From a virus (lineage: Duplodnaviria; Caudoviricetes), in the IMG/VR virus record IMGVR_UViG_3300044991_001466: a stretch of 64,000 nucleotides of DNA; one strand, 5' to 3'. Positions within the stretch are counted from its first letter, which is position 1; the number at the start of each line of letters is the position of its first letter. The notes beneath the pieces were generated by a model. The model was not told where the DNA came from. It made no database searches and saw only the letters and a list, made by a program, of their open reading frames with translations. This document shows positions 1 through 64,000 of the stretch, piece after piece. The position numbers were made by a program, and so were the translations under genes.

Positions 1-71
1 TGATATGGTTGTTAGAAATAAAAATCAAAACGACGACACCCTTTTGTTTATGAGGGAAATTGAGGAGGCGG

Positions 72-461
72 TTATCGTTTCCTAATCTCTTTTAAACATA
101 TTTTGGTGTATTTGTCCTCATTACGTTTGGCTTGTCTTTCTAACGGATTATGGGAATAGTATCTTGATAACTCATATTCCCGATATTTTCTACGAACTTG
201 TAAATAATGCGTATATTCATGAATAACGGTTGCAACTAAATCGTAGATTGTGTTGTTATTGGGTAAGTAAATTATAATTTCATTTCGATAAAAACAATAG
301 TTACCAAAAATATCAAAGTTATCCGATTTTCGTTTTCTTTCACTAAATCTAAAGAGAAGTTTTCTCTTTTTTCTATGACACAACCCAAAATACAATTCAC
401 ACCATTTTAAGGCGGCAGTTGCATAACGTTTTTTGGATTCAGTGTCGATAGTTCTACTCAT
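72..461 (-). CDS. Small zincin-like (HExxH) metallopeptidase-domain protein
   Basis: ORF 129 aa with VIHEYTHYLQ motif followed by a distal E (NPLERQA). Confidence 0.6.
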   Translation of the reverse strand: MSRTIDTESKKRYATAALKWCELYFGLCHRKKRKLLFRFSERKRKSDNFDIFGNYCFYRNEIIIYLPNNNTIYDLVATVIHEYTHYLQVRRKYREYELSRYYSHNPLERQAKRNEDKYTKICLKEIRKR

Positions 462-813
462 CTTTATTTTTATCTGTTTTGATGGTCCTAATCTGTCTTT
501 TTATTGGTTTAATTGAATCATTAACTGCGTCAAAATTATTCGCAATGTCATTTAAAATTGCTGCAAACTCATAATTTTCAAGTTCTTCATTCTTTTTCCA
601 TAAAACCGACACAAAACTCCTCATTTCTAAATCGGTTAAAGTGGCTCGAATTGAGATGGATTTTTTCATCAGTTTAAAAACCATATACAAAACCCCCATT
701 TTTTTCTCGTGCGATAAACAAAAATAGTTGTCGATTGATATGTTACTTAAGATATTGTTACTTACATTATCTAAGAATGAAATAAAAGAGGGATGATTTA
801 GGTTTACTTTCAT
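454..813 (-). CDS. Hypothetical protein
   Basis: Track ORF 454..1005 overlaps the upstream gene; in-frame ATG at 813 (MKVNLNHPSF) is the likelier start. Confidence 0.55.
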   Translation of the reverse strand: MKVNLNHPSFISFLDNVSNNILSNISIDNYFCLSHEKKMGVLYMVFKLMKKSISIRATLTDLEMRSFVSVLWKKNEELENYEFAAILNDIANNFDAVNDSIKPIKRQIRTIKTDKNKDE

Positions 814-919
814 GGTTTCTTTGTCGTTTAAAATAAATACTGATATAAATGTTCTTGAAATAAAAACGGGATAAGTTTTTTTTAAACTCACCCCCTTTTT
901 ATTATTTAAATTGTTTAAA

Positions 920-1279
920 TTATTTGGCCCATTTACCTCTAATAACAATTTGAGCGATAATGTTATATACTGATAAATCTTGATATGTGTCCTCAATGGC
1001 TTCACCTACCGTATCTTCTTTACCTAATAACACTAATTGCTTCAATCTCTGTATCTTATCGTTCATTCTGAACCAAAGACCTGTTTGGGACAATTTAACC
1101 TCGTCAGGGGTCTCTAAACGAGTTCCAACCGATATGTTATCGGGTCCGTAGTTTAATTGTTTTCTACAAAAGATTTCATACTGTTCTTTTAAGATTTTTT
1201 TGAATTCTGCGGTTGTTTCGGGATACTTTTCCTCACATTGTTTAACCGGTGACTGGGGTACTGTTTTATCTTCTGACAT
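920..1279 (-). CDS. DUF1599 / nucleotide-modification-associated domain 1-like all-alpha protein
   Basis: Motifs F.RKQ.NYG, RMNDKIQRL, EDTYQDL..Y.IIA. Confidence 0.55.
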   Translation of the reverse strand: MSEDKTVPQSPVKQCEEKYPETTAEFKKILKEQYEIFCRKQLNYGPDNISVGTRLETPDEVKLSQTGLWFRMNDKIQRLKQLVLLGKEDTVGEAIEDTYQDLSVYNIIAQIVIRGKWAK

Positions 1280-1354
1280 ATATTTTGTGTTTTTTAATAA
1301 TATAATCGTTTTTATTTGTAATACAAAATATTTATATAAAAAAGATATTACACG

Positions 1355-1603
1355 ATGGACAATTTTAATGAAATCGAGGAGAAGGAATCGGGAGAAACCG
1401 CCTCAAAACCAAAACACAACCAATTTATCAAAATGTTAACATTTAGGGTTGTACCAGCATATTATAGAGAAATTGAAAAGGTTGCGAAACATAAGAAATC
1501 TTCAGTTTCTAAATTAATTAGAACATATATTAAAGAAGGTATGATTCGTGATAAAGAAATAACCACACAATCTGCGGACTTTGAAACAGAACCAACAGTA
1601 TAG
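1355..1603 (+). CDS. Ribbon-helix-helix-like small DNA-binding protein
   Basis: MLTFRV..AYYREIEKVA...SVSKLIR pattern; preceded by TATTTATA at 1329-1336. Confidence 0.5.
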   Translation: MDNFNEIEEKESGETASKPKHNQFIKMLTFRVVPAYYREIEKVAKHKKSSVSKLIRTYIKEGMIRDKEITTQSADFETEPTV

Positions 1604-1604
1604 T

Positions 1605-1931
1605 ATGAAAGATAACATATTGAACGAGGATACGATTAAAGAGGTGTTAGATAAGGTAATTTTAGAACATGTATCTAAAGTGTCTAGACAGGATTTTTCT
1701 AGAGTACAATTTAAGATTGAGGAATTACAAAATTCATTAAATGAAACCGTTAAAGAATTACGAAAATTAGAAGAATCGGTACCGTCAGGTTTAAAAAACA
1801 TGACAAATGGAAGAGTTAATGGGATGAGGATTGGATTAGCGAATTCACAAAAACTATTACAACAATTAAAAGACAAAATTAGACAATATAAAAAGAGTCT
1901 ATACTCTCAACCAATACAAGAAAAGAAATAA
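1605..1931 (+). CDS. Hypothetical coiled-coil protein
   Basis: ORF; ATG at 1605 immediately follows the upstream TAG; N-terminal ILNE motif. Confidence 0.6.
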   Translation: MKDNILNEDTIKEVLDKVILEHVSKVSRQDFSRVQFKIEELQNSLNETVKELRKLEESVPSGLKNMTNGRVNGMRIGLANSQKLLQQLKDKIRQYKKSLYSQPIQEKK

Positions 1932-1932
1932 A

Positions 1933-2292
1933 TTAACGGAGGTTAAAATCTCCGTCATTTTTTAACATTTTTTTTCCTTTTTGAGTTAGGAAAAACAACT
2001 CTTCAGTGTTGTCGTCCTCATATGAATTCACTAACCCCTTATGTTTAAGGTCAGTTAATATTGAACCTGCGATAATTTCTCTAAGAATTACATTAAATTC
2101 CTCTTCCTCAAATATATCATCACTTTCTTCATCTAATTCCCCTAATATAAATTTCTCAGTTAATTTATCGTTTAGGTATTTTATTGTGAAATCAAAATTT
2201 TCAATTTCGTAATCTTTAAAGAAATTGGTTTCTTCTAAAATACAAAGAATTTCAGTCGTTTTTTCTATTACAATAGGTTGATATTTCGCCAT
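1933..2292 (-). CDS. Hypothetical acidic protein
   Basis: Track ORF 1933..2424; likely start MAKYQP at 2292. Confidence 0.55.
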   Translation of the reverse strand: MAKYQPIVIEKTTEILCILEETNFFKDYEIENFDFTIKYLNDKLTEKFILGELDEESDDIFEEEEFNVILREIIAGSILTDLKHKGLVNSYEDDNTEELFFLTQKGKKMLKNDGDFNLR

Positions 2293-2401
2293 ATCTACAT
2301 GTTTAATGTTTATTAAATTATAAACTAAAAAATTCAAAAAAAGAAATTTAGAGTTTAATATTTTACCAATTTTTAATATATTATCATATAAAATATAAAT
2401 A

Positions 2402-3652
2402 ATGGGAAACGGAAAAATATTCATTCAAATCGCCTCTTACAGAGACCCTCAATTAATACCTACAATTAAAGACTGTATTGAAAAGGCTAAAAACCCTAAA
2501 AAGTTAGTTTTTTCTATTGCTTGGCAACATTCAAGTGAGGATGCTTGGGATAACTTAGATGAGTTTAAGGGAGATAAACGATTTAAAATTGTTGATATAA
2601 ATTACTTAGACTCAAAGGGTGCATGTTGGGCAAGAAATCAATTACAACAAAATTATGATGGTGAAGAGTATACATTACAATTAGATTCACACCATAGATT
2701 TGTTGAAAATTGGGACGTTGAGTTAATATCAATGATAAAACAATTACAAACCTTAGGTCATAAAAAACCTTTATTAACAGGGTATGTTTCGTCATTTGAC
2801 CCTGATAATGACCCGGCAGGCAGAATTCCACAACCTTGGAAAATGAATTTTGATAGATTTATTCCTGAAGGAGCTGTGTTCTTTTTACCCGCAACCATTG
2901 ACGATTATATGGAAAGAACTCAACCGATACCAGCGAGATTCTATTCCGCACACTTTTGTTTTACTTTAGGTTCTTTCGTTATCGACGTTCCTCATGACCC
3001 TGAATATTATTTTCATGGAGAAGAAATATCCATAGCTGTTAGAGCTTACACACATGGTTATGATTTATTTCACCCACATAAAACATTAATTTGGCATGAG
3101 TATACAAGAAAGGGTAGAACTAAACAATGGGACGATGATAAACAATGGGTAAGTAAGAATGTTCATTGTCATAAGAGAAATCGTAAGTTATTTGAAATGG
3201 ATGGTGAAATAAAAGATGTCGATTTTGGGATATATGATTTTGGTACTGAAAGAACATTAGAGGATTATGAAAGATATTCCGGATTGTCATTTAAAAAGAG
3301 AGCGGTTCAACAATTTACATTGGATAATAATTTAGCACCAAACCCTCCATTATATGGTGAGGAATTTGATAAATCGTTTTTAAGTATATTTAAACATTGT
3401 ATTGATATTGCTTTTGATAAAATACCATTAACCGATTATGAATTTTTTGTAGTCGCATTTCATGATAGTAATGACAATACGTTACATAGAAAAGATATGG
3501 ATGTTAGTGAAATTAATAATCTTAAAAACGACCCTGATGGGTACGGTAAAATTTGGAGAGAATTTCAAACAGATAAAAAACCAACGTATTGGGTGGTGTG
3601 GCCATTTAGTACGTCTCAGGGTTGGTGTGATAGAATAACGGGAGATTTATAA
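2402..3652 (+). CDS. GlcNAc-transferase of the GT60 (Skp1 hydroxyproline GlcNAc-T-like) family
   Basis: IFIQIASYRD, GACWAR, LQLDSHHRF, FHGEEI, LIWHEY motifs. Confidence 0.8.
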   Translation: MGNGKIFIQIASYRDPQLIPTIKDCIEKAKNPKKLVFSIAWQHSSEDAWDNLDEFKGDKRFKIVDINYLDSKGACWARNQLQQNYDGEEYTLQLDSHHRFVENWDVELISMIKQLQTLGHKKPLLTGYVSSFDPDNDPAGRIPQPWKMNFDRFIPEGAVFFLPATIDDYMERTQPIPARFYSAHFCFTLGSFVIDVPHDPEYYFHGEEISIAVRAYTHGYDLFHPHKTLIWHEYTRKGRTKQWDDDKQWVSKNVHCHKRNRKLFEMDGEIKDVDFGIYDFGTERTLEDYERYSGLSFKKRAVQQFTLDNNLAPNPPLYGEEFDKSFLSIFKHCIDIAFDKIPLTDYEFFVVAFHDSNDNTLHRKDMDVSEINNLKNDPDGYGKIWREFQTDKKPTYWVVWPFSTSQGWCDRITGDL

Positions 3653-3653
3653 C

Positions 3654-4184
3654 ATGAAATTACATTTAGGATGTGGGAATAAACATATTGAGGGATACGT
3701 TAATATTGATATTAGATATTTGCCGGGTGTTGATGAGGTTAACAATGTCGGTAGATTACGAAATTATAAAAACAATTCGGTAGATATAATTTATGCATCT
3801 CATATCTTAGAACATTTTGGTAGATGGGAATATCAATCGGTGTTAAAGAGATGGTATGATTTATTAAAAAATGGAGGAACATTAAGATTAGGGGTTCCGG
3901 ATTTTGGTGCAATCGTAGAATATTATAATAAGACAAAAGACTTAAGAGGGGTTTCCGGTATGTTATATGGTGGGCAAGACTATCCTGAAAATAATCATTA
4001 TTGGGTTTGGGATTTTGATGTGTTATCTAAAGAATTAAAAGAGATTGGGTTTACTGAAATAAATAAATATGATTGGAGAGATACTGAACATTCCAATCTT
4101 GATGATTATACACAATCATATCTCCCACATATGGATAAAGAAAACGGTGTTTTATTAAGTTTAAATGTTGAGGCAAAAAAATAA
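3654..4184 (+). CDS. Class I SAM-dependent methyltransferase
   Basis: KLHLGCG motif I, SHILEHF, LKNGGTLRLGVPD. Confidence 0.85.
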   Translation: MKLHLGCGNKHIEGYVNIDIRYLPGVDEVNNVGRLRNYKNNSVDIIYASHILEHFGRWEYQSVLKRWYDLLKNGGTLRLGVPDFGAIVEYYNKTKDLRGVSGMLYGGQDYPENNHYWVWDFDVLSKELKEIGFTEINKYDWRDTEHSNLDDYTQSYLPHMDKENGVLLSLNVEAKK

Positions 4185-4190
4185 GAAATT

Positions 4191-5075
4191 ATGGATGAGA
4201 ATAAATATTTTTTAGATTTATGGGGAGGATCTCATTATTATGATAAAACTAATGGAACTTATCAATTTTCAAGAGATTGTGGATTATTTTCTTGTTTAAC
4301 AGTATTAACATATGGTATAAAAAAATTCACTTTACACGGGTACATTCCAAAAAATATTTCATTAACATTATTAGAATATGATTACAATACGGATTATTAT
4401 AATGATTTATTTAAAATTGGTGATGGCGATTTTAAGTTAGATGATATTGACAATTTAACAATGGAACATCAAATGAAATATTGTGAACCGAGTTTTATAG
4501 GAATAGGTCGAGCTAAATCTCATTTAAATTTTAATATTTTAAAAAGAATTTATGATAAATATTTTATTTTATCTGACACCGTAAAAGAATATATAAAAGA
4601 GATTGAAGATAAACATATTTCAGATTATTCTAATACCGTTTTAATTTGGGCTAGAAAGACTGACAAAGATCTTGAAATATTAGTTCCGGATGTTGCCGAT
4701 TACATTAAATTAGTTGATGAATTAAATTTAAGAGGTAAAGACATAATATTACAAACCGACGATTTAAGGGTATATAACGATTTTAAATCATTAGGTTTAA
4801 AGTGTAGAACATTAGATGAAATACCATACGCAAAAGATAATTACAGTGGGTTTCATCGAAAATTATGTAACATTACTGATGAAGAATTTTTAATTGAATA
4901 TAACATGACTAAAAAATATTACTTACAAAGAATATTGGCATTAGTTCACGTCGCATCTAAATGTGATACGTTAATTATATATCCAGGTAATCTATCCACA
5001 TATATTCCATTAATAAGAGGTAATTGGGATAACGTATATTCCTACGAAAATAAACATAATTTAATTCCAGAATAA
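4191..5075 (+). CDS. Putative GT-B glycosyltransferase (fucosyltransferase-like)
   Basis: CGLFS N-terminal loop, IWARKTDK, ILQTDD; located in GT cluster. Confidence 0.5.
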   Translation: MDENKYFLDLWGGSHYYDKTNGTYQFSRDCGLFSCLTVLTYGIKKFTLHGYIPKNISLTLLEYDYNTDYYNDLFKIGDGDFKLDDIDNLTMEHQMKYCEPSFIGIGRAKSHLNFNILKRIYDKYFILSDTVKEYIKEIEDKHISDYSNTVLIWARKTDKDLEILVPDVADYIKLVDELNLRGKDIILQTDDLRVYNDFKSLGLKCRTLDEIPYAKDNYSGFHRKLCNITDEEFLIEYNMTKKYYLQRILALVHVASKCDTLIIYPGNLSTYIPLIRGNWDNVYSYENKHNLIPE

Positions 5076-5923
5076 TGAAAGTATTAGTACAACACACCTT
5101 TAACACAGGAATGGGAGATTTTTTAAATTGCATTTATGAATATTTCCACACTTGTGAAAATTTAAAAAAGATTGGATATAACGATTTTAGTATAAAATTT
5201 TCTTTAAATAAAAACGTTTACTTACACAAAGATTCGTTTTTTGATTTTTTTAAAAGAGAAACTTTTGAAACAATTTTTAATAGTATTGAGATTATCGACA
5301 ATCCAATCGTTTCGGTAAAATATGGAGATATGGAAAGAATAATCTCAATTGGAAACGCAGACCCTGGTGCACATTTATGGGATTTATTTGTTGAGGATGG
5401 ATATGATGAAAATGTTAAAAACGCATTTAAACAATATTCATATAAAAAACCTGAAATCCCATATATTGATTTTTTTAATGACAAAATTAATGAAAAATAT
5501 CAAAATTTAAAGAAAGAATATGGTTTAGATGATTACGTCTCAATTTATTATCGTACACACGATTTACAAGATAATGAAGACACATATGTTAATTTTGAGT
5601 CTGAATTTGATGAAATTATAAGAAATAATGATAAAATATATGTTTCATCTAACGCGTATTTATTTAAAGAGTATGTTAAAAAATATGGTGATAAAATAGT
5701 AATGTACGATATACCGGGAGAAGATGTTGCAGGAAACCATTATAATTACAACCGTGTTTTTTATGACAATAAAGACATGATACATTTGAGGACTGAGTTT
5801 GTTTTATTTGAAATGTTAACACTATCGGACTCAAAAGAGGTTAATTTTTTCACATTATGGGGAAGAGAATCTAACTTCTTATTATTAACAAAAGTTAAAG
5901 AAACCCCTATAATTACAAAATGA
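5075..5923 (+). CDS. Putative O-fucosyltransferase/NodZ-like glycosyltransferase
   Basis: TGMGDFLN, SIYYRTHD, IYVSSN, FEMLTLS motifs. Confidence 0.55.
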   Translation: MKVLVQHTFNTGMGDFLNCIYEYFHTCENLKKIGYNDFSIKFSLNKNVYLHKDSFFDFFKRETFETIFNSIEIIDNPIVSVKYGDMERIISIGNADPGAHLWDLFVEDGYDENVKNAFKQYSYKKPEIPYIDFFNDKINEKYQNLKKEYGLDDYVSIYYRTHDLQDNEDTYVNFESEFDEIIRNNDKIYVSSNAYLFKEYVKKYGDKIVMYDIPGEDVAGNHYNYNRVFYDNKDMIHLRTEFVLFEMLTLSDSKEVNFFTLWGRESNFLLLTKVKETPIITK

Positions 5924-6774
5924 AATTAAGTTTTACTTTTGAACCGTTAATGAGTTCGTGGGCACCACAAAGAATATTTAATGAATATTACAAATGGTTT
6001 AAAGAATCACATCAAAATGTTGACATTGAATATATTAACATCGACAATTTCAATAAAACACCATGTGGTCTTTATTCTCCACATAATATGACTATTAGAA
6101 ATGTGGAAAATAAAAAATATATGATTGTCACATATTGGGATAGACCTGATGATTTTACCACTGATTATAATGGTTGGGATATTGAAAATTGTGTAGAGAT
6201 ACTAACGTCGGCTGGTGTTTCAGATAAAGTTGTTGCAACCCCAACGTCGTATTGCACATATTCATTATCACACGAAAATATTGCAAATGATATTAGAACC
6301 ACGTTTGATAAAAAAACAAATAACGAATTACTTTTTAGGGGATTTTTATACTCAATAAGAAAAGAAATGGGTGACTTGGAACCCAATATGATAACAAATG
6401 AAAAATTGGGGACGTTTGAATATATGTCTGAAATAAACAATAATCAAATATCATTAAGTTTAAATGGAGCGGCGGAAATTTGTAATAGAGATATTGAAAT
6501 ATTATCTGTTGGGTCAGTATTATTTAGACCAAAATTAAAACAGAAGTTTTATAATCAATTAATTGATGGAGTACATTATGTTGGTTTTGATGAAGATGAA
6601 AATCCAAATAATCAAATTGAAATCATTAAAGAAAAGTTTGCAGAAATGAGAAACCAATACGATTTATTAAAATCAATTTCAGAAAATGGCCTTAAATGGT
6701 ATCATGAAAATGGTTCAATAAAAGGTAATGTTAATGTATTAAAAAAAGTAATAAAAATAGAAAATTTAAAATAA
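5920..6774 (+). CDS. Putative glycosyltransferase (GT-B, GT90/YkvP-like C-terminal domain)
   Basis: LLFRG, SLSLNG...CNRDIEILSVGSVL, LIDGVHYV. Confidence 0.55.
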   Translation: MKLSFTFEPLMSSWAPQRIFNEYYKWFKESHQNVDIEYINIDNFNKTPCGLYSPHNMTIRNVENKKYMIVTYWDRPDDFTTDYNGWDIENCVEILTSAGVSDKVVATPTSYCTYSLSHENIANDIRTTFDKKTNNELLFRGFLYSIRKEMGDLEPNMITNEKLGTFEYMSEINNNQISLSLNGAAEICNRDIEILSVGSVLFRPKLKQKFYNQLIDGVHYVGFDEDENPNNQIEIIKEKFAEMRNQYDLLKSISENGLKWYHENGSIKGNVNVLKKVIKIENLK

Positions 6775-7539
6775 ATGACAAATCAATCAACTAAAGTCAT
6801 TTTAACAATGACAACAATACCTAATAGATTGAATGACTCAACATTAGAAACGGGGATTGGACCCGTTATTGTTAGGATGACAACATTATCATATGATAAT
6901 TATGAATTACATTTAAACATACCATATATTAATGCTAAAATAAATCAAGAATACATTATACCTGATTGGTTACAAAATTATCAATCAGATAAATTAAAAA
7001 TTTTTAGAACCATTGATTATGGTTCAGTTACTAAAATCTTACCGACATTAGAAAGAATAAATGACCCTGAACAGATAATCATAACGGTAGACGATGATTT
7101 GGAATACATGGATGGATTTATTGAATATCATTTATTAAAAAGAAACGATTATCCCGATTTTGCTTTGGGGTTTGCTGGCGTTGGATCAATAGGTGGTGAT
7201 TGTCATTTTTGTACTACATTACCTAAAGACACTAGAGTTAAAATATTGGAAGGATATAAAACCGCGTCATATAAAAGAAGTTTTTTTAATGACGATTTTT
7301 ATGAATTTTCAAAAGGTAGTTGGAGTGATGATGTAATAATCTCAGCATACTTGGGTAAAAATAATATTCAAAAATATGTAATGAGTTATAATTTAGATGA
7401 AGACTTTAATCCAGTAGTTGAGTCTTTTCCTGTGGTTAGAATATTACCTAATGAAGCAGGTGGATGTCACGTGTTTAGAAATGAAAACATATACGATAAT
7501 AGTAGTTCGTACCATAAATTAGGATATCTTGAAAAATAG
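6775..7539 (+). CDS. GT-A (family 2-like) glycosyltransferase
   Basis: LTMTTIPNRL, DYGSVTKILP, IITVDDD, DDVIISAYL. Confidence 0.7.
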   Translation: MTNQSTKVILTMTTIPNRLNDSTLETGIGPVIVRMTTLSYDNYELHLNIPYINAKINQEYIIPDWLQNYQSDKLKIFRTIDYGSVTKILPTLERINDPEQIIITVDDDLEYMDGFIEYHLLKRNDYPDFALGFAGVGSIGGDCHFCTTLPKDTRVKILEGYKTASYKRSFFNDDFYEFSKGSWSDDVIISAYLGKNNIQKYVMSYNLDEDFNPVVESFPVVRILPNEAGGCHVFRNENIYDNSSSYHKLGYLEK

Positions 7540-7542
7540 TAT

Positions 7543-9219
7543 ATGAGTAAAGTAACAATAGTAACAGGTATTTGGGACATAAAAAGAAGTGAACTATCCG
7601 AAGGGTGGAATCGTTCTTTTAATCATTATTTAATTCATTTATCTAACTTAATGAAAGTTGATGACAACATGATAATTTATGTTGAGGAGAAATATAAGTC
7701 ATTTGTGGAAGAAAAAAGAAGTTCAAGCAATACATTGATTATTGTCAGAGAATTAGAATGGTTTAAATCAAACGAGTTAATTTTCAATAACATACAAAAA
7801 ATAAGACAATCGTCTGAATGGTACAATCAGTCTGGTTGGTTACCGGAAAGTACTCAGGCTAAATTAGAGATGTACAATCCGATTGTTATGTCTAAAATGT
7901 TTTTATTAAATGACGCATCTATTATGGACCCATTTAATTCTACACATATGGTTTGGGTTGATGGTGCGTTAACCAACACAGTACATGAGGGTTATTTTTG
8001 GAATGATAATGTTATTAAAAAATTAAACAAACATTTTAATAAATTTAGTTTTGTTTGTTTTCCATATGACGGTAAAGTTGAAATCCATGGTTTCAAGTAT
8101 GATGAGATGTGTAAATATGCAAACGATGAAGTTAATAAAGTTGCTAGAGGTGGTATTTTTGGTGGTCCTAAACATTTAATAAATCATATTAATCAAATAT
8201 ATTATGATTTATTAAGCGACACCTTATCAAAAGGATTGATGGGGACTGAGGAGAGTTTATTTACCATAATGACTTATAAACATCCCGATTTAATACAATA
8301 CTTTGAAATTGAATCAAATGGACTGTTGGGGTTATTTTTTGAAAATTTAAAAAATGATAATTTAACACCTAAGATTGAGGGTAAACAATTAAATAACATT
8401 AATTTACATGATAGAGAAAATGTTGCATTATATGTTTTAACGTACAATTCACCAAGACAATTTGAAAAATTATGTTTATCCTTTGAAACGTATGATAGGA
8501 ACTTCATAGATAGACCTAAAAAATTTCTATTAAATAATTCATTAGATAGGTCGACAGACTTGGCGTATGCTGAACTTTGTGATAGATATGGTTTTGAAGA
8601 AATTAAAAAAGACAATATAGGTATTTGCGGTGGTAGACAATTTATTGCGGAACATTCAGATGAACATGGTTTTGATTATTATTTCTTTTTTGAGGACGAT
8701 ATGTTTTTTTATATGGGTCCCGATGAATTTTGTAGAAATGGTTTTAGAAGAAAAATAAAAGATTTCTACAATGTTATGATGGACGTTATTTGGAAAGAAA
8801 ATTTTGATTATTTAAAATGGAATTTTAGTGAATTTTTTGGTGACAACACAAGACAATGGGCTTGGCACAACGTACCAGCAAATGTTAGGTCAGAATTATT
8901 CAAAGACGCACCAATCAAATTTAACGACGATTATAGTTTAGCTCCGTTTTTAAATTTTAAAAACATTAAATCACATAAAGGATTACCATACGCTACAGGT
9001 GAGATTTATTATTGTAATTGGCCACAAGTGGTTTCAAAAGAAGGTAATAAGAAAATGTTTTTAGATACAAAATGGGGTCACCCATACGAACAAACTTGGA
9101 TGTCTCACATATATCAAGAAACAATTAAAGGTAAGGTTAACACCGCAATACTTTTAGCGTCACCAACAGAACATGATAGATTTGATCATTATCCCGGAAA
9201 CGATAGAAGGGAAAATTAA
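7543..9219 (+). CDS. HtrL/YibB-like glycosyltransferase fused to a C-terminal GT-A domain
   Basis: VTIVTGIWDI, VWVDGA, GGIFGG, GTEESLF; second domain FFFEDDM. Confidence 0.7.
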   Translation: MSKVTIVTGIWDIKRSELSEGWNRSFNHYLIHLSNLMKVDDNMIIYVEEKYKSFVEEKRSSSNTLIIVRELEWFKSNELIFNNIQKIRQSSEWYNQSGWLPESTQAKLEMYNPIVMSKMFLLNDASIMDPFNSTHMVWVDGALTNTVHEGYFWNDNVIKKLNKHFNKFSFVCFPYDGKVEIHGFKYDEMCKYANDEVNKVARGGIFGGPKHLINHINQIYYDLLSDTLSKGLMGTEESLFTIMTYKHPDLIQYFEIESNGLLGLFFENLKNDNLTPKIEGKQLNNINLHDRENVALYVLTYNSPRQFEKLCLSFETYDRNFIDRPKKFLLNNSLDRSTDLAYAELCDRYGFEEIKKDNIGICGGRQFIAEHSDEHGFDYYFFFEDDMFFYMGPDEFCRNGFRRKIKDFYNVMMDVIWKENFDYLKWNFSEFFGDNTRQWAWHNVPANVRSELFKDAPIKFNDDYSLAPFLNFKNIKSHKGLPYATGEIYYCNWPQVVSKEGNKKMFLDTKWGHPYEQTWMSHIYQETIKGKVNTAILLASPTEHDRFDHYPGNDRREN

Positions 9220-9270
9220 TATATTTATCACAACACCATAATAGTTTAAACAATCGACAAATGACAGACG

Positions 9271-9516
9271 GTGATAGTAAAACACATAAAAAATTTAAAA
9301 AAACGAGAACACCGAATTCCGTTTCTAAAAGACATGTTTTTAATGTTGTCCCTATTCTTCAATCCTTTTGGGTTCGATGCCGTACAGTATTCCCTAATAT
9401 TACTAACAGGGAGTTTATGGAAAGCGAATTTCGTATTGTATTGTATTGCGGGATTATTTTTTGGTTTATATATCTACTATACCAAATTGTTACATAAAAA
9501 CAAAACCTCCGATTAG
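9271..9516 (+). CDS. Small membrane protein
   Basis: GTG-start ORF with two hydrophobic segments, followed by a terminator. Confidence 0.55.
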   Translation: MIVKHIKNLKKREHRIPFLKDMFLMLSLFFNPFGFDAVQYSLILLTGSLWKANFVLYCIAGLFFGLYIYYTKLLHKNKTSD

Positions 9517-9527
9517 GAGGTTTTTTT
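9502..9527 (+). terminator. Intrinsic terminator (probably bidirectional)
   Basis: aaaacctcc-gatta-ggaggttttttt hairpin plus T7. Confidence 0.75.
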
Positions 9528-9661
9528 AGTTTTATCTTTTTCAGGTTGTTTTAACCCTTTTTTTAAATCTTCTTTTTTATCTATATCAGATTTAATTGCT
9601 GTTTTGTGTTGGTTGGAAATTTTCTTTTTTTCCTCTTCCGACATTTCTATAATACTCATGA

Positions 9662-9976
9662 TTAAATTGTTTTACTTTCTTTTACTTTTATTGATTCTTC
9701 TTTTTTATTTTTTAATGTCACACACATTTCATATTCTTCTCTTTCTTCAAATATCAAAATTAATGAATCTAAAATTTCAACATAAAGTTGTAAGTCATTG
9801 TCATAAGAAAGTATGGTACATGTATTATTATAATCATTTAAAATTTCATTGTCAACAGCACACATAAAATTAGTTATCATAGACAATTCATCCTCATCAT
9901 ATGTATTATGATTTAATACTCTTGTTGCCTGTAATAAAAAATTCATTGGTAAACTCATATCATAAATACCACTCAT
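9662..9976 (-). CDS. Hypothetical protein
   Basis: ORF 104 aa, ATGA overlap with the upstream gene. Confidence 0.6.
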   Translation of the reverse strand: MSGIYDMSLPMNFLLQATRVLNHNTYDEDELSMITNFMCAVDNEILNDYNNTCTILSYDNDLQLYVEILDSLILIFEEREEYEMCVTLKNKKEESIKVKESKTI

Positions 9977-10296
9977 ACTTTCTCCTTTTTTATTTTATCT
10001 AATAATTTAAAACAATGAAAAAAACCATTAACCTCACATTCTTCTCTTGTTGTTGTGGAATCTTGGGTTGGGCCAAATACTATTCCGTTATGTAGTGAGA
10101 TGGTAAAAACCCATTGTTGTGGATTGTACATTTCCGTGGTTAGATACACACCTTCTTTATCAAAAAAATGATATAGTTTTTTTGTATCATACGTTTCTAA
10201 AGTAGAAATACTCAACACCCCCATATTTGGGAACATAATTTCTGAAAACCTTGTAAAGGCCGTCGGAAACAAATATTCAATTTCATACCAATTCAT
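9973..10296 (-). CDS. Hypothetical protein
   Basis: ORF 107 aa. Confidence 0.6.
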   Translation of the reverse strand: MNWYEIEYLFPTAFTRFSEIMFPNMGVLSISTLETYDTKKLYHFFDKEGVYLTTEMYNPQQWVFTISLHNGIVFGPTQDSTTTREECEVNGFFHCFKLLDKIKKEKV

Positions 10297-10391
10297 ATTA
10301 TTAATTATAAGAAAAAATAACTCATTTTGTATCTAAAATTTGAAAATATTTGGGATTATCAAAATTATTAATATAATTATGTTTATTTACA

Positions 10392-10631
10392 ATGAATATA
10401 ATCGAATATTATTACAACGACGATAACAGGATGTTATACGTCGAATTTTCAACAAAAGAAGACGGAGATAGTTATTATCGAGTGTTAAAACTCAATTATG
10501 ACGATATTGAATTCTATTCTCCCGAAATTATAGATGAGGAAGACATAGACGGAATAGATGAGGATTTCGTAATTGACCTAATTAATCAGTATTTATTAGA
10601 TAATGACTTACCAGAAGAAATAAGTCTCTGA
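10392..10631 (+). CDS. Hypothetical acidic protein
   Basis: ORF 79 aa. Confidence 0.6.
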   Translation: MNIIEYYYNDDNRMLYVEFSTKEDGDSYYRVLKLNYDDIEFYSPEIIDEEDIDGIDEDFVIDLINQYLLDNDLPEEISL

Positions 10632-10642
10632 TATTTATTACT

Positions 10643-11011
10643 ATGAGTTTTTTAACCGAAGATAAAAAAAAGGTGTTAGATAAGTTTGTCCTATTTGTAA
10701 AAAAACAATTAGAATTAAAGACAATCCCCACAATTAAAATCCAAAACGATAGAGAGGGATTAAAAACAACAGCAAATTACGACTACACCAAAGAAAACAA
10801 AATAATTAAGGTTTGTGCAATGAACAGAGCGTTAGTTGATGTGTGTAGAAGTATTGCACATGAAATGGTTCATCATAAACAATTTGAGGATGGTCGTTTA
10901 GAGGTTAAACCACCTGATATTGGAGGTGAAATTGAGGATGAGGCAAATGCTAAGGCCGGTCAATTCATCAAGATGTACTCCAAGGAAGACCCCACCATTT
11001 ACGACTTGTAA
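10643..11011 (+). CDS. Small zincin-like (HExxH) metallopeptidase-domain protein
   Basis: RSIAHEMVHHKQ and distal EDEANA. Confidence 0.6.
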   Translation: MSFLTEDKKKVLDKFVLFVKKQLELKTIPTIKIQNDREGLKTTANYDYTKENKIIKVCAMNRALVDVCRSIAHEMVHHKQFEDGRLEVKPPDIGGEIEDEANAKAGQFIKMYSKEDPTIYDL

Positions 11012-11012
11012 A

Positions 11013-11630
11013 TTAATTTCTCATAAACACTAATTGTAGTTTATAAGTTAATAATTTATCTGTTGACCTGTTACTTAATAAAACATCAGTTGTTACGTTT
11101 GGGGATGTTAAAATTAAGACTTCTTTTGGGGTTACCCCTAGTTTTTTTTCAGTATAATATGTCCATGACGTATACCCTATAGGTCTTTGGTCAAATTGTT
11201 TTATATCATGTACCGTTATTCTGGTACCACTATTAAAAGACACCCAACAATTTTTGGTTCCTTGATTACCATTAAAAAAGGTAGAAAGTTCATAAGTTTC
11301 AAATTCCCATTTTGTTGAATTTACCCCATCTCTATCTAAAATAAATAATCTAGATAATGGAGTTTTAGAAAAGTCTTGGGTTAATGTTAATGTTGTATCA
11401 GTCTGTTGTTTGAATCTAAATGATTGTAAACCAACACTATCGGTTTTAATTACTTCTATTTTGCTTATGTCGGATGCCTTGTCACAACCTTGGCAACTCA
11501 CCAATTTTATTTCATAATCGGATAGAAACCATTGACCCCCATTTAACGTTAGTGGGACGTAGCTTTCTAACTCATATTTCTCACAGCTAAGTAAGGTCAA
11601 TGATATTATAAAAAAGATTAATCTCTTCAT
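11013..11630 (-). CDS. Lipoprotein, unknown function
   Basis: Signal peptide with lipobox LLSC. Confidence 0.65.
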   Translation of the reverse strand: MKRLIFFIISLTLLSCEKYELESYVPLTLNGGQWFLSDYEIKLVSCQGCDKASDISKIEVIKTDSVGLQSFRFKQQTDTTLTLTQDFSKTPLSRLFILDRDGVNSTKWEFETYELSTFFNGNQGTKNCWVSFNSGTRITVHDIKQFDQRPIGYTSWTYYTEKKLGVTPKEVLILTSPNVTTDVLLSNRSTDKLLTYKLQLVFMRN

Positions 11631-11709
11631 GTCTTTATGTTTTCACCAAAATTACGTATTTTTTATGATATACATACAAATATCTCACTTTTTTTTGTAT
11701 TTATACTAT

Positions 11710-11985
11710 ATGAAGATGTTTATCAGTGAAAAACAATTAGAGTTAATATACTCAGAACGTAATGGTAATCAAGAGATTGATGAAGAAGACGCTGGAACGG
11801 ACCCTGAGGCAGCAAAACCAACTGCGGGTACGTCATCAACACAAACGGGTGGTCAAGGGTATCCTGAGGTCGGTAAATGGGAAAGTGGGGTAACAAGAGG
11901 TCCTGGTAATCAAGTTGGTATAACGAAGTGGGCGGATGTTGTCGGAGCTAATCTTAAACGAGGTAAGGATAATCCATTAAAATAA
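11710..11985 (+). CDS. Probable virion (internal head) protein
   Basis: ATG at 11710 after TATTTATA (11698-11705); N-terminal FISEKQL motif. Confidence 0.55.
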   Translation: MKMFISEKQLELIYSERNGNQEIDEEDAGTDPEAAKPTAGTSSTQTGGQGYPEVGKWESGVTRGPGNQVGITKWADVVGANLKRGKDNPLK

Positions 11986-12018
11986 TATTCTTAGATATTT
12001 ATATACGTAAAAATAAAC

Positions 12019-13185
12019 ATGGTATACCAAAGAAGACAAATTATTACAGAATCTGAAAGAAATCATATTAGAAAAATATATGGTTTAACTCCACAAAAGG
12101 AGTTTGTTTTTGATTTGGTTATTACCGAAAATGAGAAATATCTAATTTTTTTAGATAATGTTTTTGTTAAAAACGGTGACGGAAAATCAATCGGTACAAT
12201 ATGGGAAAACACCTATATTTTTAACGAAATTTTAATGGATTCGGTTAAACATTTAAATGAGTCAGTTCAATCTTCTGTAAATGAACTTATATCAACAATT
12301 AAATGGTCTAAAGAATTGATAACTGAATGGATTAAAGATAAGGGTGTTATATCGGAAGAAGAAGGTAGTTGGTGGGATAACATTAAAAGTGGAGCAATAA
12401 ATTTAGGCCAAAAAGTAAGTTCATCTTTTTTAAGTTCAATGGAATCTATTTTTAAGGGAGCAATTCTACCCGCACTAAGATGGATTAGACGACAATTATA
12501 CACAATTGAAGGTATTATTATAGATATTCTTATGTCATTTTTTTTAGTTAAAAGTAATGCAATTTTATGGGGTATTATAGTTTTATTAGATATTGGTGAA
12601 ATTGCATTTAATGATTTTGACCCACAAGACCCTGCGAGGTCACAATTACCGTATTTCTTTTTAATTGCAGATACCATTGGCGCACTATTCTCTGGATTAG
12701 CCGCAAAAGCTGCAGCAAAAGAAGTTCAAATCATTTCAAAATCTGGTTTATCAAAAGGGTCACCAACATTAGTGAAAATGATAAACACATTAGCGGAAAA
12801 AATACCATCATTAAAAAATATTTTAAAAACGGCAGCCGATGCCATTTCTAAAAAACTTACTAACGGTAAAGGGGTTATTTCAAAAATATTAGGGTTTGTA
12901 GATACAATATTATCTAATTTTTCAGTGTTTTTATCAAAATTAACTGGTAAAACAAACGGTAAACTTAACATATTAAATCCCGCAAAAACAGCCGCGGTAG
13001 CTCTCGGTGTTGGTAAGTCGGCCGAATATGGTATTGAACATTTAGATAAAAATAACAAGGTTGGCGGATTTATTGTTGGAACAAATGATAAGGTTAAAAA
13101 TTTGGTCGGAGTTAGAACACCGGTTTTTAATCCTGAAACATCTTCAGCAGTTTTAAGAGCAAGACAATTAGGACTATTAAAATAA
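12019..13185 (+). CDS. Probable virion/ejected protein with membrane-inserting helices
   Basis: Late motif at 11996; IITESE N-terminus; central hydrophobic stretches. Confidence 0.6.
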   Translation: MVYQRRQIITESERNHIRKIYGLTPQKEFVFDLVITENEKYLIFLDNVFVKNGDGKSIGTIWENTYIFNEILMDSVKHLNESVQSSVNELISTIKWSKELITEWIKDKGVISEEEGSWWDNIKSGAINLGQKVSSSFLSSMESIFKGAILPALRWIRRQLYTIEGIIIDILMSFFLVKSNAILWGIIVLLDIGEIAFNDFDPQDPARSQLPYFFLIADTIGALFSGLAAKAAAKEVQIISKSGLSKGSPTLVKMINTLAEKIPSLKNILKTAADAISKKLTNGKGVISKILGFVDTILSNFSVFLSKLTGKTNGKLNILNPAKTAAVALGVGKSAEYGIEHLDKNNKVGGFIVGTNDKVKNLVGVRTPVFNPETSSAVLRARQLGLLK

Positions 13186-13193
13186 AAAAAAAC

Positions 13194-15347
13194 ATGAAAA
13201 CATTTGACATTGCAAAAGAAATTATGGGATACCATAATTTTGTTAAAAAAGAAATAAACGAAGGTACTCTCACAAAGATAATCACAAATGCCACAGTAAA
13301 ATCTGCAGTTCAAGCGATTGAAAAGGACGTTGCAAATTTAATCACACAACTAATACAAAAAGCTGGTTCTGCAAAAAAAATAACTGTTAATGCAATTAAA
13401 AACGATATAACTTATTTAAAAAGTTTAGAAAGTTTAGCGGAAATAGCCGCAAAATTAGAAAAAAACCCTTCAACGGGAATAAATTACAAATCTTTCAAGG
13501 AATATCAAACAGCTAATAGAGATGGGGCAGATGCTTTATTAAAAAAGGTATCTGAGGGGATGAATCAAGAAATATTAAACACCACCAAATCAATGGGAGC
13601 AACTATTGAAGGTGCCGAAAGTTTAGCCAAAGGTGAATTAAATGCTGCAACAAAAAAAGTTGGTAAAGATGGTGCGGTTATTGACCCGTTATTTAAAAAC
13701 GTTGAATCTAGTACAAATTTATCCACTAAATTGTCAAAGGGTCGAGCAGAAGCATCAAAACTTGGTCCAACTACTTTGAAAAATTTTGAAAAAGAAATGA
13801 ATAAGTTGGCACAATTAAGAGCACAGGGTCCAGGAGCCACAGTTTGGAAGAAGGTTAGGACTAAAAACAATAAAGTAAATGTTGTGAAAGGTGGAAAAGG
13901 TTATTCAATGACTGTGGACCAACTTAAAATTTATGGCGGTAATGTAAAAAACTTTGTGTTTAGTAAAAAAGGACTGGGTGTTTTAGCCGGTTTAGCTACA
14001 ATTGGGGTTATCTATTATTTACTACAACAACAAAATCCAAATGATCTTCTTATTATATCAGATGAGGATGGAAATGATTTAAGTGATATTGGAGGATGGG
14101 CACCATGTATTCAAGAATTATTAAAATCGGGAGAGGCTAAGGTGATAAAAAATGTGAGTGGTCAAATTAGTGTTAGACTTATACCAACGGAGTATCCTGG
14201 TGGATTACAATTTTACCCCAATGGTAAAGTTATGGATGTTGCAAGTAAAAAAATGGGTACTTGGAAATGTAAAGATGGTAAAACGGTAATTGCTGAAACT
14301 CAAAAAATATCATTAATTGGTTTATTAAATGAACAAGGTGGTCAAGTAACAGATGAACAAATGGATTCTTATGTTGACACCGCAGTAGATGATTTAGACG
14401 GATATGTTGCAGAATATAATTTAAAAAGTCTTTTAAATATTTTAACTGCATTAAAAGGTAAAACAAATAATGGTGAGGATGCAATTAAAAAATTCTTACA
14501 ATATTATAAAGAAGATGAGGGTGTTGATTTTGTGTCTGATGTGAATAGTGTTGGAGTTGCAAATCTAAGTGTGATGGCAAAAAATATGAAGCCACAAATC
14601 ATTGCTTTAGCGAAAGGTGGGGGGGTACCAACCGCAACTAAAACACCACCAACGGGAGGTAATAAAGGTTTAGGTGGTATCGATATTATTTGGGATGGTC
14701 AAAAGAAAACAGGAGAAAAAGAACCTATAGTAACGACACCAAAAAAATCAAAATATCACGATTGTTCAGGAAAAGATACATTTGAATTTGGATGTAAATC
14801 ACCAAAAATTAAAGAGATACAAACATGTTTAGGAATGGAAGAAAGATATCAAACGGGTAATTTCGGTCCATTAACAAAAAAGGCATTAGAAGACATGAGT
14901 TATGATACAAGTAAAGGTATTACTGTTGAGATGTATAACAGAATTAAATCAACGTGTACAGACAACTCTGATGATGGTGAGGGTGTTGGTGTGACAAAAT
15001 TAGACGGTTCTGTAGAACCTTTAAAAACAGATTCAATACCTAAAGTTGCATCGGTTAACGCTGATAATTTAAATAACGTACCAAACTTACAACCAATATC
15101 CCAAGGTAATAAAGGAGAAAAAATTTACAACCTATTAAAAGGTAATTTTGATACAAGAAATGACGAGGGTAATGAAGGTGATTCTTACATATTCCAAGAA
15201 GGAAATAGAATAAAATATAAGGGTAACGCATTATCTCAAGAGAATTTAGATATGTTAACTAGTTATATTTCAAGTTTAGGTTATGATTTTATGAAAGCAA
15301 AACCTAAAGATGATTATGAATTTAAATATGTTTGGTTAAAAAGATAA
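13194..15347 (+). CDS. Large probable virion/ejected protein with one TM helix and a peptidoglycan-binding-like motif
   Basis: LGVLAGLATIGVIYYLL TM; KIKEIQTCLG...GNFGPLTKKAL resembles PG_binding_1. Confidence 0.6.
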   Translation: MKTFDIAKEIMGYHNFVKKEINEGTLTKIITNATVKSAVQAIEKDVANLITQLIQKAGSAKKITVNAIKNDITYLKSLESLAEIAAKLEKNPSTGINYKSFKEYQTANRDGADALLKKVSEGMNQEILNTTKSMGATIEGAESLAKGELNAATKKVGKDGAVIDPLFKNVESSTNLSTKLSKGRAEASKLGPTTLKNFEKEMNKLAQLRAQGPGATVWKKVRTKNNKVNVVKGGKGYSMTVDQLKIYGGNVKNFVFSKKGLGVLAGLATIGVIYYLLQQQNPNDLLIISDEDGNDLSDIGGWAPCIQELLKSGEAKVIKNVSGQISVRLIPTEYPGGLQFYPNGKVMDVASKKMGTWKCKDGKTVIAETQKISLIGLLNEQGGQVTDEQMDSYVDTAVDDLDGYVAEYNLKSLLNILTALKGKTNNGEDAIKKFLQYYKEDEGVDFVSDVNSVGVANLSVMAKNMKPQIIALAKGGGVPTATKTPPTGGNKGLGGIDIIWDGQKKTGEKEPIVTTPKKSKYHDCSGKDTFEFGCKSPKIKEIQTCLGMEERYQTGNFGPLTKKALEDMSYDTSKGITVEMYNRIKSTCTDNSDDGEGVGVTKLDGSVEPLKTDSIPKVASVNADNLNNVPNLQPISQGNKGEKIYNLLKGNFDTRNDEGNEGDSYIFQEGNRIKYKGNALSQENLDMLTSYISSLGYDFMKAKPKDDYEFKYVWLKR

Positions 15348-15350
15348 GAT

Positions 15351-15956
15351 ATGAATAATATAAAATTAGATATTAAGAAAATTGTAAGTGAGAACTTACA
15401 AAAGACAAGAAAACAACGTCTTGAAGAATCTTTTAATCACATCAAAGATATTAAAGATATTGAAACCCTATACAGTCAAATACTATATACCTCATCAAAT
15501 TTAATTGAGGAGGGATATGAAATTGGGGAAGTTGAATCCGTTGTTAATGGTTTAACCAAAGAAGGTATTATGGATAGTGCATTAGGTGGAATGGAAGACT
15601 TAAAAAATAGAGATTGGGCTGGTGACGTTAAAACAGGTTTGTGGTCTGCGGCTAAGGAATATGTTATAAAGTATTTTGTAAGTGCTTTAGGTGTGAATGA
15701 ATTTTGGAGTAAAGAACTTTCGGTAATATTTGCAAACATGTCACCAATAGAGATATTGAAGCCATTTAAAAATGCACAATATTGTACTCAGTATATGCCG
15801 AAATTAGCGGGAACAATTATTGAAGCAACTGTAGCTGGATATATGGGAAAAGACAATGCCGTAAAAAACATTACTAGAAATATATTAACCGAAGCTTTTA
15901 ATGAATCAAATATTAACCAAGTATTAGCAAACAAATTATGTAAAATAATACATTAA
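15351..15956 (+). CDS. Probable virion protein
   Basis: ORF 201 aa in the late operon; IVSE/LEE motifs. Confidence 0.6.
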   Translation: MNNIKLDIKKIVSENLQKTRKQRLEESFNHIKDIKDIETLYSQILYTSSNLIEEGYEIGEVESVVNGLTKEGIMDSALGGMEDLKNRDWAGDVKTGLWSAAKEYVIKYFVSALGVNEFWSKELSVIFANMSPIEILKPFKNAQYCTQYMPKLAGTIIEATVAGYMGKDNAVKNITRNILTEAFNESNINQVLANKLCKIIH

Positions 15957-15958
15957 TC

Positions 15959-16900
15959 ATGGAAAAAAAATATTATACAAAACAACAAATATTGGAAGAT
16001 AAACAACCGTTAAATGAAGAAGGTTGGTTTACATTAGAAAACACGTTAATGGCTTTAGGATTTGTTCCTGTTATTGGTGAGATTGCCGACTTTGCACTTA
16101 TTATTTATTATTTAAAAAAAGGTCAGAACTTATATGCCGCATTGATGTGTATAGCACTATTTCCCGTTGTAGGTGATTTAATTGCTAAACCATTTATTAA
16201 ATTATTAAAATTAGGTAAAGAAGGTAATTTAGCACTTAAAGGTGGTGTTGAAATGACTGAGTATCTTGCTAAAAATCCACAAATGGCGGCTAAGGCTGCT
16301 GAAATGGCAAAATACGCTACGTCACCAACCGCAGGAAAGGTTGTTGCTAGTGTCGCAAATGTCAATAAAGGTTGGGGGTTAGGTTTAAAGGGAGCTCTTG
16401 CGGAATTAGGTAGTATATTTGCTAAAGTAAAACCTGTTGGTGCAATTAGTGCTGGTGTTGGTGCTAAAGTTGCAGGGTCAACATTTAAAACAGGATTTAA
16501 AGGATATTATCAAGGTGAAAGAATTGCACAATATGCGGTTAAAAATGGTATGAAACCAGAAGGGTTTATAAAAAATTGGTATATACCATACATGTCGAGA
16601 TTGGATAGGAAAAATTCATTTAGAAAATTTATAATTGCTAATAATTTATTAGCAGTATTTGGAATACCGTCATTAACAACATTTGAAGAAAAAGTTATGA
16701 ATGATGAGAAATTTAGGGAAAAATTGGCTAATAACCCAGCAATGAGTGAATACATTGCATCAAACACAACACCCGATGTTGCGGCACAAGTAACAAACAA
16801 ACCTGCAGGTTCAGAAGGTGTTGGTGATAAAGCGGCAAATTTAGTTGGAGGTACAATAGGATTAGGAATTATTAAGAGAATTGCTTCAACTATTGTCTAA
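15959..16900 (+). CDS. Probable virion/ejected protein with pre-toxin TG-like helical hairpin
   Basis: LGFVPVIGEIAD ... IALFPVVGD repeat; Gly/Ala-rich amphipathic helices. Confidence 0.55.
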   Translation: MEKKYYTKQQILEDKQPLNEEGWFTLENTLMALGFVPVIGEIADFALIIYYLKKGQNLYAALMCIALFPVVGDLIAKPFIKLLKLGKEGNLALKGGVEMTEYLAKNPQMAAKAAEMAKYATSPTAGKVVASVANVNKGWGLGLKGALAELGSIFAKVKPVGAISAGVGAKVAGSTFKTGFKGYYQGERIAQYAVKNGMKPEGFIKNWYIPYMSRLDRKNSFRKFIIANNLLAVFGIPSLTTFEEKVMNDEKFREKLANNPAMSEYIASNTTPDVAAQVTNKPAGSEGVGDKAANLVGGTIGLGIIKRIASTIV

Positions 16901-16918
16901 AACAAGATATTTATATTC

Positions 16919-17020
16919 AGAGTTTGATTGGTTTGGTCGCCATTAAACGATAATACTTATAAACGAAAAGGAGGTGTTTTAAATCTCGACAAAGGAGCTC
17001 TAAAGGCTCTTTTGTTCGTT
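16919..17020 (+). ncRNA. Candidate small RNA E1 containing a 12-nt complement of the Bacteroidota anti-Shine-Dalgarno
   Basis: Follows late motif ATATTTATATTC (16907-16918); AAAGGAGGTGTT at 16967-16978; 10-bp hairpin acaaaggagc/gctcttttgt; no ATG; shares three blocks with 45171-45205. Confidence 0.45.
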
Positions 17021-17045
17021 AATAGACTTTCCATATTAAAAATAT

Positions 17046-17074
17046 AAAAAAAGGTCCTTAAAAAGGACCTTTTG
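17046..17074 (-). terminator. Intrinsic terminator of tmRNA (bidirectional)
   Basis: aaggtcct/aggacctt inverted repeat flanked by A and T tracts. Confidence 0.75.
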
Positions 17075-17468
17075 TGGAGATGACGGGACTCGAACCCGTG
17101 TCTTTCCGGTTCAACAATAAATGACTACACGTTTATTCAATTAGTTCTTAATTGACAAATAGAAGGTTAATATCAGGAAACCTACAATACTGTTCCTAAC
17201 CGGATTTTCAAGAGCCGTCAAGTTTGCTCCAACACTCTGGGGTTATGTTCCACCGAAGGGACTTCTGTTCCTAGGTTATATGTCCATCGACCCGATTGTA
17301 GTTTCGCCTTAGGCTACTGCTACGTTAGAAGTTGCAAGTAAACCTGCAATTTCCATGTTTGTGTAAACGTTTCCGTTTGAAATTTTCCACCGTAGATTTA
17401 AGTCATAGATGAAGTCTGACTACGTGCCATTTATCCCTGATACCTGAAATCAATTCCATGGCATCCCC
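17075..17468 (-). ncRNA. ssrA: tmRNA
   Basis: 5' GGGGATG pairs with 3' CATCTCC-A (G3:U70 alanine determinant); T-arm CGGG-TTCGAGT-CCCG; internal tag ORF. Confidence 0.93.
17309..17374 (-). other. tmRNA tag reading frame GNVYTNMEIAGLLATSNVAVA*
   Basis: Open 21-codon frame ending in VAVA-TAA after tttcaaac; resume codon inferred. Confidence 0.7.
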
Positions 17469-17548
17469 AAATGGTATTTAACAAAAATAGATAAAAAAGG
17501 GTTAAAAAACTAATTTTAACCCTGAATAAATCTATGTAAAGAAAAAAA

Positions 17549-17749
17549 TTACTTAGTAGTAGTTTTCTTTGGTGCCTTTTGAGTTGCGTCTTTTACTTTT
17601 TTAACCTTAGCTTTAACTTCAGTTACAACCGCTTTAACAACTTCAACTTCTTTAACAACCTCACTTTCTAATTGTTGTAATTGTACTGCTTTCTCAGCTG
17701 TAGTTCCACTACTCAAAAGTTTCTTAATCAAATCAATAATTTTTTTCAT
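17549..17749 (-). CDS. Small basic protein
   Basis: Likely start MKKIIDL at 17749; Lys-rich tail. Confidence 0.55.
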   Translation of the reverse strand: MKKIIDLIKKLLSSGTTAEKAVQLQQLESEVVKEVEVVKAVVTEVKAKVKKVKDATQKAPKKTTTK

Positions 17750-17795
17750 AAAAGTTTTTTTATAATAATAAATATATACAAATTTGGTTAAATTA

Positions 17796-18485
17796 TCAAG
17801 AGGTAAGTGGGAGATTTTTATCAAATAATGCCTCAAAGTATAATTTATTCTTTTCCCACTTCTTATTTGTCATTCCGATTGAAAGGTGAGTTACCCCAAA
17901 TTTGGTTGTTAACCCAATTTTAACCCCCTCTAAAAAATTCTCAACACAGAAGGGAATGTCATAAAAATGAAACCCTTCAAATTGTTCGTTAAATTCCTTC
18001 TTTATACGTCCCTTATGAACCGCAAAGAATAAACCGTCTACTATTACCACATCCTTAAGAACGTCGTTGTATGACCCCTTAGAATACTTGTTAACGTGTC
18101 GTTTACCTTCATGTATATGACCAACAACACCAAACATATTTTCCCTATTCTCCCACCAACATCCACTTGTTAATTTATCGGTTCCTGCAATGCCAATTAT
18201 ACCATATTCGGAATGCTTTTCAAACATTTTCACAACCTTAGGAGTCATATTTGGAGTTTCTAAAATAAGATCGTCGTGCATAAACACGACTATATCATTT
18301 TCAGATTCCTTTAGACCAATATTATAAATTTGAGTTAACGATTTTTCACCATCATTCTCATAAATAAGAATTTGAGTTTTTGGGTGTGAAAACATCTTTT
18401 TAACGTGATTAACGTAAGTCTCATCTATTTTACGTGTTGATATAACAACACTCACTATTTCATTATTCTTCGACATAGGTTGCAA
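17796..18485 (-). CDS. GT-A glycosyltransferase (Glyco_tranf_2_5-like)
   Basis: SLTQIYN, VFMHDD, GIIGIAG, VDGLFFA, FHFYD. Confidence 0.75.
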   Translation of the reverse strand: MQPMSKNNEIVSVVISTRKIDETYVNHVKKMFSHPKTQILIYENDGEKSLTQIYNIGLKESENDIVVFMHDDLILETPNMTPKVVKMFEKHSEYGIIGIAGTDKLTSGCWWENRENMFGVVGHIHEGKRHVNKYSKGSYNDVLKDVVIVDGLFFAVHKGRIKKEFNEQFEGFHFYDIPFCVENFLEGVKIGLTTKFGVTHLSIGMTNKKWEKNKLYFEALFDKNLPLTS

Positions 18486-19215
18486 TTATTTTACCTTCAA
18501 CTTCTTCTAAGTCAACTATGATTGGTTTATTTGATGGTTCATATCTTTCCGTACAAATTGATGCATTAACATAAAGAGTTTCTCTATTATAAACCGCACC
18601 ATAAGCTCCGTGGATATGTCCAAATACATGTAATAATGGTTTTAATCTATTTTCTAATTGATGTCTTAATAATTCACAACCCACGTTCATATCCCCTTGT
18701 CTCCAATTACTTACAAAATCTCTAATCTCATTTGGTGGTCCGTGTGTAATTAGTACATCAGTATCATCAGGAATCATATCCCATTTAGTTTTAAGTTCAT
18801 CACCCATTCTTGGTAAGTTAAAAGCCCAATCATAAAAATTTGGTTGCCAAGGACTTCCGTAGATTTTAATTGGTCTTGAGAATTCAGGACTATTTATTAC
18901 AATAAATTCATCCTGTAAGTAAAATACATTCGATTCTACTAAATTATCAAAACTCATTAAATCATTTAACCAATCATAATCACCTCTATGATGAGGTTCA
19001 TCGACTTTTTCAAAACAAAAATCGTGATTACCTGCAATGAATATTTTATATTGAAAATCATCAATATTTTGAAACCAATGTACAAAATTGGTAACATCTT
19101 TCTCACCTCCTTTATTTGAAATGTCCCCTGAATGTATCAACACATCACCTTTGGGGATTGGGTGGGACATTAGGTCCTGAAGACTATGCGTGTCTGATAA
19201 GCAGATTATTCTCAT
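18463..19215 (-). CDS. Calcineurin-like metallophosphoesterase
   Basis: SDTH, HSGD, AGNHD, THGPP, FGHIH motifs. Confidence 0.9.
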   Translation of the reverse strand: MRIICLSDTHSLQDLMSHPIPKGDVLIHSGDISNKGGEKDVTNFVHWFQNIDDFQYKIFIAGNHDFCFEKVDEPHHRGDYDWLNDLMSFDNLVESNVFYLQDEFIVINSPEFSRPIKIYGSPWQPNFYDWAFNLPRMGDELKTKWDMIPDDTDVLITHGPPNEIRDFVSNWRQGDMNVGCELLRHQLENRLKPLLHVFGHIHGAYGAVYNRETLYVNASICTERYEPSNKPIIVDLEEVEGKIIATYVEE

Positions 19216-19255
19216 AAAACAAATATAAGAAATTAAACGTGAAATATCAAATTAC

Positions 19256-19846
19256 TTAAGGGGTTACTTCAAAAACTAAATTTACCCTAACTTTATTTGA
19301 TGCATTAATGAAGGTATGTAGGGAATTTCCAATCGAATAGACTGAACCTGATTTTAAATTATGAATAGAATTTAATTCACTATCATTTAAAAAAAACTCA
19401 TTAAACTCATCAAAATTTTCAGGGAAATCTTTTCTCATTTTATTATAGATTTCACCTTTTTCATGTAGTTTTTGTTCAAGTAAACATTCATAATTATAAA
19501 ACTTAACGTCATCATTTAATGGTAAAATATACCTGTTTAATCCTCTATCAATGTGAAAATTAATCTCACCCTTTTGTGCGTACTCTAAATAAAATAAGAT
19601 GTTAATATTAAATAATTTTTTTAAACTATCAATAAAGTTAGTTAAATCATCTTTTACTCGATAACTAATTTCATGAATAGAATCTAAACTATATACTTTC
19701 TTAAAATTTGGGTCTCTATTATAAATGATGTAATTAACATTATGATTTAAAAAATGTTTTAAGTGAAAAGAATCGGAATTATAAAAATCAATGACTTTTG
19801 TCAAATAAACATCATCTATTTCCGTTATCTTTTTTAATCCTTCCAT
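19256..19846 (-). CDS. Putative 2OG-Fe(II) dioxygenase (Asp/Asn hydroxylase-like cupin)
   Basis: FHID...LH..N...RVNLVF (HxD...H...R) pattern. Confidence 0.5.
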   Translation of the reverse strand: MEGLKKITEIDDVYLTKVIDFYNSDSFHLKHFLNHNVNYIIYNRDPNFKKVYSLDSIHEISYRVKDDLTNFIDSLKKLFNINILFYLEYAQKGEINFHIDRGLNRYILPLNDDVKFYNYECLLEQKLHEKGEIYNKMRKDFPENFDEFNEFFLNDSELNSIHNLKSGSVYSIGNSLHTFINASNKVRVNLVFEVTP

Positions 19847-19863
19847 TTATATAATTATATGGC

Positions 19864-19892
19864 AAAAAAAAAAGTCAGAATTTCTTCTGACT
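19864..19892 (-). terminator. Intrinsic terminator closing the large ncRNA
   Basis: Minus strand agtcagaa-gaaa-ttctgact followed by a U tract of about 10. Confidence 0.8.
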
Positions 19893-20815
19893 GGTTTTTC
19901 TTTAGGCCGAACGGTTTTAAAACGTTCCGATTCCACCACTTTGTTTTACTAAACAAAGAAAATAAAACACTGAGAATACATGTCTTAATGAGAATCTTTT
20001 AAACGGATTATTGTTTCCCGTTTGTTTCCACTACCTTTTGAGTAGTAACCCTCAGCGGCGGTCAATTAGATTAACCAATCCTAAAGTCATCAGATACTCT
20101 TTTAATACTCATTACTCTTCGAGATTGCCATCCCAATTAAACCTTATGAGTTTAGAGAACTTTTTTAAAAATCATATTGGGATTGAGTCCCTTTATGGCC
20201 GTGAACCCCTCACGACTAAGTAGCCACCTGTCTCCAATGACTGACGAACACTTTTTCTTTTATTTTTTTAGTTTTCACCATTGAAAGTAAAAGTTTGGTT
20301 TGCAGATTAGGAAAGTAGCGGTTCGTCGACCAGCCAAGCCACCTTTTGAGCGACTCGATACTAAACTACTCTCTAAGACATCCCTGCCTTCATATTTTTG
20401 GTTTCCTTCAGAATTAAACCCTTGGTAGAGTTTAATTAAGGATGATAACAGCACCACCTGTTTTCCACCATACCTTTCGGTTTTAAAGATACCATTATAT
20501 TGAACAACACAATTATAAGGTTGGAGACCTTATTTCTTGTAATAGTTCTACAAGTTATTCTTATTGTTCTTCCGAACTCAGTCAAACGACCTGCATCGCT
20601 TGACCACCAAACCACTTTCCCTACAGTGTTACCCTCAGTACTTAAGGTTCGATGATACCTTGCTTGCCTACTCGAGTTCTATTTCTAAAACCGCAATCTC
20701 ATTCAACCAAATGAAATTACTTTATCCCACTTTCATGGTTTATTTTGTTGACCATAGGCGGCCAATATTTTTAATTCAAAGAACTTTTTCTTTCGATAAA
20801 ACCACCTTTGTGATT
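19865..20815 (-). ncRNA. Large (~950 nt) structured non-coding RNA, GOLLD-like candidate
   Basis: No credible ORF, GC-richer than flanks, many hairpins, two identical UCAAAAG loops, TATATTTG promoter at 20823-20830, terminator at 3' end; family assignment not verified. Confidence 0.7.
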
Positions 20816-20822
20816 TCTTTTA

Positions 20823-20830
20823 CAAATATA
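20823..20830 (-). promoter_or_regulatory. Bacteroidota sigma-A -7 element TAnnTTTG (representative)
   Basis: TATATTTG at 20823-30(-), 19220-27(-), 57375-82(-), 61774-81(+); TATCTTTG at 29895-902(-). Confidence 0.7.
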
Positions 20831-20854
20831 CAACTTATATTTGGTAATAAAAAA

Positions 20855-21088
20855 TTATTTAGAAACTTTTTTATTATTTTTTTTCTTTTCAACCTTAACT
20901 TCGTAAGTTCCACCCATATCGTGTTGAGTTTCAACAACTTGTGTTTTTTTATTACCCTTCCAATCTGATTTAGGGATAAATTTCCAAACACCGCTAGCCA
21001 CTTTTTGGTCTGCATCAATATCGTCAGTTCTACGAATTTCTCCTAATGTATAGGATTTTGTTTCTTTAATTGCTTTAATACATTTCAT
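20855..21088 (-). CDS. Small basic hypothetical protein
   Basis: ORF 77 aa. Confidence 0.55.
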   Translation of the reverse strand: MKCIKAIKETKSYTLGEIRRTDDIDADQKVASGVWKFIPKSDWKGNKKTQVVETQHDMGGTYEVKVEKKKNNKKVSK

Positions 21089-21141
21089 ATGTCCATGTTT
21101 TAATTATAATAAAATATACAAAAAAATATTGATAAAAAAAA

Positions 21142-21495
21142 CTATTTCCAAAATAATGATATAACAATTATTGTAAATGCCAATAATAATTGTGTAACAG
21201 TTTTCATAGTAAAAGGTTGATCAAAATGATAAGGATATAACACCGCTGCGATAATAATTCCAGTCACAAAAAATAAAAATCGATTACTCCACATTTCACC
21301 ATTGAAAGCTTTTACCCCATAATGTGACGCCATTATCCATAAAAAAGTACATACAATAGAAATTAAATATGGCCAAGGTGTTTTAACCCAATTAGGTAAT
21401 TTAAATTGCCAATACATAATATACCAATGTCCAATGGAACCCAATAGAAATAATAGTATTGAGTATAAAAGATTTATTAATTGTGACTTAATCAT
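21142..21495 (-). CDS. Four-helix membrane protein
   Basis: Four hydrophobic segments. Confidence 0.65.
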   Translation of the reverse strand: MIKSQLINLLYSILLFLLGSIGHWYIMYWQFKLPNWVKTPWPYLISIVCTFLWIMASHYGVKAFNGEMWSNRFLFFVTGIIIAAVLYPYHFDQPFTMKTVTQLLLAFTIIVISLFWK

Positions 21496-22265
21496 GTTAA
21501 TTTAATATTTGTGTCATATCCGTAATATTCCAATTCAGGTAAAAAATATTTATATAGTTGTTTCATGTTGTTTAAAGTGGCTTCTTCAGAATAATCCCAC
21601 CTCAAATGATGTTTTTGATTGAAATATACTTTATAATATGAATATAACATTATAAAATCGAATGTTAATTCTTTATCAAAAAAACTTAAAAAATCAAAAC
21701 TTTTAAGTAACGAATCAACATTTTGTGTGGTGTAATCTAATTTAGAATCATATAATACACCATTATTAACATTGTATTTATTTGCTAAATCCTCAATTCT
21801 GTAAAAATTAAACGTTGAGTGTTTAAATTTCTTTGCAAAATCAGATTCTAAATTTTTATACTTGGTAAATTCGTATCCATTAGTAAATTCTTCTAATAGA
21901 TATGTTGATTGTGGTAGGAAATGTGGGTCACCATAACTTTTAATAAAATTAGGATATTCCTTAACAAAGGTATCTAACGAGTTTATGTTCAATTCAGATA
22001 CCAAATTCCTTAACTTATCGTTTTCACGATTTTCTTCATCATATTTTAATCTATTTTGTAACCAACTATAACATGAAAAAAATCTATCGACTGGATTTCT
22101 AACAAAAATATTACAACATTCTTGAATACCGCTTAAATCTTCTCTAATAAAATGATTTATATCATGTATCCTAAATAAATGAGATAATGTCGTCCCAATT
22201 AAATTTTTTCCTGATTTAAATGGGATAATATACGAAACGGAACAATCCGGTAGACTTAAAACCAT
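21492..22265 (-). CDS. Sulfotransferase family 2-like protein
   Basis: PFKSG (5'-PSB-like), FVRNPVDRFFSCY (3'-PB), DPHFLPQ. Confidence 0.7.
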   Translation of the reverse strand: MVLSLPDCSVSYIIPFKSGKNLIGTTLSHLFRIHDINHFIREDLSGIQECCNIFVRNPVDRFFSCYSWLQNRLKYDEENRENDKLRNLVSELNINSLDTFVKEYPNFIKSYGDPHFLPQSTYLLEEFTNGYEFTKYKNLESDFAKKFKHSTFNFYRIEDLANKYNVNNGVLYDSKLDYTTQNVDSLLKSFDFLSFFDKELTFDFIMLYSYYKVYFNQKHHLRWDYSEEATLNNMKQLYKYFLPELEYYGYDTNIKLT

Positions 22266-22301
22266 ATAAACTAATATACAAAAATTTTGTGATAATACAA
22301 A

Positions 22302-22646
22302 TTATTTAATAAATTCAGAAAAACAAACCGCTTTGTCGTCAATTAAATAATCATAGTGTAATTTACCCATTATTAAACCGTGGTGTTTAATCCCCCACTC
22401 TTCCAAACTATTTAATGTTAAAACATACAAAGAATTGTAAACCTTAACTAAATCACCATTAAATTGACCCATACCTCTTGCGGTATAAATGTAAATGGTG
22501 TTACCTTCATCGTAAAGTTTATTTAATTTTTCAATCATTGCTGGAATGGGATGACAATGTTTGTATTTGTCAGGACCTAAATGTTCAACTCCTTCTTCTC
22601 TTGTACATAACGTATCATCCAAATCAAACGCGTAAATTTTAGACAT
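22302..22646 (-). CDS. HAD phosphatase, capsule-biosynthesis (BcbF-like) type
   Basis: FDLDDTLC, YTARG, GKLHYDYLIDDKA. Confidence 0.8.
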   Translation of the reverse strand: MSKIYAFDLDDTLCTREEGVEHLGPDKYKHCHPIPAMIEKLNKLYDEGNTIYIYTARGMGQFNGDLVKVYNSLYVLTLNSLEEWGIKHHGLIMGKLHYDYLIDDKAVCFSEFIK

Positions 22647-23601
22647 AACTTAACAATTCATTTAACTTATTCATTATCATAGATTTAACTTCAGTTGTTA
22701 TTTTAATATCACTTGCAATAGAATTAGGTAAGTTATCAAAATTATAGTGACCACAAACCATTATTAACTTTTTCTTATCTAAAATATCAAAATCATCGTT
22801 AACCCATTTTTTCCATTTTTCAGATTTAAAACATTTTAAATAAAAATTATCAATTTCAGATTGATTCATGTGTTTTAAATAAATTTCAGTTTCAATTTGT
22901 GCAATTTCAGGACCAATATTAATAGAACTTAAACCACTATCAAACCTAATTCGAAAATCGGTTTCTTTTAAGTAATCACCATTATGTTCTTTTGTTTGTT
23001 TACCAAAAAAAGTAGATAATGTAATCATTTGTTTTAGTTTATCAATATTAAAAATACCGGTGTTTATTTGGTTAACTAAATCGAGACCAACTCCTGATTG
23101 AACACACACATAAGTTATGTTCTTAAACATTTCGGGAGTTAATCGAATATGTAATTCGTCAATGTATCTGTCTAATTCATCTATTGAGAATGGACGAATT
23201 GCCTCTTCGGTACCCACCTCAAATTTAATGCTTTTATTATGTTGGTGGATGTATTCAATATTTTTTATTGTTTCGTTTATCCCATCAAATAATAATTTAT
23301 GTTTCATCCATGGGTCTAAATGGATTAAATCAAAATATTCCAAATCTTCCTCAAATGATACATATTCATCACCATCTTTTTTTCCTTGTTTACCCCCCGA
23401 ATGATCTCTTTGAATTATTATGTTAGATTTTGTTTTTACATAATCGGTAAAACTTTTAGTATTCCATTCATTAACATATCCACCATCGTAATCAATTTGG
23501 CGACGACTTGGTAGTAGTCCTAATTTTTCTGAATTAATCTCTATAACCGAATCAACAATGTTTTTAGACATTGGGCATATGAAGAATTTAACTTTAGACA
23601 T
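22639..23601 (-). CDS. Tagatose-bisphosphate aldolase (GatZ/KbaZ)-like TIM-barrel protein
   Basis: CPMSKNIVD, SRRQID..GGY, QRDHSG, HLDPW, FEVGTEE, KEHNGDY. Confidence 0.6.
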   Translation of the reverse strand: MSKVKFFICPMSKNIVDSVIEINSEKLGLLPSRRQIDYDGGYVNEWNTKSFTDYVKTKSNIIIQRDHSGGKQGKKDGDEYVSFEEDLEYFDLIHLDPWMKHKLLFDGINETIKNIEYIHQHNKSIKFEVGTEEAIRPFSIDELDRYIDELHIRLTPEMFKNITYVCVQSGVGLDLVNQINTGIFNIDKLKQMITLSTFFGKQTKEHNGDYLKETDFRIRFDSGLSSINIGPEIAQIETEIYLKHMNQSEIDNFYLKCFKSEKWKKWVNDDFDILDKKKLIMVCGHYNFDNLPNSIASDIKITTEVKSMIMNKLNELLSYV

Positions 23602-24223
23602 AATCTTTTCCTGTGTATAATTTAAACTGTTCCAAAGCTTGGAGTTTGAATATTTCCTTACCAGTCTTTGTAAATGGTCTACCGTCGATTATTGTATTTC
23701 TTTTTGATTTGATGTCTGCTGGCGTTGCATTAATGAAATATTGATTAACAACCTCATCTATATGTTCAACATCTTCTCTATTATATATGACATATCCTAT
23801 TTTCAATAAATCAAATGCATATTGAATTGATTTACTAAACCCACCGTTACCTATTATACTCACAAATTTTAAATTTTTATCTTTAAAATATTCATATGCA
23901 CCAATGTAATCCGTGTTATATCCCCACAATAAACTATCTTTAATTAAAACGGTATTTGCAGCACCAATAGATTTAACCGATTCGGAAATGACATCAAGAT
24001 ATGGTACAACTTCAATTTTTAACGGCATACTTAATGCAAAACCTGAAAAATTAAGATGTTTAACCGAACCTATTGTTTTTTTAATATCAGTGGAATAAAA
24101 TGATTTATAGATTGCATCAATTTTATGTTTCTTAAATCCTTTATTAAAAAATATACAACCATTATTACCTGGTTTATCAGAAAACGAACCGTATAATTGA
24201 GTATCTTTATTTATCATAGTCAT
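23594..24223 (-). CDS. Shikimate dehydrogenase-like oxidoreductase
   Basis: SMPLK, GAANT, GYNTD, IIGNGG, INATP motifs. Confidence 0.75.
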   Translation of the reverse strand: MTMINKDTQLYGSFSDKPGNNGCIFFNKGFKKHKIDAIYKSFYSTDIKKTIGSVKHLNFSGFALSMPLKIEVVPYLDVISESVKSIGAANTVLIKDSLLWGYNTDYIGAYEYFKDKNLKFVSIIGNGGFSKSIQYAFDLLKIGYVIYNREDVEHIDEVVNQYFINATPADIKSKRNTIIDGRPFTKTGKEIFKLQALEQFKLYTGKDYV

Positions 24224-26114
24224 CTATCATTTCAATACCTTTAAACCATAACATTTTACCAAATTTTTCGTCATGTAATGGTGACATATTAAGAAAGATT
24301 AATCCTGTAATTAATTTTATTTTTTGTAAATCATATCCATTAAGAATTAACCAATTTTCATATATTAACTTAAATCTAACTAAATTTTCAGATATTGGGT
24401 AGTCATATTTTATTGAATACAAACCTTCGGTATAGTTTAGGTTATCATTATTTTTCATGGTGTTATATGGAATTAATAATCCACCATATAATTTAGATAA
24501 GTCATAATAAATGTCACCACTATCTACCGATTCACCAAACGAGTCTCTCCAATCAATGTAGTAATATCTACTTTCCTCAGAGTTGTAGATAACATTATCA
24601 AACTGTAAATCACCGTGAAATAATACATAGAAATCATTTGATAATTCAAATGTCGGTTTACTATGTAGTAAACTACTAAGTGATGGTCTTTTAATACCAT
24701 TAACCTCATGTTCTAATTCTAAATAATTAAACCCGTTTTTTTGAACAAATGAGTCAATCCGTTTCTTTGTTTTTGTAACGTAAAACTCTTGAATGTCATT
24801 GTCATTACCGGCAACTTTACTTTTAAGATTATACTCAAGCAATTCTAAGAAATTTGTAAAAACATCTAAATTATCAATTTCATATAGGGTATTACCCTTA
24901 ACCCAATCATAATGAATGAATTTACTTGTTGAACCAAAATTAGGAGGTATTAACGAATCTAAAAGTTTCGCTCTTTTACTACGGTTATTTAAAATTGTGA
25001 TATCAGGAACAAATTTTAAAAATTTATCATTATCACAATATGTAATTTCGTTAGTATTTTTTTGTAATGATAATGGTTTGTCTTTAAAATACTCTCTGGT
25101 TTTTTGTAAGTCATCTAAATTACCTGTATCAAACCACTTTAGTTTTTTTACCTTAAATGTTGGGTAATTTTTTGGGTTAATAAATGCCGATACTATTTCA
25201 CCATTTAATATGTTTTTAGAAAGTTCATTCCAAAAAATTTGATAGTCCAAAATTGAACCTAATCCAATAAATGCATTATCGTGACCGTGAATGTCTTTAT
25301 CTGAAAATGATTGGATGTTGTCAAATTCGTCAATGTTAATTGTTGAATATTTTTCAGGGTATGACGTAGGATAACATCCTAACCAATTACCATCTAAATA
25401 CGGTAATGGAGAATCAATTACACAATCACCCGTTATAAAATAAAATGGCCTTTGTAAATGTTCTGAACACATTAATGCGCTATAACCAGGACCACTATTT
25501 TCAGAATCAAACACATCCACATCTACAAAAATAAAATTACAATTTTGATGTGTAATTTTACAATATTCCTTTATTGATTCACTTTCATATCCTAATGCAA
25601 TTACAATATCATAGTTTATTGGGAACATATCGATGATATGTGATATAATCGCTTTGTTATTAATTGGTAATAATACTTTATTAATATTATTTGTAAGATT
25701 TTTTAATCTAGTTCCATAACCGGCAGCTAAAATTAAAACTGCTGGTGTTTGATGTTCACCATCTATCTTACCGTCCATTCGATTTGTATCATCTTCAATT
25801 CTAATAACATCATCAACCTCGGGTGTGGACACTTCTTGCAATATTATGTCAGTTAACGCAATGACCCTATGTTTTTTAGGTGGTGTTACATTAAAATATT
25901 CACCAGGACCCATTATTTTTTTCTCAACAATACCTTCATCATTTTCTAACCATATTTCCGCTTGACCTGAAATAATGAAATTTGTTTCTCGTTTAAAATT
26001 ATGATATTGGTATGATGTTTTATATCCCGCGTTTATATAAATTCTTTTATAGCAATAGGAATCATTTAATTCTAACCACTCTTCTCTACCCCAAGGTTTG
26101 TGTATTGTTTTCAT
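24207..26114 (-). CDS. Trifunctional cupin / NTP-transferase / APH-like kinase
   Basis: KPWGREE and TSYQYH (cupin); ILAAGYGTRL (NTase); FHGDLQFDNV and IDWR (kinase). Confidence 0.8.
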   Translation of the reverse strand: MKTIHKPWGREEWLELNDSYCYKRIYINAGYKTSYQYHNFKRETNFIISGQAEIWLENDEGIVEKKIMGPGEYFNVTPPKKHRVIALTDIILQEVSTPEVDDVIRIEDDTNRMDGKIDGEHQTPAVLILAAGYGTRLKNLTNNINKVLLPINNKAIISHIIDMFPINYDIVIALGYESESIKEYCKITHQNCNFIFVDVDVFDSENSGPGYSALMCSEHLQRPFYFITGDCVIDSPLPYLDGNWLGCYPTSYPEKYSTINIDEFDNIQSFSDKDIHGHDNAFIGLGSILDYQIFWNELSKNILNGEIVSAFINPKNYPTFKVKKLKWFDTGNLDDLQKTREYFKDKPLSLQKNTNEITYCDNDKFLKFVPDITILNNRSKRAKLLDSLIPPNFGSTSKFIHYDWVKGNTLYEIDNLDVFTNFLELLEYNLKSKVAGNDNDIQEFYVTKTKKRIDSFVQKNGFNYLELEHEVNGIKRPSLSSLLHSKPTFELSNDFYVLFHGDLQFDNVIYNSEESRYYYIDWRDSFGESVDSGDIYYDLSKLYGGLLIPYNTMKNNDNLNYTEGLYSIKYDYPISENLVRFKLIYENWLILNGYDLQKIKLITGLIFLNMSPLHDEKFGKMLWFKGIEMIDDYDK

Positions 26115-26843
26115 TTATTTTATATTATTTTTATCCCAAATTCTTAGACATTTTAAAAGTACTTCTAAATTTAATACATCACTTTTTTCAAACTCTCTAA
26201 CATTAGGTCTTACAACTACACTATTAAATTCTGAAACCGCATCTACATATAACCCTAACGATAAAATGTGTTTAGCTAATTCGGTATGTATATTAAATGT
26301 AATTTTATTTGGTAATGTATCGATTAATTTTGAGATGTTATGAAATGTACCACAAAAAAATGTATCGACTAAAAAATAATGTTTTAACCCCGTTATATGT
26401 ATAAAATTACAACCATAAATTCTATCATCTAAAGAACATTCTTTTAATTTTTTAATCCCATCATCATTTAACATCATATAGGAATCAGGTCTCATTAAAA
26501 CAATTAAATCATACTCTTTCCCGCTTTCTTTTATTAATTTTAAACCATTTTTCCAATGGTAAATCATTTTAGTACTATTAATTAAACCGGGTCCTAACCC
26601 ATTAAAATCAAATTCAACATTATCTTCATTAACAACATCAATAACTGCATTTGGTATGTGTTTTGATATCATTTCGGATGTTATATCTTCATTTAAATCG
26701 TATCCCAATGATTCACATTTTTGAATTGATTTACTCCATGTCGAGAAGTAAAAATCAAAATCGGAATCATTAAGAAATTTCCATGATTTGACTGCAATAT
26801 CAAATTCTCTATACATTCCATATACAATTATAGCAATTTTCAT
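26115..26843 (-). CDS. Putative glycosyltransferase/capsule-type protein (paralog A)
   Basis: KIAIIVYGMYREF, FYFSTW, YDLIVLMRPD. Confidence 0.55.
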   Translation of the reverse strand: MKIAIIVYGMYREFDIAVKSWKFLNDSDFDFYFSTWSKSIQKCESLGYDLNEDITSEMISKHIPNAVIDVVNEDNVEFDFNGLGPGLINSTKMIYHWKNGLKLIKESGKEYDLIVLMRPDSYMMLNDDGIKKLKECSLDDRIYGCNFIHITGLKHYFLVDTFFCGTFHNISKLIDTLPNKITFNIHTELAKHILSLGLYVDAVSEFNSVVVRPNVREFEKSDVLNLEVLLKCLRIWDKNNIK

Positions 26844-26845
26844 AG

Positions 26846-27523
26846 TTATAGTGTGTTATTCCATTCATTTCTTTTACTATGAATAGTTTCGTGGTTAATT
26901 TTGATGTCATCAATTTCAATAACATTTGGTCTAATTACATTTATATGTAAAAATTCAATCATTTCAACATTTAAATTCAAATCATGAACATGTTTACCTA
27001 AAAAATGATGAATATCACTATGTATTGTTGGTACTGTGTCAATTAATTTCTTCATCATGTCATATGACCCTAATAAAAAAATATCACTTAAAAAAAATCT
27101 ATCATTATTGTATTTTAAAATACTTGTTGAATAAAGAATGTTAGGTTTAATCAAATTTGGTAACATTTCAGATGGGACACTTAATTCAAAATAATCGTCA
27201 AATCTAAGTAATAAAATATAATCGTAATTTTTATTTAAAAGCGATAAACAATTTTTCCAATGAAAAATCATTTTTTCAGAATTACTTAACCCAATGTAAT
27301 TTATTTCATCTAAAATATCTACGGTTGCATTTGGATAATATTTTAATATCATATTTTCATTGACATTAAATTCACGTCTATATCCAAGGTTTTCATTCAC
27401 TTGTTTTGATTTGTTCCACGTCGAAAAATAAAAATCACAATCAAAGTTATTTAATACTTCCCAAGATTTAACCGCTATGTCAAATTCTCTATATTGTCCA
27501 TAAACTAAAACCGCTATTTTCAT
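26846..27523 (-). CDS. Putative glycosyltransferase/capsule-type protein (paralog B)
   Basis: Start MKIAVLVYGQYREF at 27523; tandem paralog of 26115..26843. Confidence 0.55.
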   Translation of the reverse strand: MKIAVLVYGQYREFDIAVKSWEVLNNFDCDFYFSTWNKSKQVNENLGYRREFNVNENMILKYYPNATVDILDEINYIGLSNSEKMIFHWKNCLSLLNKNYDYILLLRFDDYFELSVPSEMLPNLIKPNILYSTSILKYNNDRFFLSDIFLLGSYDMMKKLIDTVPTIHSDIHHFLGKHVHDLNLNVEMIEFLHINVIRPNVIEIDDIKINHETIHSKRNEWNNTL

Positions 27524-27537
27524 AATAACATATATTG

Positions 27538-27685
27538 CTGTAGTGGATGGATTCGAACCACCAAGATGAGATTCAGTAAGTAACACTATGCCGGCCGGCT
27601 GGTGGTCTACCCCATATTACTTACCTATTTCTTTGTCACCACCCCCGAGACAGGAGGGCACGTTTGCCAATTTCGTCACACTACA
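27538..27685 (-). tRNA. tRNA-Asp(GTC)-like RNA with a 79-nt extra arm (148 nt)
   Basis: Acceptor TGTAGTG/CACTACA plus G73; D-loop AATTGGCAAA; anticodon stem CCCTC/GGGGG with loop CTGTCTC; T arm GGTGG-TTCGAAT-CCATC. Confidence 0.7.
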
Positions 27686-27870
27686 AAATAACACCCTTTT
27701 ATCAGCCTAAGCCTCACATAACCTTAGTGTGGAACCACCGGTAGATGTCATGAATGAAGTTATCACGGAGAATGTAGATTTTCACTAACTCGATTTAGCG
27801 GTCTCTATGATAACAATGATGGATGAAAAACTTCTGCCTTTCTTGTGGACTTCCATCGGAGTCCCATAAC

Positions 27871-28101
27871 TTACAAGATTTGTTTGTCTTGTCTTCTTCT
27901 TGCTTCTTCTGCGTCTTTATACCAACGAATCCATGTTAATGAAATATCAACAGGAGCTAAAACCCATGCCATTACTATTACCATTATAACATCCAATTCT
28001 GGAGAACCTCCAGTTGGGTCGTTACTATATCTCTTACTTAAATTTTTAAATAATTGATAGAAGCAATAAATAATACAAATAACATAATAACCTATAAACA
28101 T
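27871..28101 (-). CDS. Small membrane protein
   Basis: ORF 76 aa with two hydrophobic segments. Confidence 0.55.
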   Translation of the reverse strand: MFIGYYVICIIYCFYQLFKNLSKRYSNDPTGGSPELDVIMVIVMAWVLAPVDISLTWIRWYKDAEEARRRQDKQIL

Positions 28102-28117
28102 AATTTTTAATTTTACT

Positions 28118-28170
28118 GTGGACCAAATAAGAATAGTACTTAGTGATTTACAAATCCATAACGTTCAATT
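28118..28170 (-). pseudogene. Degenerate tRNA remnant / duplicated tRNA 3' end
   Basis: gtggaccaaataagaat matches the 3' end of the CAT tRNA (gtggaccagataggaat) at 15/17; residual GTA anticodon-like hairpin at 28145-28156. Confidence 0.4.
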
Positions 28171-28861
28171 AAACCCATCCTAAAGACACTAATTTAGGAT
28201 AAATTATTTTTTCTGAAAAAATTTCTCCCGAAACTGGTGCCGGATGTTTATCATCTAACATTTCCAAATTATTTTTAATTGCATATTCTAAATATGGGTC
28301 ATCAATATAATTAATCTGATGTTCATGTAACTGTTTTTTAAATATCCTCATTGTTGAGTTTGGCATTACATTTTCCCATCCAAACACAACAATAATTCGA
28401 GGTGTAAAATGTGATGCCAAAATTATGGTGGACAACAATTTTTGTAGTTCTTGATTTACATCAAAATCTATTGGTTCTTGATTTACATCATATTCTATTT
28501 TTATATCGGGAGAATTTGATAATAAATCTATTCTATTTTTCCTATCAAATATATTGACGCTATCACAAACATAGTGATGGAAAACCCCCGCAAATTGTTC
28601 TTTCTGAATTTTATCAATTTCTTCAAATTTATTCATTTGCAATCGTTTATACGGTCGATAGCATCCTGTCACTTGCCAATAAATTATATCTGTTTTATCA
28701 ATTTGTTTATTAAGTGTCGCCTCGTGAAAACGATTAATTTGTAGTTGATTTGATCCCGCTGAGTGTGCTAAATTTAACAAATCAACATTCATTAGATTTG
28801 ATAACTTTTTAACAAGACCGTAATGATGAGTTAAACTACAACCAAATGTTACTAATTTCAT
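28169..28861 (-). CDS. SGNH/GDSL-like hydrolase or acyltransferase
   Basis: Start MKLVTFGCSLT; NLAHSAGSN; DKHP. Confidence 0.5.
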   Translation of the reverse strand: MKLVTFGCSLTHHYGLVKKLSNLMNVDLLNLAHSAGSNQLQINRFHEATLNKQIDKTDIIYWQVTGCYRPYKRLQMNKFEEIDKIQKEQFAGVFHHYVCDSVNIFDRKNRIDLLSNSPDIKIEYDVNQEPIDFDVNQELQKLLSTIILASHFTPRIIVVFGWENVMPNSTMRIFKKQLHEHQINYIDDPYLEYAIKNNLEMLDDKHPAPVSGEIFSEKIIYPKLVSLGWV

Positions 28862-28878
28862 AATTCTTATTTTTAGAG

Positions 28879-28952
28879 TGGACCAGATAGGAATCGAACC
28901 TATTACCTTCACATTATGAGTGTGCCGCTCTAACCTAGTGAGCTACAAGTCC
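28879..28952 (-). tRNA. tRNA with CAT anticodon (Ile2 or elongator Met)
   Basis: Full cloverleaf; loop CTCATAA; A73; CCA not encoded. Confidence 0.9.
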
Positions 28953-28962
28953 AAAATTTACG

Positions 28963-29036
28963 TAATCCCGTTTGGATTCGAACCAAAGACCCACATCTTA
29001 GAAGGATGTTGCTCTATCCAACTGAGCTACGGAACC
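28963..29036 (-). tRNA. tRNA-Arg(TCT)
   Basis: Cloverleaf; ACATC-CTTCTAA-GATGT. Confidence 0.92.
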
Positions 29037-29076
29037 AAAATTAACACTATCGTCTTTGAAAGTTTTTATTTAATCG

Positions 29077-29325
29077 TTATGCCTTACGGCTTATTGTTAT
29101 TTTACTCTCAAGTTTATCTAAACGTGAATCCAATACACGATAAACATCGTTCATTGCATTTTCACGTTCTCTGTTTTGATTTTCAATCTCTCTTCCGAGA
29201 CATTGTTCTACTTCTCTAATTTCTTTGTTTAGTTTATTAACCTTAACAAAGGCAATAACCGCAACTACCGCAACTGCGATAACCACAACTATTGACATTC
29301 CTAAAATAAATGATAATATATCCAT
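29077..29325 (-). CDS. Small TM plus coiled-coil protein
   Basis: Likely start MDILSF at 29325. Confidence 0.55.
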   Translation of the reverse strand: MDILSFILGMSIVVVIAVAVVAVIAFVKVNKLNKEIREVEQCLGREIENQNRERENAMNDVYRVLDSRLDKLESKITISRKA

Positions 29326-29381
29326 ATTAATTTTCTCCTTTATTTTCAAAGAACGATAGTGTTGTAATAAAATATAACAAA

Positions 29382-29411
29382 AAAAACCCGAATAAAAAAA
29401 TTCGGGTTTTT
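29382..29411. terminator. Bidirectional intrinsic terminator downstream of tRNA-Ser
   Basis: aaaaacccgaa/ttcgggttttt inverted repeat. Confidence 0.7.
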
Positions 29412-29416
29412 CTGTT

Positions 29417-29507
29417 TGGCGGAGAGAGTAGGATTCGAACCCACGGGCCAGTTTCCCGGCCTCCTGATTTCAAGTCAGGTGCAATAGACCAACTCTACCA
29501 TCTCTCC
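29417..29507 (-). tRNA. tRNA-Ser(TGA)
   Basis: Cloverleaf with long variable arm; CCTGA-CTTGAAA-TCAGG; G73 and encoded CCA. Confidence 0.95.
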
Positions 29508-29626
29508 AATTTTCCCGTTTTTTCCTCACATTTAGCCCAATCAACAGTGAGACATTGATTGGATTTTGATCATAGAAGCTTATAAGGTTTCCCCATTAAG
29601 CCGTTACCACGGGCAAACTAAATCAG

Positions 29627-29700
29627 CGGACTAGACGAGACTCGAACTCGCGACCTTCGGCGTGACAAGCCGACATTCTAACCAACTGAACTACCAATCC
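29627..29700 (-). tRNA. tRNA-Asp(GTC), canonical
   Basis: TCGGC-TTGTCAC-GCCGA; G73. Confidence 0.94.
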
Positions 29701-29707
29701 AAAAATT

Positions 29708-29890
29708 ACAGGTTTTTTGTACCCTTCCGTACATCATAACAAATACATTCCTATATCTGTGGTTACATTTTCGCCATTGGGTAATTACTCCCGACTTATA
29801 GTAACTCTACCCTCACCGCTTTGATATCTAGAATCAAGACAGCTCTTTGGGATTTATATACCGTGGGGTTACACCACAGTCGTCACCTGT
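29708..29890 (-). ncRNA. Candidate ~183-nt structured ncRNA heading the tRNA cluster
   Basis: TATCTTTG promoter at 29895-29902; closing stem ACAGGT/ACCTGT; CTGTGGT/ACCACAG; two internal hairpins; no ORF. Confidence 0.5.
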
Positions 29891-29936
29891 TTTACAAAGA
29901 TAAGAAATAATTAATGATATACAAAATTATTTCAAA

Positions 29937-30719
29937 TTATTTTGACCAATGTTTATCTCTTAATTCATAAACGTCAATAGGTTCACGTTTCATATGACTT
30001 CCTTGATTATAAAAGGCTCCTTTTTTCAAAAATCCACCTAAGAAGTTTCTTCTCATTCTATTTGAGTTGTTAGCCTCTGAACCGTGTACACAATGTGAGT
30101 GTAATAAAACCACCTGTCCTTTTTTAAGAACTCCTTCTATTTTACGGAAATCATGTCCTTCTGGCATAATACAAGGCTTACCACGTTCGTTCCTCCAAAA
30201 AGATGGATTTGTTTTGGCTCTCTCTTCATCAACCTCAATAGGTAATGTTGGTAGTCTGTGAGAACCTTCATAATTCCAAACTGACCCGTTACCATCATCG
30301 TGATTGTCTAATGCTAATGCTGTGTTGATAATTTCATTATGACCACACCCTGTGTAAAATGCGTTTTGATGCATATCTCTACCTAATTGTCCAGGTGGTT
30401 TAAAATACGCCCAACTTTGCATCCCAACAATGTCACCTTCCATTAGAAACTGACAAGCTTCAATTAATTTAGGGTGAACATATAGTTTTGCCAGTTTATC
30501 GGATAATTTATGTGGATATGCAAATGGATCCCATTCACCCCACTCCTTACCATCGTCTGTTAACGTTCCTTTTCTCTCCTGACGTAAACGTTCAAGTTCG
30601 TCATTGATTTCATCACATTCTTCTTCGGTTAAGAGTTCTAATGCAGTAAATCCTCGGTACCTCCAGTCAAATGTCATTTGTTGGATTTCCAATTCTGTTA
30701 AATGTTTAAAATTTCCCAT
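29937..30719 (-). CDS. Phytanoyl-CoA dioxygenase (PhyH)-family 2OG-Fe(II) oxygenase
   Basis: MHQNA, ALDNHD..NG, GSH, LHS..VHGSEAN...RR. Confidence 0.85.
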   Translation of the reverse strand: MGNFKHLTELEIQQMTFDWRYRGFTALELLTEEECDEINDELERLRQERKGTLTDDGKEWGEWDPFAYPHKLSDKLAKLYVHPKLIEACQFLMEGDIVGMQSWAYFKPPGQLGRDMHQNAFYTGCGHNEIINTALALDNHDDGNGSVWNYEGSHRLPTLPIEVDEERAKTNPSFWRNERGKPCIMPEGHDFRKIEGVLKKGQVVLLHSHCVHGSEANNSNRMRRNFLGGFLKKGAFYNQGSHMKREPIDVYELRDKHWSK

Positions 30720-30831
30720 AATACTTAGTTTAATACATTAATATAACCATATTTTTTAAGAAAACAAAACATTTGTTAAAAAATAACATATGAGTTTTAT
30801 CAGTAGTTCATTTTAGCAGTATTTATAGACA

Positions 30832-30864
30832 GACAAAAAATAAATGTATCTCTCTCATACATTA
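30832..30864. repeat. R1: ~33-bp repeat copy with inverted arms AATGTAT-N7-ATACATT
   Basis: gacaaaaaata-a-atgtatctctc-tc-atacatta; second copy at 42195-42228. Confidence 0.8.
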
Positions 30865-30925
30865 CGTATTATATTAATATTATATTAATATGTGGTTCTG
30901 AGCGGGTATATAAACTTAGAACCTT

Positions 30926-31576
30926 ATGGAAAAAATCAAATCACTCACTATTAACATTAGCGACAAACTTGTAACGATATTATTATCGTTAGTTGGAGTT
31001 TGGATTGCGTTCGCACTATGTTTTCAATTATTCTTCGTTTATTTAGAACTTTCTGGTAAAGATGAATTGCAAAGAAATGTAATAAATTGGATTGAATGGA
31101 GAATCGACGGTACATTCAAAAATTCACCTGAAAACATTTGGTATAATGCTGACGACCACATGTGGGTTGAAAGTGTAACCAACGAGGTTAAAATCGGTAA
31201 ATTGGCCGGTAATAGAAATTTAGCTTTTGGGGTTAAAAATGTTTTAGAAGAATTACTACAAGAAAAGGGGTATGATTTATCTGAGTCATCACCATACAAA
31301 ATAAAAGTACAAATTGTTTATTTAGATGTTCTTACAACAAAAAAGAACATATCTGTTTTCCATTCTGGTGTGGAGGAAGTGGTTATTAGACTGAAGGGAA
31401 CGTTAACAAAAGACGGTAAAAAAGAAAAAGAATTAGTTGTTGAAGAATCATCATCTGAGGTTTCTATGTCTACACTAATTGTTGATGAAGGAGGTTCATT
31501 TAACCAAACTTCTTTAAGTAACGCACTCAAAAAAGCAAGTGAAAAACTAATAAATAAATTAATAGACAAAAAATGA
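30926..31576 (+). CDS. CsgG/TolB-N-like fold protein with N-terminal TM
   Basis: GVKNVLEELL, FNQTSLSNALKKA resembles the C-terminus of 38543..39265. Confidence 0.45.
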   Translation: MEKIKSLTINISDKLVTILLSLVGVWIAFALCFQLFFVYLELSGKDELQRNVINWIEWRIDGTFKNSPENIWYNADDHMWVESVTNEVKIGKLAGNRNLAFGVKNVLEELLQEKGYDLSESSPYKIKVQIVYLDVLTTKKNISVFHSGVEEVVIRLKGTLTKDGKKEKELVVEESSSEVSMSTLIVDEGGSFNQTSLSNALKKASEKLINKLIDKK

Positions 31577-33234
31577 AAAAACTAATCTCCATCATTGGGT
31601 TGTTCTTAATAACCTACACGTCATTTGGTCAACTGACCATTAATCAATCGTTCACTCCGACTTCAAATTTAAAAGTTGGTGACACTCTTTCGATAAAATA
31701 TACCGTTGATAGAGGTACAACAACACCAAGATATTTTTGGTTAAGGTATCAATTTAATAATAAGGCATTATCTTACGTTTCAACCGTATTTTCACAAGGA
31801 ACTTCGGTACAAACATTTTATACTGGTTGGACTGGATATAAATTTACACCAAGTACTGCAAATAGTATTACCGCCACAAGTTTATATGCACAATATTTAG
31901 TAAGTCCTTGGGGTTATGCGGCAAACGTAGATTGGAACGTTGGTCAATTAACAGTACAAAGAACTGACGCATCAATCAACGGAGATATTGCAACTCAAAA
32001 ATATGTAATCAAAGATTTAGTTGATTACACAAATATTCATAAATTAGATTTATCATATTCAATCGATGCAACAAGTGCAAGTATTACACCAATTACCACA
32101 AATCCCGGTACAATATCATTAGGTTCAGTAAAAGGTGGTACTTCTTCATTTAAGGTGAGAGTGTTGTTTCCACAAGGATATACGATTGCTGACCACGGGA
32201 TTTCGTTATTACAATTAAACGCGACTAAAACTGATGTTGATTGGACTAAAGCCCCATTAGCATTTAAACAATTAGATGCAAGTGGTGAAGCGACATTTAC
32301 AACCGAAGTTAAAGTAGGAGATACGATTGGATTAATGGTGAGTCCGCCAAATGGTAAAACATGGATGAACAATGTTATAACAGTGTCTGACGCATATAAA
32401 GCATTTTTAGGTATTGCTCAAACTGACATTAATGGCACAAAAAACTTTTTCCAATATAATCGAGAAAGAATAATGGCTAATGTATCTAAAGATGATGGTA
32501 CGGGTACAGAGATTTATAATGAGACAGATGCATATTATTTATTTTCACATGTAATGGGTATAGATGTGAGTACAAAGGCATTTATTCCGTCATCTACCGC
32601 CACAACACTTCGTTATGGTAGTTCATTATTAAATCAAGGATGGTTAGATGGTACAAATAAGTATATAACAACCGTAACATCAGCAACACAAGCGGTGGAT
32701 ATGGTTTTTGCTTGGAATGGTGATTTAGATTTTTCTCACTCATCTTCATTAACTGAAATTGCAAGTAGAATATCAACTGGTAATTACGCAAATTCAATTA
32801 AAGGTAATGATGAAGTTGGAGTTAATAAATCAATGTCAGTTCAATCAATGTCATATAATCAAGTATTTGAAACTGCTAAATTAAGTTTAACCTCTACAAT
32901 AGTTAACGGTAAGGTAGTATTGACTGGTAATTTAACAAAAGAAGGTTTAGCTGGTTTAGAGGTTATATTACAATATGATAATTCTAAATTAACTTTTGAT
33001 AACATTTCATTTGATGCGGGTCCAAGTGTAACTAACTTTTCAACAAATGCAGATGGTAGATTAACATTTGGTTCTATGGATCAAACAAAAACCGCAAGAA
33101 TTAAGACAGGTACACCATATAAATTAACATTTACACCAAAAGAAACCATAACAAACACCTCAGGTTTATTCTATACAGTTTTAGCTGATGCTGTTGATGG
33201 AAACGGAAACAAAATTAATTTGACAGTGGAGTAA
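31573..33234 (+). CDS. Secreted protein with dockerin-like and cohesin-like modules
   Basis: Signal peptide; ITVSDAY...ANV...NETDAY (dockerin-like); GLEVILQYDNSKLTFD (cohesin-like). Confidence 0.6.
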   Translation: MKKLISIIGLFLITYTSFGQLTINQSFTPTSNLKVGDTLSIKYTVDRGTTTPRYFWLRYQFNNKALSYVSTVFSQGTSVQTFYTGWTGYKFTPSTANSITATSLYAQYLVSPWGYAANVDWNVGQLTVQRTDASINGDIATQKYVIKDLVDYTNIHKLDLSYSIDATSASITPITTNPGTISLGSVKGGTSSFKVRVLFPQGYTIADHGISLLQLNATKTDVDWTKAPLAFKQLDASGEATFTTEVKVGDTIGLMVSPPNGKTWMNNVITVSDAYKAFLGIAQTDINGTKNFFQYNRERIMANVSKDDGTGTEIYNETDAYYLFSHVMGIDVSTKAFIPSSTATTLRYGSSLLNQGWLDGTNKYITTVTSATQAVDMVFAWNGDLDFSHSSSLTEIASRISTGNYANSIKGNDEVGVNKSMSVQSMSYNQVFETAKLSLTSTIVNGKVVLTGNLTKEGLAGLEVILQYDNSKLTFDNISFDAGPSVTNFSTNADGRLTFGSMDQTKTARIKTGTPYKLTFTPKETITNTSGLFYTVLADAVDGNGNKINLTVE

Positions 33235-33237
33235 TCT

Positions 33238-35532
33238 ATGAATAAATTATTTTTAATATTATTTTTATTTACATCATTCTTAGGGTTCGGACAGAGTGTA
33301 TCTGCTCCGGACTCTAAATCTTTTTTACCATCCACAAATGGACAAGATGCAAGTGGGTTTATATTAAGTGGATTCAGTTCTACGGCAACTCTATTAGCAT
33401 CAATCAGTTTAGTAGAATTCCCAACAGGTACAACATTTGTATTAAATACAACAACGGGCCTAACTGCTGCAAGTGGATTTACTTTAAGTGGTAATAAAAC
33501 TCGTTTAGTAATAACGGGTACAATGACAAGTATCAATACGGCATTGACATCCCTAAAAATAAACACAGGTTCGGTAGTTGGTAATGTAAAATTATCGGTT
33601 GCTGCAACAATTAATCCAACAGGATTTTATTACAATGGTGTAAATGGTCATTTTTATAAACCCGTAACGGCAGGTACAACTTATACTGGTGCTAGAGCAG
33701 CATCGTTATTAACAACATTCAAAGGGCAGACGGGGTATTTGGTAACAATAACATCGGCATCTGAAAATGCTTTTATATTTGCTAATGTACCACAAGCTAA
33801 CATATGGTTTGCAGCAACGGATGAAGTTACCGATGGTAGATGGGTAATTGATGCGGGACCTGAAAAGGGGACGGTAATGAAAACCCAAAACGGACAACTT
33901 AATGGAAACATTGCCGGCGTATATAACAACTGGGCACAAGGTGAACCAAATGGTGGTAATCATACTGAGGATTATGCAGTAACAAATTGGAACGGACAAT
34001 CAACATGGAATGACTTATCAAACAATTGGACTAATCCATACATAATTGAATATGGAACTTGGACTAATCCTGATGATGCAACATTTACGGAGTTTTACAC
34101 CAATAGTGTATCTCATTCAAATGGTGAAGTCCTAACTGCTAAATTTAATTTTGACTTTGGTGGTAATGTGGATGAAACTAAATTTTCAACAAAGGCAAAT
34201 AGATATGTAAATAATCTATGGAGTACCACTACCAACACATCAAGAGCAATAAGTGGATTGGGTAAGGTTGATATTACAAATGATTTGGATACCGCAAAGG
34301 TAAGTGGGGTTGGTACTAAAGCAACAACATCCGCCGGACAAGTTGAATGGGCAATAATAAATCCATATGATGCAAATTTAGGTGGACATCAATTGTTAAT
34401 AGATGAAAGAGAATTTGATGGAACTGGAGTATCTCCAAGTAATGTAACATCAATTAAATTATTTGATATATACGATGGACCGGTTAGTGTTCATAGTGTA
34501 AGTGGTTTTTGGAAAACTTATATAATGCCGGGTAATTTGACAACCAAAATAACTTCATCTACATTTCAAGCTCAATTAAGATTACAAGATGGTTGGTATG
34601 GAACGAGAGCTGAATTTACTTTCTCACCAATTCAAAGTTATAAACAACACGGGATTGAATTAACATATACCAATCAAACGGATTTAAACACTTTATACAA
34701 TAGTGTTGTGACCGTATCGGATGTGTTTATTGCATTCAAAGAATTATCAAATGGTGGGATATTTGGAAATGAAAGTGGAAATGAATTCACATCAGGTATT
34801 CAATTTTTGAACGCGGATGTAGATGGTAATGGTATATTCAACGAAGCGGATACATACAAACTATTACAACATTTGACAGGAGTTCAACCACTTACACAAA
34901 ATCCACTATTAACTTTTCTGATGAAACTTTATAGTAAATCAGATTATGATTCAATTACTAAATCTAATTGGAATACAAAATTCAATTCAACAAGAAGTTT
35001 ATATCCGTTTAGTTTAAATACGGGTACACTTAATAACACATACAATGTTAATGTTACTTGGAAAGGTGATGTAAACCTATCTCATTCTGCACAACAAAGT
35101 GCAACTGGTGTCTCCGGTAATTCTATTAGAACTATGAGTTTGAGTACTAATTCAGTTTCAAATGAAGTAAACGCTTTAATTATGGGCGAAACCGTAGGTA
35201 ATAAAGTTATAGTTACAATATCAATAGACCCATTACAACAAGAAGTGGTGGGAACACAATTTCAATTAAACTATGATAATACCTCATTAAGTTTTGAGAA
35301 GGTGGAGTTTACAACTAAGGGAAACCCAACCAATTTTGGAAGTGATAGAGGTAATTATATTACATTGGGTTCATTAATAACTGATGGGTCAACTCTATTA
35401 GATAAAACAACAGAATATAAAATAACATTTGTACCAAAAATTGAATTGGGTGGAATATTGGGATTGACTTCAATATCAACAACCGATGCCGTTAATAAAG
35501 ATGGTAAACAATTAAAAATTAAATTGAACTAA
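33238..35532 (+). CDS. Secreted C-type lectin / dockerin-like / cohesin-like protein
   Basis: Signal peptide; NGHFY...GYLVTITS..EN, YNNWAQGEPN, WNDL (CTL with EPN motif); ADVDGNGIFNEAD; GTQFQLNYD. Confidence 0.75.
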   Translation: MNKLFLILFLFTSFLGFGQSVSAPDSKSFLPSTNGQDASGFILSGFSSTATLLASISLVEFPTGTTFVLNTTTGLTAASGFTLSGNKTRLVITGTMTSINTALTSLKINTGSVVGNVKLSVAATINPTGFYYNGVNGHFYKPVTAGTTYTGARAASLLTTFKGQTGYLVTITSASENAFIFANVPQANIWFAATDEVTDGRWVIDAGPEKGTVMKTQNGQLNGNIAGVYNNWAQGEPNGGNHTEDYAVTNWNGQSTWNDLSNNWTNPYIIEYGTWTNPDDATFTEFYTNSVSHSNGEVLTAKFNFDFGGNVDETKFSTKANRYVNNLWSTTTNTSRAISGLGKVDITNDLDTAKVSGVGTKATTSAGQVEWAIINPYDANLGGHQLLIDEREFDGTGVSPSNVTSIKLFDIYDGPVSVHSVSGFWKTYIMPGNLTTKITSSTFQAQLRLQDGWYGTRAEFTFSPIQSYKQHGIELTYTNQTDLNTLYNSVVTVSDVFIAFKELSNGGIFGNESGNEFTSGIQFLNADVDGNGIFNEADTYKLLQHLTGVQPLTQNPLLTFLMKLYSKSDYDSITKSNWNTKFNSTRSLYPFSLNTGTLNNTYNVNVTWKGDVNLSHSAQQSATGVSGNSIRTMSLSTNSVSNEVNALIMGETVGNKVIVTISIDPLQQEVVGTQFQLNYDNTSLSFEKVEFTTKGNPTNFGSDRGNYITLGSLITDGSTLLDKTTEYKITFVPKIELGGILGLTSISTTDAVNKDGKQLKIKLN

Positions 35533-36425
35533 TGAAAAAACTAATAATAATTCTGTTACTAATTTCGATTACATTTGTTACAAAAGCCCAAATTGTAAAA
35601 CCCGATACATTACAATTATCACCAAAGGAATTATTTGGTGAAAGTGATGATTGGAACGATGTGGGTGTATTACAATCCTATGTTAATTTTTCAAAAGATG
35701 TGCTTTCATCCTCAAACTTATCAGTTGGTATAATCGGAAAGCAAGTATCCACTACTCTTAATTTGGGTTACAATAAATCATCTATGAATGGGCAATGGGG
35801 TCACACATTCGCAGCATCAATAAATCCTATATGGAACTATTATGGTGTGGGATATGGTCTTAGTAAAAATACCGAAAAGAGAACAACCACATTACAATCA
35901 TTTTATTCAACCGATTTTGATTTTCAAAAAGATATTACACTATCATTCATCGATGTATTCAGAACTAAAAAGTTTGGAACATTTGGATATAGTTTAATTG
36001 CATCAAAATCTTTTTGGGGAACATATGAAGGTCAATGGGAAGGAAAATATACGGTAGATGAAAATGGTGATTTTAAAGATTTAATATACCCAATGATACC
36101 GGCATCAAGTGAAATAAGTTATAGAGGTATGGTGATGTACACATATACATTGAAAACAAAGAGAGTAAACATATCACCACAAATATTTGCAATGAGTGAT
36201 GTATATAAAGTATTTAAAGATGGTACTACATCGGATTTATCGTATTTTGATGATTTCAATTTGGACTTATATTATGGTACATCTATCGATTGGAAGGTAA
36301 CTAAAAGATTTGTATTAAATACTAATATTAGATATAACACAACTTTTGATAAATTAAGTGAATCAGTTGGTTATAAAAAGAGTAACCCAATAATGTTTAT
36401 GATAGGAACAAACTTTCAATTTTAA
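35532..36425 (+). CDS. Outer-membrane beta-barrel protein
   Basis: Signal peptide, alternating beta pattern, C-terminal ...GTNFQF. Confidence 0.65.
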   Translation: MKKLIIILLLISITFVTKAQIVKPDTLQLSPKELFGESDDWNDVGVLQSYVNFSKDVLSSSNLSVGIIGKQVSTTLNLGYNKSSMNGQWGHTFAASINPIWNYYGVGYGLSKNTEKRTTTLQSFYSTDFDFQKDITLSFIDVFRTKKFGTFGYSLIASKSFWGTYEGQWEGKYTVDENGDFKDLIYPMIPASSEISYRGMVMYTYTLKTKRVNISPQIFAMSDVYKVFKDGTTSDLSYFDDFNLDLYYGTSIDWKVTKRFVLNTNIRYNTTFDKLSESVGYKKSNPIMFMIGTNFQF

Positions 36426-36766
36426 TGAAAAAGACATTACTCATATTTGTAATTTTATTGGTGGGATGTGTTAAACCAGACCTGCCTGTTCCAATACCAC
36501 AAATTACCTATGTATTTGATGTAAAGGAAAGTGAAGTAACAAATGGACAGGATATATATTTTAAACTGCCATCCGATGGTATACATACTTTAACTTTAAT
36601 TGATAAAGAAAGTGGGCAAGTGGTTAGTAGAGAAAAATTTAATGGTAAATCGGGTGAAAATGTGAAAAAAATTTACACCAATTCCCTACTTAAGGGATAT
36701 TTACTATTAGTGTTGGAAGACAATAATAAGAATCAATTAGGTAAAACAATAATAATAAATAAATAA
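36425..36766 (+). CDS. Lipoprotein with T9SS C-terminal-domain-like Ig fold
   Basis: Lipobox LVGC; TLTLID..GQVV...SLLKGYLLLVL...TIIINK. Confidence 0.5.
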   Translation: MKKTLLIFVILLVGCVKPDLPVPIPQITYVFDVKESEVTNGQDIYFKLPSDGIHTLTLIDKESGQVVSREKFNGKSGENVKKIYTNSLLKGYLLLVLEDNNKNQLGKTIIINK

Positions 36767-36782
36767 AAGAAACCCAAGTCAA

Positions 36783-37157
36783 ATGAAAAAGCTATTTATA
36801 GTGGTATTAAGTTTAATGATTCTTACAGGTTGTAGAAAAGAACAGGATTTTCTTCCAACTATTCAACAAGCACCCGAAGATTTGAAAATATCTAGTTCTT
36901 TAGGTATTAAATTACAATCACCATTTGTCACTTCAGAGGTTGCAATGAATGTTAAAAGTGAAATTGTGGGATCTGTAACAATTAAGATATTTGACATCTC
37001 AAATAGAGTTGTTTCAAAAGAGACCGTTAACGTAATTGTTGGAGATAATATACTTAAAGTATATACGTCATCATTACCAAATTCAGCATATAGAATTGGT
37101 TTTTTTGATTCAAAAAATAATATGTTAGGAATAACAGATTTTAATAAAATAAACTAA
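36783..37157 (+). CDS. Lipoprotein with T9SS C-terminal-domain-like Ig fold
   Basis: Lipobox LTGC; IKIFDISNRVV...SSLPNSAYRI. Confidence 0.5.
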   Translation: MKKLFIVVLSLMILTGCRKEQDFLPTIQQAPEDLKISSSLGIKLQSPFVTSEVAMNVKSEIVGSVTIKIFDISNRVVSKETVNVIVGDNILKVYTSSLPNSAYRIGFFDSKNNMLGITDFNKIN

Positions 37158-37175
37158 AAATTAAACACAAATAAA

Positions 37176-37493
37176 ATGGCAGAAGAAACACAAGAACAAG
37201 AAGGAACATGGTCAAGTCTTAAAAAGACAATAATTGGAATTGCAGGAACAGTAGTAACCGCTGGCGGCGTATGGTTAACAACATTGTTAGGTGGTGGTGA
37301 CAAAGCCGAACCCGCACCAGTACAAGCCGCACCAGTAATTAACATTACAACTAATCAAACTCAACAACAAGCTGCTGGTGGTAATAAAACTGTAATCATC
37401 AATAAAGGTGGTGATGGTAAAACAACCCAACCAGTTGCAAAACCTAAGAAAAAAGAAGGTGATGAGTTTAAAGAAGAGGCACCTAAATGGTAA
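37176..37493 (+). CDS. Single-pass membrane protein
   Basis: TM IIGIAGTVVTAGGVWLTTLL. Confidence 0.6.
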   Translation: MAEETQEQEGTWSSLKKTIIGIAGTVVTAGGVWLTTLLGGGDKAEPAPVQAAPVINITTNQTQQQAAGGNKTVIINKGGDGKTTQPVAKPKKKEGDEFKEEAPKW

Positions 37494-37615
37494 TTATGCT
37501 TTCTATGATAAACCAACTATTTTATTTAATATCAGGATTATTGATAACAGTCGGAATTGTATGTGGCGTTATGTACACAGCAATTAAGTTAAATGAAAAA
37601 TTAAATTAAAAAAAA

Positions 37616-38209
37616 ATGAGTAAACAACAATCACCAAGTGGTTTTAAAGATTTATTAAGTAACATGATGGCCAGAAGATGGTATATCACAGCATTGGTGT
37701 TAGGTGGGTTTATGTTAATAATTGGTGGTATGTTTGTTGCCATTATTAATAAAAATGAAATTGCCGGAGAATGGAAAGAACTTCTTTTATTATTATTGGG
37801 AGCTTTCATCGGTTCTTATGGTAAAATCATTGACTATTGGTTTAGTGATACCGATAAGGATAAGATGTTAGTCCAAAAAATGGATGAAGAAGATGGTACC
37901 TCATTAAGTAACACTGCCGATTTACCAAACAACCCAATTGTACCTATGTCGACCGCACCATTGGTTTTACCAACAAGTGAAGAAGTTGAAGTACCCAAAC
38001 CACAACCCCGTACAGGTGTTGAAGTAGATGAAGATGGGGATGGCATAATGGACGGTATTGATTTTGATGGTGATGGTAAAATTGATATGTACTTTGCACA
38101 TAGACAATGTGAGCACGTATGGGGAGATTTAGATGGTGACGGTATCGAGGAGTGTTTGAAATGTGGTAAAATAAAAGATGAAAATGCAGAAATGCACACG
38201 GAAGGATAA
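37616..38209 (+). CDS. Holin-like 2-TM protein with C-terminal DxDGDG calcium-binding-like repeats
   Basis: Two TMs, IIDYWFS; DEDGDG, DFDGDG, DLDGDG. Confidence 0.5.
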   Translation: MSKQQSPSGFKDLLSNMMARRWYITALVLGGFMLIIGGMFVAIINKNEIAGEWKELLLLLLGAFIGSYGKIIDYWFSDTDKDKMLVQKMDEEDGTSLSNTADLPNNPIVPMSTAPLVLPTSEEVEVPKPQPRTGVEVDEDGDGIMDGIDFDGDGKIDMYFAHRQCEHVWGDLDGDGIEECLKCGKIKDENAEMHTEG

Positions 38210-38238
38210 AATAAACAAAAGACAAAAAATAAAAAACT

Positions 38239-38487
38239 ATGAAATTTAAAGAATGGGCTATTGAACTCTTCAAAGACGAAAGAGGTTCAATTTCAGTAAA
38301 ACCAGTTATCGCATTTGTGGGAGCAATGTTCCTATGTGTAACTATGATCTTAAATTCGTTCTCTCACGCCGAATTTGCACCATCACCTGAATTGGTGAAT
38401 GCTGTGATGATTATTACAGGAATCGGAATGGGCGCGGATACAATGGATAAATTCTCTCATAAAAAGAAAGAAGAAACGGAAGGTTAA
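38239..38487 (+). CDS. Small holin-like 2-TM protein
   Basis: DERGSIS.K motif followed by two TMs. Confidence 0.5.
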   Translation: MKFKEWAIELFKDERGSISVKPVIAFVGAMFLCVTMILNSFSHAEFAPSPELVNAVMIITGIGMGADTMDKFSHKKKEETEG

Positions 38488-38490
38488 TAT

Positions 38491-38517
38491 AAAGGGAGTT
38501 AAAAACTCCCTTTTTTT
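38491..38517 (+). terminator. Intrinsic terminator
   Basis: aaagggagtt/aactccc plus T7. Confidence 0.75.
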
Positions 38518-38542
38518 ATGTATTTATATTAAAATAAGATGT

Positions 38543-39265
38543 ATGAAAAAATTATTAATATTATTAAGCGTTTTTTTACTAAGCGCTGTTGTCGTTGACG
38601 GACAAACAATAGGTAAAACTAAGACAGAGGACTACAAGGCGGACTTTGAAAAAAAAAGAGATATAAGTGCGTACATGGATTACGATGGTCCTCAAATTCC
38701 AATTCAAATATTAAAGGCAGGAATTTCTGACGAGATGTATGAAATGTATCCTGAACTAAAAGAAAAACGTGTTGGTTTAGGTGTTGCAAATATATCTATG
38801 GAATACCTTGAAAACTTAAACAGATTTAAATTTACTGAAGACAAGACAGAAATTAAGAATAGGATGGTAAAACAATTTCAAGCATCTGCGGCAGGTATTT
38901 CTGAGAATAAATTAGATGGTCGTGGTAAAATCAATTTGGCAAAGTATTTTGTGACGATTGAGTGTTATGACTACTCAGTGTCAGAAGATGAAACCATCAA
39001 CCTTAAAAATGGTATACAAGACAATATGGTAACTCGTATAGGTCTTCAGGTTAGGTTTACAGATGCGGAGACAGGTGTCTTATTTGGTGGGTCAGGTTTA
39101 GGTGAAGCAACAACAAAAAGAGAATTAACTCTTTTATCTGATGCATCTATTGACCCAATTAAATTCAACCAATCAACAATTAGTATTGCAACTAAAAAGG
39201 CGTTAGATATTGCCTGTGCTAACATTCTTGATAGAATGATTAAAAAGGGAATATTTGCAAAATAA
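38543..39265 (+). CDS. CsgG/HfaB-like curli-assembly/secretion protein
   Basis: Signal peptide; GLGVANI..EYL...RF...E; YFVTIECYDY; IGLQVRFTDAETG..FGGSG. Confidence 0.65.
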   Translation: MKKLLILLSVFLLSAVVVDGQTIGKTKTEDYKADFEKKRDISAYMDYDGPQIPIQILKAGISDEMYEMYPELKEKRVGLGVANISMEYLENLNRFKFTEDKTEIKNRMVKQFQASAAGISENKLDGRGKINLAKYFVTIECYDYSVSEDETINLKNGIQDNMVTRIGLQVRFTDAETGVLFGGSGLGEATTKRELTLLSDASIDPIKFNQSTISIATKKALDIACANILDRMIKKGIFAK

Positions 39266-39292
39266 CTATATTTTAAAGATTTAATAAAAAAT

Positions 39293-39317
39293 AAGGGGTG
39301 TAATAACCCCTTTTTTT
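39293..39317 (+). terminator. Intrinsic terminator
   Basis: aaggggt/acccc plus T7. Confidence 0.65.
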
Positions 39318-39329
39318 ATATTTATAAGT

Positions 39330-39566
39330 ATGAGAGTGTGTGAAGTAATTGATGTACCACAAAAAGTTGATTGTGAAAACTGTGTCCCTTGTTTAAGATT
39401 AAAAATGATGGAGATGGGGTTTATATGTGGACAACAAATTGAAATAAGTGAAAAAAAGTTAGGATTATATTTGGTTAATGTTTTATCCGGTAGTGGCCAC
39501 GTAGAATCAACTTTAGCGTTAAGACCTGAAGAATTAGATAGAGTTATTTTAAAAGATATATTATGA
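39330..39566 (+). CDS. FeoA-domain (SH3-like) protein
   Basis: RLKMMEMGFICGQQIEI, LALRPEE. Confidence 0.7.
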   Translation: MRVCEVIDVPQKVDCENCVPCLRLKMMEMGFICGQQIEISEKKLGLYLVNVLSGSGHVESTLALRPEELDRVILKDIL

Positions 39567-39742
39567 AAAAATTTATAAGAATTCACGACGACAAAGTTTT
39601 TTTTGGTGTATGTAGTGGTTTAAGTCACCGTACTAATGTTGATCCATTGGTTTGGAGGTTGTTGTTCTTTTTTTTAATATTTTCACCATTCCCAATAATA
39701 ACCGGTTATTTACTAACCACAATTTTAACTGAAACAGTATGA
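39563..39742 (+). CDS. PspC-domain membrane protein (59 aa, absent from the ORF track)
   Basis: Hand-translated MKKFIRIHDDKVFFGVCSGLSHRTNVDPLVWRLLFFFLIF...; ATGA overlaps at both ends. Confidence 0.8.
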   Translation: MKKFIRIHDDKVFFGVCSGLSHRTNVDPLVWRLLFFFLIFSPFPIITGYLLTTILTETV

Positions 39743-40581
39743 AAAAGGTTTTATTAGTTACAGGTTTAATATTAATATTAATATTATTCTGCACAATAAT
39801 GTTGAATGCTCAAGTATCAACTTGGAGGCAAACTGGTGGAAGCGTTCCATCACAAACATCACAATCAACTCAAACAAGAGTTCAACCATCTGTACCACAA
39901 CAACAAAATGTGAGTAGTTGGAGAAACAACCCACCACAACAATCACAACCATTACCACCACGTGGTAGGGGAGGTATTCAAAATTGGGGTCGAGTTAATC
40001 AGTTTGGTTACTATTGGGGTAATTGGGGATGGTATCAACCTTATCCTTATACTTGGTATGATGATTATGGATGGAGACAAAGAAGTGTAATTCATGTATA
40101 CGAAAATGGAAAGAGAGATACTATTAGAAAAGAACGAGTTCATACCGCATTTGGATTTGGGTATACTAATAATAAACAAGCAACTTATTGGGGAATGGTT
40201 GGTGGTAAGAAAGGATATTTTATTATGGATTATGTAATGACTTATGCAAAAGACCAAAACCAATACTTTCCGTATGGACAAATTAACAATGTTGATTTTT
40301 CACTTAGTAAAGAAGATTGGAAAAAAGAATCAACTTTTTATATTGGTGCTGGTAAAAGAATTAATAATATAGGAATACATGGTATGATAGGGTTTGGTAG
40401 TGAAGTTATTAGATGGCAAGGTAAAGATGACTTAGGTGGTATATCATTTCCAAAATCAAATTCAACATTTACAACATTTAAAATTGGAATAATAAAAGAT
40501 TTCAAATTCTTTACTTTAAAATTAGATAACGATCCAATAAGGGGGTACACACAAATAGGAATAGGATTGAATAATAAGTAA
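39739..40581 (+). CDS. Outer-membrane beta-barrel protein with Q/P-rich and W/G/Y-rich N-terminal region
   Basis: Signal peptide; low-complexity linker; beta pattern ending GYTQIGIGLNNK. Confidence 0.6.
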   Translation: MKKVLLVTGLILILILFCTIMLNAQVSTWRQTGGSVPSQTSQSTQTRVQPSVPQQQNVSSWRNNPPQQSQPLPPRGRGGIQNWGRVNQFGYYWGNWGWYQPYPYTWYDDYGWRQRSVIHVYENGKRDTIRKERVHTAFGFGYTNNKQATYWGMVGGKKGYFIMDYVMTYAKDQNQYFPYGQINNVDFSLSKEDWKKESTFYIGAGKRINNIGIHGMIGFGSEVIRWQGKDDLGGISFPKSNSTFTTFKIGIIKDFKFFTLKLDNDPIRGYTQIGIGLNNK

Positions 40582-42161
40582 TGAAAAAAATAATAATATC
40601 TCTCCTAATATTATTTTTTTGTAGTAAGTCTTTTGGACAAAGTACAATAACACAAACGTACATAGACCCGTGTGATAATAAAGTCTATGTTGTTGTAATT
40701 CCATTCGGACAAAATCAAACTGTTGCTGTTATTAGGGGTAAATCTAAAATTGTAACATTAGCCGACATTAGTAGTGGTACTTTTCAAACATGGGTGAATA
40801 GTATATTTGCAACACCTTGTCCACAAAACGATAATATCAGATTAGCACAAGAAGCCGCAGCAAGGGCGGCAGCAGATGCCGCAGCTAGAGCCGCCGCGGA
40901 TGCTGCGGCAAAAGCGGCTGCGGATGCTGCGGCAAAGGCCGCATCAGATGCTGCAGCAAAGGCGGCGGCAGATGCTGCAGCTGCAAGTGCATCGTCAGCC
41001 GCAAGTAATTCAGCATCATCGGCAGCAAGTTCATCGGCAAGTGCCGCCGCAAGTTCTGCAGCTGCAAATGCTGCAACACCTCCACCAATAAACATTGCAC
41101 CTCCACCACCCGCTCCGGTAGTTACTGCACCTCCACCAACGGCAGCACCTCCACCGGCATCAAGTAGTTCATCACCACCTCCCGCAAGTGGTGGTTCATC
41201 TTCTTCTTCATCAAGTAGTTCATCATCAACTGAAGCAAAACCAGCAGAAAGTAAACCAGCGGAAACTAAATCAGATAAACCAGCTGAACAAAAAACCGAA
41301 GAAAAGAAAACTGAAGCTAAGACAGAAGAAAAGAAAGAGGAAACAAAAACAGAAGAAAAGAAATCAGAAGAAAAAAAGACTGAGGAGAAAAAGGAAGAAG
41401 CTAAAAAAGAAGAAGAAAAGAAAGAGGAAACTAAAAAGGAGGAAGAAAAAAAGAAAGAGGAAGAAAAGAAAAAAGAAGAAGAAAAAAAGAAAAAACAAGA
41501 AGTAACAAATCCAACGTTACTTGCGTCAGATATAACCGGTGCAGAACAACCAGACGGAACTTATTTAGCCTCAATTTCAATGGGACTTAGTAAATCATCT
41601 TTGGCGGGTGATGTAAGTTATAGTACAGGATTGGTTGTGAATAGTAATTTAAGTTCTATTGTAATGACGGGTGGAATTACTAAAATGGGATTAACAAAAG
41701 ATGGACAGTTAGATGCAATACATTCATACGGAACCGCATTTGCATATTTAGGTGGGAATTACATGAATTTGTTAGGTTACACTTGGATTAAACCTACACC
41801 AAAAAAAGGTACATATGGTTATAACGTAGGTATTATTAATTTATTTCTTAAAAATGATAGTGGTGGATTTGATTATAATATGGCCAGTTCGGCAATTGTA
41901 TTTTGGACTAAACCTTATCAATATTCAAAAAAATTAACGGTTTCTCCACAAGTGTTTACAATGTTCTCACCCATATCATGGAATAGTTCAAATGGTGAAA
42001 CAAACGTGAATAGACATATGGGATTTTTATTGGGGGCGGCTTTTGATTATAAAATAACAAAAAGATTTGGGTTTAGTTTTAATTACAAAATGAGTGGGAA
42101 TACTAATCCAGGTTCTCCATTTTTAAGTAATTTCTTAATTGGCTCAAGAATGATGCTTTAA
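40581..42161 (+). CDS. Envelope protein with TolA-like Ala-rich, Pro/Ser-rich and Lys/Glu-rich stalk and C-terminal beta-barrel
   Basis: Signal peptide; (AAADAAAK)n; PPPP; (KKEEE)n; beta-rich C-terminus. Confidence 0.65.
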   Translation: MKKIIISLLILFFCSKSFGQSTITQTYIDPCDNKVYVVVIPFGQNQTVAVIRGKSKIVTLADISSGTFQTWVNSIFATPCPQNDNIRLAQEAAARAAADAAARAAADAAAKAAADAAAKAASDAAAKAAADAAAASASSAASNSASSAASSSASAAASSAAANAATPPPINIAPPPPAPVVTAPPPTAAPPPASSSSSPPPASGGSSSSSSSSSSSTEAKPAESKPAETKSDKPAEQKTEEKKTEAKTEEKKEETKTEEKKSEEKKTEEKKEEAKKEEEKKEETKKEEEKKKEEEKKKEEEKKKKQEVTNPTLLASDITGAEQPDGTYLASISMGLSKSSLAGDVSYSTGLVVNSNLSSIVMTGGITKMGLTKDGQLDAIHSYGTAFAYLGGNYMNLLGYTWIKPTPKKGTYGYNVGIINLFLKNDSGGFDYNMASSAIVFWTKPYQYSKKLTVSPQVFTMFSPISWNSSNGETNVNRHMGFLLGAAFDYKITKRFGFSFNYKMSGNTNPGSPFLSNFLIGSRMML

Positions 42162-42191
42162 AAAAAATCCTCGAAGTAAAAACTCCGAGGA
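42160..42191 (-). terminator. Intrinsic terminator for minus-strand transcription
   Basis: Minus strand gtcctcggag/cttcgaggat followed by a U tract. Confidence 0.7.
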
Positions 42192-42194
42192 CAT

Positions 42195-42228
42195 GACAAA
42201 AAATAGATGTATCTCTCCAAATACATTA
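42195..42228. repeat. R2: second copy of the ~33-bp repeat (ATGTAT-N8-ATACAT)
   Basis: gacaaaaaata-g-atgtatctctc-caa-atacatta. Confidence 0.8.
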
Positions 42229-42243
42229 ATAAAATATAAAAAA

Positions 42244-42573
42244 TTAATTTTTATTTGTCAACTCTTGATAAAGATTTTTTATTTCACAACATTTTTCATA
42301 ATCTTCAATCATTTCAAAATAAGGGATTAAATCTCTTTTTAATACTATAGATTCTTCTTTATGAAATATGAATTCAGTTTCCCAATCTACGTTCATAATT
42401 TTTGCAGACACAAAAAGGACTAATGATTTTTTTCTTGTATTCTTAAATTCTTTAAATATATTTAAAATATTTTCATATATAACGTCTTTATTTTCATCAT
42501 AAAAATCGGTAAAATCTTTATATTTTCCATTAATTTGTAAAGAGATGAACGGTGCAGATTTTCTAGTTCCCAT
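42244..42573 (-). CDS. Hypothetical protein
   Basis: ORF 109 aa. Confidence 0.6.
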   Translation of the reverse strand: MGTRKSAPFISLQINGKYKDFTDFYDENKDVIYENILNIFKEFKNTRKKSLVLFVSAKIMNVDWETEFIFHKEESIVLKRDLIPYFEMIEDYEKCCEIKNLYQELTNKN

Positions 42574-42642
42574 TAAGTTTAGTTTAGTTAGTTAGTAAAT
42601 GTTAGAACATAAAATTACAAATAATATTTTAATTAAAAAAAA

Positions 42643-43134
42643 TTATTTTTCCCCCTTTGTTCTGTCCCATTTAGCCGCTCTTGCTTCTGGTGACAAATGA
42701 AGTTTTTCGTCTATAGTGTGTTCAATTTTAACCCTAATACAGGTCTGAGGTGTCCTACAGTTCATAAAGTAGTTATTTATATAACCCATCATGTTTGCAC
42801 TACCAATAGGATTGGCTGAATGGACATAAATTTGAGGTAAGGGTATTTTAGTATTCATACTTTCACTTACCAAATATCTACAACAATCCATACCGGTTTT
42901 TTCATCAATGTTATTATAATTTAATTCATAATTATTTTTAACATTTGTATAATATTCAATCATAGCACCATCACCTAAATCGTGATCAAGTGATATAACA
43001 TCAAAATTTTCTAATCCATGTAATTTAATTTTTGCAACAAATTCATCGTAATTACGAACAATTATCCAATCATTATCCAAAGGCGTACGAACGTCATCCA
43101 AATACAATCTCAATTTATTATTAATTTTCATCAT
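42643..43134 (-). CDS. Cyclic-phosphate-processing receiver-like domain protein
   Basis: LYLDDVR.P, ISLDHDLG, KTGMDC, HSANPIG; adjacent to RNA ligase. Confidence 0.7.
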   Translation of the reverse strand: MMKINNKLRLYLDDVRTPLDNDWIIVRNYDEFVAKIKLHGLENFDVISLDHDLGDGAMIEYYTNVKNNYELNYNNIDEKTGMDCCRYLVSESMNTKIPLPQIYVHSANPIGSANMMGYINNYFMNCRTPQTCIRVKIEHTIDEKLHLSPEARAAKWDRTKGEK

Positions 43135-44158
43135 TTTTAAATGGCTTTGAATAATTTGGATATATAATTTTCCAAATATTTTTTTTATGTTCTTTTCCGT
43201 CTAACATGTTAAATAAAATGTTAGAGTGTCTATATTCTTTTGCTCTAATCGCAAACTCTTTTCTATCTAAATTTCGTGATTTTAAATTCTCATAAATCTC
43301 AATATAGTCCTTATTAATATTATCAAATCTAATAGTAAAATCCCTAATAGTTTCTTTAACCCAACCGTTAAATTCGTCTGGAACTCTTTCAAGTAATTCA
43401 TCGAACGGTTTATTGTCTTTCAAATATTCCCATATATCACGATTAGATATGTTAGTTAAAATTTTGTGAAGTCTAACATATTCTTCTCCTTTGATTTTCA
43501 TACGAAAACCATTCTTAAATTTAATTACATATCCCTCTCTGTCTTTACTAATTTCTTCTTTAAGTAAATCATATCCTTCTCCCCAAGTCTTATATGTCAT
43601 TACAACTTCAAATCCCGAATCCTGCGTCCAAAACAAACTACTATCAGGTATTTCTTCACCTGTTTCTGTATGAAAACCACCAATAACAACTAATTTTTCT
43701 TCACCTTTATAATCAACAACAATTCTATTTTCAGGATAAATAATTTCAAACAAATATGTATTGTCTTTTCTCCATGCACTGATGTCGTGTCTATCAAGAA
43801 TTTCTTTACCCTTAATTGCCTGTGGTGATGTGAATGATCCGCGTGTTGCCATTATCCACTCATTTTCATAATTAAAAAGAATACCTAATGAACCATCCAT
43901 CTTTTCATATACGACATAATCTTCATTTGGAATATCTTCTGGTTTATGTTCTTCGTAGTTGAAAAATTTCTTAAATGGTCGAGCAACAATATCACCTTTT
44001 GAATTTGTAACCAATCCACGACATTGCAAAGTAATCTCATCCCATAATCTTTCGTACTGAACTTTTGGACTATAATTCCAAATAGTTAAATCAAGGGTTG
44101 GATGGGTTTGTTTATGTAACAAACCATCTTTGTGGTATCTTTCTAATGTTTCTAACAT
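43121..44158 (-). CDS. T4 Rnl1-like RNA ligase
   Basis: CRGLV, KKFFNY, EKMDGSL (motif I), FEII, EGYVI, KIKG..Y. Confidence 0.9.
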   Translation of the reverse strand: MLETLERYHKDGLLHKQTHPTLDLTIWNYSPKVQYERLWDEITLQCRGLVTNSKGDIVARPFKKFFNYEEHKPEDIPNEDYVVYEKMDGSLGILFNYENEWIMATRGSFTSPQAIKGKEILDRHDISAWRKDNTYLFEIIYPENRIVVDYKGEEKLVVIGGFHTETGEEIPDSSLFWTQDSGFEVVMTYKTWGEGYDLLKEEISKDREGYVIKFKNGFRMKIKGEEYVRLHKILTNISNRDIWEYLKDNKPFDELLERVPDEFNGWVKETIRDFTIRFDNINKDYIEIYENLKSRNLDRKEFAIRAKEYRHSNILFNMLDGKEHKKNIWKIIYPNYSKPFKNDEN

Positions 44159-44403
44159 TACTTGATGGGTTTATAAAATCCAATATTGTAAGTCCATTTC
44201 AACCAATTAAATGACAAGTATATACCACATAATTTATTATCTAATAATGTTCTATGTGATTCTGGTTCACATGTTTCAAAATAAAAATATACAAAGGGTA
44301 ATGGGTATACAGCCCATTGATTTTTAAATAAACTTGAATGAAATTTCATATTTCGTTGTTTTGGTAATGTTGTTTTAAAATAAGATTCAATAAATTGACT
44401 CAT
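44158..44403 (-). CDS. Hypothetical protein
   Basis: ORF 81 aa, translationally coupled. Confidence 0.55.
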   Translation of the reverse strand: MSQFIESYFKTTLPKQRNMKFHSSLFKNQWAVYPLPFVYFYFETCEPESHRTLLDNKLCGIYLSFNWLKWTYNIGFYKPIK

Positions 44404-44832
44404 CTATAACTTTATTTCAAACCTATCCTTCATTTGTTGGAGTTTATTTTCGGGTACTCCGTGAATATTTTCATTACCATGTCTGTTTTCAACAACCACA
44501 CAATGTACTCGGTAATTATACCTTTCAGCCATTTCAAAATAAGTTTTCATTTCCCATTCTTGGGTAAAAGTATTTGCAACAACTATACGAGCAATTCCCT
44601 GTCTCATTCTTTCTGAACATCTAAATTGACAATAGTTATGTGCTTCTTTTATTTTGGTGCCATCAAAAATATAATCACCATCATCGTTAACAAAAAAATC
44701 ATCCGCAGATAAAACTTCTTGCGGATTATTATTTGGTTGTAATAATATAATATTTGCTATTGTTGATTTTCCTGAACCAGGAATTCCTCTTAAAAGTATT
44801 AAATCACCATTTATTTCATTTACATTATCCAT
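44404..44832 (-). CDS. P-loop polynucleotide kinase-like (AAA_33) protein
   Basis: LLRGIPGSGKST, SADDFF, VVANTF..WE, HGVP. Confidence 0.85.
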   Translation of the reverse strand: MDNVNEINGDLILLRGIPGSGKSTIANIILLQPNNNPQEVLSADDFFVNDDGDYIFDGTKIKEAHNYCQFRCSERMRQGIARIVVANTFTQEWEMKTYFEMAERYNYRVHCVVVENRHGNENIHGVPENKLQQMKDRFEIKL

Positions 44833-44886
44833 AGGAGAGATTTAGAATTAAAAAATAGGGGAAGGAATAACCCAACCCCCAATTTC

Positions 44887-45069
44887 TTATTTTACAACTG
44901 CGCTGTCTGCTGGAATTTCCCCAGCATTTCCTGTTTCGGGAAGTGAAGTAGAAGTTGTATCGGCTTGAACCGAAGTTGAGTCAGTTGTTTGAGTTGCGGT
45001 TGACTCTGAACCACAAGCTGATAGTGTAAGTGCTACACCAAGAGCCAAAATAAATGTTACTTTTTTCAT
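44887..45069 (-). CDS. Small lipoprotein
   Basis: Start MKKVTF at 45069; lipobox LSAC; Ser/Thr-rich. Confidence 0.7.
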   Translation of the reverse strand: MKKVTFILALGVALTLSACGSESTATQTTDSTSVQADTTSTSLPETGNAGEIPADSAVVK

Positions 45070-45114
45070 ATATAGTAAATATACGATTTTTAAATCACAA
45101 AACAAAATTTCAAT

Positions 45115-45216
45115 AAAAAACCCCAACGAGATGTCGGGGTTTAAGGTCTTTGGGTGGGTTCAACCCCACTTACTTATTAAAAAAACGAAAAGGTAATCGA
45201 CAAAGAGAACCTTCAA
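45115..45216 (-). ncRNA. Candidate small RNA E2, complementary to E1
   Basis: Late motif ATATTTATATTC on the minus strand at 45217-45228; outer stem aaggt..ctttg/caaagacctt; inner gtggg/cccac; terminator hairpin 45118-45142 with U tract. Confidence 0.55.
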
Positions 45217-45251
45217 GAATATAAATATATATGTTTTTACAAAAAAACAAA

Positions 45252-47273
45252 CTATTTATCAATCTTTTTCGTGATTATTAATTTTTGATCTTTGGATTTT
45301 AAAGTGATTTGTTCATTTTCAACAATGTTACCTTTCAATATTTCTTCACTTAAAAAATCTTCACAAAGATTTTGGATAATTCTTTTAATAGGTCTCGCAC
45401 CATATTCTTCTTGTGAATTTAATTCAAATACTCTTAAGGTTACTGATTTGTCAAAAGTTACCTTGTAGTTTTTATCTTTTAAACGATTATTCAATTTACC
45501 AATTTCAATATTGATAATTTTCTTTAAGGTTTCATCATTTAATGAATTGAATAGAACAACATCGTCAATACGATTTAAAAATTCAGGATTAAATTGTTGT
45601 TTTAATGCCTTTTGAATCATTGTCTTTCTAACTTCATATTTTTGAACTTCAGAAGATGATGTTGAGAACCCAACTCCACCACCAAACTCTGAAACTTTTT
45701 TGGCTCCGATGTTTGATGTCATGATAATTAAACAATTCGTAAAATTAACTTTTCTACCAAATGAATCTGTTAAATGTCCTTCATCTAAAATTTGTAATAG
45801 TAAATTGAAAACATCCTTATGAGCCTTCTCAATTTCATCAAATAAAATGACAGAGAATGGGTTATTTTTAACTTTCTCAGTTAATTGACCCCCTTCATCA
45901 TAACCAACGAAACCTGGAGGAGAACCGATTAATTTTGAAACGTTATGTCTATCCATATATTCGCTCATATCAATACGAATAATTTTTTCAGGGTCACCAA
46001 ATAAAAATTCAGCTAATGTCTTCGCCAAATATGTTTTACCAACACCGGTGGAACCTAAGAAAATAAACGAACCTATTGGTTTATTAGCGTCTTTTATTCC
46101 AACACGATTTCTTCGTATTGATTTAGATATTGTCATTACAGCCTCTTCTTGACCAATTACTTTTTCCCCAAGTAATGTTTCAAAATTTAATAACTTTTGA
46201 GTTTCTTTAGAATCTAATTTTGAAATTGGTACTCCAGTCATTTCGGAAATAATCACATAAACGTCATCAACTGATACGGGTATTTTATTATCTTTTTGTT
46301 TTTCAGACCATTTTATTTTTTCGTCTTCAAGTTTATCCATTATTTTTCGTTCATCATCTCTTAATTTGGCTGCTTGCTCATAATTTTGAGATTTCACTAC
46401 TTGGATTTTTCTTTCTTTAATTTCGTCCGCCTGTTTCTTTAATTTTTCAATGGATTCAGGAATTCTAGTTGAAATCCTTTTTTCAGAACCAAGTTCATCT
46501 AAAACATCAATCGCTTTATCAGGAAATTGTCTATCAGTGATATAACGACCTGCAAGTTTAACGATAGTTTCAATCACTCCATCTTCATACGTTACTTTAT
46601 GAAATTCTTGATATGAATTTTTTAGATTTTTTAAAATCTCAATCGTTTCTAATGATGTGGGTTCTTTTAAAATAACTTTTTGAAAACGACGAACTAATGC
46701 CCCGTCTTTTTCAATGTGTTTTTTAAATTCATCAAAGGTCGTCGCACCAATACATTGTAATTCTCCACGAGCCAATGCTGGTTTAAGAATATTTGCGGCG
46801 TCCATTGCACCACTCGCATTACCCGCACCAACCATAGTATGTAATTCATCAATGAATATGATAACATTTGGGGCTTCTTGTAATTCATTAATAATTGCTT
46901 TTATCCTTTCCTCAAACTGTCCACGATATTTAGTTCCAGCAACTAATGACGTTAAATCTAAAGACATAATTCGTTTATCCAATAAATTTGTTGGACAATC
47001 ACCTTTAAGAATCATTAATGCTAGTTTTTCAACTAATGCAGATTTACCCACACCAGGATCACCCACAATAACGGCGTTGTTTTTCTTTTTACGAGAAAGA
47101 ATTTGAGCAATTCTTTTCACTTCCTTGTCCCTACCAACAACAGGGTCAATCTTACCTTCTTCTGCAAGTTTTATTAAATCTCGAGAAAAATTATCCAAAA
47201 TCGGGGTATTCGAACCTTTCCTTACTTTCTTAGGGTTAACTGTTGGTCCATCTTCAAAAAAATCTACTGCCAT
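45252..47273 (-). CDS. clpC: ClpC-like AAA+ ATPase lacking the N-terminal repeat domain
   Basis: GDPGVGKS, FIDELH, GATT..E, UVR coil, GSTGVGKT, RIDMSEY, FDEIEKAH, GARP. Confidence 0.9.
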   Translation of the reverse strand: MAVDFFEDGPTVNPKKVRKGSNTPILDNFSRDLIKLAEEGKIDPVVGRDKEVKRIAQILSRKKKNNAVIVGDPGVGKSALVEKLALMILKGDCPTNLLDKRIMSLDLTSLVAGTKYRGQFEERIKAIINELQEAPNVIIFIDELHTMVGAGNASGAMDAANILKPALARGELQCIGATTFDEFKKHIEKDGALVRRFQKVILKEPTSLETIEILKNLKNSYQEFHKVTYEDGVIETIVKLAGRYITDRQFPDKAIDVLDELGSEKRISTRIPESIEKLKKQADEIKERKIQVVKSQNYEQAAKLRDDERKIMDKLEDEKIKWSEKQKDNKIPVSVDDVYVIISEMTGVPISKLDSKETQKLLNFETLLGEKVIGQEEAVMTISKSIRRNRVGIKDANKPIGSFIFLGSTGVGKTYLAKTLAEFLFGDPEKIIRIDMSEYMDRHNVSKLIGSPPGFVGYDEGGQLTEKVKNNPFSVILFDEIEKAHKDVFNLLLQILDEGHLTDSFGRKVNFTNCLIIMTSNIGAKKVSEFGGGVGFSTSSSEVQKYEVRKTMIQKALKQQFNPEFLNRIDDVVLFNSLNDETLKKIINIEIGKLNNRLKDKNYKVTFDKSVTLRVFELNSQEEYGARPIKRIIQNLCEDFLSEEILKGNIVENEQITLKSKDQKLIITKKIDK

Positions 47274-47400
47274 ATTTAATAAGTTTTATGTATACAAACA
47301 TAACACATTCTATACAAAAAACCAAATAATAGACAAAATGTCAAAAATTTTTTTTTATCGATTATTTTTTGTATTATTGTTAATATAAAACTATAAAATC

Positions 47401-47646
47401 ATGTCAATAAAAAAAGAAAAAATCAGTGGGGAAATGATTGATGTAACAATCAAATCTTCAAGTCTTAAGTCAGCATCTTATGACTCATTATCAGAAAGAT
47501 TAACAATTACATTCAATTCGGGGGCTTCTTACGAATACCGTAAAATCCCAATGTTATTGTTTACTAAATTTAGACTGGCAAAGTCTCAAGGGACGTACTT
47601 TAACAAGTTCATCTCTAAAGAGTTTAAATTTAAAAAATTAGATTAA
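47401..47646 (+). CDS. KTSC-domain protein
   Basis: KSSSLKSASYD..L.ITFNSG..YEY...A.SQG.YFN. Confidence 0.8.
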   Translation: MSIKKEKISGEMIDVTIKSSSLKSASYDSLSERLTITFNSGASYEYRKIPMLLFTKFRLAKSQGTYFNKFISKEFKFKKLD

Positions 47647-47649
47647 AAC

Positions 47650-47679
47650 GAAACCCCGAGAAATCGGGGTTTTCTTTTT
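47650..47679 (+). terminator. Intrinsic terminator
   Basis: gaaaccccga/tcggggttttc plus T tract. Confidence 0.75.
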
Positions 47680-47704
47680 GATATTTATTACATATATTAA
47701 TGAT

Positions 47705-47950
47705 ATGGGAATAACATCAGAAAGAATCGAGGGTAAGATGATACACGTTATCATCAACTCATCAAATTTAAAAGAGGCATCTTATAACACAGAGAGCGAG
47801 GACTTAACTGTCACTTTTAATAATGGAACTATTTATGAATACAATAAAGTTCCTTGGACAAAATTCACTAAGTTTAGACTTGCTGAATCACAAGGAAAAC
47901 ACTTTAACGAAAATATCGCTAAAGGACATAAGTATAAAAAAATAGGATGA
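47705..47950 (+). CDS. KTSC-domain protein (paralog)
   Basis: Start MGITSE at 47705; NSSNLKEASYN...AESQGKHFN. Confidence 0.8.
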   Translation: MGITSERIEGKMIHVIINSSNLKEASYNTESEDLTVTFNNGTIYEYNKVPWTKFTKFRLAESQGKHFNENIAKGHKYKKIG

Positions 47951-48705
47951 GTTTATTTGAAGAATTAATTGAGGATAAGGTTGGGGATGAGAAAATCGTA
48001 AAGTCATTTAAGACTAAGGATTCATTATCTGACAATATTTTTGAGGAATCAAAGGGTAAATTCACTATGCGTGACGACATCAGAAAGGCGTTAATTAAAA
48101 TTTCTGAGGATTTCATATCAACCTTAGGTGTCGAATTTTTCATACACGACATCGTATTAACAGGATCATTATCAAATTATAACTGGTCAAATTATTCAGA
48201 CGTAGATTTACATATCATTATTGATTTTAAAGAATCGAAATATAATTCAGATATTTTAAAAGAATTCTTTGACGCCAAGAAAAATGTGTGGAACGAAAAA
48301 CACAACATCATTATTAAAGGATTTGACGTCGAATTATATGTTCAAGATGTTAATGAAGAACATATATCTTCCGGTGTATATTCAATTTTAAACAATAAGT
48401 GGATTGTTTCACCAAAAAAAGACAATCCTAAGATTGACGATAAAATGATTTTACAAAAAGCTGAGGATTACATGAAGAAAATCGACCTAATTATTGATAA
48501 GAGTAAAAAAGGTGTTGATACTATTGATGAAATTGAAAACATGAGAAAAAAGTTAAAATCATTCAGACAGAGTGGATTAGATGAAGGAGGAGAGTATTCT
48601 TATGAGAACTTAACTTTCAAATTATTAAGAAGAAATGGATACATTCATAAACTTTTAGACCTTAAAACTAAACTTACAGACAAGAAATTGTCGGTGACAC
48701 AATAA
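47947..48705 (+). CDS. Pol-beta-superfamily nucleotidyltransferase
   Basis: LTGSLSNYNWS..SDVDLH, VELYVQD. Confidence 0.75.
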   Translation: MSLFEELIEDKVGDEKIVKSFKTKDSLSDNIFEESKGKFTMRDDIRKALIKISEDFISTLGVEFFIHDIVLTGSLSNYNWSNYSDVDLHIIIDFKESKYNSDILKEFFDAKKNVWNEKHNIIIKGFDVELYVQDVNEEHISSGVYSILNNKWIVSPKKDNPKIDDKMILQKAEDYMKKIDLIIDKSKKGVDTIDEIENMRKKLKSFRQSGLDEGGEYSYENLTFKLLRRNGYIHKLLDLKTKLTDKKLSVTQ

Positions 48706-48775
48706 AGAACCTTATTTTTTCCCTATATGTATGTATTTATAGGATAAGAATAAGTATATCTAACAATCAAAAAAA

Positions 48776-49828
48776 ATGGCAGAGATAAAACCCCTAGGCA
48801 GTGAAAAACTTAACACAGAAGACAAATTAAAAAGAATTCTTGAGTTAACGTATTTCAACGAAAATAAAAAATCAAATTCATCTACTAAACCTGAACTGGT
48901 TAAAGAATCAAAAACAGGTGGAATATTTGGTATTGTCAAAGAAAAAGACGGTTACTACGTAAAAAGAGGTTTGAACGAATCATCATTGGATTACATTGGT
49001 GGTATGTTTATGAAAAACAAAAATAGATTTAATTCGTATGCTGACGCATATAAAAGATTAAATCTTTTAAACGGACAGGAAAATATACAGGAAGCAACAA
49101 AGTATGTTTTAAAACAAAACAAACCACAAGAAGAAGCTCCAATGGCTGAACCAGCAATGAACGCAGCACCTGCTCCAAGTATGGAACCTGCTCCAAGTAT
49201 GGAACCTGCTCCAAGTATGGAACCTGCACCTGACGCATCGGCAGCACCATCTAGTGAATTTCCTCCAGCTGATGGTGTGGATATGACTGGATTAGAAGGT
49301 GGTGAATCTTCTAAACGTTCAGACTATATGGCTGAAGCTCAAAAATTTGCAGGAAAGTTAGGTCAAGAATTGAGAGATTTACATGATAGAATGGAAAGTG
49401 ATGATATAAAGTATATTTTAAATATGATTATATCTGCGGTTGATTTAGACAAATTAGACGATGATGATATTGAAGACATCGCAAAGAAATTTGAACGTGA
49501 GGAGGAAGAAGGTGGGGAAATGGGTTCAGAAGAACCAGCAATGGAACCATCACCTGAAGCTGCTGCAGAACCAACATCAGATGAAGATTTGGGAGAGAAC
49601 ACAATGTCAGCATTAGATGAGTTTATTAATAACCCAGCACCGGGAGAACAAATGGAAATATCTTTAGATGATTTTGTTGATGGTGGTGACGATTTATCAA
49701 AAAGTGCCGATTTAGAGATGGGAAATGATAAAAAACAAACTGATGTTGAAAAGGAGATAGATTTGGATGAAATTAAAAATGAAATTCATAGAAGTATCGG
49801 TGAAACTTTAAGTAAATATTTCAACTAA
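48776..49828 (+). CDS. Acidic head-assembly-region protein
   Basis: Late motif at 48734; MEPAPS repeats. Confidence 0.65.
   Translation: MAEIKPLGSEKLNTEDKLKRILELTYFNENKKSNSSTKPELVKESKTGGIFGIVKEKDGYYVKRGLNESSLDYIGGMFMKNKNRFNSYADAYKRLNLLNGQENIQEATKYVLKQNKPQEEAPMAEPAMNAAPAPSMEPAPSMEPAPSMEPAPDASAAPSSEFPPADGVDMTGLEGGESSKRSDYMAEAQKFAGKLGQELRDLHDRMESDDIKYILNMIISAVDLDKLDDDDIEDIAKKFEREEEEGGEMGSEEPAMEPSPEAAAEPTSDEDLGENTMSALDEFINNPAPGEQMEISLDDFVDGGDDLSKSADLEMGNDKKQTDVEKEIDLDEIKNEIHRSIGETLSKYFN
49169..49227 (+). repeat. Coding VNTR, 18 bp x3 (PAPSME)
   Basis: cctgctccaagtatggaa x3 plus a partial unit. Confidence 0.95.
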
Positions 49829-49829
49829 A

Positions 49830-50231
49830 ATGCATCTAATATATGTCAATGAGATTGGTTCAGATTACAAAGGTCAAAAACAGTATGAATTTGTTTTTAG
49901 TGAAAGTACTGAGATTGATATGGGGGAGTGGTTTATCATTCCTGCTTCGGCTAACCAACAATCTAAATCTCCTGACATCGAATATGTTGATGTAGTTGGG
50001 TTATTAAAGAACACAGATTTACAATTAGAACTTATTCAAAACTCCGATTATTTCGGAGTTATTGATGCTGTAGATGGTGTTATATCGTTAGCTTGGGAAA
50101 AATTTGATTTTGATTCAGAAAATGAAAGATTATCATTTAAATTTGCGGAATCTTTAGAAAATGTTACAAAAAAATTAAAACAAAGAGGTTATATTCTATT
50201 AAACGAAAACATTAAAATAAATAATATATGA
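49830..50231 (+). CDS. Hypothetical protein
   Basis: ORF 133 aa in the late operon. Confidence 0.65.
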   Translation: MHLIYVNEIGSDYKGQKQYEFVFSESTEIDMGEWFIIPASANQQSKSPDIEYVDVVGLLKNTDLQLELIQNSDYFGVIDAVDGVISLAWEKFDFDSENERLSFKFAESLENVTKKLKQRGYILLNENIKINNI

Positions 50232-51181
50232 AAAGAGACGTAATTGTTGGACAACTAGTTAAAGAAGGGTTTTCTCAAAAAACATTGGTTAATTTCAATG
50301 ATAAACAACTTTCTGATTTACATGAAAGAATTGTCGTTGATGCCGATAAATTAAAAACAGACCCAAAATTACAGGCGTTAGCTAAAGACCCAAATACTGA
50401 GGTTGAGGTTAAAGAAGAATTGAAAGGTGGACAAAAGAAATTAGATAAGAACCACAACGGAAAAATTGATGGTCAAAAGAAAGACGTTAATGAAGTGGAT
50501 ATGGGATTAACTGTAAAAGGTTCAAAATCAAGTGGTTCAAATTTGTTTGGCAGTAAATCTACAACACCTAAAAAGAAAACTACACCTAAGAAAAAAGAAG
50601 AAGGTGAAACTGAAGAGGGAGAAGTGGACGAATCAATACATGGTATTGTGATAGGAGCAACAAAAGAAAAATTAAAAAAAGATTTAGGTAGAGATCCTGA
50701 AGACCATGAGGTTGAAAGTGAACTTACTAAATTTTATAATATTTGGAAAAAAGATAAAGAAGATAAAGAAGGTAATGAACCAAAAGAAAAAAAGAAAAAA
50801 GGATTCGTAGTAGGGAAACAACCTTCACCAAATTTTAACGGTCACAAAAAGAAAGAGGAAGATGTTAAAGAATGGGTTGAGGCGTTAGCTGAAAATAATT
50901 TTCATAGTTTTACATCAAAAAATGAAATTATGGAACTTATTAAAAGTAAACTTACCGAATCTGAGGTTATGGAACCACAACACGGTGCTAATGTAAAAAA
51001 AGGACACAATGGTATTCCTGAATTTATGACTTATGATGCTATTACATCTTCAGCACCAGCAGTTGCTCCGAGTAAACCAAAAGTTGTTCCCGGAACTAAA
51101 CCGGCTAGACCAAAAAGAGACCCATTTAATCCAGGTCCAAAACCAAGTCCAAGACCTAAGGCGTTACAGGAAAAAAAATAA
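50228..51181 (+). CDS. Low-complexity head-region protein
   Basis: ORF 317 aa; LDKNHNGKID motif; many x-x-E motifs. Confidence 0.65.
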   Translation: MKRDVIVGQLVKEGFSQKTLVNFNDKQLSDLHERIVVDADKLKTDPKLQALAKDPNTEVEVKEELKGGQKKLDKNHNGKIDGQKKDVNEVDMGLTVKGSKSSGSNLFGSKSTTPKKKTTPKKKEEGETEEGEVDESIHGIVIGATKEKLKKDLGRDPEDHEVESELTKFYNIWKKDKEDKEGNEPKEKKKKGFVVGKQPSPNFNGHKKKEEDVKEWVEALAENNFHSFTSKNEIMELIKSKLTESEVMEPQHGANVKKGHNGIPEFMTYDAITSSAPAVAPSKPKVVPGTKPARPKRDPFNPGPKPSPRPKALQEKK

Positions 51182-51192
51182 TTTATAAAATT

Positions 51193-52734
51193 ATGAAATT
51201 ATCTAAGAAAAAATTGTTATCTTTAATCAAAGAAAATTTGAACGAAATGGCAATGACATTTGATGGTGAAGATAGACCAGATCAATCTATACAACAAAAA
51301 TTAGCAACAGGTGATACCCCACTTAAAAAGGTACCTTTTCCAAAAACGGGAAATCCAAATCAAAATTTTCAAGAATTATTAGCGTCGGAGAGATATAGAG
51401 ATGTGGTTGCTAAAGTAAGAGAATTTTCAAATTTTAGTGGTAACATACAAGATGCATCTTTATCCGGTATTATGTTGGATGCATTGAGGAAGACGACAAC
51501 GATTGAATCTCAATATAAAAGAGAATTAGAACAACTTGCAATTCAAATTGTTTTGAAAGAGTATTCAGTACCTGAAGGTAAACTTAACATAACCGCCACC
51601 ATCACAGGGGGAATTAGTTCTACTGAAGGGATGCAACAACAAAGAGGTCCAGAAGTAAATGAACCTGAAGTTGATGTTGATTCAGATGACAATGAAGATG
51701 GTGATGAATCACAACCACAACAACCAGAAGATAATGACTTTATACATGATGAGACATTATTAGCTAAAGCATTACAAGATTTAAATTTAGAAAAAGCTAA
51801 AAGACGATTAACAAACGCGTTAATACAAGGTGCATCAAAAGAGGGTCATTGGTTACACACTGGATCAATAAAAACAGGTGAAGGTGAATTGGATTTTACT
51901 CGTGTTTCTACTTTAATTAAACAAATAGTGGGTAACGCTAATGGAGAAGAACTTATTAGATGTTACGGATTGATGATGTCAATAAATGATAGTTTTTATT
52001 GGCAAATGAGTAATGATGCAATTAAAAATCTTAGTAGTAGTGTTGCTGGTAGAGTTCAAGTTATATTTCAAAGTCCAGAATCGGAAGGTGGTGATGAAGA
52101 ACAACCTGGCATGGATGGTGAAGATGAGGGAGGTGAAGATGAGGGAGGTGAAGAAGATAATAAAGTAAAAATTATTGCTGAAGGTATAAATTTTGTAGTA
52201 TTAGTACATGAACTTACTAAAGGTATATTTGAAGTAATCGCAGGTGCTGGTATACCTGATGATCAAGAAACTTGGAATAAAATTGACGAAACTGAAGATA
52301 TTTTACAAAAAGAAGTTTGGGATTTAAGATTAGGTCCAGCAATTTGGAATAGATTGAGGTCTCAAATACCTGACAAATATAGTGAAGAGGATTCAAAAAG
52401 TATTAAGAATTTCTTATTAGAGGAAATATTTAAATTACCAGCTAAACAATTTTTAGTATTTTTAAGAGAGGTAATTTCAGGTTCACAAAGGGGAGCTCAA
52501 TTAATTCAAAAAGTAATTGATAGTATTGTAAAAGATTTAAATGACGAAGAATATGAAGATGCGATGAATCAATTTGACGTTGAATTAGAGAATTTATCTG
52601 ATGAAACTCCTGATAATAATTTGAAAGATTGGATAATGACTATTCCGGGTATTTCGTTATCCAATGACGACGACGACGATGAAGATGATGATGACATTTA
52701 TAAAGAATTAGGATTAGACAGACCTAAAAGATAA
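51193..52734 (+). CDS. Acidic head-region protein
   Basis: ORF 513 aa; LIKENLNEM N-terminus. Confidence 0.7.
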   Translation: MKLSKKKLLSLIKENLNEMAMTFDGEDRPDQSIQQKLATGDTPLKKVPFPKTGNPNQNFQELLASERYRDVVAKVREFSNFSGNIQDASLSGIMLDALRKTTTIESQYKRELEQLAIQIVLKEYSVPEGKLNITATITGGISSTEGMQQQRGPEVNEPEVDVDSDDNEDGDESQPQQPEDNDFIHDETLLAKALQDLNLEKAKRRLTNALIQGASKEGHWLHTGSIKTGEGELDFTRVSTLIKQIVGNANGEELIRCYGLMMSINDSFYWQMSNDAIKNLSSSVAGRVQVIFQSPESEGGDEEQPGMDGEDEGGEDEGGEEDNKVKIIAEGINFVVLVHELTKGIFEVIAGAGIPDDQETWNKIDETEDILQKEVWDLRLGPAIWNRLRSQIPDKYSEEDSKSIKNFLLEEIFKLPAKQFLVFLREVISGSQRGAQLIQKVIDSIVKDLNDEEYEDAMNQFDVELENLSDETPDNNLKDWIMTIPGISLSNDDDDDEDDDDIYKELGLDRPKR

Positions 52735-52739
52735 TACAA

Positions 52740-52763
52740 GGGAGGTTTAACCTCCCTTTTTTT
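52740..52763 (+). terminator. Intrinsic terminator
   Basis: gggagg-ttta-acctccc plus T7. Confidence 0.75.
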
Positions 52764-52764
52764 G

Positions 52765-52772
52765 TATTTATA
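52765..52772 (+). promoter_or_regulatory. Representative late-promoter-like motif TATTTATA
   Basis: Same octamer upstream of late genes at 1329, 11698, 11996, 16908, 30820, 38521, 39319, 48734, 52765, 54594, 57901, 58663. Confidence 0.75.
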
Positions 52773-52775
52773 TAT

Positions 52776-54551
52776 ATGAATTCCAAATTAGAACAATTAA
52801 AAGAATATGCAAAGATTATTAAAGATGCCCCATATGCGTTAAAAACATATCTGCAGACTTATGATAATACTCAAAAAAAATATGTTCCATTAGAGTTATT
52901 TCCTGACCAAATTCAATTAATTCAGGATTATGAAAATTATAATGAAAACATCACTAGAAAATATAGACAGGCAGGTGTAACAACAGTAACCGCAGCTTGG
53001 ATTTCAAAAAAATTACAAACAGCAAAAGAAAGTGAACCTGAAAGAGTTCTTCTTATTGCAAACAAAAGAGACACCGCAGTGGAGATGGCTAATAAGGTTA
53101 GACACTTTATTGAACAATGGCCTGAATGGATTAATGTTGGGTTTTCACCCGATAAAAACTCAGAAAGTAGATTTAGATTAAACAATGGTTGTGAGGTTAA
53201 GGCGGTAGCAACATCTGCGGATGCGTTACGTGGTTATACACCAACGATACTTGTATTTGATGAGGCAGCATACATTGAAGCGGGTGATGATTTTTGGGCG
53301 GCATCTATGGCGTCCCTATCAACGGGTGGTAAGATTATTCTTATCTCCACACCAAATGGTTATGACCCCATCTATTACGGTGTTTACGACCAAGCGTTAC
53401 GTGGAATCAATGATTTCCATATAACCGATTTAAGGTGGTTTAAAGACCCACGTTACACTAAAGACTTATCTTGGGTAAAATGTTCTGACATATGTCATTA
53501 CATGTTAAATAGAGAACAATATGACGACAATGAAGTTGTTTTACATGACTTTGATATTGAAAAATACCAAGAACTGGTGGAACAAGGATATAAACCATTT
53601 TCATCTTGGTTTGAATCTATGTCTAAGAAATTTAAATATGATAGACGTAAGATTGCACAGGAATTGGAATGTGACTTCTTAGGTTCAGGAGATGGAGTTA
53701 TTCCTGGTGATATTCAAGAGAATATCGCTAAGAATATGATACGAGTTCCTAAAGAAAAGTATATGCAAGGAACGTTTTGGCAGTGGAAAGAGCCGGTTGA
53801 AGGTCATAGGTATATTATGGGTGTCGATGTTAGTAGAGGAGATAGTGAGGATTTTTCTTCAATTAATATTGTTGATTTTGACGATAGAGAACAAGTTGTT
53901 GAATACATAGGAAAAATACCACCAGATGATTTGGCTAATATTGCATACAAATGGGGTATATTATACGATTGTTTTATTGTGATTGATATTACTGGTGGTA
54001 TGGGTGTTGCAACATCAAGAAAGTTACAAGAAATGAATTACAAAAACCTTTTCATTGATGGGATTAACACTCAGAATATTTGGGAATATAATAGAAAGGC
54101 TTTAGATAAAATTCCTGGTATAAATTTTAACAATAAAAGAACTCAAATTGTTGCAGCATTTGAAGAACAACTTAGAAAAGGATTTTTAGTTAGGTCAAGT
54201 CGACTATTAAATGAATTAAACACTTTTGTTTATATGAATGGAAGACCTGACCACATGAAGGGGGCTCATGACGACTCAATTATGAGTATGTCGATGGCTC
54301 TTTATGCTGGTGATATGTGTTTCAATCAATTACAAAGGAACGATTCTAAAAATAAGGCGGTAATTGAATCATGGGCATTATCCGAAAGAACTTATGAACC
54401 CTCTAAAACACATTACTCATATGGTTCATCTTTTGACCAAATAGGTGCAATGGGTATGGATACTAACAATATTTACCATAAAGATAATCCAACAAACATA
54501 CCTAAAGACGTTTATAGAGAACATATGTGGTTATTTGGGAAATCTAAATAA
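52776..54551 (+). CDS. terL: Terminase large subunit (T4 gp17-like)
   Basis: KYRQAGVT (Walker A), LVFDEAA, ISTPNG, GVDVSRG, HDDSIM. Confidence 0.95.
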   Translation: MNSKLEQLKEYAKIIKDAPYALKTYLQTYDNTQKKYVPLELFPDQIQLIQDYENYNENITRKYRQAGVTTVTAAWISKKLQTAKESEPERVLLIANKRDTAVEMANKVRHFIEQWPEWINVGFSPDKNSESRFRLNNGCEVKAVATSADALRGYTPTILVFDEAAYIEAGDDFWAASMASLSTGGKIILISTPNGYDPIYYGVYDQALRGINDFHITDLRWFKDPRYTKDLSWVKCSDICHYMLNREQYDDNEVVLHDFDIEKYQELVEQGYKPFSSWFESMSKKFKYDRRKIAQELECDFLGSGDGVIPGDIQENIAKNMIRVPKEKYMQGTFWQWKEPVEGHRYIMGVDVSRGDSEDFSSINIVDFDDREQVVEYIGKIPPDDLANIAYKWGILYDCFIVIDITGGMGVATSRKLQEMNYKNLFIDGINTQNIWEYNRKALDKIPGINFNNKRTQIVAAFEEQLRKGFLVRSSRLLNELNTFVYMNGRPDHMKGAHDDSIMSMSMALYAGDMCFNQLQRNDSKNKAVIESWALSERTYEPSKTHYSYGSSFDQIGAMGMDTNNIYHKDNPTNIPKDVYREHMWLFGKSK

Positions 54552-54605
54552 TCTTCCTATTATCAAAATTATAGTTTATATTATAAAGAAAAGTATTTAT
54601 ATAGA

Positions 54606-56423
54606 ATGGCAAATCAAAACTCCACCGTATTTCAGAAGTTAACTAGAATGTTTGGTTTCCCTGGTCAACAGGCTCAACAAACACCATCTTTTAATTTTAA
54701 CAAAGACGAATTATTAAAAACAGATAGTAGAGAAGACTACGAGAAAGCAATGTTACAGGCTCAACAGAGTCAATATATTGCAGACAAATGGTCAAAATTG
54801 GACCAATCATTATACAACCAATCGGTTTACTATGAACCAACAAGAATGGCTGCGTATTATGATTATGAATCAATGGAATTTACTCCTGAGGTATCCGCAG
54901 CATTAGACATATACGCTGAGGAATCTACCACTATGTCAGAAAAGGGTGAAATATTAACAATATACTCGGAATCAGATAGAATTAAAACAATACTTGAGGA
55001 TTTATTTCAAAACAAATTGGACATTAACACAAACCTACAAATGTGGGCTAGAGGTATGGCGAAATATGGTGATGATTTTGTTTATTTAAAAATTGATCCA
55101 GAAAAAGGTATTATTGGTGTACAACAATTACCAAATATTGAAATTGAAAGAATTGAAGGTGCGTCAACTAAGAAAGCAATTAATACAGATAGTAAAGTAC
55201 CATCAAGAGAATTAAGATTTCAATGGAAAAATAAAGATTTAGAATTTCAAGCTTGGGAAGTTGCACATTTTAGATTGTTAGGTGACGATAGAAAGTTACC
55301 ATATGGTACTTCAATGTTAGATAAGATTAGAAGAATTTGGAAACAACTTTTACTTGCTGAAGATGCAATGTTAATTTACAGAACATCTAGAGCACCTGAA
55401 AGACGTGTATTTAAAATATTTGTGGGTAACATGGACGATAAAGATATCGAACCATATGTACAAAAAGTTGCAAATAAATTTAAACGTCAACCAGTGTCTG
55501 ACCCTCGTAATGGTCAAGTTGATATGAGATATAATCAAATGGCTGTAGACCAAGATTATTTTGTACCTGTTCGTGATCCAGGTCAAACTATGCCGATTGA
55601 AACATTACCAGGGGCACAAAATTTAGGTGAAATTGCCGACATTGAATATATTCAAAAGAAAATGTTGGCAGCACTTCGTATTCCTAAAGCATTTTTAGGT
55701 TTTGAAGAAGTTGTTGGTGACGGAAAAAATCTTGCATTAATGGATATACGTTTTGCAAGAACAATTAATAAAATACAAAAATCATTAATACAAGAATTAA
55801 ATAAAGTTGCTTTAATCCATCTATATCTTTTAGGTATGGAGGATGAATTAAATAATTTTACACTTTCATTAACTAATCCATCATCTCAATCCGATTTATT
55901 AAAAATTGAAATGTGGAAAGAGAAGATAACACTTTATAAAGATGCAACATCAGACCAATCACAAATTGGTATATTACCTGTATCTCACACATGGGCTAAG
56001 AAAAATATTCTTGGATTTAGTGATAATGAAGTTGTTTTAGATTTACAACAACAACGTCTTGAAAGAGCAATGGGATTTGAATTAAACAATACACAGAATG
56101 TAATTAAACGTTCAGGTGTGTTTGATGATGTGGATGCAAAGTATGGTATTTCGGAAGAAGATAGAGAAAAGGCGATGGATGCTGCAGGTGGTGAAGCACC
56201 GGGTGGTGGTGATATGTTAGGTGGAGGAATGCCATCAACGCCAGAACCACCAGCGGCTGGAGGAGACGCACCACTAAGTGAATCTACTAAATCAAAGAAA
56301 TCAAAAATATTAGGTATGCTAGGTGAAGAAAAAGAAGATTTCAACTCTTTATTTGATATGAAAAGAGCACAACAGAATATTTATGAAATAGAAACTAAAT
56401 TGAACGATATTTTAAACGATTAA
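54606..56423 (+). CDS. gp20: Portal protein (T4 gp20-like)
   Basis: PEVSAALDIYAEE, YGTSMLD, EDAMLIYR..RAPERRVF, IETLPG..N. Confidence 0.95.
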   Translation: MANQNSTVFQKLTRMFGFPGQQAQQTPSFNFNKDELLKTDSREDYEKAMLQAQQSQYIADKWSKLDQSLYNQSVYYEPTRMAAYYDYESMEFTPEVSAALDIYAEESTTMSEKGEILTIYSESDRIKTILEDLFQNKLDINTNLQMWARGMAKYGDDFVYLKIDPEKGIIGVQQLPNIEIERIEGASTKKAINTDSKVPSRELRFQWKNKDLEFQAWEVAHFRLLGDDRKLPYGTSMLDKIRRIWKQLLLAEDAMLIYRTSRAPERRVFKIFVGNMDDKDIEPYVQKVANKFKRQPVSDPRNGQVDMRYNQMAVDQDYFVPVRDPGQTMPIETLPGAQNLGEIADIEYIQKKMLAALRIPKAFLGFEEVVGDGKNLALMDIRFARTINKIQKSLIQELNKVALIHLYLLGMEDELNNFTLSLTNPSSQSDLLKIEMWKEKITLYKDATSDQSQIGILPVSHTWAKKNILGFSDNEVVLDLQQQRLERAMGFELNNTQNVIKRSGVFDDVDAKYGISEEDREKAMDAAGGEAPGGGDMLGGGMPSTPEPPAAGGDAPLSESTKSKKSKILGMLGEEKEDFNSLFDMKRAQQNIYEIETKLNDILND

Positions 56424-56425
56424 AA

Positions 56426-57172
56426 ATGAACAAATTCGGAACGATAAAATCAAAAATGTTAACTAAAATAACTGAATCTTATTCTAAACAAAATAAGAAT
56501 GAAGTTAAAGATATGTTAAACACAATTAAAGAAAACAAAGCATTTAAAGAAATGTATTTGTTTTATGAAGAAATTGAGAATAAATATTTCGAGGATAAAG
56601 AGATTGCAAAATTATATGTTGAGGGATTAAATACATATTTTGGTCAACCAATGGGTAATTGGAATGATTTAAATGTATTTTGTGAATCTCTACATGATAA
56701 ATTGGGTAATATTGAAATTGAAACAAATGAATTATATGAGTCTTTAGATATATTATCCGAAAAAGATTCATTATCAAATATTGAAAAAAAGGTTATTGCA
56801 AAAAAGAAATTAGTAGAACATTTAACAACTAAAAAAGAAATTAACGAGTCTCAAGAGACTAAATTTGTCGCAAACGAAAATTTATTACACGCTGTTTTAG
56901 CAAACAATTTTAATGTACTTTATACTAACACACTTTCTGAAGAACAAAAAGTTGAATTAAAAACAATACTTGATTTATCAAGTGAAGATTTAGAAAACAA
57001 AACGTCTGAATTAAAAGAATCAATTTTAAATCAAATTGGTAATATTATAAATGAATCTAAAGATTCTGAAATGGTAACCAAATTATCTAAAGTAAAAGAT
57101 GAGGTACTAAAAAAGGAAACCTCCAAAATTAATTATTACAGATTAACTGAATTAAAAAATGGTCTTAACTAA
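56426..57172 (+). CDS. Head-region hypothetical protein
   Basis: ORF 248 aa between portal and bS21. Confidence 0.65.
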   Translation: MNKFGTIKSKMLTKITESYSKQNKNEVKDMLNTIKENKAFKEMYLFYEEIENKYFEDKEIAKLYVEGLNTYFGQPMGNWNDLNVFCESLHDKLGNIEIETNELYESLDILSEKDSLSNIEKKVIAKKKLVEHLTTKKEINESQETKFVANENLLHAVLANNFNVLYTNTLSEEQKVELKTILDLSSEDLENKTSELKESILNQIGNIINESKDSEMVTKLSKVKDEVLKKETSKINYYRLTELKNGLN

Positions 57173-57356
57173 GACCATTTTTCTTTTGTTGGACATATAT
57201 CGCCTTCAAAACCTCTTTTCTTTTATTCACTGAAGGTTTAACAAACTCCTGTCTTGCTCTTAATTTTTGAACTTGTTTAATTTTTTGAACTTTTTGTTTG
57301 TAAGTTCTTAAAGCACTTTCGAGGCTTTTTTCTTTTGTTACGTCAATTATTATCAT
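57165..57356 (-). CDS. rpsU: Ribosomal protein bS21
   Basis: SLESALRTYKQK...LRARQEFVKPSVNKR; TATATTTG promoter at 57375-57382. Confidence 0.9.
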   Translation of the reverse strand: MIIIDVTKEKSLESALRTYKQKVQKIKQVQKLRARQEFVKPSVNKRKEVLKAIYVQQKKNGLS

Positions 57357-57460
57357 ATTAATATAAGTATATCACAAATATATGAAAATATTTTTGGAAT
57401 TGTAAGATATTTTCTTTATAATTTATTAACACCATAAATAATATATAATGAAAAACCTTA

Positions 57461-57886
57461 ATGAAAATTGGAAAATACATCCCACTAGGGGCGTACAACG
57501 ACGTGAAAATCGGTTATGGTACCGTAGATTTTAAAAATCTTAAAACCATTTATTTAAAATTAAATTCGTGGACACAACCAGAAAATGAAACTGACGACTT
57601 TAATAATACAATTAATAAAACAAGAAGAAAAATAAAAGAAATAGTATACAATCTCAAGTGTCCAAATTTTAAACAACAATCAATAGTTGATTTAGACATT
57701 AGAACTAAAGGTATAAAACTTGAAAAGAGGTCTTTTATGAATTTAGAAATCACATTATACGTTGACACTCAATTCGATGTTAAATCTAAAGAGATTAAAA
57801 AGACCATTAAAGAATTGTTAGAAAATATCATAGATAATGGTTTATCTGATAAAAAATTATTCAATTTCAACGTAAATAAGAAATAA
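57461..57886 (+). CDS. Hypothetical protein
   Basis: ORF 141 aa. Confidence 0.65.
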   Translation: MKIGKYIPLGAYNDVKIGYGTVDFKNLKTIYLKLNSWTQPENETDDFNNTINKTRRKIKEIVYNLKCPNFKQQSIVDLDIRTKGIKLEKRSFMNLEITLYVDTQFDVKSKEIKKTIKELLENIIDNGLSDKKLFNFNVNKK

Positions 57887-57924
57887 GTAAGATATTGATG
57901 TATTTATAGTTATAAAAACTATAA

Positions 57925-58608
57925 ATGAAGGTATTAGGACCAAAAGAAACCGGTAGAGGAATTTTAATTGAGTATGACGCCGGTCACGTATCTCCTGAAG
58001 ATAATAAAAAAATAATTTCAGAAATGAAGAACATGGACTTTTCACAAGACCTTGTTCTTTATGCTGTTTTGCAAAAATACGATACCCCAAACAAAAACGG
58101 GAGAATCTATCCCGAAGCAATTCTCAAAAGAGAAAACGAAAAATATCAAACTCTTATTAAAAAAGGTGGAGCTCTAAATGAGTTAAATCACCCTTCATCC
58201 TCACTTATCGATTTAGATAGAGTATCACACTCTATTGTTGAAACTTGGTGGGATGGTAGAATGTTAATGGGAAAAATTAAATTATTCACATCACCAGGAT
58301 GGAAGAAAATGGGTATTGTCTCCACTAAAGGAGACCAAGCGGCCATGTTAATAATGAATGGTGCAGTTTTAGGTATTTCATCTAGAGGGGTGGGGTCACT
58401 TAAAAATGTTAAAGGGGATAATATAGTCCAAGAAGATTTTGAATTGGTGTGTTTTGATTTGGTGTCATCACCGTCAACACCTGGAGCTTACATATTTTCA
58501 GATCCATCTGAAAGAGATCAATATCAAGAATCAATAGAAGAAAAACCAATAGTTGACGATAAAATGAAAAGATTGATGGGTAAATTAGATACTTTTTTAT
58601 CTAAATAA
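57925..58608 (+). CDS. gp21: Prohead core protease (T4 gp21-like)
   Basis: NKNGRIYP, ELNHP, GISSRGVGS, FDLVSSPS..GAY. Confidence 0.95.
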   Translation: MKVLGPKETGRGILIEYDAGHVSPEDNKKIISEMKNMDFSQDLVLYAVLQKYDTPNKNGRIYPEAILKRENEKYQTLIKKGGALNELNHPSSSLIDLDRVSHSIVETWWDGRMLMGKIKLFTSPGWKKMGIVSTKGDQAAMLIMNGAVLGISSRGVGSLKNVKGDNIVQEDFELVCFDLVSSPSTPGAYIFSDPSERDQYQESIEEKPIVDDKMKRLMGKLDTFLSK

Positions 58609-58694
58609 TCAATTTTATAGGTGCAGTTATATTAAAAAATAGAATTTTTCATAAAACTACACTATTTATAAGATAATAAAAACAAAATTTCAAA

Positions 58695-59915
58695 ATGACT
58701 GAGAAATCAATTTTAGAACAAGCGTTACTTCAAGTGCAAAATCTTGAAGAAGCTGTTAAGCAAAATGCAAAAGGTATACTTGCTTCAACCATGAAACAAG
58801 AACTAAGCGACTTGCTTAAAGAATCATTAGAAGAAGAGGAAAAGATGGATCCAATGGACGAACAACCTGAGGACGAACCTAAACCTGATGAAGAGGACGA
58901 CGATATGTCAGACGATGACGCAACTGCAGATGATGCAGAAGCTGATGACGCTGAAAATGATACTGACCTCGATAACGAACCAAGTAAAGGAATCGATGAT
59001 TTAGATTCTGACGCAATGGGTGACGATTCATCAATTGATGAGCCTGAACTTGAATTACCTGCGGCAGGAGAAGGTATCGATGACGAAGATGTTATGGACA
59101 TGACAGGTGCTTCAGATGATGAGGTACTTAAAGTTTTCAAAGCTATGAAACCAGAAGATGGTATTGTAGTTAAGAAAGATGGTAATAACGTTGAATTTGG
59201 TGACGGAGAAAACGAATACATTATCAAACTTGATGGTGATGGTGACGATTCAATGGGTGCTGTACCGGAAATGGAACCAGAAATGGAACCAGAAATGGAA
59301 CCAGAAATGGAACCAGAAATGGGAGCAGAATCTGATATGGATGAAGAACCAATTTACGAAATCGAGTTTTCTGAGGAAGATGAAACTTCTGAAGAAGGTG
59401 ATGTAAAAGAAGTTGAAGCTACTGAAGCGGCAAGAACTCAAGGAAACGATGTTAGAGGTGAAGGACCACGTCAAGGTAAAAAATACAAGGCGGGTCGTCA
59501 TGAAATGAATGAAAATGTTAAATCTTTAAATGAAGAGATTGAAACATTGAAAAAGCAAAACGGTGAATACAAGAAGGCTTTAGTTCTTTTCAAAGACAAA
59601 CTTAACGAAGTTGCCGTGTTTAATGCAAACTTAGCTTACGCTACACGTTTATTCACTGAACATTCTACAACAAAACAAGAGAAAATGAATATTCTTAAGA
59701 GATTTGATTCAGTTTCTTCATTAAATGAGTCTAAGGGCTTATATAATACAATTAAAACTGAACTTGGTGTAAAAACAACAGTTACCGAGTCAGTGGTTGA
59801 AAAAATCTCTAACACTCCATCATCATCTACATCAACTGAAGTATTGGCGGAAGCGAAAGCTTACGAAAATCCACAATTCAGAAGAATGAAAGATTTGATG
59901 GGAAAAATAAAATAA
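58695..59915 (+). CDS. Prohead scaffold protein (T4 gp22-like)
   Basis: Acidic, coiled-coil, lies between protease and MCP. Confidence 0.75.
   Translation: MTEKSILEQALLQVQNLEEAVKQNAKGILASTMKQELSDLLKESLEEEEKMDPMDEQPEDEPKPDEEDDDMSDDDATADDAEADDAENDTDLDNEPSKGIDDLDSDAMGDDSSIDEPELELPAAGEGIDDEDVMDMTGASDDEVLKVFKAMKPEDGIVVKKDGNNVEFGDGENEYIIKLDGDGDDSMGAVPEMEPEMEPEMEPEMEPEMGAESDMDEEPIYEIEFSEEDETSEEGDVKEVEATEAARTQGNDVRGEGPRQGKKYKAGRHEMNENVKSLNEEIETLKKQNGEYKKALVLFKDKLNEVAVFNANLAYATRLFTEHSTTKQEKMNILKRFDSVSSLNESKGLYNTIKTELGVKTTVTESVVEKISNTPSSSTSTEVLAEAKAYENPQFRRMKDLMGKIK
59265..59324 (+). repeat. Coding VNTR, 12 bp x5 (PEME)
   Basis: ccagaaatggaa tandem array. Confidence 0.95.
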
Positions 59916-59942
59916 TAAATTAAAAAACAAAATACTCAAAAC

Positions 59943-61694
59943 ATGGGAGCATTATTAGATTCAGGTATGGTAGGTAACATCGGGTTAAAACACCTTAGAG
60001 TTATCAAAGAAGATACCATCAAAAAATGGGATGACTTAGGATTCTTAGAAGGTCTTAACGGTCACCAAAAAGATAACATCGCACAATTATATGAAAACCA
60101 AGCGTCTTATTTAATCAACGAAGCTGCAATTGCAGATGCGTCTGGTTCTTTCGAGACTGTAGTTTTCCCTATCATTCGTCGTGTATTCTCAAAATTATTA
60201 GCTAACGACATCGTGTCTGTACAAGCTATGAACTTACCAATCGGTAAATTATTCTATTTCGTACCAAAAATTCAAGAAAGAAATGATACCGCACATTATA
60301 AACCATACGGTTATCCTGATGCTGCTTCAGCTCCTTCTGCAACTGCTGGTTATCCTGCAACTGCGAAACCTCTTTACGATCGTTTCTACGAAAACAGTGA
60401 TGCTGCAGACCAAGGTCTTTTTGATTACTCAAAGGGTTCTTTCACAGTAGCTTCTTTAACAGGTACATCTATTGTAACTTTCTCAAATGGTGTTGAAAGT
60501 TCTCCAGTAACTATCGCTACAGGAGCAACTCAAACATACGATTCAGTTATCTTAAAGTTAACAGGATTTTCTAAATTAGGTCAAGGTAAATTAGCTGGTC
60601 CAGACGGTAACGAAATGGATACAGAAGAGTTCTTAGCTTCATTAACAGTAACTGCACCTCGTTCACAATCGTTAAGTGGTTCAACTTACTTACCGTTCAA
60701 CGTTGTAACTCAAAAATATGGTAAAGGTATCGTATCTTACGGACAAAAGTCTTCAGGTACTAACGGTAACTTATTTAGAGACATTTGTGATGAAGATGGT
60801 ACAATTTACTTAAGTGTTGATTTACAATCATATTCAGCAACTTCTGGTTTTGCTGGAGCAATAATCACAGGTTCTACATTAGATGGTACTGACTTCACAG
60901 CCACTTACCGTCAATATGCAACTTTAGAGTTTGAAGATGAAATCGGTGAAGTATCTTTTGATTTAGAGTCAGTAACAGTTTCTGTGACTGAAAGAAAATT
61001 AAGAGCTAGCTGGTCTCCTGAATTGGCTCAAGACGTTAGTGCATTCCACAACATCGATGCTGAGGCAGAATTGACTGCATTGTTATCTGAGCAAATCGCT
61101 GCTGAGGTTGACCGTGAAATCTTACGTGACTTACGTAAAGGTGCTGCTTGGACCGCTAAATGGGATTACAATGGTTGGAAATACGGTGGAACTGGTGGAG
61201 CAACTCTACAAGGTTACACTCAAAAAGATTGGAACCAAACTTTGGTTACAAAAATCAACCAAATTTCAGCTCAAATCCATAAGACTACTTTAAGAGGTGG
61301 TGCTAACTGGGTTGTTGTTTCTTCTGAAGTTTCTGCAGTATTTGATGATTTGGAATATTTCCACGTATCAAACGCAGAACCTGAGCAAGATCAATACAAC
61401 ATGGGTATCGAGAAAATCGGTTCAGTAGCAGGTCGTTACCAAGTGTATCGTGACCCTTACTTCCCAGCTGGAAAAATCTTGATTGGTCATAAAGGAAAAT
61501 CATTATTGGACGCAGGATATGTATACGCACCATACGTGCCATTACAATTAACTCCAACAATGTACAATCCATTTACAATGACTCCTATCAAAGGAATCAT
61601 GACACGTTACGCAAAGAAAATGGTGAACAACCGTTACTTCGGTGTAATCAATGTAAGTGGTATCCAAACATTTGACATGGATAGTTTAAGATAA
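59943..61694 (+). CDS. gp23: Major capsid protein (T4 gp23-like)
   Basis: VSVQAMNLPIG, RKLRASWSPELAQD, EAELT.LLSE.I..EVDRE, YAPYVPL. Confidence 0.97.
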   Translation: MGALLDSGMVGNIGLKHLRVIKEDTIKKWDDLGFLEGLNGHQKDNIAQLYENQASYLINEAAIADASGSFETVVFPIIRRVFSKLLANDIVSVQAMNLPIGKLFYFVPKIQERNDTAHYKPYGYPDAASAPSATAGYPATAKPLYDRFYENSDAADQGLFDYSKGSFTVASLTGTSIVTFSNGVESSPVTIATGATQTYDSVILKLTGFSKLGQGKLAGPDGNEMDTEEFLASLTVTAPRSQSLSGSTYLPFNVVTQKYGKGIVSYGQKSSGTNGNLFRDICDEDGTIYLSVDLQSYSATSGFAGAIITGSTLDGTDFTATYRQYATLEFEDEIGEVSFDLESVTVSVTERKLRASWSPELAQDVSAFHNIDAEAELTALLSEQIAAEVDREILRDLRKGAAWTAKWDYNGWKYGGTGGATLQGYTQKDWNQTLVTKINQISAQIHKTTLRGGANWVVVSSEVSAVFDDLEYFHVSNAEPEQDQYNMGIEKIGSVAGRYQVYRDPYFPAGKILIGHKGKSLLDAGYVYAPYVPLQLTPTMYNPFTMTPIKGIMTRYAKKMVNNRYFGVINVSGIQTFDMDSLR

Positions 61695-61713
61695 TCTTAG
61701 GATTTATCATATT

Positions 61714-61750
61714 AAAAAACCCCCTCAGAAATGTGGGGGTTTTTTATTTT
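61714..61750 (+). terminator. Intrinsic terminator after MCP
   Basis: aaaaccccc/gggggtttttt. Confidence 0.8.
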
Positions 61751-61785
61751 TTGGTATATTCCAGAATATTACGTATATTTGCTTT

Positions 61786-62100
61786 ATGTCCGAAGTAGAT
61801 TACAATAAATTAAGATTAGACGTCTTAGAGAAATTAATCCAATCAAGAGGTATTGATTGTAAGTTGAATAAAACTGAAATGATTAGAACATTGAAGCTAG
61901 ACGATGAGGGGAAATATCAAACACCAATGGTTAATACCACATATGAAAAATCGGAAAGTGGTTTTAATGTGGGAATAGATATAAAAAATCATTCGGACTT
62001 AGTACAGATTGGTAAATTAGTGGAAAAAAAAGACGCAAAATCATTATATAGGTATTCAGATAATAGAGTGTGGTTTTGGTCAAAACAAAGATTAATATAA
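61786..62100 (+). CDS. Hypothetical protein
   Basis: ORF 104 aa; TATATTTG 4 nt upstream of ATG. Confidence 0.65.
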   Translation: MSEVDYNKLRLDVLEKLIQSRGIDCKLNKTEMIRTLKLDDEGKYQTPMVNTTYEKSESGFNVGIDIKNHSDLVQIGKLVEKKDAKSLYRYSDNRVWFWSKQRLI

Positions 62101-62540
62101 TGAATTGGGTAGAGTATTTTTTACAGATTGCTGAGGTGGTAAAACTCAAATCTAAGGACCAATCTACACAGATAGGTGCCGTCGTAGTCGGTGAGGGTAA
62201 TAACGTCCTTTCTACGGGTTATAATTCGTTTCCAAGGGGTTTGGACGATTCATTAGAAGAACGTCAAGAGAGACCTGAGAAATACTTCTGGATGGAACAT
62301 GCAGAACGTAACGCAATATACAATGCCGCATTAGAAGGGGTGTCCCTTAAAAACTCAACAATTTATTTAACATCGGGACTACCTTGTATGGATTGTGCCA
62401 GAGGAATTGTTAATTCGGGTATAAAGACGGTGTATTGTAAAGAAGTCTGTACCACTAAAAATAAAGAAAAGTGGGATGAGTCCCAAAGTAAGGCTAAACA
62501 ACTTTTAAGTGAGTGTGGGGTTAATATTATTTATTATTGA
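62100..62540 (+). CDS. dCMP deaminase
   Basis: Start MNWVEYF at 62100; HAERNA, PCMDC. Confidence 0.9.
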   Translation: MNWVEYFLQIAEVVKLKSKDQSTQIGAVVVGEGNNVLSTGYNSFPRGLDDSLEERQERPEKYFWMEHAERNAIYNAALEGVSLKNSTIYLTSGLPCMDCARGIVNSGIKTVYCKEVCTTKNKEKWDESQSKAKQLLSECGVNIIYY

Positions 62541-63307
62541 GTATCAGGTATTTTAGTATCCTTTATAAATTTTATATGTGAATTTTTATATGATTTTAAT
62601 GATTCATCATTTACATCTTTAGTATATTGCCAATTCCAATACAAATCATCATTTATTTTAAAACCATAAAATTCATGAACTTTCTTTTGTAAATCATTAA
62701 CATTTACACCATTAAAGTTTTGTCCCGTACAAATAAATCCAGTTTCAATATCTTTAACTAAATTAGATTCACCTAACGCTGTGTGTCTATTTTCTATCCA
62801 AGTTAGACGTTCGATTAGATTTTGATAAAACATATTTGTTTGTCCCCATCTAACGGAACTGAGAAATATCACAGCGTCAGATTCAAACAACTCCTTACTT
62901 ATTTTCCAAAGTTCATCTTTGGGATTGTTAATACTAGCCCAACATCTGTGATGACCGGTCGGATTTTTGTCTTTATCCTTAAGTTTTGCTTTTAATAAAC
63001 CACAACTGTTACCGTCTTTCCTTGATACATTACCTTCACAAGGAACTATATTTAGTTCTGATACATCTATTAATGTTGATTTTTTACCTAATTCTTCATT
63101 AAGATACATTGCAATCATTTTTGATTTTGGTATATCAATATCATTCTTGTCCCAATTATGTCTATTAGAACAACTTAATAGTAAAACTTTTTTCTTATTT
63201 TCAAGAACACCCAACGTTTTCTTAATTGACTTCCAAGCATCAGATTGTACCATCTCCTCAGAAATCATCATTTGTCTAATCCTTTGTATATTCTCTTGTA
63301 AGTTCAT
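62534..63307 (-). CDS. Flavodoxin-fold (NADPH-dependent FMN reductase-like) protein with N-terminal virion-type extension
   Basis: LLLSCSNR, PCEG, SDAVIFLSSVRWG, LIERL; N-terminal MNLQENIQRIRQMMISEE. Confidence 0.7.
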   Translation of the reverse strand: MNLQENIQRIRQMMISEEMVQSDAWKSIKKTLGVLENKKKVLLLSCSNRHNWDKNDIDIPKSKMIAMYLNEELGKKSTLIDVSELNIVPCEGNVSRKDGNSCGLLKAKLKDKDKNPTGHHRCWASINNPKDELWKISKELFESDAVIFLSSVRWGQTNMFYQNLIERLTWIENRHTALGESNLVKDIETGFICTGQNFNGVNVNDLQKKVHEFYGFKINDDLYWNWQYTKDVNDESLKSYKNSHIKFIKDTKIPDTQ

Positions 63308-63316
63308 ATTAAATTT

Positions 63317-64000
63317 TTACCAGGTACGACAAGCCCAATAACGTGGTTTCCATCTTGGACCTGGATTATCACAATTCATACGTGCTCTAAACGATTTACG
63401 TCTTGCAGGATTATTCTTTTTAATTACCATTCTTTTACCTTTAGCGGATTTACCACCAAAACCAAAGTTTACTTTAACAACTTTACCTTGACCATTCTTA
63501 ACGTAAACTTTAAACTTTTTAATATCACCTTGCATAATTTTACCAAGTTGTACTTTACGACCTTGGTATTCAGCCTCGTTTAACAGATTGGTAGATTCTA
63601 AGTTTGTCTTTTCTATTGAACCAAACTCATCTTCATATATTAAAACTGGTGTTTCTTCATTAAATTCAAACAATCTTTCAAATTGTTCTTCACTAATTTG
63701 TATAATTAATTTTTTTTCCATTGACTCATCAAATTTTGTCATTGTAGGTTTATTACCCTTACCAACTTTAGGGTCTTTCTTTTCCGCTCGTCTTTTTTGA
63801 GACGTCATCGATTTTTTATCTTCCTTACTATAAGAGGACGCAACTTTTGGGGTTTCTTTAGATACTTTTTTAGATGGTCTACATTTTGGATAGGACTTTC
63901 CGTCGGCGTCTTTTCTACCACATGGTGGGTGTTTTCCGTCAACCTTTTTACTTACGTCAACCCACTTTTCTTTAAACCATCTTCTAAGGTCTTCTTGTAA
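63317..64000 (-). CDS. Multi-domain basic phage protein, 5'-truncated by the window edge
   Basis: Frame is open to 64000 (LQEDLRRWFKEKWVDV...CGR...YPKCRP, DUF5872-like); C-terminal RRKSFRARMNC...YWAC domain. Confidence 0.75.
   Translation of the reverse strand, partial: LQEDLRRWFKEKWVDVSKKVDGKHPPCGRKDADGKSYPKCRPSKKVSKETPKVASSYSKEDKKSMTSQKRRAEKKDPKVGKGNKPTMTKFDESMEKKLIIQISEEQFERLFEFNEETPVLIYEDEFGSIEKTNLESTNLLNEAEYQGRKVQLGKIMQGDIKKFKVYVKNGQGKVVKVNFGFGGKSAKGKRMVIKKNNPARRKSFRARMNCDNPGPRWKPRYWACRTW

Follow-up and report, generated by a model that had tools for sequence, protein, structure and literature searches.

What is the function of a short interval without open reading frame (ORF) that, in a phage of Bacteroidota, combines a late-type promoter motif with a long complement of the 16S rRNA 3' tail? 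The interval, hereafter named E1, lies within a window of 64,000 nucleotides, which is the whole stretch of DNA analysed here and to which all coordinates refer unless otherwise stated. The source record is 129.7 kb long, with a completeness estimated by CheckV at about 39%, and is a member of the large freshwater Bacteroidota phages that encode the ribosomal protein bS21. Such phage-encoded bS21 proteins have been described previously (Chen et al. 2022, PMC9723584; Mizuno et al. 2019, PMC6375957). In Flavobacterium johnsoniae, bS21, bS18 and bS6 keep the 16S tail out of reach, Tyr54 of bS21 being the residue that redirects it, and Shine-Dalgarno (SD) sites are barely used in the phylum (McNutt et al. 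2023, PMC9976891). The rpsU gene alone has an extended SD, forming 9-13 consecutive pairs (-14 to -21 kcal/mol), through which it is translated by bS21-free ribosomes, as the sole message that they read, and bS21 synthesis is in this way self-regulated; the same authors speculated that this loop is a counter-defence against bS21 phages (PMC9976891).

E1 is a discrete unit of the plus strand (16908-17021), situated between a 313-aa gene that ends at 16900 and a tmRNA gene of the minus strand. It is made of a promoter motif, a hairpin, an SD block, the pentamer AUCUC and a terminator hairpin. The late-type promoter motif, TATTTATA (16908-16915, plus strand), is embedded in the conserved string GATATTTATAT, and the transcript is predicted to start around 16919-16921. 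The first hairpin, P1 (16922-16948), has a covarying outer stem and an inner GGU/RCC that closes an invariant loop, UUGGUC (16933-16938). A conserved GAUAA and a variable linker come next (16949-16960). The ATAA of this stretch is invariant in A2, an alignment of 69 sequences, and the linker, which differs in length and sequence, pairs in one subgroup of A2 with the 5' AGAG (CAGAG/CUCUG, UAGAG/CUCUA). The SD block, AAACGAAAAGGAGGTGTT (16961-16978), resembles the leaders of rpsU genes and contains AAAGGAGGTGTT at 16967-16978. It is followed by the invariant AUCUC (16983-16987), which could form a weak 5-bp hairpin with GAGGU of the SD, and whose AUC occupies the place where a start codon is expected. 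The last element is the terminator hairpin P3 (16989-17015) and its U-rich tail UUCGUUA, which reaches 17021, where the conserved unit ends. A second, two-way terminator hairpin (17049-17073), between E1 and the convergent tmRNA gene, lies outside the conserved unit and differs in relatives.

Compared with shuffled sequence, folding was far more stable for the plus strand (z-score of -4.4), which was not the case for the minus strand (z-score of -2.0). The G-U pairs fit the plus strand only, which designates it as the strand of E1. The hairpin at the 3' end had been recognized in the initial annotation, but as a stem of 10 bp: it has 11 bp. This P3 stem-loop is GC-rich and is followed by a U-rich tract, UUUUGUUCGUU, as in intrinsic terminators, so that termination is predicted there; the U tract is interrupted, which explains why P3 is absent from a simple terminator scan. 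Taken with the promoter motif, these features suggest that E1 is most likely a small non-coding RNA, about 95-105 nt long and transcribed as a separate unit, with a late promoter and a terminator of its own. In a search of Rfam 15, E1 matched no family at the gathering threshold, and the best sub-threshold scores, 19 bits at most, were far below the cut-offs. An ordinary gene of the same record, outside the window, ends with a hairpin similar to P3 and its tail, GGGGTCGAAAGACCTCC followed by UUUUUUGUUUG (G000:C1:110860-110915). This phage thus uses hairpins of the P3 type as terminators in general.

The unit had initially been called an orphan. This is no longer tenable: two pattern scans of 2.9 million viral contigs yielded about 70 distinct E1 homologues in contigs of uncultured viruses, usually adjoining tmRNA or SmpB. 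Both scan patterns forced the P1 loop, including GGTTTGGTC, together with either the SD (first scan) or ATCTCG (second scan). As a consequence, the conservation of the P1 loop, of the SD and of ATCTCG is partly due to the way the sequences were gathered. The conservation of the SD was for this purpose read from the scan that did not have it in its pattern: GGAGGT is present in 53 of the 58 members, and the other five have GGGGGT, GGAGGG or GGAGGA. This degree of conservation, obtained without forcing, indicates that the SD block is under selection; a block not kept in relatives was one of the outcomes that the initial annotation had named as fatal to its proposal. The pentamer AUCUC is invariant in alignments A1 and A2, ATCTCG having belonged to the second search pattern and not to the first. 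Its pairing with the SD is possible in 98% of cases, but without covariation.

Both hairpins are maintained by compensatory changes. For P1, 94.6% of the cells of A2 are paired and 7 of the 10 pairs show changes on both sides; the U-G pair 19/26, found in 48 of the 69 sequences, is compatible with the plus strand only. The P1 loop and its closing pairs are invariant in the 69 sequences, but GGTTTGGTC was set in both search patterns. For P3, 98.2% of the cells are paired and 5 of the 9 pairs have changed on both sides; variants such as GGGTCTTCGGACC, GGGGTCCTAAAGACCTC, GAGGCGCAAGCCTC and GGAGCTCTAAAGGCTC are encountered. The covariation score of P1 and P3 together is 0.232, versus 0.171 in shuffled alignments (none of 500 reaches 0.232), and it falls to 0.093 or less when the 3' partners are slid. 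A putative long-range helix, P2 (AACGAA/UUCGUU), shows only one-sided, wobble-compatible changes in a region where the alignment of the A-run is ambiguous. The 5' arm of P1 also bears on an identity with the 5' end of 16S rRNA that had been noticed initially. The 10-mer in question, AGAGTTTGAT, is indeed present at 16919-16928, but the meaning given to it does not hold: it occurs a second time in the window (58145, minus strand) and is replaced in relatives by AGAGTCGTG, AGAGTCCAC, AGATTCAAATC and others. Since it is the 5' arm of a covarying stem and is not itself conserved, the likeness is attributed to chance, and mimicry of the 16S 5' end was rejected.

 The protein encoded upstream of E1 has 160 relatives. 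In contigs where the identity of this flanking protein is no more than 80-91%, hardly a base of E1 differs between the promoter and ...TTTGTTCGTT, and past this point similarity ends abruptly, giving way to an SmpB gene in some relatives and to different tmRNA ends in others. Near-identity next to a less conserved protein, together with such an abrupt end, places the conservation of E1 beyond chance. One relative at 49% protein identity (L013) retains E1 with compensatory changes in both hairpins, and in another (L010) E1 is absent and a plain terminator is found at its position. A covariance model built from A2, whose E-values are rough, detected one strong copy in each of five phage records. 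Weak additional matches, considered as possible second copies, proved to be ordinary terminators. With the same model, E1 was not found in 151 sampled Bacteroidota genomes. A blastn search against 50,697 phage records returned no match, an exact 20-mer pattern found nothing in the viral contigs, and the flanking protein used as sole query recovered no viral locus. The complement of the invariant P1 loop is found nowhere else in the record. A full-text search of the open-access literature did not find the description of such an RNA, and a text search of Chen et al. (PMC9723584) found no mention of non-coding RNA, tmRNA or untranslated region. E1 is an undescribed structured RNA family.

The initial annotation had taken the motif in front of the unit for a late one, in agreement with its distribution in the phage. 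Dozens of genes on both strands have TATTTATA, in their own orientation, 7-46 nt ahead of their ATG, and the genes for the large terminase, portal and head maturation protease are among them; in E1, the motif is directed into an ORF-free stretch. Of 68 distinct family members, to which no promoter filter was applied, 67 have TATTTAT at 18-23 nt ahead of the P1 loop, and the 68th core, devoid of promoter motif, is a chance match inside a gene. The T4 late promoter TATAAATA has TATTTATA as its reverse complement, but the working orientation here is that of TATTTATA.

Three side observations concern this motif. Over the whole record, many late genes, terminase and portal included, have it as close as 11-13 nt to their ATG (52765, 54594, 57901 in the window, and many others). 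If transcription starts a few bases past TATTTATA, as at T4 late promoters, late mRNAs would be leaderless or nearly so. A near-consensus version, TACTTATA, is placed 13 nt upstream of the ATG of the phage bS21 gene (region 57357-57400, minus strand). Finally, a segment hereafter named E2 (45115-45228, minus strand) carries the same late motif, behind which about 100 nt include two hairpins and a strong terminator, CCCCGACATCTCGTTGGGG followed by U6. It is located upstream of a lipoprotein gene starting at 45069 (minus strand), and could be either another small RNA or an attenuator-bearing leader.

The central element of E1 is its SD block. The 12-nt complement of the 16S tail described in the initial annotation is confirmed: AAAGGAGGTGTT (16967-16978, plus strand) is exactly complementary to the Bacteroidota 16S tail ...AACACCUCCUUU, is unique in the 64-kb window, and constitutes the longest 16S-tail complement of the whole 129.7-kb record. 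In the window, 12 consecutive base pairs can thus be formed with the 16S 3' tail (nt 1532-1544), for a threshold set at 9 or more. Across the family, 60 of 69 members form 12-15 consecutive Watson-Crick pairs with natural 16S tails, and the pairing energy with the tail averages -22.9 kcal/mol, with a range of -19.1 to -27.6. In predicted folds, half of the SD is paired with the invariant AUCUC, and freeing the block from the E1 fold would cost only about 4 kcal/mol. The second-best SD-like string, AAAGGAGGTG (19102-19113, minus strand), is a coding coincidence, internal to a metallophosphoesterase gene in which it encodes K-G-G-E.

Phage genes themselves do not have such sites. As anticipated in the initial annotation, their leaders are A-rich (48% A) and devoid of SD, GGAGG being found at -22 to -3 in none of 143 predicted genes. 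No SD was seen upstream of the phage bS21 gene of the window, nor in front of any of the 20 phage bS21 genes examined. The absence of a start codon behind the SD of E1, also noticed initially, extends to the whole family: ATG, GTG or TTG at 4-13 nt after the SD core is found in 0 of 69 members, window included. The description of E1 as a stand-alone ORF-free small RNA unit, with a late motif and, as its core, a conserved single-stranded complement of the 16S tail, agrees with what is seen across the family.

We then compared this block with the rpsU leaders of 63 Bacteroidota genomes for which the 16S tail could be typed (host loci L350-L408). Host leaders read ...AACGA(A/G)AGGAGGTGTC..., and the commonest context before their SD, ACGAAA or ACGAGA, is the context of E1 (AACGAAA(A)GGAGGU), so that hosts and E1 share ACGAAA or ACGAGA followed by GGRGGT(G/A)T. 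As the ACGAAA context lies outside of the 16S complement, this likeness is not explained by pairing with 16S. Rare variants are also common to E1 and host leaders, namely AUGAAAGG, and GGAGGUUGU with one extra U. Host rpsU pairing runs are at most 12 bp in the sampled genomes, a length that the pairing of E1 with 16S equals or exceeds. In energy too, E1 is level with the published rpsU values or surpasses them.

The base following the SD core is of particular interest. The two 16S variants at position 1533, C and U, are both common. In genomes with a 16S tail ending in ...GGAACACCUCCUUU (C-type), G follows GGRGGU in 20 of 24 rpsU leaders, and in those with ...GGAAUACCUCCUUU (U-type), which by record title are Chitinophagales, Sphingobacteriales and Saprospiraceae, A follows in 19 of 19. 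In E1, the base after GGAGGU is A in about 60% of members and G in about 40%, and never a pyrimidine. The dimorphism of E1 agrees with the two 16S variants, an agreement that is suggestive only. It could reflect mere tolerance, because no mutation is commoner than A-to-G, and because G can pair with both 16S variants. On the tree of phage bS21 proteins, which is poorly resolved, the A/G state of E1 changed at least 2-4 times and is scattered within the phage clade. In the G-type members, window included, four A's face UUUC of C-type 16S tails, leaving an A-C mismatch on the 5' side. Among U-type 16S genes, about 45% continue with CCUCCUUUUU instead of CCUCCUUUCU, which constitutes a second tail variant.

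E1 can be set against the extended-SD initiation region of rpsU known from Bacteroidia (Jha et al. 2021, PMC7797042; McNutt et al. 2023, PMC9976891). Both have 9-13 or more bases complementary to 16S nt 1532-1544 in an ACGA(A/G)AGGAGGU(G/A)U context, with, after GGAGGU, a purine that follows the 16S variant in hosts and would do so in E1, and both are the only strong SD of a genome that avoids SD sites. Unlike rpsU leaders, E1 has neither start codon nor ORF, is surrounded by a phage-encoded late promoter, a terminator and a conserved flanking hairpin, and is 40 kb away from a phage bS21 gene that lacks an SD; its complementarity is also usually longer (12-15 nt). Given the likeness in leader context, variants and pairing, the most fitting description of E1 is that of a mimic of the rpsU initiation region that has no ORF and possibly derives from a host rpsU leader.

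The phage bS21 gene (57165-57356, minus strand; PF01165, 38.2 bits) is the proposed functional partner of E1. Its product keeps Tyr54, as do all 20 phage bS21 proteins examined, and phage bS21 proteins group in a single clade, which is well supported and is placed next to the bS21 of U-type hosts (Chitinophagales/Saprospiraceae-like). A bS21 gene is present in 20 of the 36 viral records that bear E1, including all seven that are at least 70% complete, and the E1 records in which it is missing are fragments with a completeness of 54% or less. This matches the presence of E1 in bS21-encoding phages put forward initially, and may only reflect shared ancestry within one phage clade. Conversely, the long bS21 contigs examined for an absence of E1 all stop before the expected position of E1. 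In its immediate vicinity, E1 faces a full-length, convergent phage tmRNA gene (17072-17468, minus strand; ARAGORN; Rfam RF00023, 81 bits). More than 20 related loci have a tmRNA at 18-76 nt downstream of E1, and in others an SmpB gene takes this place. The upstream gene varies, and the convergent tmRNA or SmpB is the most constant neighbour.

We propose the following scenario, in which we infer the transcription of E1, its binding to ribosomes and its effect on rpsU. E1 would be made late, from its own promoter, and ended by its own terminator hairpin. Its core copies the translation initiation region of the host rpsU gene, without start codon or ORF. In Bacteroidota, where bS21, bS18 and bS6 normally bury the 16S tail, such a site is accessible only to bS21-free ribosomes, and this is what the host exploits to make bS21 anew. 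Late in infection, E1 would pair with the exposed 16S tail of bS21-free 30S subunits and out-compete the host rpsU mRNA, keeping these subunits in an unproductive dead-end complex, in which the invariant AUC would be at start-codon distance. The host would thereby fail to renew its bS21, which would instead be provided by the phage from its SD-less gene. The initial annotation had imagined a capture of 30S subunits; the likeness of E1 to rpsU leaders points rather to a competition with rpsU autoregulation (PMC9976891) than to a general 30S capture. That E1 is a late mimic of the rpsU initiation region, binding bS21-free 30S subunits and blocking the resupply of host bS21, appears to us slightly better than an even bet. 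The extended version, in which E1 captures this ribosome subpopulation by rpsU mimicry, disables bS21 resupply, and phage bS21 then occupies the ribosomes, is more tentative, and we would place it somewhat short of even. The invariant P1 loop and GAUAA are not accounted for by a decoy, and may bind a protein.

Other explanations have to be considered. The layout of E1, with its own promoter, a 5' hairpin, a conserved single-stranded stretch and a terminator hairpin, is typical of small RNAs, and E1 could be an ordinary base-pairing RNA, whose purine-rich seed AAACGAAAAGGAGGUGUU would target CU-rich mRNAs of the phage or the host, or E2, and not the ribosome. E2 contains CCUUUUCGUUU and CUUUGUCGA, both complementary to E1. 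However, over 12-15 nt the seed follows the 16S tail, its Bacteroidota-specific part GAA(C/U)A included, and it agrees with host rpsU leaders as well. No other complementary RNA of the cell should come close to 16S rRNA in abundance. The predicted E1:E2 duplex ranks only about 12th-16th in energy among 7626 windows of the same record, and the local alignment of E1 with E2 is not significant, 43 of 500 shuffles being as good. An E1/E2 antisense pair, supported neither by local alignment nor by the genome-wide duplex background, was discarded, and we consider an ordinary small RNA unlikely. A protein-binding RNA would explain the parts left aside by 16S pairing, i.e. the invariant UUGGUC loop of P1, GAUAA and AUCUC. 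The SD-like block and the P1 loop would then be binding sites, for instance for phage bS21 (E1 serving as chaperone or store), for bS1 or for a phage translational repressor, and both the co-occurrence with bS21 and the location of E1 in a translation-related island of tmRNA, SmpB, GOLLD and tRNAs go in this direction. Yet a protein site needs neither an exact complementarity of 12-15 nt to the 16S tail nor a dimorphism that mirrors the 16S variants, and a protein partner was indicated by none of the tests made, so that this alternative is judged quite unlikely.

Two alternatives remain. Its SD might be the real ribosome binding site of a tiny or non-AUG frame, for instance one that starts at the AUC of AUCUC: 47 of 69 members have this AUC at 8 nt past the GGRGG core (range 6-12), a spacing that recalls a start codon, and in the window the frame AUC UCG ACA AAG GAG CUC UAA would encode 6 residues. 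Against this, the usual start codons are missing at SD spacing in 69 of 69 members, and SD sites are barely used in the host phylum (PMC9976891). The spacer between the SD core and AUCUC varies from 6 to 12 nt, so that no reading frame is kept; the AUC frame differs in length and content among members, and it crosses P3, where changes compensate each other for pairing. A 39-aa frame with a TTG start (16928-17047) was also discarded, as it has no family match, is interrupted by stops in L013, and has its C-terminus in non-homologous sequence. Neither the TTG nor the AUC frame is conserved, and indels are not multiples of three. The translated non-AUG micro-ORF that the initial annotation had mentioned as a competing explanation for the SD is for these reasons very unlikely. 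Lastly, E1 might only act in cis, as a 3' untranslated region with a terminator or insulator, or be a functionless captured piece of an rpsU leader, since it sits between convergent units and P3 resembles other terminators of the phage. But the upstream gene differs across genomes when the promoter motif of E1 stays at a fixed distance; P1, GAUAA, the SD block and AUCUC are conserved beyond the needs of a terminator and far better than the flanking protein gene; and one relative manages with a plain terminator at the same place. We regard a purely cis element as highly improbable.

Mimicry of the rpsU initiation region by E1 has partial precedents. The 6S RNA mimics an open promoter and sequesters RNA polymerase, and sponges of the CsrB type carry SD-like GGA motifs. 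Like them, E1 would be a small stable RNA that titrates a machine by imitating its nucleic-acid ligand, but it would be directed at the 16S 3' tail, in a subpopulation of ribosomes, and not at RNA polymerase or CsrA, and it has no likeness to these RNAs in sequence or structure. Nor are Bacteroidota known for CsrA systems. In the archaeon Haloferax volcanii, a tRNA-derived fragment binds the small subunit and competes with mRNA, as part of a cellular stress response. E1 would similarly reduce translation by occupying the place where mRNA docks on the small subunit; unlike this fragment, which does not act via SD and anti-SD, E1 is phage-encoded and built around an extended SD. A further parallel is phage bS21 itself: E1 comes from the same phage group, would likewise be expressed late, and would act on the same step of translation.

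The scenario touches two open questions, namely why Bacteroidota keep a hidden anti-SD, and why many aquatic phages carry bS21. An ORF-less phage copy of the rpsU site is a concrete candidate for a phage answer to the rpsU loop. If this were true, no natural RNA decoy directed against the anti-Shine-Dalgarno sequence would precede E1, and it would represent a second, RNA-based arm of phage control over ribosome composition.

E1 also adds a structured RNA family to the RNA island of this phage, made of tmRNA, GOLLD and tRNAs. A full-length GOLLD RNA (19967-20373, minus strand; RF02032, 298.8 bits) is found 2.5 kb from the tmRNA gene, and four tRNAs (28878-29700, minus strand) belong to the same island of RNA genes. 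In close relatives, a gene for a 145-aa SmpB is inserted between E1 and the tmRNA gene. With SmpB and tmRNA together, this phage group carries a whole trans-translation module. The tag of the phage tmRNA, as read by ARAGORN, is ATSNVAVA*, unlike the usual ...ALAA ending.

Follow-up and report, generated by a model that had tools for sequence, protein, structure and literature searches.

A full-length GOLLD RNA gene with a putative promoter of its own in a probable jumbo phage

GOLLD RNAs and their cages

GOLLD RNAs are among the largest non-coding RNAs of bacteria and phages, and the protein-free cages which they form exceed the ribosome in size. GOLLD was recognized as a family in 2009, and a structural solution followed in 2025. 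GOLLD genes are typically borne by phages or prophages beside tRNA genes, a setting which is usual without being strictly defining. ROOL, a phage and prophage RNA, forms 8-mer cages. GOLLD and ROOL are alike as large phage-borne RNAs near tRNA genes, with an RNA-only cage and an interior linker, whereas their sequences and folds are unrelated.

Several described GOLLD RNAs can be compared with the locus presented here. The first is env-38, a GOLLD RNA from a marine metagenome whose 14-mer cage was solved by cryo-EM (PDB 9MEE; Kretsch et al., Nature 2025, PMC12286853). All comparisons with env-38 below were made by eye from the sequence printed in the supplement of that study (PMC12286853). The second is the GOLLD of Streptococcus agalactiae, which forms a 12-mer and of which the 3′ domain alone forms mainly a 10-mer (PDB 9L0R, 9LMF). 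Lastly, two uncultured phages, LR756502 (642 kb) and LR745206 (635 kb), carry full-length GOLLD genes which score 275 and 287 bits, respectively.

We analysed a 64,000-nucleotide stretch of DNA from a Caudoviricetes virus (IMG/VR record IMGVR_UViG_3300044991_001466), called the window in the following. A first-pass annotation had described an ornate non-coding RNA in it, either GOLLD-like or new, at 19865-20830. Judged by its sequence, this tract on the minus strand is virtually certain to be a true, full-length GOLLD RNA gene. A gene of about 950 nt as transcribed, with a structured core of about 800 nt, is very probably the best explanation overall. The copy adds no new family, as GOLLD is already known. 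Its minor new points are the AU state at loop L21a, a covarying helix between a 5′-domain loop and the linker, and a tail in place of tRNA-Met. In addition, it offers a clean and self-contained jumbo-phage example with defined boundaries, in which an rRNA-like leader and a 3′ tail peculiar to the lineage are combined with a tmRNA in the vicinity.

Identity and overall architecture

In the Rfam scan, the GOLLD model RF02032 matches positions 19967-20373 on the minus strand with 298.8 bits (E 1.7e-84), twice the gathering score of 150. The alignment spans model positions 1-416 of 416, is not truncated, and has zero non-canonical pairs flagged. A scan of the whole record returned the same match (8.3e-88) and established it as the single GOLLD copy of the record. 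At the gathering threshold, the same Rfam scan returned nothing for ROOL in the window. The full-length match shows that the GOLLD option of the first-pass annotation was right and excludes its other option, a new large RNA, which reduces the novelty of the locus.

RF02032 models the GOLLD 3′ domain only. It thus explains 407 nt at the lower end of the tract, and some 450 nt further upstream fall outside it. This is of practical relevance for annotation: the Rfam model marks just the 3′ 407 nt of a unit of about 950 nt. The structured core (20765-19967, minus strand, 799 nt) has a two-domain build:

20374..20765, minus strand: GOLLD 5′ domain (cap domain, P1-P13 region), by nhmmer homology with 31 non-redundant copies
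19967..20373, minus strand: GOLLD 3′ domain (P13/P14 to P27), by the RF02032 match

Relatives were gathered by a pattern scan of IMG/VR followed by screening with a separate profile for each domain, which yielded 31 non-redundant sequences with both domains present. Their structured core measures 804-877 nt.

The tract stands out from its surroundings as an ORF-free and GC-richer stretch of the minus strand, as had been noticed at first sight. Its GC content is 36.2%, against 31.3% for the window and 21-27% for the flanks. None of its ORFs is convincing: stop-free stretches extend to at most 84 aa on the minus and 95 aa on the plus strand, and the ORFs of the RNA strand reach about 60 aa only.

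Putative promoter and leader

TAnnTTTG is the -7 element of Bacteroidota promoters. Such an element precedes the RNA core, and a second conserved motif lies between the two:

20823..20830, minus strand: promoter -7 element TATATTTG, of the Bacteroidota type TAnnTTTG, assigned from the sequence
20775..20784, minus strand: boxA-like leader element GTTCTTTGAA, 47 nt past the promoter motif and 20 nt before P1

The idea that the RNA has its own promoter gains support from TATATTTG at 20830-20823, which is conserved in relatives and is of the Bacteroidota type rather than of the sigma-70 type. A transcript from it would probably start near 20815. A sigma-70 promoter at 20830 was also considered and rejected: the sigma-70 scan detects none, and the motif matches the Bacteroidota -7 consensus.

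The two nearest relatives, L095 and L067 (93% and 80% identical to the window in the 3′ domain), keep TAnnTTTG followed by TAAAAGAAA in diverging flanks. The spacer from TAnnTTTG/TAAAAGAAA to the RNA core ranges from about 0 to 80 nt in these nearest relatives. When the 120 nt preceding the gene are considered in all 32 GOLLD loci, the density of TAnnTTTG is 4.7 per kb versus 1.0 per kb in the same-strand background, a 4.6-fold enrichment.

A candidate rRNA-like GTTCTTTGAAA signal of lake-phage GOLLD genes was checked as GTTCTTTG in the 32 loci. In 28 of these, the 200 nt preceding P1 contain it, against a background of 0.18 per kb. Usually GTTCTTTG lies 35-37 nt past TAnnTTTG; the distance in the window is 47 nt. 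The motif is absent before the tmRNA of the window, and a copy at 31964 was set aside as it lies inside a coding sequence and is probably due to chance.

For comparison, we examined the 16S leaders of five Flavobacteriia genomes, reached through unrelated loci. All five leaders contain TAnnTTTG and, about 45-55 nt further on, GTTCWTWGA. The exact motif AAGTTCTTTGAG is restricted to the Chryseobacterium leader (one of the five), and the four Flavobacteriaceae have GTTCATAGACA or GTTCATAAACA. This match, together with the motif spacing, indicates that the layout of the GOLLD leader is rRNA-leader-like. By motif resemblance, GTTCTTTGAA may act as a boxA, and transcription of the boxA/Nus type is a serious possibility to which we give slightly less than an even chance. 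A literature search for a paper defining the Bacteroidota boxA returned nothing relevant.

In the mechanism which we propose, host RNA polymerase would start at the TAnnTTTG promoter and read through the boxA-like GTTCTTTGAA. This element would recruit Nus factors and would guard the long untranslated transcript from premature termination, as in rRNA operons. Transcription would then stop at the terminator at 19892-19863.

It is also conceivable that GOLLD is not an independent unit here but arises by read-through from the upstream gene or a longer operon, followed by processing, in which case TATATTTG would be incidental. Co-transcription does occur in the family, as several relatives have GOLLD within tRNA/tmRNA arrays and no TAnnTTTG directly upstream, and the sigma-70 scan sees no promoter at the window locus. 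We nevertheless regard read-through as improbable. The motif and TAAAAGAAA are kept in L095 and L067 amid diverging surroundings, TAnnTTTG is enriched upstream of GOLLD to the extent given above, and its spacing to the boxA-like element is regular. That the gene is transcribed independently, with TATATTTG as its promoter, is therefore our preferred reading and, as far as motif conservation can tell, a likely one.

3′ tail and terminator

Downstream of the 3′ domain, the gene continues into two further elements:

19893..19966, minus strand: lineage-specific 3′ tail with hairpins 19958-19939 and 19937-19905 (fold -30.3 kcal/mol, z = -3.5)
19863..19892, minus strand: intrinsic terminator with an 8-bp stem, a GAAA loop and ten U (hairpin 19892-19873)

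The strong terminator noticed at first reading is borne out, since the hairpin at 19892-19873 with its U-run was scored as intrinsic and the same form is seen in relatives. The terminator scan found two terminators versus 0.5 expected. Those of the window, L095 and L067 share their form and differ in sequence, and the one of L067 is at the same place. The tail, the promoter and the terminator set the limits of the likely transcription unit at 19865-20830, around the conserved core at 20765-19967.

The two-hairpin tail of about 100 nt is common to the window, L095 and L067 only, and its first hairpin carries one compensatory change. In 13 of the 31 relatives, tRNA-Met directly follows GOLLD, 10-21 nt downstream; this is not so in the window. 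The tail is not a decayed tRNA-Met, as its alignment against the downstream regions of 12 relatives scores at the level of shuffled sequences. Neither could it be upheld as a tRNA-like element: ARAGORN gives a ‘tRNA-Leu’ at the 80% threshold only, with a T arm that borrows the U-run of the terminator. At default settings ARAGORN makes no call on the tail of the window, nor in L095 or L067. Relative to env-38, the window is set apart by this tail of about 100 nt, by its own terminator and by its rRNA-like leader.

The locus could be a free-standing stable-RNA gene built like a miniature rRNA operon, composed of a promoter of the host type, a boxA-like antitermination signal, the structured RNA and a terminator, with the tail replacing tRNA-Met, a reading which we regard as unlikely. 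If it were true, the rRNA transcription machinery of the host would be used to mass-produce cages, and the tail would be a lineage-specific cargo or docking handle. If, in addition, the cage were a 14-mer, it would display or enclose 14 copies of the tail. This would provide a concrete experimental entry to GOLLD function.

The 5′ domain

The 5′ domain was analysed in an alignment of 32 sequences, namely the window and the 31 relatives. RNAalifold predicts 103 pairs in this alignment, of which 79 show double compensatory changes, so the proposed covariation with homologues is present. Paired cells amount to 96.3%, versus 38-44% when the partners are slid by 1-3 columns. Column shuffles (n = 200) reach at most 79.7% paired cells and at most 65 double-change pairs, compared with the 79 observed.

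P1 opens with GGCCGCC at 20763. The first 45 nt or so of the 5′ domain match, by eye, the start of the env-38 construct in the supplement (PMC12286853). Near-identity of the opening extends, again by eye, over GGCCGC-UAUGGUC ... AAAUAAA ... GAAAG ... GGAUAAAGU. Because the env-38 construct opens nearly like the window from 20765 onward, the window falls into the 5′-domain class with the solved 14-mer. In contrast to env-38, the 5′ domain of the window is about 30 nt shorter and several of its hairpins are shorter.

LR756502 and LR745206 also align with the window over the 5′ half, so that their 5′ domain is homologous, with an overall identity of about 65-73% only. They differ in that their GOLLD is directly flanked by tRNA genes, carries a UCGA core in L21a and has an extra insertion in the 5′ domain. 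By homology and covariation, the 5′ half (about 20765-20374) is a normal GOLLD 5′ domain.

The conserved fold also bears on the individual helices which had been picked out by eye. Perfect hairpins at 20412-20437, 20515-20533 and 20536-20554 are all present as described, but the last of these does not belong to the conserved fold. It is private to the window, and the consensus pairs its 5′ arm with 20659-20663 and the rest with 20502-20512. A long-range 7-bp pair between 20762-68 and 20174-80 exists as well and has to be attributed to chance, as the tract contains 81 perfect complementary 7-mer pairs. Furthermore, its 3′ partner lies inside a local GOLLD-consensus hairpin, and the fold supported by covariation leaves its 5′ partner single-stranded.

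The linker and its contacts

The two domains are joined by a linker which is engaged in a pseudoknot and in a helix with the 5′ domain:

20250..20311, minus strand: J13/15 linker, comprising UCUGCA (20306-20301), an A-rich and poorly conserved middle, and AAAGAAAAAGU (20260-20250)
20321..20327, minus strand: pseudoknot arm GACGAAC in the bulge of the P13/P14 hairpin, pairing with 20249-20243 as a 7-bp stack
20243..20249, minus strand: pseudoknot arm GUUCGUC, which closes the linker loop and pairs with 20327-21
20590..20595, minus strand: 5′-domain hairpin loop UGCAGG, pairing with the linker at 20306-20301 (UCUGCA), by covariation

The linker is 60-93 nt long across the copies and its middle is unalignable. 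The A-rich linker recognized earlier at 20250-20275 is present and unpaired. A tRNA embedded in the J13/15 linker was not found by ARAGORN; an A-rich interior linker without a tRNA is a feature in common with env-38. The env-38 counterpart (nt 497-538) is disordered and faces the interior of the cage (PMC12286853).

Six of the seven pairs of the pseudoknot (20327-21/20249-43) covary. The published covariation table lists the equivalent env-38 pairs 467-471/555-559 (PMC12286853).

The helix between the 5′-domain loop and the linker (20595-90/20306-01) forms six of six pairs in 25 of the 32 copies, with four positions covarying. The observed mean was not attained in any of 2000 permutations of the partners, a control which overstates the significance of the helix because the sequences are related. 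The helix is a clean 6 bp in the window, whereas env-38 as printed requires a bulged A. It lies outside the published covariation analysis, which covers env-38 nt 422-832. This helix probably connects both domains within a single chain.

Loops of the predicted cage

The following loops correspond to the contacts by which the published cages are built. L20, L21a/b and L24 were numbered by position, from the published covariation table and the texts of the structure papers.

20337..20355, minus strand: tip of P14 with loop L14, UCAAAAG (first twin loop); CAAAAG invariant, stem covarying
20029..20047, minus strand: P24 hairpin with loop L24, UCAAAAG (second twin loop); numbered by position only
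20183..20187, minus strand: loop L20, CUCAA, whose U and next C pair with G-A of the linker (AAAG-A-AAAAG)
20144..20148, minus strand: loop L21a, CAUAA, with a self-complementary AU core; core palindromic in 31/32 copies
20126..20129, minus strand: loop L21b, GGCA, with a self-complementary GC core; GC core in 32/32 copies

The twin loops were already known from the first reading of the sequence: TCAAAAG occurs exactly twice in the tract (20349 and 20041), each time capping a 7-bp stem. The CAAAAG loops at L14 and L24 are unchanged in all 32 copies and both stems covary. The published covariation table labels P14 at env-38 429-474 (PMC12286853). The second UCAAAAG hairpin stands between P23 and P26, which identifies it as P24/L24. 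In env-38, L14 is the intermolecular A-minor bridge B6 (PMC12286853). In the S. agalactiae cage, L14 docks on P21′ and L24 on P21′′ of the opposite half-shell. As the structure papers describe L14 and L24 as inter-subunit docking loops, the early guess that the twin loops may serve multimerisation agrees with the literature. In a test of the A-rich docking loop L26 and of the L27 loop across the copies, GGGAAAcAAUAAUCC and UAUUCUCAG were likewise conserved.

The intermolecular kissing loop between J13/15 and L20 is the published bridge B7 (PMC12286853). The middle base of L20 and its linker base are concordant in 32/32 copies and pass through four states. The pair next to it changes as well, with C-G giving way to A-U. 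In the window the two segments read CUC / AGAA, a rare U-A state which it has in common with env-38.

L21a forms a symmetric kissing loop, bridge B8, at which GC/CG switching has been reported; L21b is likewise a symmetric kissing loop, bridge B9 (PMC12286853). Across the copies L21a reads C-GC-AA, G-UCGA-A or C-AU-AA, with a core of GC, CG (within UCGA) or AU; one copy, L073, bears the loop on the other arm. AU is a third core state beyond the published GC and CG. The 3′-domain tree shows two origins of this state, one in window/L095 and one in L077/L081, out of sisters that bear GC. The AU core would give a weaker two-pair kiss than GC.

By eye, the window thus agrees with env-38 in its pseudoknot, in the state of L20 (CUCAA) and the linker (AGAAAAAG), in having both the P21a and P21b hairpins, and in the CAAAAG loops at L14 and L24. 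It differs from env-38 in the AU core of L21a. S. agalactiae GOLLD has a comparable 3′ domain (P14-P27) with the L14, L20-linker, L21 and L24 contacts, but P9, P11a-c and P21b are missing from it, and it comes from a prophage whose host is Gram-positive. Since the window retains both hairpins of the three-way junction, it is env-38-like, unlike S. agalactiae GOLLD. Every cage-building contact which could be tested is retained in its sequence: L14/L24, the pseudoknot, the L20-linker pair, and the self-complementary L21a and L21b.

Assembly

Once transcribed, the RNA would form a cap from its 5′ domain and a ring from its 3′ domain, joined by the loop-linker helix (20595-90 with 20306-01). It would then self-assemble without protein into a closed cage. 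The contacts of this cage would be the docking of the A-rich L14/L24 loops, the L20-linker kissing of neighbours, and the self-kissing of L21a and L21b between half-shells. The A-rich linker would sit inside the cage. From the env-38-type 5′ domain and the presence of both P21a and P21b hairpins, a 14-mer like that of env-38 would be expected. Extrapolating from the homologues env-38 and S. agalactiae GOLLD, whose contacts are preserved, we consider self-assembly into an env-38-like cage fairly likely.

Alternatively, this GOLLD homologue could be monomeric in vivo or could work together with a protein or the ribosome, the cages being an in-vitro property. The GOLLD structure papers contain no in-cell GOLLD structure, and ribosome binding in pull-downs is mentioned in one of them (PMC12286853). 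Against this stand the L21a cores, which swap between GC, CG and AU and yet stay palindromic; such switching is sensible only for contacts between copies of the same RNA. Moreover, the multimers persist at 12.5 nM in vitro (PMC12286853). We therefore judge a monomeric or partner-bound form to be a rather poor alternative to the cage. The change from GC to AU at L21a, which happened twice and left the core palindromic, adds natural-variation evidence of selection on the RNA-RNA contacts seen in vitro. In the window, compensated rare states are present at two inter-subunit contacts.

These rare states (U-A at the L20-linker contact and AU at L21a) could also be taken as marks of a decaying, non-functional GOLLD remnant, a view to which the missing tRNA-Met neighbour of many relatives would lend itself. 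However, each rare state is compensated on both sides, and the U-A state is the same as in env-38. The full model is matched with no mismatched pairs flagged, and the promoter, leader and terminator are intact. Decay is accordingly very improbable, and a functional GOLLD gene remains the preferred reading. Lastly, a new ornate RNA family merely resembling GOLLD, or a set of clustered small protein-coding genes, for which nothing more than mechanically listed ORFs of about 60 aa can be cited, is practically negligible given the Rfam match (E 1.7e-84) and substitutions which keep base pairs, not codons.

Phage, neighbourhood and possible roles

The source IMG/VR record has 129.7 kb and is estimated by CheckV to be about 39% complete. 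At this completeness, the full genome would probably be that of a jumbo phage of roughly 300 kb. The GenBank phage matches are two uncultured phages only, those of 642 and 635 kb introduced above, both of which bear GOLLD. The GOLLD carrier is probably a very large, lake-type jumbo phage. A literature search on GOLLD in huge phages returned nothing relevant.

From its promoter motif, the host would probably belong to the Bacteroidota. Prokaryote genomes, one per species, were also scanned for the 5′-domain class of the window. Among 45 pattern matches, five were true GOLLD, on MAG contigs of 0.5-12 kb labelled Saccharibacteria, Woesearchaeota, Methylocystis or Bacteroidetes. These five copies are probably mis-binned phage DNA and consequently give no host information.

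The neighbourhood of the gene includes components of translation, located by Rfam with ARAGORN in agreement. A tmRNA at 17072-17468 on the minus strand lies 2.5 kb from GOLLD, and four tRNAs at 28878-29700, also on the minus strand, have their nearest member about 8 kb away. No tRNA was found by Rfam or ARAGORN within 3 kb of the GOLLD of the window. A homologue search with a candidate RNA of about 440 nt found none adjoining the GOLLD and gave two weak, short matches elsewhere in the window. Pfam and PHROGs searches on the neighbour genes returned a metallophosphoesterase, a family-2 glycosyltransferase, a weak sulfotransferase match and unknowns, with no functional link.

As to the function of the cage, a translation-linked role is our tentative proposal: the cage may belong, with the phage tRNAs and tmRNA, to a set of genes for taking over translation, and may hold or sequester tRNA- or ribosome-related cargo during lytic growth. 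A role as an anti-defence decoy or in sequestration is a more doubtful suggestion, and the remaining probability goes to roles of another kind.

In 5 of the 32 loci, the window and L095 among them, a tmRNA lies within 3 kb of GOLLD. On the other side of the gene, the upstream protein gene ends at 20855.

GOLLD and its neighbouring RNA genes

The GOLLD gene of the window is a stand-alone unit, whereas in three of its IMG/VR relatives (L008, L073 and L088) the RNA lies inside a tRNA array:

L008, 4597-5432: GOLLD in tRNA array
L073, 5762-6589: GOLLD in tRNA array
L088, 7074-7921: GOLLD in tRNA array

The tRNA genes of these arrays number ~11-24 and share the strand of GOLLD. Directly upstream of the RNA, the promoter element TAnnTTTG is absent from all three loci; GTTCTTTG is likewise absent upstream in L008 and L073 and is retained in L088.

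A phage-encoded tmRNA is located 2.5 kb downstream of the window GOLLD, on the shared strand:

17072-17468, minus strand: tmRNA (81 bits; tag peptide ATSNVAVA* by ARAGORN)

Five of the 32 GOLLD loci have a tmRNA at most 3 kb away, and the gene order tmRNA, GOLLD, tRNA-Met, with gaps below 250 nt, is found in the relatives L017, L052 and L041.

Directly 3′ of the GOLLD terminator lies a strongly AT-rich reading frame (21-25% GC) for which no Pfam or PHROG match was obtained:

19256-19846, minus strand: 196-aa ORF

Sequence divergence between the window and its nearest relative, L095, begins right past this terminator.

The scan of prokaryotic genomes returned true GOLLD genes of the window's class on five MAG contigs of 0.5-12 kb (L132, L137, L154, L155, L158), labelled as Saccharibacteria, Bacteroidetes, Woesearchaeota and Methylocystis. 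Most likely, these contigs are phage DNA mis-binned into cellular genomes.

Leaders of Flavobacteriia rRNA

In the 16S leader of each of five Flavobacteriia genomes (L165-L169), a TAnnTTTG promoter is followed ~45-55 nt on by GTTCWTWGA, which takes the form GTTCTTTGAG in Chryseobacterium and GTTCATAGACA or GTTCATAAACA in four Flavobacteriaceae. Judged by sequence, this motif is a candidate Bacteroidota boxA; a literature search found no description of it as such.

Additional observations

Only one other well-placed GTTCTTTGAAAA occurs within the window, at 29347-29354 (minus strand), directly after a tRNA-Ser terminator and ahead of a small reading frame:

Start 29324, minus strand: small hydrophobic ORF, then tRNA-Arg and tRNA-Met

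In the relative L082, GOLLD and its tRNAs are followed downstream by a stretch resembling this region (70% over 86 nt).

In the L073 GOLLD, the loop sequences of two three-way-junction hairpins appear to be swapped between arms, with GGCA on the first and CGCAA on the second.

Follow-up and report, generated by a model that had tools for sequence, protein, structure and literature searches.

A conserved RNA gene of Bacteroidota and their phages, with the predicted shape of an aspartate tRNA and a 76-nucleotide folded variable arm

Why would a phage that carries an ordinary tRNA-Asp also carry a second, much longer RNA that looks like a tRNA-Asp? The question arises from a 64,000-nucleotide stretch of phage DNA (the window, from IMG/VR record IMGVR_UViG_3300044991_001466), in which an original prediction, made from the sequence alone, described a 148-nt tRNA-Asp(GUC)-like RNA with four intact arms, G73, C38, and a D loop of the class II type. 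That description holds, and the gene lies on the minus strand, running from 27685 to 27538 (148 nt up to G73, by our hand parse). On comparative evidence, the gene is real and conserved, and its product is predicted to have the shape of an aspartate tRNA to which a folded arm of 76 bases has been added. Its parts and its two most relevant neighbors are:

29627-29700, minus strand: canonical tRNA-Asp(GUC) with G1-C72 and A37, the ordinary decoder of the same phage (ARAGORN, Rfam)
27538-27685, minus strand: the whole tRNA-like RNA gene, with U1 at 27685, the discriminator G73 at 27538, and C74 at 27537 (hand parse; covariance model R1, 141.3 bits, E 3.6e-37; family alignments)
27679-27685, minus strand: 5' strand of the acceptor stem, UGUAGUG, which pairs with 27539-27545 (both-side changes in 7 of 7 pairs, 100% of cells paired)
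27660-27676, minus strand: D arm with a 3-bp stem, ACG/CGU, and the loop AAUUGGCAA, which has G18 and G19 and is tRNA-Leu-like (class II type); 2 of the 3 stem pairs covary
27642-27658, minus strand: anticodon-like arm, CCCUC-CUGUCUC-GGGGG, with GUC at 27649-27651, U37 at 27648, and C38 at 27647 (the stem covaries among relatives; identity tallies)
27565-27640, minus strand: 76-nt variable arm with a basal helix (GGUG/CAUC), a short helix (AGA/UCU), a conserved internal loop (AAUAG / UGAA), a long helix, and a branched tip (helices 4-6 covary)
27615-27625, minus strand: 5' strand of the long helix, GGUAAGUAAUA, which pairs with 27575-27585 (both-side changes in 6 of 8 modelled pairs)
27601-27613, minus strand: tip hairpin GGGG-UAGA-CC-A-CC, the arm's most conserved motif (GGGU[A/U]GACCAC; invariant alignment columns)
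27590-27599, minus strand: GCCGGCCGGC, a perfect palindrome at the tip that could form a small hairpin or act as a self-complementary (dimerization) element; typical of phage members
27575-27585, minus strand: 3' strand of the long helix, UGUUACUUACU (family alignment)
27546-27562, minus strand: canonical T arm, GGUGG-UUCGAAU-CCAUC (hand parse, alignments)
27539-27545, minus strand: 3' strand of the acceptor stem, CACUACA, 7 bp with UGUAGUG (family alignment)
26846-27523, minus strand: downstream ORF, whose ATG is 15 nt past G73

In the hand parse, U8 comes after the 5' strand of the acceptor stem and ahead of the D stem, and the variable arm is preceded by U44 and followed by UU. The arm had been described as a 79-nt insert at 27563-27641: it is indeed structured, and its length is better given as 76 nt (27565-27640) plus U44 and UU. 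From its base, the arm consists of a 4-bp helix, a 3-bp helix, the internal loop, an 11-bp helix (GGUAAGUAAU/GUUACUUACU), and a tip that forks into the conserved hairpin and the palindrome. Both the long hairpin and the near-apex palindrome were part of the original prediction, and both are present. The acceptor/T branch is 7/5, and both the 7-bp acceptor stem and the 5-bp T stem covary. The alignments show the predicted fold to be that of a complete tRNA, L-shaped and with a class II core of the Leu type, in which the variable arm has grown into a 76-nt conserved domain.

Neither ARAGORN nor Rfam calls the RNA gene, in scans of the window that do report a GOLLD RNA and a tmRNA besides four tRNAs. 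If the arm is deleted in silico, or cut to a 5-bp hairpin, then ARAGORN calls tRNA-Asp(gtc), so it is only because of the arm that standard finders miss the gene. The folding energy of the single sequence is unremarkable (z = -0.82). Thermodynamics alone is thus no proof of the structure, but the comparative evidence is strong. We also noticed that the spacer about 60 nt upstream of the gene (27700-27745, minus strand) contains GGUGGUUCCACAC, which resembles a degenerate T arm and has no match to the family model.

How widespread is this RNA? We searched with two patterns. The first, the anticodon arm joined to the T arm, matched 81 IMG/VR contigs. The second, the arm-tip motif plus the T arm only, matched at least 119 contigs from phages and the genomes of at least 120 species. 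Among the matches listed, the carrier genomes are nearly all Bacteroidota (Saprospiraceae, Chitinophagaceae, and Cytophagales), and the carrier isolates include Chitinophaga, Niastella, Runella, Arcicella, Aquirufa, and Flammeovirga. Judged by sequence, then, the RNA is the phage copy of a widespread and uncatalogued family of Bacteroidota (Cytophagales, Chitinophagales, and Saprospirales) and their phages. We found no published description of the family in the literature that we searched and no entry in Rfam 15; DNAVirus_1850, a candidate RNA in PMC10690425, might be the same family. Rfam 15 gave no family for the RNA in the window, either at the gathering thresholds or at E <= 10, and none for six bacterial loci at E <= 0.1. 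A blastn search of the region against 50,697 GenBank phages gave no match, and neither did an exact 27-mer from the T arm and acceptor stem. The downstream ORF, used as an anchor, gave three relatives, with the RNA upstream of none of them.

We built the covariance model R1 and the pairing statistics on 105 non-redundant phage and bacterial homologues. Across these 105 sequences, 97.9% of cells have standard pairing, versus 79% in shuffles and 47-58% with the partners slid, and 0 of 500 shuffles reached the observed values. Both-side (compensatory) changes are seen in 28 of the 35 modelled pairs, and every helix covaries. Covariation among homologues had been proposed as a check on the original prediction, and it argues against random decay of the arm. 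The window gene itself matches the model at 141 bits (E 3.6e-37). Could the gene nevertheless be a decaying tRNA pseudogene that was hit by a palindromic insertion, or a chance likeness? The unremarkable folding z-score would fit, but the hundreds of homologues, the compensatory changes in every helix, the 141-bit match, and the conserved loops refute this idea, and we give it next to no chance.

In a sample of 151 Bacteroidota genomes, model R1 matches the RNA in 15. Bacterial genomes have 1-5 copies: of the isolates, four have 1-2 copies each (two copies each in Niastella and one Chitinophaga), and one has five in tandem. The tandem copies are in Flammeovirga pacifica (locus L289, G005:C1:4115688-4116630) and are spaced by about 197 nt. 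Some relatives have an extra hairpin within the D loop. Some bacterial members are short (109-123 nt), with the tip of the arm missing and its base retained. Two tandem short members of about 110 nt, without the arm tip (locus L285, G139:C1:3852069-3852399), have the loop CUUUCUC, with a UUC (Glu-type) in place of GUC. This is the sole departure from GUC that we observed, and as these two copies do not fit strict recognition by aspartyl-tRNA synthetase (AspRS), they are a counterpoint to the non-decoding role that we propose below. At two phage loci (L062 and L112), the arm and the T arm are kept while the 5' half (the acceptor, D, and anticodon arms) is swapped for unrelated sequence; these copies are apparently broken or recombined.

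The original prediction suggested that the RNA might be a spliced or processed precursor, that is, a pre-tRNA-Asp with an intron-like insert that is removed before the halves are rejoined. The insert is a discrete hairpin domain, and the phage does have an RNA ligase of the T4 type, as predicted (Rnl1, PF09511, 70 bits, at about 43478-44026 on the minus strand). Nevertheless, we find this explanation barely credible. The sequence and pairing of the arm are conserved and covary across hundreds of phages and bacteria, the short natural members retain the base of the arm, and the insert is in the variable loop rather than at 37/38. The product of splicing would still have U37 and U1-A72, and the isolates carry the gene in one or two copies or, in one case, in five tandem copies. 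A tRNA intron, whether group I or spliced by proteins, was rejected: the arm is conserved, it is at the variable-loop site rather than at 37/38 or a bulge-helix-bulge site, and its 76 nt compare with more than 200 nt for a group I core.

Which features of tRNA-Asp does the family keep? We tallied unique members that were fetched by the distal-arm motif and not by the anticodon (213 for the loop and 263 for the acceptor end, among the matches listed). Among these listed members, G34, U35, and C36 are present in 213 of 213, C38 in 211 of 213, G73 in 263 of 263, G2-C71 in 260 of 263, and U1-A72 in 259 of 263. The predicted non-purine at position 37 is U37 in the window, and the listed members have a pyrimidine there without exception (207 U and 6 C, of 213). 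U33 is kept in the window RNA and in 167 (78%) of the 213 listed members; the others have C (41), A (4), or G (1). As a control, we took 686 ordinary tRNAs from these loci; 99.1% of them have U33, and 99.4% have a purine at 37. The anticodon stem of the family covaries freely.

Five strong determinants of aspartate identity (G73, G34, U35, C36, and C38) are conserved across life, with G2-C71 as a minor one (PMC9976931), and the family has all six. In bacterial tRNA-Asp, G1-C72 is strictly conserved (PMC9976931); the family has U1-A72 instead, on a class II core rather than a class I body. As for the features of an elongator, the family has the cloverleaf, the 7-bp acceptor stem, G18 and G19, a 5-bp anticodon stem with a 7-nt loop, and a T arm with a UUCRA loop. 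Its variable region exceeds both the 4-5 nt of a short loop and the limit of about 21 nt for an arm, and the family lacks the combination of U33 with a purine at 37. Because the marks for AspRS are kept and U33, purine-37, and G1-C72 are altered, the RNA seems to retain what AspRS reads and not what the ribosome needs. So host AspRS probably recognizes the RNA and charges it with aspartate. Given that position 37 is always a pyrimidine, that U33 is dispensable, and that U1-A72 takes the place of G1-C72, we infer that the RNA is not a normal decoder. The tallies and the covariation together indicate that the tRNA body (the acceptor end and the GUC loop) and the arm are both under selection.

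The main rival to this reading is that the RNA is an odd but genuine tRNA-Asp isoacceptor: it would be charged by AspRS, delivered by EF-Tu, and read GAY codons, and the arm would add regulation, localization, or protection, for example against nucleases that target tRNAs. The full tRNA scaffold, the invariant GUC, G73, and the canonical T arm are what one would expect of an isoacceptor, and ARAGORN does name the RNA as tRNA-Asp once its arm is shortened. tmRNA offers a precedent for bulky RNA at this position, since its large body is attached on the side of the variable arm. Decoding is not barred by a long arm alone: engineered tRNAs can stay active in translation with a hairpin aptamer in the variable arm (PMC7590224). 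On the other hand, the V-Spinach tRNAs, with inserts about as large as this arm, had only marginal activity (PMC7590224). A pyrimidine at 37 (213 of 213 members, among the matches listed) and a base other than U at 33 (22%) are each found in less than 1% of the 686 ordinary tRNAs, and U1-A72 replaces a pair that is strictly conserved in bacterial tRNA-Asp. Furthermore, a normal tRNA-Asp is always present as well: the one that was predicted at 29627-29700 is there, on the minus strand, and the RNA is accompanied by one at 22 further phage loci and in each of the five isolates tested, which bears out the suggestion that the RNA is redundant for decoding. We consider the isoacceptor a serious contender but an unlikely one.

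A missense or regulatory tRNA that resembles the allo-tRNAs, charged with serine by SerRS via G73 and the long arm, seems very improbable to us. A long variable arm does count among the serine determinants, as do G73, G2-C71, and R4-Y69; GUC is one of the anticodons that predominate in allo-tRNAs (PMC5389517); and one lineage has changed its loop to UUC. But the acceptor/T branch is split 7/5 rather than 8/4 or 9/3, and C11-G24 and C72 are not retained. A single bulge in the V stem is enough to block SerRS (PMC7590224), and this arm is broken by a bulge and an internal loop after 4 bp. The anticodons of allo-tRNAs are also highly diverse, whereas GUC is invariant here (213 of 213 members, among the matches listed).

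What do the bacterial loci tell us? Among the 120 bacterial loci listed, 67 have a divergent AsnC-like gene 100-350 nt upstream of the RNA. This neighbor is found at 12 of 14 of the listed loci in Cytophagales, 21 of 27 in Chitinophagales, and 0 of 23 in Saprospirales, and the Saprospirales loci have no conserved gene neighbor. The best NCBIfam match of the regulator is AsnC, at 159 bits, which is under the 227-bit equivalog cut-off. We defined an orthologue tier for the regulator (at least 49% identity) in the 151-genome Bacteroidota sample. Seventeen of the 151 genomes have an orthologue: the 15 carriers according to model R1, one with an adjacent 72-bit copy of the RNA, and one without the RNA. 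In other words, the orthologue is in 16 of 16 carriers versus 1 of 135 non-carriers. In five carriers, the RNA and the regulator are on different contigs. So the RNA and the regulator are co-retained near-perfectly, even when they are unlinked. We found no AsnC-type regulator in 1.47 Mb of phage loci. At 22 of the 120 bacterial loci listed, there is a Methyltransf_4 gene (PF02390, TrmB-type) downstream of the RNA (for example L243:2063-2800), with the order asnC-like <- RNA -> trmB. A locus from Arcicella also contains a DUF805 RNA (L168:7259-7325, minus strand; RF03081, 69.7 bits), which is unrelated to this family.

The AsnC-type regulator brings asparagine to mind. Bacterial GatCAB requires a U1-A72 pair (PMC4206432, PMC9976931), and the RNA shares U1-A72 and G73 with the GatCAB substrates tRNA-Asn and tRNA-Gln, besides having an AsnC-like regulator as its neighbor; unlike tRNA-Asn, its anticodon is GUC and not GUU. 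One could imagine a dedicated role in asparagine metabolism, with the RNA as a cofactor that does not decode. It would be loaded with aspartate by AspRS via GUC, C38, and G73, and GatCAB would accept the product via U1-A72. The arm would hold AspRS and GatCAB together, as scaffold tRNAs do in the transamidosome of Thermus, or would bar the Asn-charged product from EF-Tu and the ribosome. The regulator would turn the gene on when asparagine is low, and phages would carry an unregulated, self-pairing version that forces this state during infection. All five carrier isolates encode GatB, AsnRS, and GlnRS. In the sample, GatB is in 126 of 151 Bacteroidota (15 of 15 carriers and 111 of 136 non-carriers), which is not discriminating, as GatB is near-universal outside one subgroup. 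Full-length asnB is present in 3 of the 5 carrier isolates and absent from 2. None of the 15 carriers in the sample has asnA, which is too rare to be informative (4 of 151 genomes overall), and this phage record has no asparagine synthase. GatCAB in such genomes has been explained by ordinary tRNA-Asn and a non-discriminating AspRS (PMC4206432). Given this explanation and our survey of genes, the RNA is not needed for GatCAB or for the supply of asparagine, and we regard the cofactor idea, which the invariant U1-A72 and the close tie to the AsnC-like regulator keep alive, as a long shot.

In phages, the RNA keeps company with tRNAs. The window RNA is 1.2 kb downstream of a tRNA cluster. Among the matches listed, tRNA or tmRNA genes are present at 102 of 127 distinct phage loci, in every case on the same strand as the RNA; at 33 of the listed loci, the 5' end of the RNA comes no more than 35 nt after the end of a tRNA, usually tRNA-Ser. 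The ATG of the downstream ORF is just 15 nt after G73, so the RNA sits in the leader of that gene block. We found no Bacteroidota-type promoter (TAnnTTTG) within 515 nt upstream. Together, the missing promoter and the short gap to the next gene suggest that the RNA is likely made by co-transcription followed by processing of the tRNA type. Other RNA genes are found nearby. The phage's tmRNA (17072-17468, minus strand, with the tag ATSNVAVA*) and a GOLLD RNA (19967-20373, minus strand, 298.8 bits) are 7-10 kb from the RNA gene and on its strand. tmRNA genes accompany the RNA at 25 of the 127 phage loci listed. As for proteins, a gene of 150 amino acids with a PF04308 "RNase H-like" domain (YkuK/DUF458) is within 4 kb of the RNA at 27 of 131 phage loci, among the matches listed (for example L059:4946-5407). 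It is mostly directly downstream, and at 9 of the listed loci it is 50 nt away or less. We rejected PF04308 as a universal partner, as this phage record lacks it and so do 2 of the 4 bacterial isolates.

This context bears on another suggestion, that the RNA is a decoy for anticodon nucleases or for aminoacyl-tRNA synthetases. In a more general form, it would be an uncharged mimic of a tRNA that acts as a sponge or decoy for AspRS, for a tRNA-modifying enzyme, or for an anticodon nuclease that attacks tRNA-Asp. Its loop keeps what proteins read (Y33-G34-U35-C36 and C38) but not the features needed on the ribosome, its phage copies lie among tRNA genes, and this phage encodes a ligase for tRNA repair (Rnl1). 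Yet the acceptor end (G73, C74, U1-A72, and G2-C71) is as conserved as the loop, which is expected for charging and not for binding of the anticodon alone, and U33, which Tgt requires for the insertion of queuine, is not conserved. It would also be odd for a counter-defense decoy to be the hosts' own gene. Acting as a decoy is a possible mode of action, but a device for counter-defense that is specific to phages is unlikely, because the RNA is encoded on Bacteroidota chromosomes together with a dedicated regulator. Overall, we doubt that the RNA is an uncharged mimic. The remaining suggestion, a functional RNA on a tRNA scaffold, is supported in general terms by the selection on both the tRNA body and the arm.

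How do the phage copies differ from the bacterial ones? In a tree of the family, the window RNA falls in a phage-only clade, to which 39 of the 50 phage rows belong. At least three small phage groups are nested among bacterial sequences, and the well-supported branches force at least two changes of label between phage and bacterium. This nesting of phage groups within bacterial ones implies repeated exchange between hosts and phages. The palindrome is a second difference. Among the matches listed, 96.6% of 116 phage members have a palindrome of at least 6 nt just after GACCAC, as compared to 26.5% of shuffles, and 82.8% have one of at least 8 nt (7.2% of shuffles). There are about 29 different palindromes in phages. 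In bacterial members, palindromes of at least 6 nt are at the level of chance (22%). A plain hairpin does not need a loop that is self-complementary, so selection for self-complementarity suggests pairing between two molecules, and the palindromic tip probably lets two phage RNAs pair. Folding of full-length dimers with RNAcofold did not tell the two kinds apart, as palindrome-free bacterial controls gained similar energy through domain swapping.

The explanation that we favor, and to which we give an even chance, is that the RNA is a tRNA-like molecule that is processed like a tRNA, is probably aspartylated, and does not decode, with its arm serving as a module for docking or dimerization. 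The RNA would be excised by the enzymes of tRNA processing (RNase P, RNase Z, and the CCA-adding enzyme). Host AspRS would then recognize it, and probably aspartylate it, via G34, U35, C36, C38, and G73, plus G2-C71. The charged RNA would stay out of normal decoding, and the arm would be a handle for a putative partner; in phages, the palindromic tip probably pairs two RNA molecules. In cells, a dedicated amino-acid-sensing regulator of the AsnC type may control the RNA gene or work with the RNA, and the phage copy, which comes without the regulator, would provide the RNA whatever the amino acid signal of the host. If this is correct, then a large and abundant group of environmental bacteria, together with their big phages, employs a tRNA that has a 76-nt domain built in, for a purpose beyond standard decoding, and a small RNA is linked to an AsnC-type amino acid regulator. 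Because standard annotation misses these genes, the tRNA arrays of Bacteroidota phages are under-read. Several carriers are in culture (Runella limosa DSM 17973, Arcicella gelida, Niastella, Chitinophaga, and Flammeovirga pacifica), so the family is directly testable.

How does the family compare to known RNAs? Ordinary class II tRNAs are the next-best matches to the family model, at 40-60 bits. The resemblance is strongest to tRNA-Leu (RF00005): the RNA has the 7/5 branch, the 3-bp D stem, a D loop (...AAUUGG.AGAC...) that is near-identical to that of tRNA-Leu, an arm at the variable position, and a canonical T loop. It differs from class II tRNAs in that its arm is branched and 76 nt long, as opposed to about 21 nt at most, in having G73 where tRNA-Leu has A73, and in its Asp-type GUC loop with a pyrimidine at 37. 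With bacterial tRNA-Asp, it shares the conserved G34, U35, C36, C38, G73, and G2-C71, but it has U1-A72, U37, a G10 that is not conserved, the class II core, and the giant arm.

Phage T4 makes a stable RNA, species 1 (rnaC), from its tRNA cluster. Like our RNA, rnaC is about 140 nt long, and its canonical T arm (CCGGG-UUCGAAU-CCCGG) comes with a pseudo-acceptor stem, but it does not have a D arm or an anticodon arm in tRNA order. We rejected rnaC and rnaD as relatives after folding them and searching T4 with model R1, which matched only ordinary tRNA-Thr and tRNA-Ser. Modules that resemble tRNAs outside of normal decoding are also known from tmRNA, from the bacterial Y RNA YrlA (PMC4201824), and from the tRNA-Other of Bacillus cereus. 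Unlike tmRNA, the RNA has no reading frame for a tag, and the phage has a real tmRNA elsewhere. Unlike YrlA, it has no Ro-binding stem, its ends close a true acceptor stem, and its anticodon arm is intact; Rfam gave no match at E <= 10.

Finally, the allo-tRNAs (PMC5389517) and the engineered aptamer-tagged tRNAs (PMC7590224) resemble our family in being non-canonical, with long variable arms, and in occurring in bacteria and phages; GUC is common in allo-tRNAs. The family differs from allo-tRNAs in its 7/5 branch (rather than 8/4 or 9/3), its invariant anticodon, and an arm that is 3-4 times longer. The engineered tRNAs demonstrate that the tip of a V arm can act as a handle for a protein (PMC7590224). 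If the reading that we favor is right, then the family is a natural counterpart of these synthetic aptamer-tagged tRNAs, and a new class of tRNA-derived functional RNAs beside tmRNA, YrlA, tRNA-Other, and the allo-tRNAs.

Follow-up and report, generated by a model that had tools for sequence, protein, structure and literature searches.

The window, a stretch of 64,000 nucleotides from the viral record IMGVR_UViG_3300044991_001466, contains between positions 30926 and 42161 a cassette of 14 open reading frames (g1 to g14), all on the + strand and flanked by phage tRNAs, an RNA ligase and head genes. The record is labelled as a provirus in IMG/VR, and the phage that carries the cassette is very large, comes from lake water and infects Bacteroidota. 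The cassette comprises the following features:

30820..30827, + strand: late-promoter-like motif TATTTATA, 98 nt 5' of g1
30926-31576, + strand: g1, 216 aa, N-terminal membrane anchor and YajG/Lipoprotein_16-like (TraT-like) periplasmic domain
31573-33234, + strand: g2, 553 aa, secreted, degenerate dockerin-like segment and C-terminal cohesin-like module
33238-35532, + strand: g3, 764 aa, secreted g2 paralogue with lectin, dockerin-like repeat and cohesin-like C-terminus
35532-36425, + strand: g4, 297 aa, accessory (55-64% of relatives), barrel, paralogue of the g14 C-terminus, ending in ...NFQF
36425-36766, + strand: g5, 113 aa, lipoprotein (LLVGC), mature part a T9SS C-terminal-sorting-domain-like beta-sandwich
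36783-37157, + strand: g6, 124 aa, lipoprotein (ILTGC), g5 paralogue with the same sorting-domain-like fold
37176-37493, + strand: g7, 105 aa, peptide anchored in the inner membrane, short tail in the periplasm (PVINI...KTVII...terminal W)
37616-38209, + strand: g8, 197 aa, two-helix membrane protein, acidic C-terminus with DxDGDG loops and Cys pairs
38239-38487, + strand: g9, 82 aa, holin candidate, two-helix small membrane protein with charged tail
38491..38513, + strand: intrinsic-terminator-like hairpin and T run closing the g1-g9 unit, with TATTTATA directly after it at 38521
38543-39265, + strand: g10, 240 aa, CsgG superfamily, cleavable signal peptide, more strongly conserved than any other cassette gene
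39293..39312, + strand: terminator-like hairpin 3' of g10, with TATTTATA next at 39319
39330-39566, + strand: g11, 78 aa, FeoA-like, accessory
39563-39742, + strand: g12, 59 aa, PspC-domain membrane protein, accessory
39739-40581, + strand: g13, 280 aa, secreted, accessory, Q/N/W/Y-rich N-terminal half and strand-like C-terminal half
40581-42161, + strand: g14, 526 aa, core gene, C-terminal outer-membrane beta-barrel (306-526)

The original prediction of 14 co-oriented genes, most of them with a signal peptide, lipobox or transmembrane segment, was confirmed. Export signals, scored as a hydrophobic N-terminus or transmembrane segment, were found in 12 of the 14 cassette ORFs as compared with 6 of the 67 other ORFs of the window (Fisher P 2e-8). 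Counting the Gly-rich helix of g7 as well raises this to 13/14 and leaves g11 as the sole cassette product without an export signal. Cleavable Sec signal peptides or lipoboxes were present in ten products. The three predicted copies of the late motif were all found in place, and a fourth copy lies within g6. The total number of copies of TATTTATA in the window is at chance level (17 versus 15 +/- 4); their placement is non-random, 10 of the 17 lying no more than 110 nt 5' of a gene start in the same orientation (P 2e-8). The starts of the terminase, portal and prohead protease genes are directly preceded by the same motif. Late timing may not be general, because in the cultured Flavobacterium phage immuto the cassette sits among replication genes.

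Two CsgG-like pores had been proposed, and one of the two proteins, g10, indeed belongs to the CsgG superfamily. Pfam CsgG was matched by 15 of 36 members of the g10 family (best 1.9e-17), and a chain of significant sequence matches connects g10 itself with proteins that satisfy this profile. The AF2 model of g10 (pLDDT 82.5) retrieved CsgG with Foldseek (E 4e-7) and shares the fold of E. coli CsgG and of the CsgG-HfaB family (PF03783; PDB 4uv2, 4uv3), with 186 residues aligned by VIA (Z 13.0, rmsd 3.8 A). In contrast to E. coli CsgG, g10 carries a signal-peptidase-I type signal without a Cys lipobox and is about 40 residues shorter; bacterial members of its own subfamily are lipoproteins, unlike the phage protein. 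Neither a lipobox nor an amphipathic membrane hairpin was present in g10, both faces of the hairpin tip (residues 145-164) being polar, so that the designation as a pore is unsupported. Identity of g10 among relatives was 73-97%; conservation as high as the upper value would not be expected of an accessory gene that modifies the surface, and speaks against a surface role. The second presumed CsgG protein, g1, was set aside as such since its matches go to another family, Lipoprotein_16/YajG and TraT: g1 matched Pfam Lipoprotein_16 at 7.7e-5, below the cut-off, and within its family Lipoprotein_16 was matched by 15/23 and TraT by 2/23 members. Many relatives encode a second g1 paralogue, with a signal peptide, located before g10.

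The secreted proteins g2 and g3 are paralogues with cohesin-like ends, as had been predicted, and have about 300 C-terminal residues in common (BLASTP E 6e-18). Pfam Cohesin was matched by g2 at the cut-off (4.5e-5) and by a full-length g2 homologue of L181 at 3.4e-7, and many g2 relatives carry a precomputed PF00963 assignment. The predicted EPN-type C-type lectin domain of g3 (residues about 131-275) falls just below the Pfam cut-off; with its family profile, C-type lectin domains of known structure were matched at 4.5e-5. The EPN/E/WND residues are conserved in 16 of 18 relatives. The dockerin part of the prediction held less well: the match was below threshold (E 0.09) and a single canonical Ca loop was found, in g3 only (527-548), the segment of g2 being degenerate. 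Cohesin matches and a canonical dockerin-type Ca loop with helix in g3 recall cellulosome-type cohesin-dockerin systems and cohesin/dockerin-like modules from outside cellulosomes, as do the dockerin-like segments in gp013 (lectin) and gp014 of immuto, next to its T9SS-tagged cohesin protein gp015. Unlike cellulosome-type assemblies, the cassette encodes no enzyme subunits and joins cohesin and dockerin-like parts in one chain. A search for a T9SS sorting domain in g2 and g3 found none, and no means of their own for crossing the outer membrane was recognised in the two proteins.

The lipoboxes of the two predicted lipoproteins g5 and g6 are present in the sequence, and the two proteins are paralogues (BLASTP E 5e-6). 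Their likeness to a sorting tag had been overlooked in the original prediction. The g5 sequence by itself gave a weak match to Por_Secre_tail (0.029). The g5/g6 family profile aligned with sorting domains over their whole length, including the last residue (hhalign 91.5%, E 8.8e-7). In marine contigs, in L180 and in immuto gp015, Por_Secre_tail is located on the cohesin protein itself, above the Pfam cut-off (2.4e-8 to 1.9e-11), and in L144, from the same huge-phage group, the tag is likewise fused to the cohesin protein (hhalign 94.2%). No free lipoprotein was found in these fused-tag loci. The numbers of cohesin proteins and lipoproteins agree, being 2:2 here and 1:1 in L181-L205, L179, L139, L151 and L153. 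The relatives encode signal peptide, cohesin and Por_Secre_tail like T9SS type A cargo (PF18962 / TIGR04183), whereas in this phage a lipoprotein on its own, and not a cargo C-terminus, has the sorting-domain-like fold. To our knowledge, a lipoprotein bearing such a fold is not a known type of T9SS cargo, and an Ig-like adaptor could account for the fold just as simply.

Outer-membrane barrels had been predicted, and g14 and g4 are well supported as such. The g14 protein consists of a signal peptide, a small two-Cys head, a stalk of about 220 aa rich in Ala, Ser/Pro and Lys/Glu, and the barrel; its AF2 model is all-beta (pLDDT 88.8) and matched NanC, FapF, OmpG, TamA and autotransporter beta-domains in Foldseek. 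The g4 protein aligned with the C-terminal domain of g14 in hhalign without shared sequences (97.9%, E 6e-13). For g13, a putative barrel present in about half of the relatives, comparison with Pfam, PDB and g14 gave no family, structure or homology match. Among the small membrane proteins, g7 is a core gene in four lineages according to cross-lineage alignment and is 46% identical to immuto gp016. Over its N-terminal 100 aa, g8 shares 64% identity with a homologue from a marine phage, and an atlas search with g8 returned viral clusters only, none with a family. The PspC assignment of g12 was verified (Pfam 3.6e-15), while the FeoA assignment of g11 has a Pfam match (5e-4) that stays below the cut-off. 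Both genes are infrequent among relatives (g11 in 4/38 and 9/39, g12 in 1/38 and 8/39).

The core of the cassette is conserved. The genes g1, g2, g3, g7 and g10 were found in 38/38 and 39/39 of the fully covered related loci, g14 comes after g10 in every lineage, and over 100 contigs and four phage lineages (three besides its own, one of them with a cultured Flavobacterium phage) have the core. The core genes co-occur in other genomes, as the prediction implied. Synteny extends to contigs of up to 335 kb and to a cultured lytic phage. The best reading, which we hold tentatively, is that the cassette is a conserved, late-transcribed envelope block of T4-like phages infecting Bacteroidota (Flavobacterium/Chitinophagaceae-type hosts).

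As to function, the observed export signals, domain identities, split or fused sorting tags, synteny and head-gene motif make it plausible, though short of probable, that this late cassette anchors lectin/cohesin proteins on the cell surface and is joined to lysis-control genes. Host Sec and lipoprotein pathways would deliver 13 of the 14 products to the inner membrane, periplasm and outer membrane. The secreted g2 and g3 would constitute the adhesin part, with cohesin-like modules in both and a Ca-dependent EPN lectin in g3, and each is probably partnered with one of the lipoproteins g5 and g6. Since g5 and g6 resemble sorting tags and the cohesin proteins of relatives carry the tag themselves, the pair is most likely lipid-anchored and surface-bound; in this lineage it may reach the surface through the host T9SS or a surface-lipoprotein route. 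The invariant g7, g10, g14 and g1 are probably parts of a complex at the outer membrane that gives support or serves assembly, and g8, g9 and g12 may act as lysis-timing genes, with g9 as the holin candidate. Shortly before lysis, the infected cell would become coated with glycan-binding, cohesin-bearing proteins. Such a coat could mask receptors or clump cells and debris, and the phage might benefit by controlling superinfection, protecting its progeny or capturing neighbouring host cells. The predicted host-surface glycan-binding apparatus built late in infection is upheld in part, by export, the conserved lectin site, the co-occurrence of the genes, the head-gene motif and the T9SS tags of relatives.

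The main rival, which we consider unlikely, is that the cassette is an outer-membrane-breaching lysis arm of Bacteroidota phages, functionally equivalent to spanins. Inner-membrane-anchored g7 and g1, outer-membrane lipoproteins g5 and g6, a ring-type g10 and the long helical stalk of g14 would span the periplasm and open or destroy the outer membrane after the action of holin g9 and endolysin, with the cohesin/lectin proteins tethering the complex to envelope glycans. In 19 contigs (L181-L205), a holin-like 96-aa protein, a 201-aa membrane protein and an endolysin (PG_binding_1 and GH19) lie upstream of and co-oriented with g1, g2, a lipoprotein, g7, g10 and g14. In L179 the endolysin gene comes directly after the cassette, in L151 it lies within, and in L139, L153 and L180 it adjoins the cassette; g9 is related to the 96-aa protein preceding the endolysin (hhalign 86.5%, E 4.5e-6). 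These arrangements fit a lysis role at least as well. Also in line with it are a weak PHROGs match of g6 to Rz-like spanins, confined to the signal peptide region, the Ala- and Lys/Glu-rich stalk of g14, resembling periplasm-spanning helices, and the near-universal core genes, as an essential step would predict. However, the endolysin gene is about 36 kb away in this phage and about 8 kb in immuto, two small proteins suffice for known spanins as against six or more in this cassette, the tail of g7 in the periplasm does not form a coiled coil, and no part in lysis is known for T9SS sorting tags, a Ca-dependent lectin or cohesins. Moreover, surface-altering genes often adjoin lysis genes through common late transcription, lambda bor being an example. 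Compared with lysis cassettes of holin, endolysin and spanins, which it resembles in these respects, the present one is far larger, includes glycan-binding and secretion-tagged proteins, and has no member with a significant match to a holin or spanin family. The tie to lysis genes had escaped the first analysis of this DNA.

Quite improbable is a periplasmic module, or one at the inner face of the outer membrane, serving superinfection exclusion or envelope stress in the manner of T4 Imm/Sp or T5 Llp. Here LptE/CsgG/TraT-type g10 and g1 would plug or bind host outer-membrane proteins (phage receptors, DNA entry routes), and the ligands of the lectin would be peptidoglycan or lipid-linked glycans. 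The g10 protein, with a signal peptide and neither lipid anchor nor membrane hairpin, suits this role, its fold class including LptE, which is a plug protein, as well as PelC and FlgT, which are ring proteins; TraT, matched by the two g1 relatives, is a surface-exclusion lipoprotein, the marine and immuto cassettes carry an additional secreted non-specific nuclease, and g2 and g3 lack an outer-membrane export signal of their own. Against this, bona fide T9SS tags on the cohesin proteins of four related loci point outside the cell, exclusion would be oddly timed if started late, and no significant homology to any known exclusion protein was found. That the genes encode virion (tail/baseplate) components or are passively carried host DNA is scarcely credible despite the head-gene motif, the lectin and Ig-like modules known on phage fibres and the provirus label, because Sec signal peptides or lipoboxes on ten products are incompatible with virion assembly in the cytoplasm, no PHROGs structural family was matched, and the block has phage genes on its flanks and is syntenic in large contigs and a lytic phage.

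A literature search found no paper on this cassette. The statement that no phage system of this composition has been described is roughly true, but neighbouring systems have been published (PMC9599517; 10.64898/2026.04.22.720137). A "Host-interface island" of freshwater Flavobacterium jumbophages is a syntenic multi-gene block of secreted and lipoprotein candidates, read by its authors as host-surface remodelling. Its description includes acyl-carrier proteins as well as a phosphohydrolase, but names neither CsgG nor a cohesin or lectin (10.64898/2026.04.22.720137); likeness and difference are judged here from this description. The nearest precedent is the type VIII (curli) clusters of pelagiphages, with CsgG, CsgF and CsgA/B accompanied by FecR, a kinase and a cyclase, which are proposed to alter the surface properties of the infected cell; aggregation ("sibling capture"), superinfection defence and import were suggested as their roles (PMC9599517). 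Both systems form a conserved block around a CsgG-family protein in lytic aquatic phages, including T4-like myoviruses. In contrast to the pelagiphage clusters, no CsgF or curlin-repeat subunit is recognisable in this cassette, tblastn with g10 as query returned no pelagiphage record, g10 lacks the lipobox and membrane hairpins, cohesin/lectin proteins with a link to T9SS tags are the candidate cargo, the hosts belong to Bacteroidota, and lysis genes are interleaved.

The region 30926-42161 was filled nearly without gaps by 14 ORFs on the + strand (g1-g14), flanked by two blocks on the - strand. A test for a hydrophobic N-terminus or transmembrane segment was passed by 12 of these 14 ORFs, against 6 of the 67 found elsewhere in the window (Fisher P 2e-8); a Gly-rich helix of g7, just below the test threshold, made it a thirteenth candidate. 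The co-oriented block of envelope genes described in the original prediction is thus real and far from chance. The following signals were identified by direct reading.

Export signals and membrane helices of the cassette products (+ strand)
g2, g3, g4, g10, g13, g14: cleavable signal peptide
g5, g6: lipobox (LLVGC and ILTGC, respectively)
g1, g7: one N-terminal membrane helix
g8, g9: two membrane helices
g12: one membrane helix
g11: no export signal or helix

All products of this ~11 kb cassette are annotated as hypothetical. A PHROGs search with all 14 proteins gave nothing beyond matches of g6 at the level of the signal peptide, NCBIfam gave nothing meaningful for the cassette proteins, and the cassette DNA had no match among GenBank phages. 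Co-occurrence of the genes was counted in two sets of 38 and 39 related loci, each covered for 10 kb to either side. The order of the cassette genes was fixed among them.

Presence of the cassette genes among related loci
g1, g2, g3, g7, g10: 38/38 and 39/39 loci
g8: 95-97% of loci
g5, g6: 85-100% of loci
g14: 82-92% of loci
g4, g9, g13: about half of the loci
g11, g12: rare

A core (the cohesin protein, g7, g10 and g14, plus g1 and g8) was found again in three further lineages, in which g10 was only 37-56% identical, confirming that the set recurs across phages. A relative of g10 is encoded on more than 535 IMG/VR stretches, and the stretch of the window was present in 23 DNA runs from lake water that belong to 23 studies. 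The cassette is established as conserved and envelope-directed; within an abundant group of Bacteroidota phages from fresh and marine waters, few non-structural blocks are conserved to this degree.

The source IMG/VR record, of which the window is a part, is 129.7 kb long with an estimated completeness of 39%, and the largest related contigs reach 300-335 kb. The window has a G+C content of ~31% and encodes a Clp-like ATPase and an RNA ligase of the T4 type. Downstream of the cassette are the major head genes together with those for terminase, portal and prohead protease. Shine-Dalgarno sequences were absent at the start codons, signal peptides terminated in ...GQ or ...AQ, and the nearest cultured relative of the key gene was a phage of Flavobacterium, all of which indicates a host from the Bacteroidota. 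One related contig is contained in a Sediminibacterium genome bin, a host hint that is suggestive only. A tmRNA (tag ATSNVAVA) and four tRNAs (Met, Arg-tct, Ser-tga and Asp) were observed upstream of the cassette on the - strand (17074-17468 and 28878-29700).

The motif TATTTATA, proposed as a late signal in the original prediction, occurred 17 times in the window compared with 15 +/- 4 times in shuffled sequences and is not over-represented. Its placement did stand out, as 10 of the 17 copies were followed within 110 nt by a co-oriented start (P 2e-8, or P 2e-5 when compared with 8-mers made only of A and T), and the starts of the terminase, portal and prohead protease genes were among these ten. 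Because of this placement, a late promoter element is a reasonable, if unproven, reading of TATTTATA, and the cassette is probably late. Two terminator-like hairpins were found within the cassette, each immediately followed by TATTTATA.

38491-38513: terminator-like hairpin, then TATTTATA
39293-39312: terminator-like hairpin, then TATTTATA

These junctions predict three units, namely g1-g9, g10 alone and g11-g14. A three-part signal composed of a G+C-rich hairpin, a T run and TATTTATA was observed at 38491-38528, 39293-39326 and 52740-52772, preceding g10, g11 and the terminase gene, respectively; the late genes of this phage seem to be regularly punctuated by such terminator-promoter junctions.

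The g5 (113 aa) and g6 (124 aa) proteins are lipoproteins comprising little beyond a part that resembles Por_Secre_tail (PF18962), the C-terminal sorting domain ("tag") of type IX secretion (T9SS), and they do not form the end of a larger cargo. The match of g5 to PF18962 was weak (0.029). Comparison of the g5/g6 family profile with four sorting domains, from a bacterial cargo and from the cohesin proteins of related phages, revealed an alignment of 72 columns extending to the last residue (hhalign 91.5%, E 8.8e-7). In T9SS type A cargo the tag ends a larger secreted protein with a type I signal peptide, whereas g5 and g6 are short lipoproteins. The residues following their lipobox cysteine are rich in K, D and E, which we take to be like Bacteroidota surface-export signals. 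No sorting domain was found in g2, g3 or the homologue of the related contig L179. Among the relatives, the tag occurs in two states. In the fused state, a signal peptide, a cohesin domain and a Por_Secre_tail above the Pfam cut-off form one protein and no lipoprotein gene is present, as in marine contigs, L180, gp015 of the cultured Flavobacterium phage vB_FspM_immuto (immuto, L207) and also L144, a member of the window's own huge-phage group (94.2%, hhalign). In the split state, a tagless cohesin protein is followed by a tag-like lipoprotein, in a ratio of one to one in L181-L205, L179, L139, L151 and L153 and of two to two in the window. A crude regular expression for sorting tags gave eight extra positives, of which the three inspected (L139, L151 and L153) were false. 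Following the logic of gene fusion, g2 and g3 probably work with, and bind, g5 and g6, and this pairing would tie the cassette of the window to T9SS or to surface-lipoprotein export.

The last ~300 residues are common to g2 and g3, and both had been predicted to end in dockerin-like and cohesin-like parts. The cohesin part was upheld: g2 matched Cohesin (PF00963) with 4.5e-5 and a score equal to the cut-off (24.1 bits), and its homologues scored better (L181, 3.4e-7; immuto gp015, 5.9e-9; L162, 5.1e-11), while the assignment of g3 is made solely through its homology to g2. A protein homologue search with g2 returned mostly close relatives with recurrent PF00963 flags, and its family profile found nothing among PDB sequences. 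The dockerin part was weak. Dockerin type I consists of a Ca-binding loop-helix repeat of 22 residues in two copies. The match of g3 to dockerin type I (PF00404) was below the cut-off (E 0.09), with a single canonical Ca loop, DVDGNGIFNEAD, of invariant residues, and a sequence scan of g2 revealed no DxDxDG loop. In immuto, a separate C-type lectin protein carries a dockerin-like segment. The EPN-type C-type lectin predicted in g3 was confirmed. Its Pfam score (PF00059, 2.9e-4) was 22.0 bits against a cut-off of 22.6, and the g3 family profile matched the lectin domains of aggrecan, CEL-I and mannose-binding protein in the PDB from 4.5e-5. In 16 of 18 relatives the Ca/sugar-site motifs (E236-P-N, E244 and W257-N-D) have been retained, and the C-type lectin of immuto gp013 was above the Pfam cut-off (3e-15). 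Per-domain identity revealed no clear hypervariable head in g2 or g3. In g8 (37616-38209, + strand), the C-terminal tail (residues 138-185) carries Cys pairs (CEH...CLKC) and a back-to-back series of three DxDGDG motifs that resemble Ca loops. The tail, which may be an added dockerin-like or metal-binding part, is missing from a 104-aa marine homologue with 64% identity over the N-terminal 100 residues. A search of the atlas with g8 gave only viral clusters without families.

Two CsgG-like pore proteins, g10 and g1, had been proposed. The g10 protein itself had no Pfam match at E 0.1. An exhaustive phmmer search gave 213 representatives; of 36 aligned full-length proteins linked to g10 by phmmer (with E values reaching 1e-10 and lower), 15 passed or approached Pfam CsgG (PF03783, best 1.9e-17) and seven matched LpoB. 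At the level of sequence, the membership of g10 in CsgG/HfaB is thus transitive and of superfamily rank. The AlphaFold (AF2) model of g10 was confident (pLDDT 82.5), and its top 24 PDB matches in Foldseek were all CsgG (E 4e-7). Comparison with CsgG gave a VIA Z of 13.0 and an rmsd of 3.8 A over 186 residues, and the next folds scored 2-3 units lower (Cj1090c, 10.7; PelC, 9.5; LptE, 8-9). The top viral match was a phage protein named CsgG, and the g10 family profile had no true relatives among PDB sequences. The transitive Pfam matches together with the solved structures, of which the best were all CsgG, place g10 in the CsgG superfamily. Function as a pore was not supported. CsgG and HfaB are anchored to the outer membrane by an N-terminal lipobox, whereas the signal of g10 ends in ...VVVDGQ/T without a Cys, and in the alignment the lipobox is absent from all phage members of the g10 group, whereas bacterial and marine-phage homologues carry ...GC. 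Moreover, two amphipathic beta-hairpins build the 36-strand membrane channel of CsgG, whereas the g10 model contains one long hairpin (strands 135-153 and 157-174), followed by a strand and a low-confidence loop. Direct reading of the hairpin tip (residues 145-164, SVSEDETINLKNGIQDNMVT) showed that neither face is hydrophobic and both are polar. Two defining features of the CsgG channel are therefore missing or doubtful in g10. For g1, membership in CsgG was not demonstrable, as 15 of 23 relatives matched Lipoprotein_16 (YajG; best 3.8e-6), two matched TraT, and the g1 family profile had no true relatives among PDB sequences. Paralogy of g1 and g10 was considered and found too weak to call, since the alignment (hhalign 48.7%, 26 columns) covers one helix motif. 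In many relatives (L009, L012, L016, L017, L020 and others) a second g1 paralogue with a signal peptide is located directly upstream of g10; it is absent from the window, where g9 and g10 are 55 nt apart.

The bacterial members of the g10 subfamily are lipoproteins of the FCB group and other phyla, known here from short contigs with little gene context. Genes next to them encode T9SS cargo, sensor kinases or cyclases, secreted proteins of caspase-like or transglutaminase-like type, and a protein of 330-440 aa that has a signal peptide and weakly matches outer-membrane barrels. Four such loci (L175, 3482-7243; L178, 5405-7081; L171, 9382-14028; L173, 4863-7739) contain secreted Peptidase_C14, transglutaminase-like, CHASE2-cyclase and hybrid histidine kinase genes and represent an uncharacterised bacterial CsgG-like system. 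The kinase, cyclase and FecR company of pelagiphage curli clusters resembles this neighbourhood.

Two of the three predicted outer-membrane barrels were borne out. The C-terminal 221 residues of g14 (g14C) were modelled by AF2 as an outer-membrane barrel of 12-14 strands (pLDDT 88.8), with Foldseek matches to NanC (2e-4), FapF, OmpG, TamA and autotransporter beta-domains. Matches in AFDB were generic outer-membrane barrels with no specific family assignable, and the g14C family profile had no true relatives among PDB sequences. The barrel is preceded by a small two-Cys domain and a ~220-residue stalk rich in Ala, Ser/Pro and Lys/Glu. By hhalign, g4 is a paralogue of g14C. The third candidate, g13, had no Pfam match in 17 relatives and no PDB profile match, its hhalign alignment with g14C was confined to the signal peptide, and the beta-periodicity/amphipathicity heuristic applied to it did not separate barrels from other folds. 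Residues 26-115 of g13 (39739-40581, + strand) form a low-complexity stretch in which Q, N, W, Y and G are extremely abundant (e.g., NQFGYYWGNWGWYQPYPYTWYDDYGW). With this amyloid- or prion-like composition of its N-terminal half, g13 would be the candidate of the cassette for any curlin-like fibre subunit. PspC (PF04024) was clearly recognised in g12 (3.6e-15; 56 bits, with the cut-off at 25). The FeoA (PF04023) match of g11 fell below the curated cut-off (5.1e-4, 20.5 against 23 bits), so that this identity is a lead only.

Nineteen contigs (up to 125 kb) of L181-L205, a smaller lineage of freshwater phages, share the gene order of a 96-aa two-helix protein, a 201-aa membrane protein, an endolysin (PG_binding_1 and GH19), g1, g2, the lipoprotein, g7, g10 and g14. 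The 96-aa gene lies two genes upstream of the endolysin in 15 unique loci, and its product is related to g9 (hhalign 86.5%, E 4.5e-6). The architecture of g9 (small, two membrane helices and a charged C-tail) fits a holin; no holin family in Pfam or PHROGs was matched. The endolysin follows the cassette in L179, lies inside it in L151 and flanks it in L139, L153 and L180. It is located ~8 kb downstream of the cassette in immuto, and a homologous endolysin is encoded ~36 kb upstream in the genome studied here. The latter (PG_binding_1 and GH19-like; G000:C1:10834-11667, ~6 kb before the window start) is 61% identical to the endolysin of the L181 lineage. No small membrane-protein gene adjoins it, so that the holin must be encoded elsewhere, with g9 as the candidate.

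The cassette belongs among phage-encoded host-envelope modules. As had been claimed, no paper on a phage system of this composition was found; its neighbours in the literature are the CsgG/curli clusters of pelagiphages (PMC9599517) and, in jumbophages of Flavobacterium, a "Host-interface island" composed of genes for secreted proteins and lipoproteins, described in a 2026 preprint without mention of these cassette domains (10.64898/2026.04.22.720137). The module goes unmentioned in papers on immuto and on Flavobacterium phages from the Baltic. Curli systems (T8SS) carry a CsgF-like adaptor and CsgA/B curlin-repeat subunits beside CsgG, whereas among the 14 products no Pfam, NCBIfam or PHROGs match to CsgF, CsgA/B or CsgE was found. 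New here are the split and fused tag pattern, the link to holin and endolysin, and the missing channel features of g10.

We tentatively favour, as one possible reading, that the lectin and cohesin proteins are anchored on the cell surface via the tag-like lipoproteins and host export machinery, that g7, g10, g14 and g1 provide outer-membrane-associated support, and that lysis-timing genes are interleaved in this envelope cassette. The pay-off may be receptor masking, protection of progeny or aggregation. The strongest rival, in which the core of the cassette is the outer-membrane-breaching arm of lysis, we regard as unlikely. A role in periplasmic exclusion appears quite improbable, and a role in the virion is very unlikely given the Sec signals and lipoboxes on the products. 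Extending the surface-anchoring reading, the cassette might represent an undescribed machine of Bacteroidota phages, a proposal that we consider distinctly speculative. Free-standing, lipid-anchored g5 and g6 would hijack T9SS or surface-lipoprotein export and carry untagged, folded cohesin and lectin proteins to the surface ("piggy-back" export), and the CsgG-like ring, the stalked barrel and the holin-type proteins would couple surface coating to the timing or mechanics of outer-membrane rupture. Such a machine would provide a spanin-independent exit from the Bacteroidota cell; to our knowledge, spanins have not been recognised in Bacteroidota phages.

The cassette touches two questions, namely how Bacteroidota phages breach or modify the outer membrane and whether phages make use of T9SS. 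If displayed by infected cells, a conserved Ca-dependent lectin and cohesins would constitute a new control of adsorption, aggregation or particle attachment by lytic phages, with a bearing on carbon flux in lakes and seas. The cultured pair Flavobacterium sp. LMO8 and vB_FspM_immuto carries the core, which makes these ideas directly testable.

A secreted non-specific nuclease (Endonuclease_NS, 1.1e-25, with a signal peptide) was observed in the marine and immuto cassettes and in one freshwater relative.

Endonuclease_NS genes in related cassettes
L161-L164, L206: marine contigs
L207, 6151-6729: immuto gp012
L151, 999-1643: freshwater relative

The DNA of immuto is reported to carry 7-deazaguanine modifications (PMC10516641). 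Next to a surface module, an exported nuclease might act in exclusion or clear DNA after lysis.
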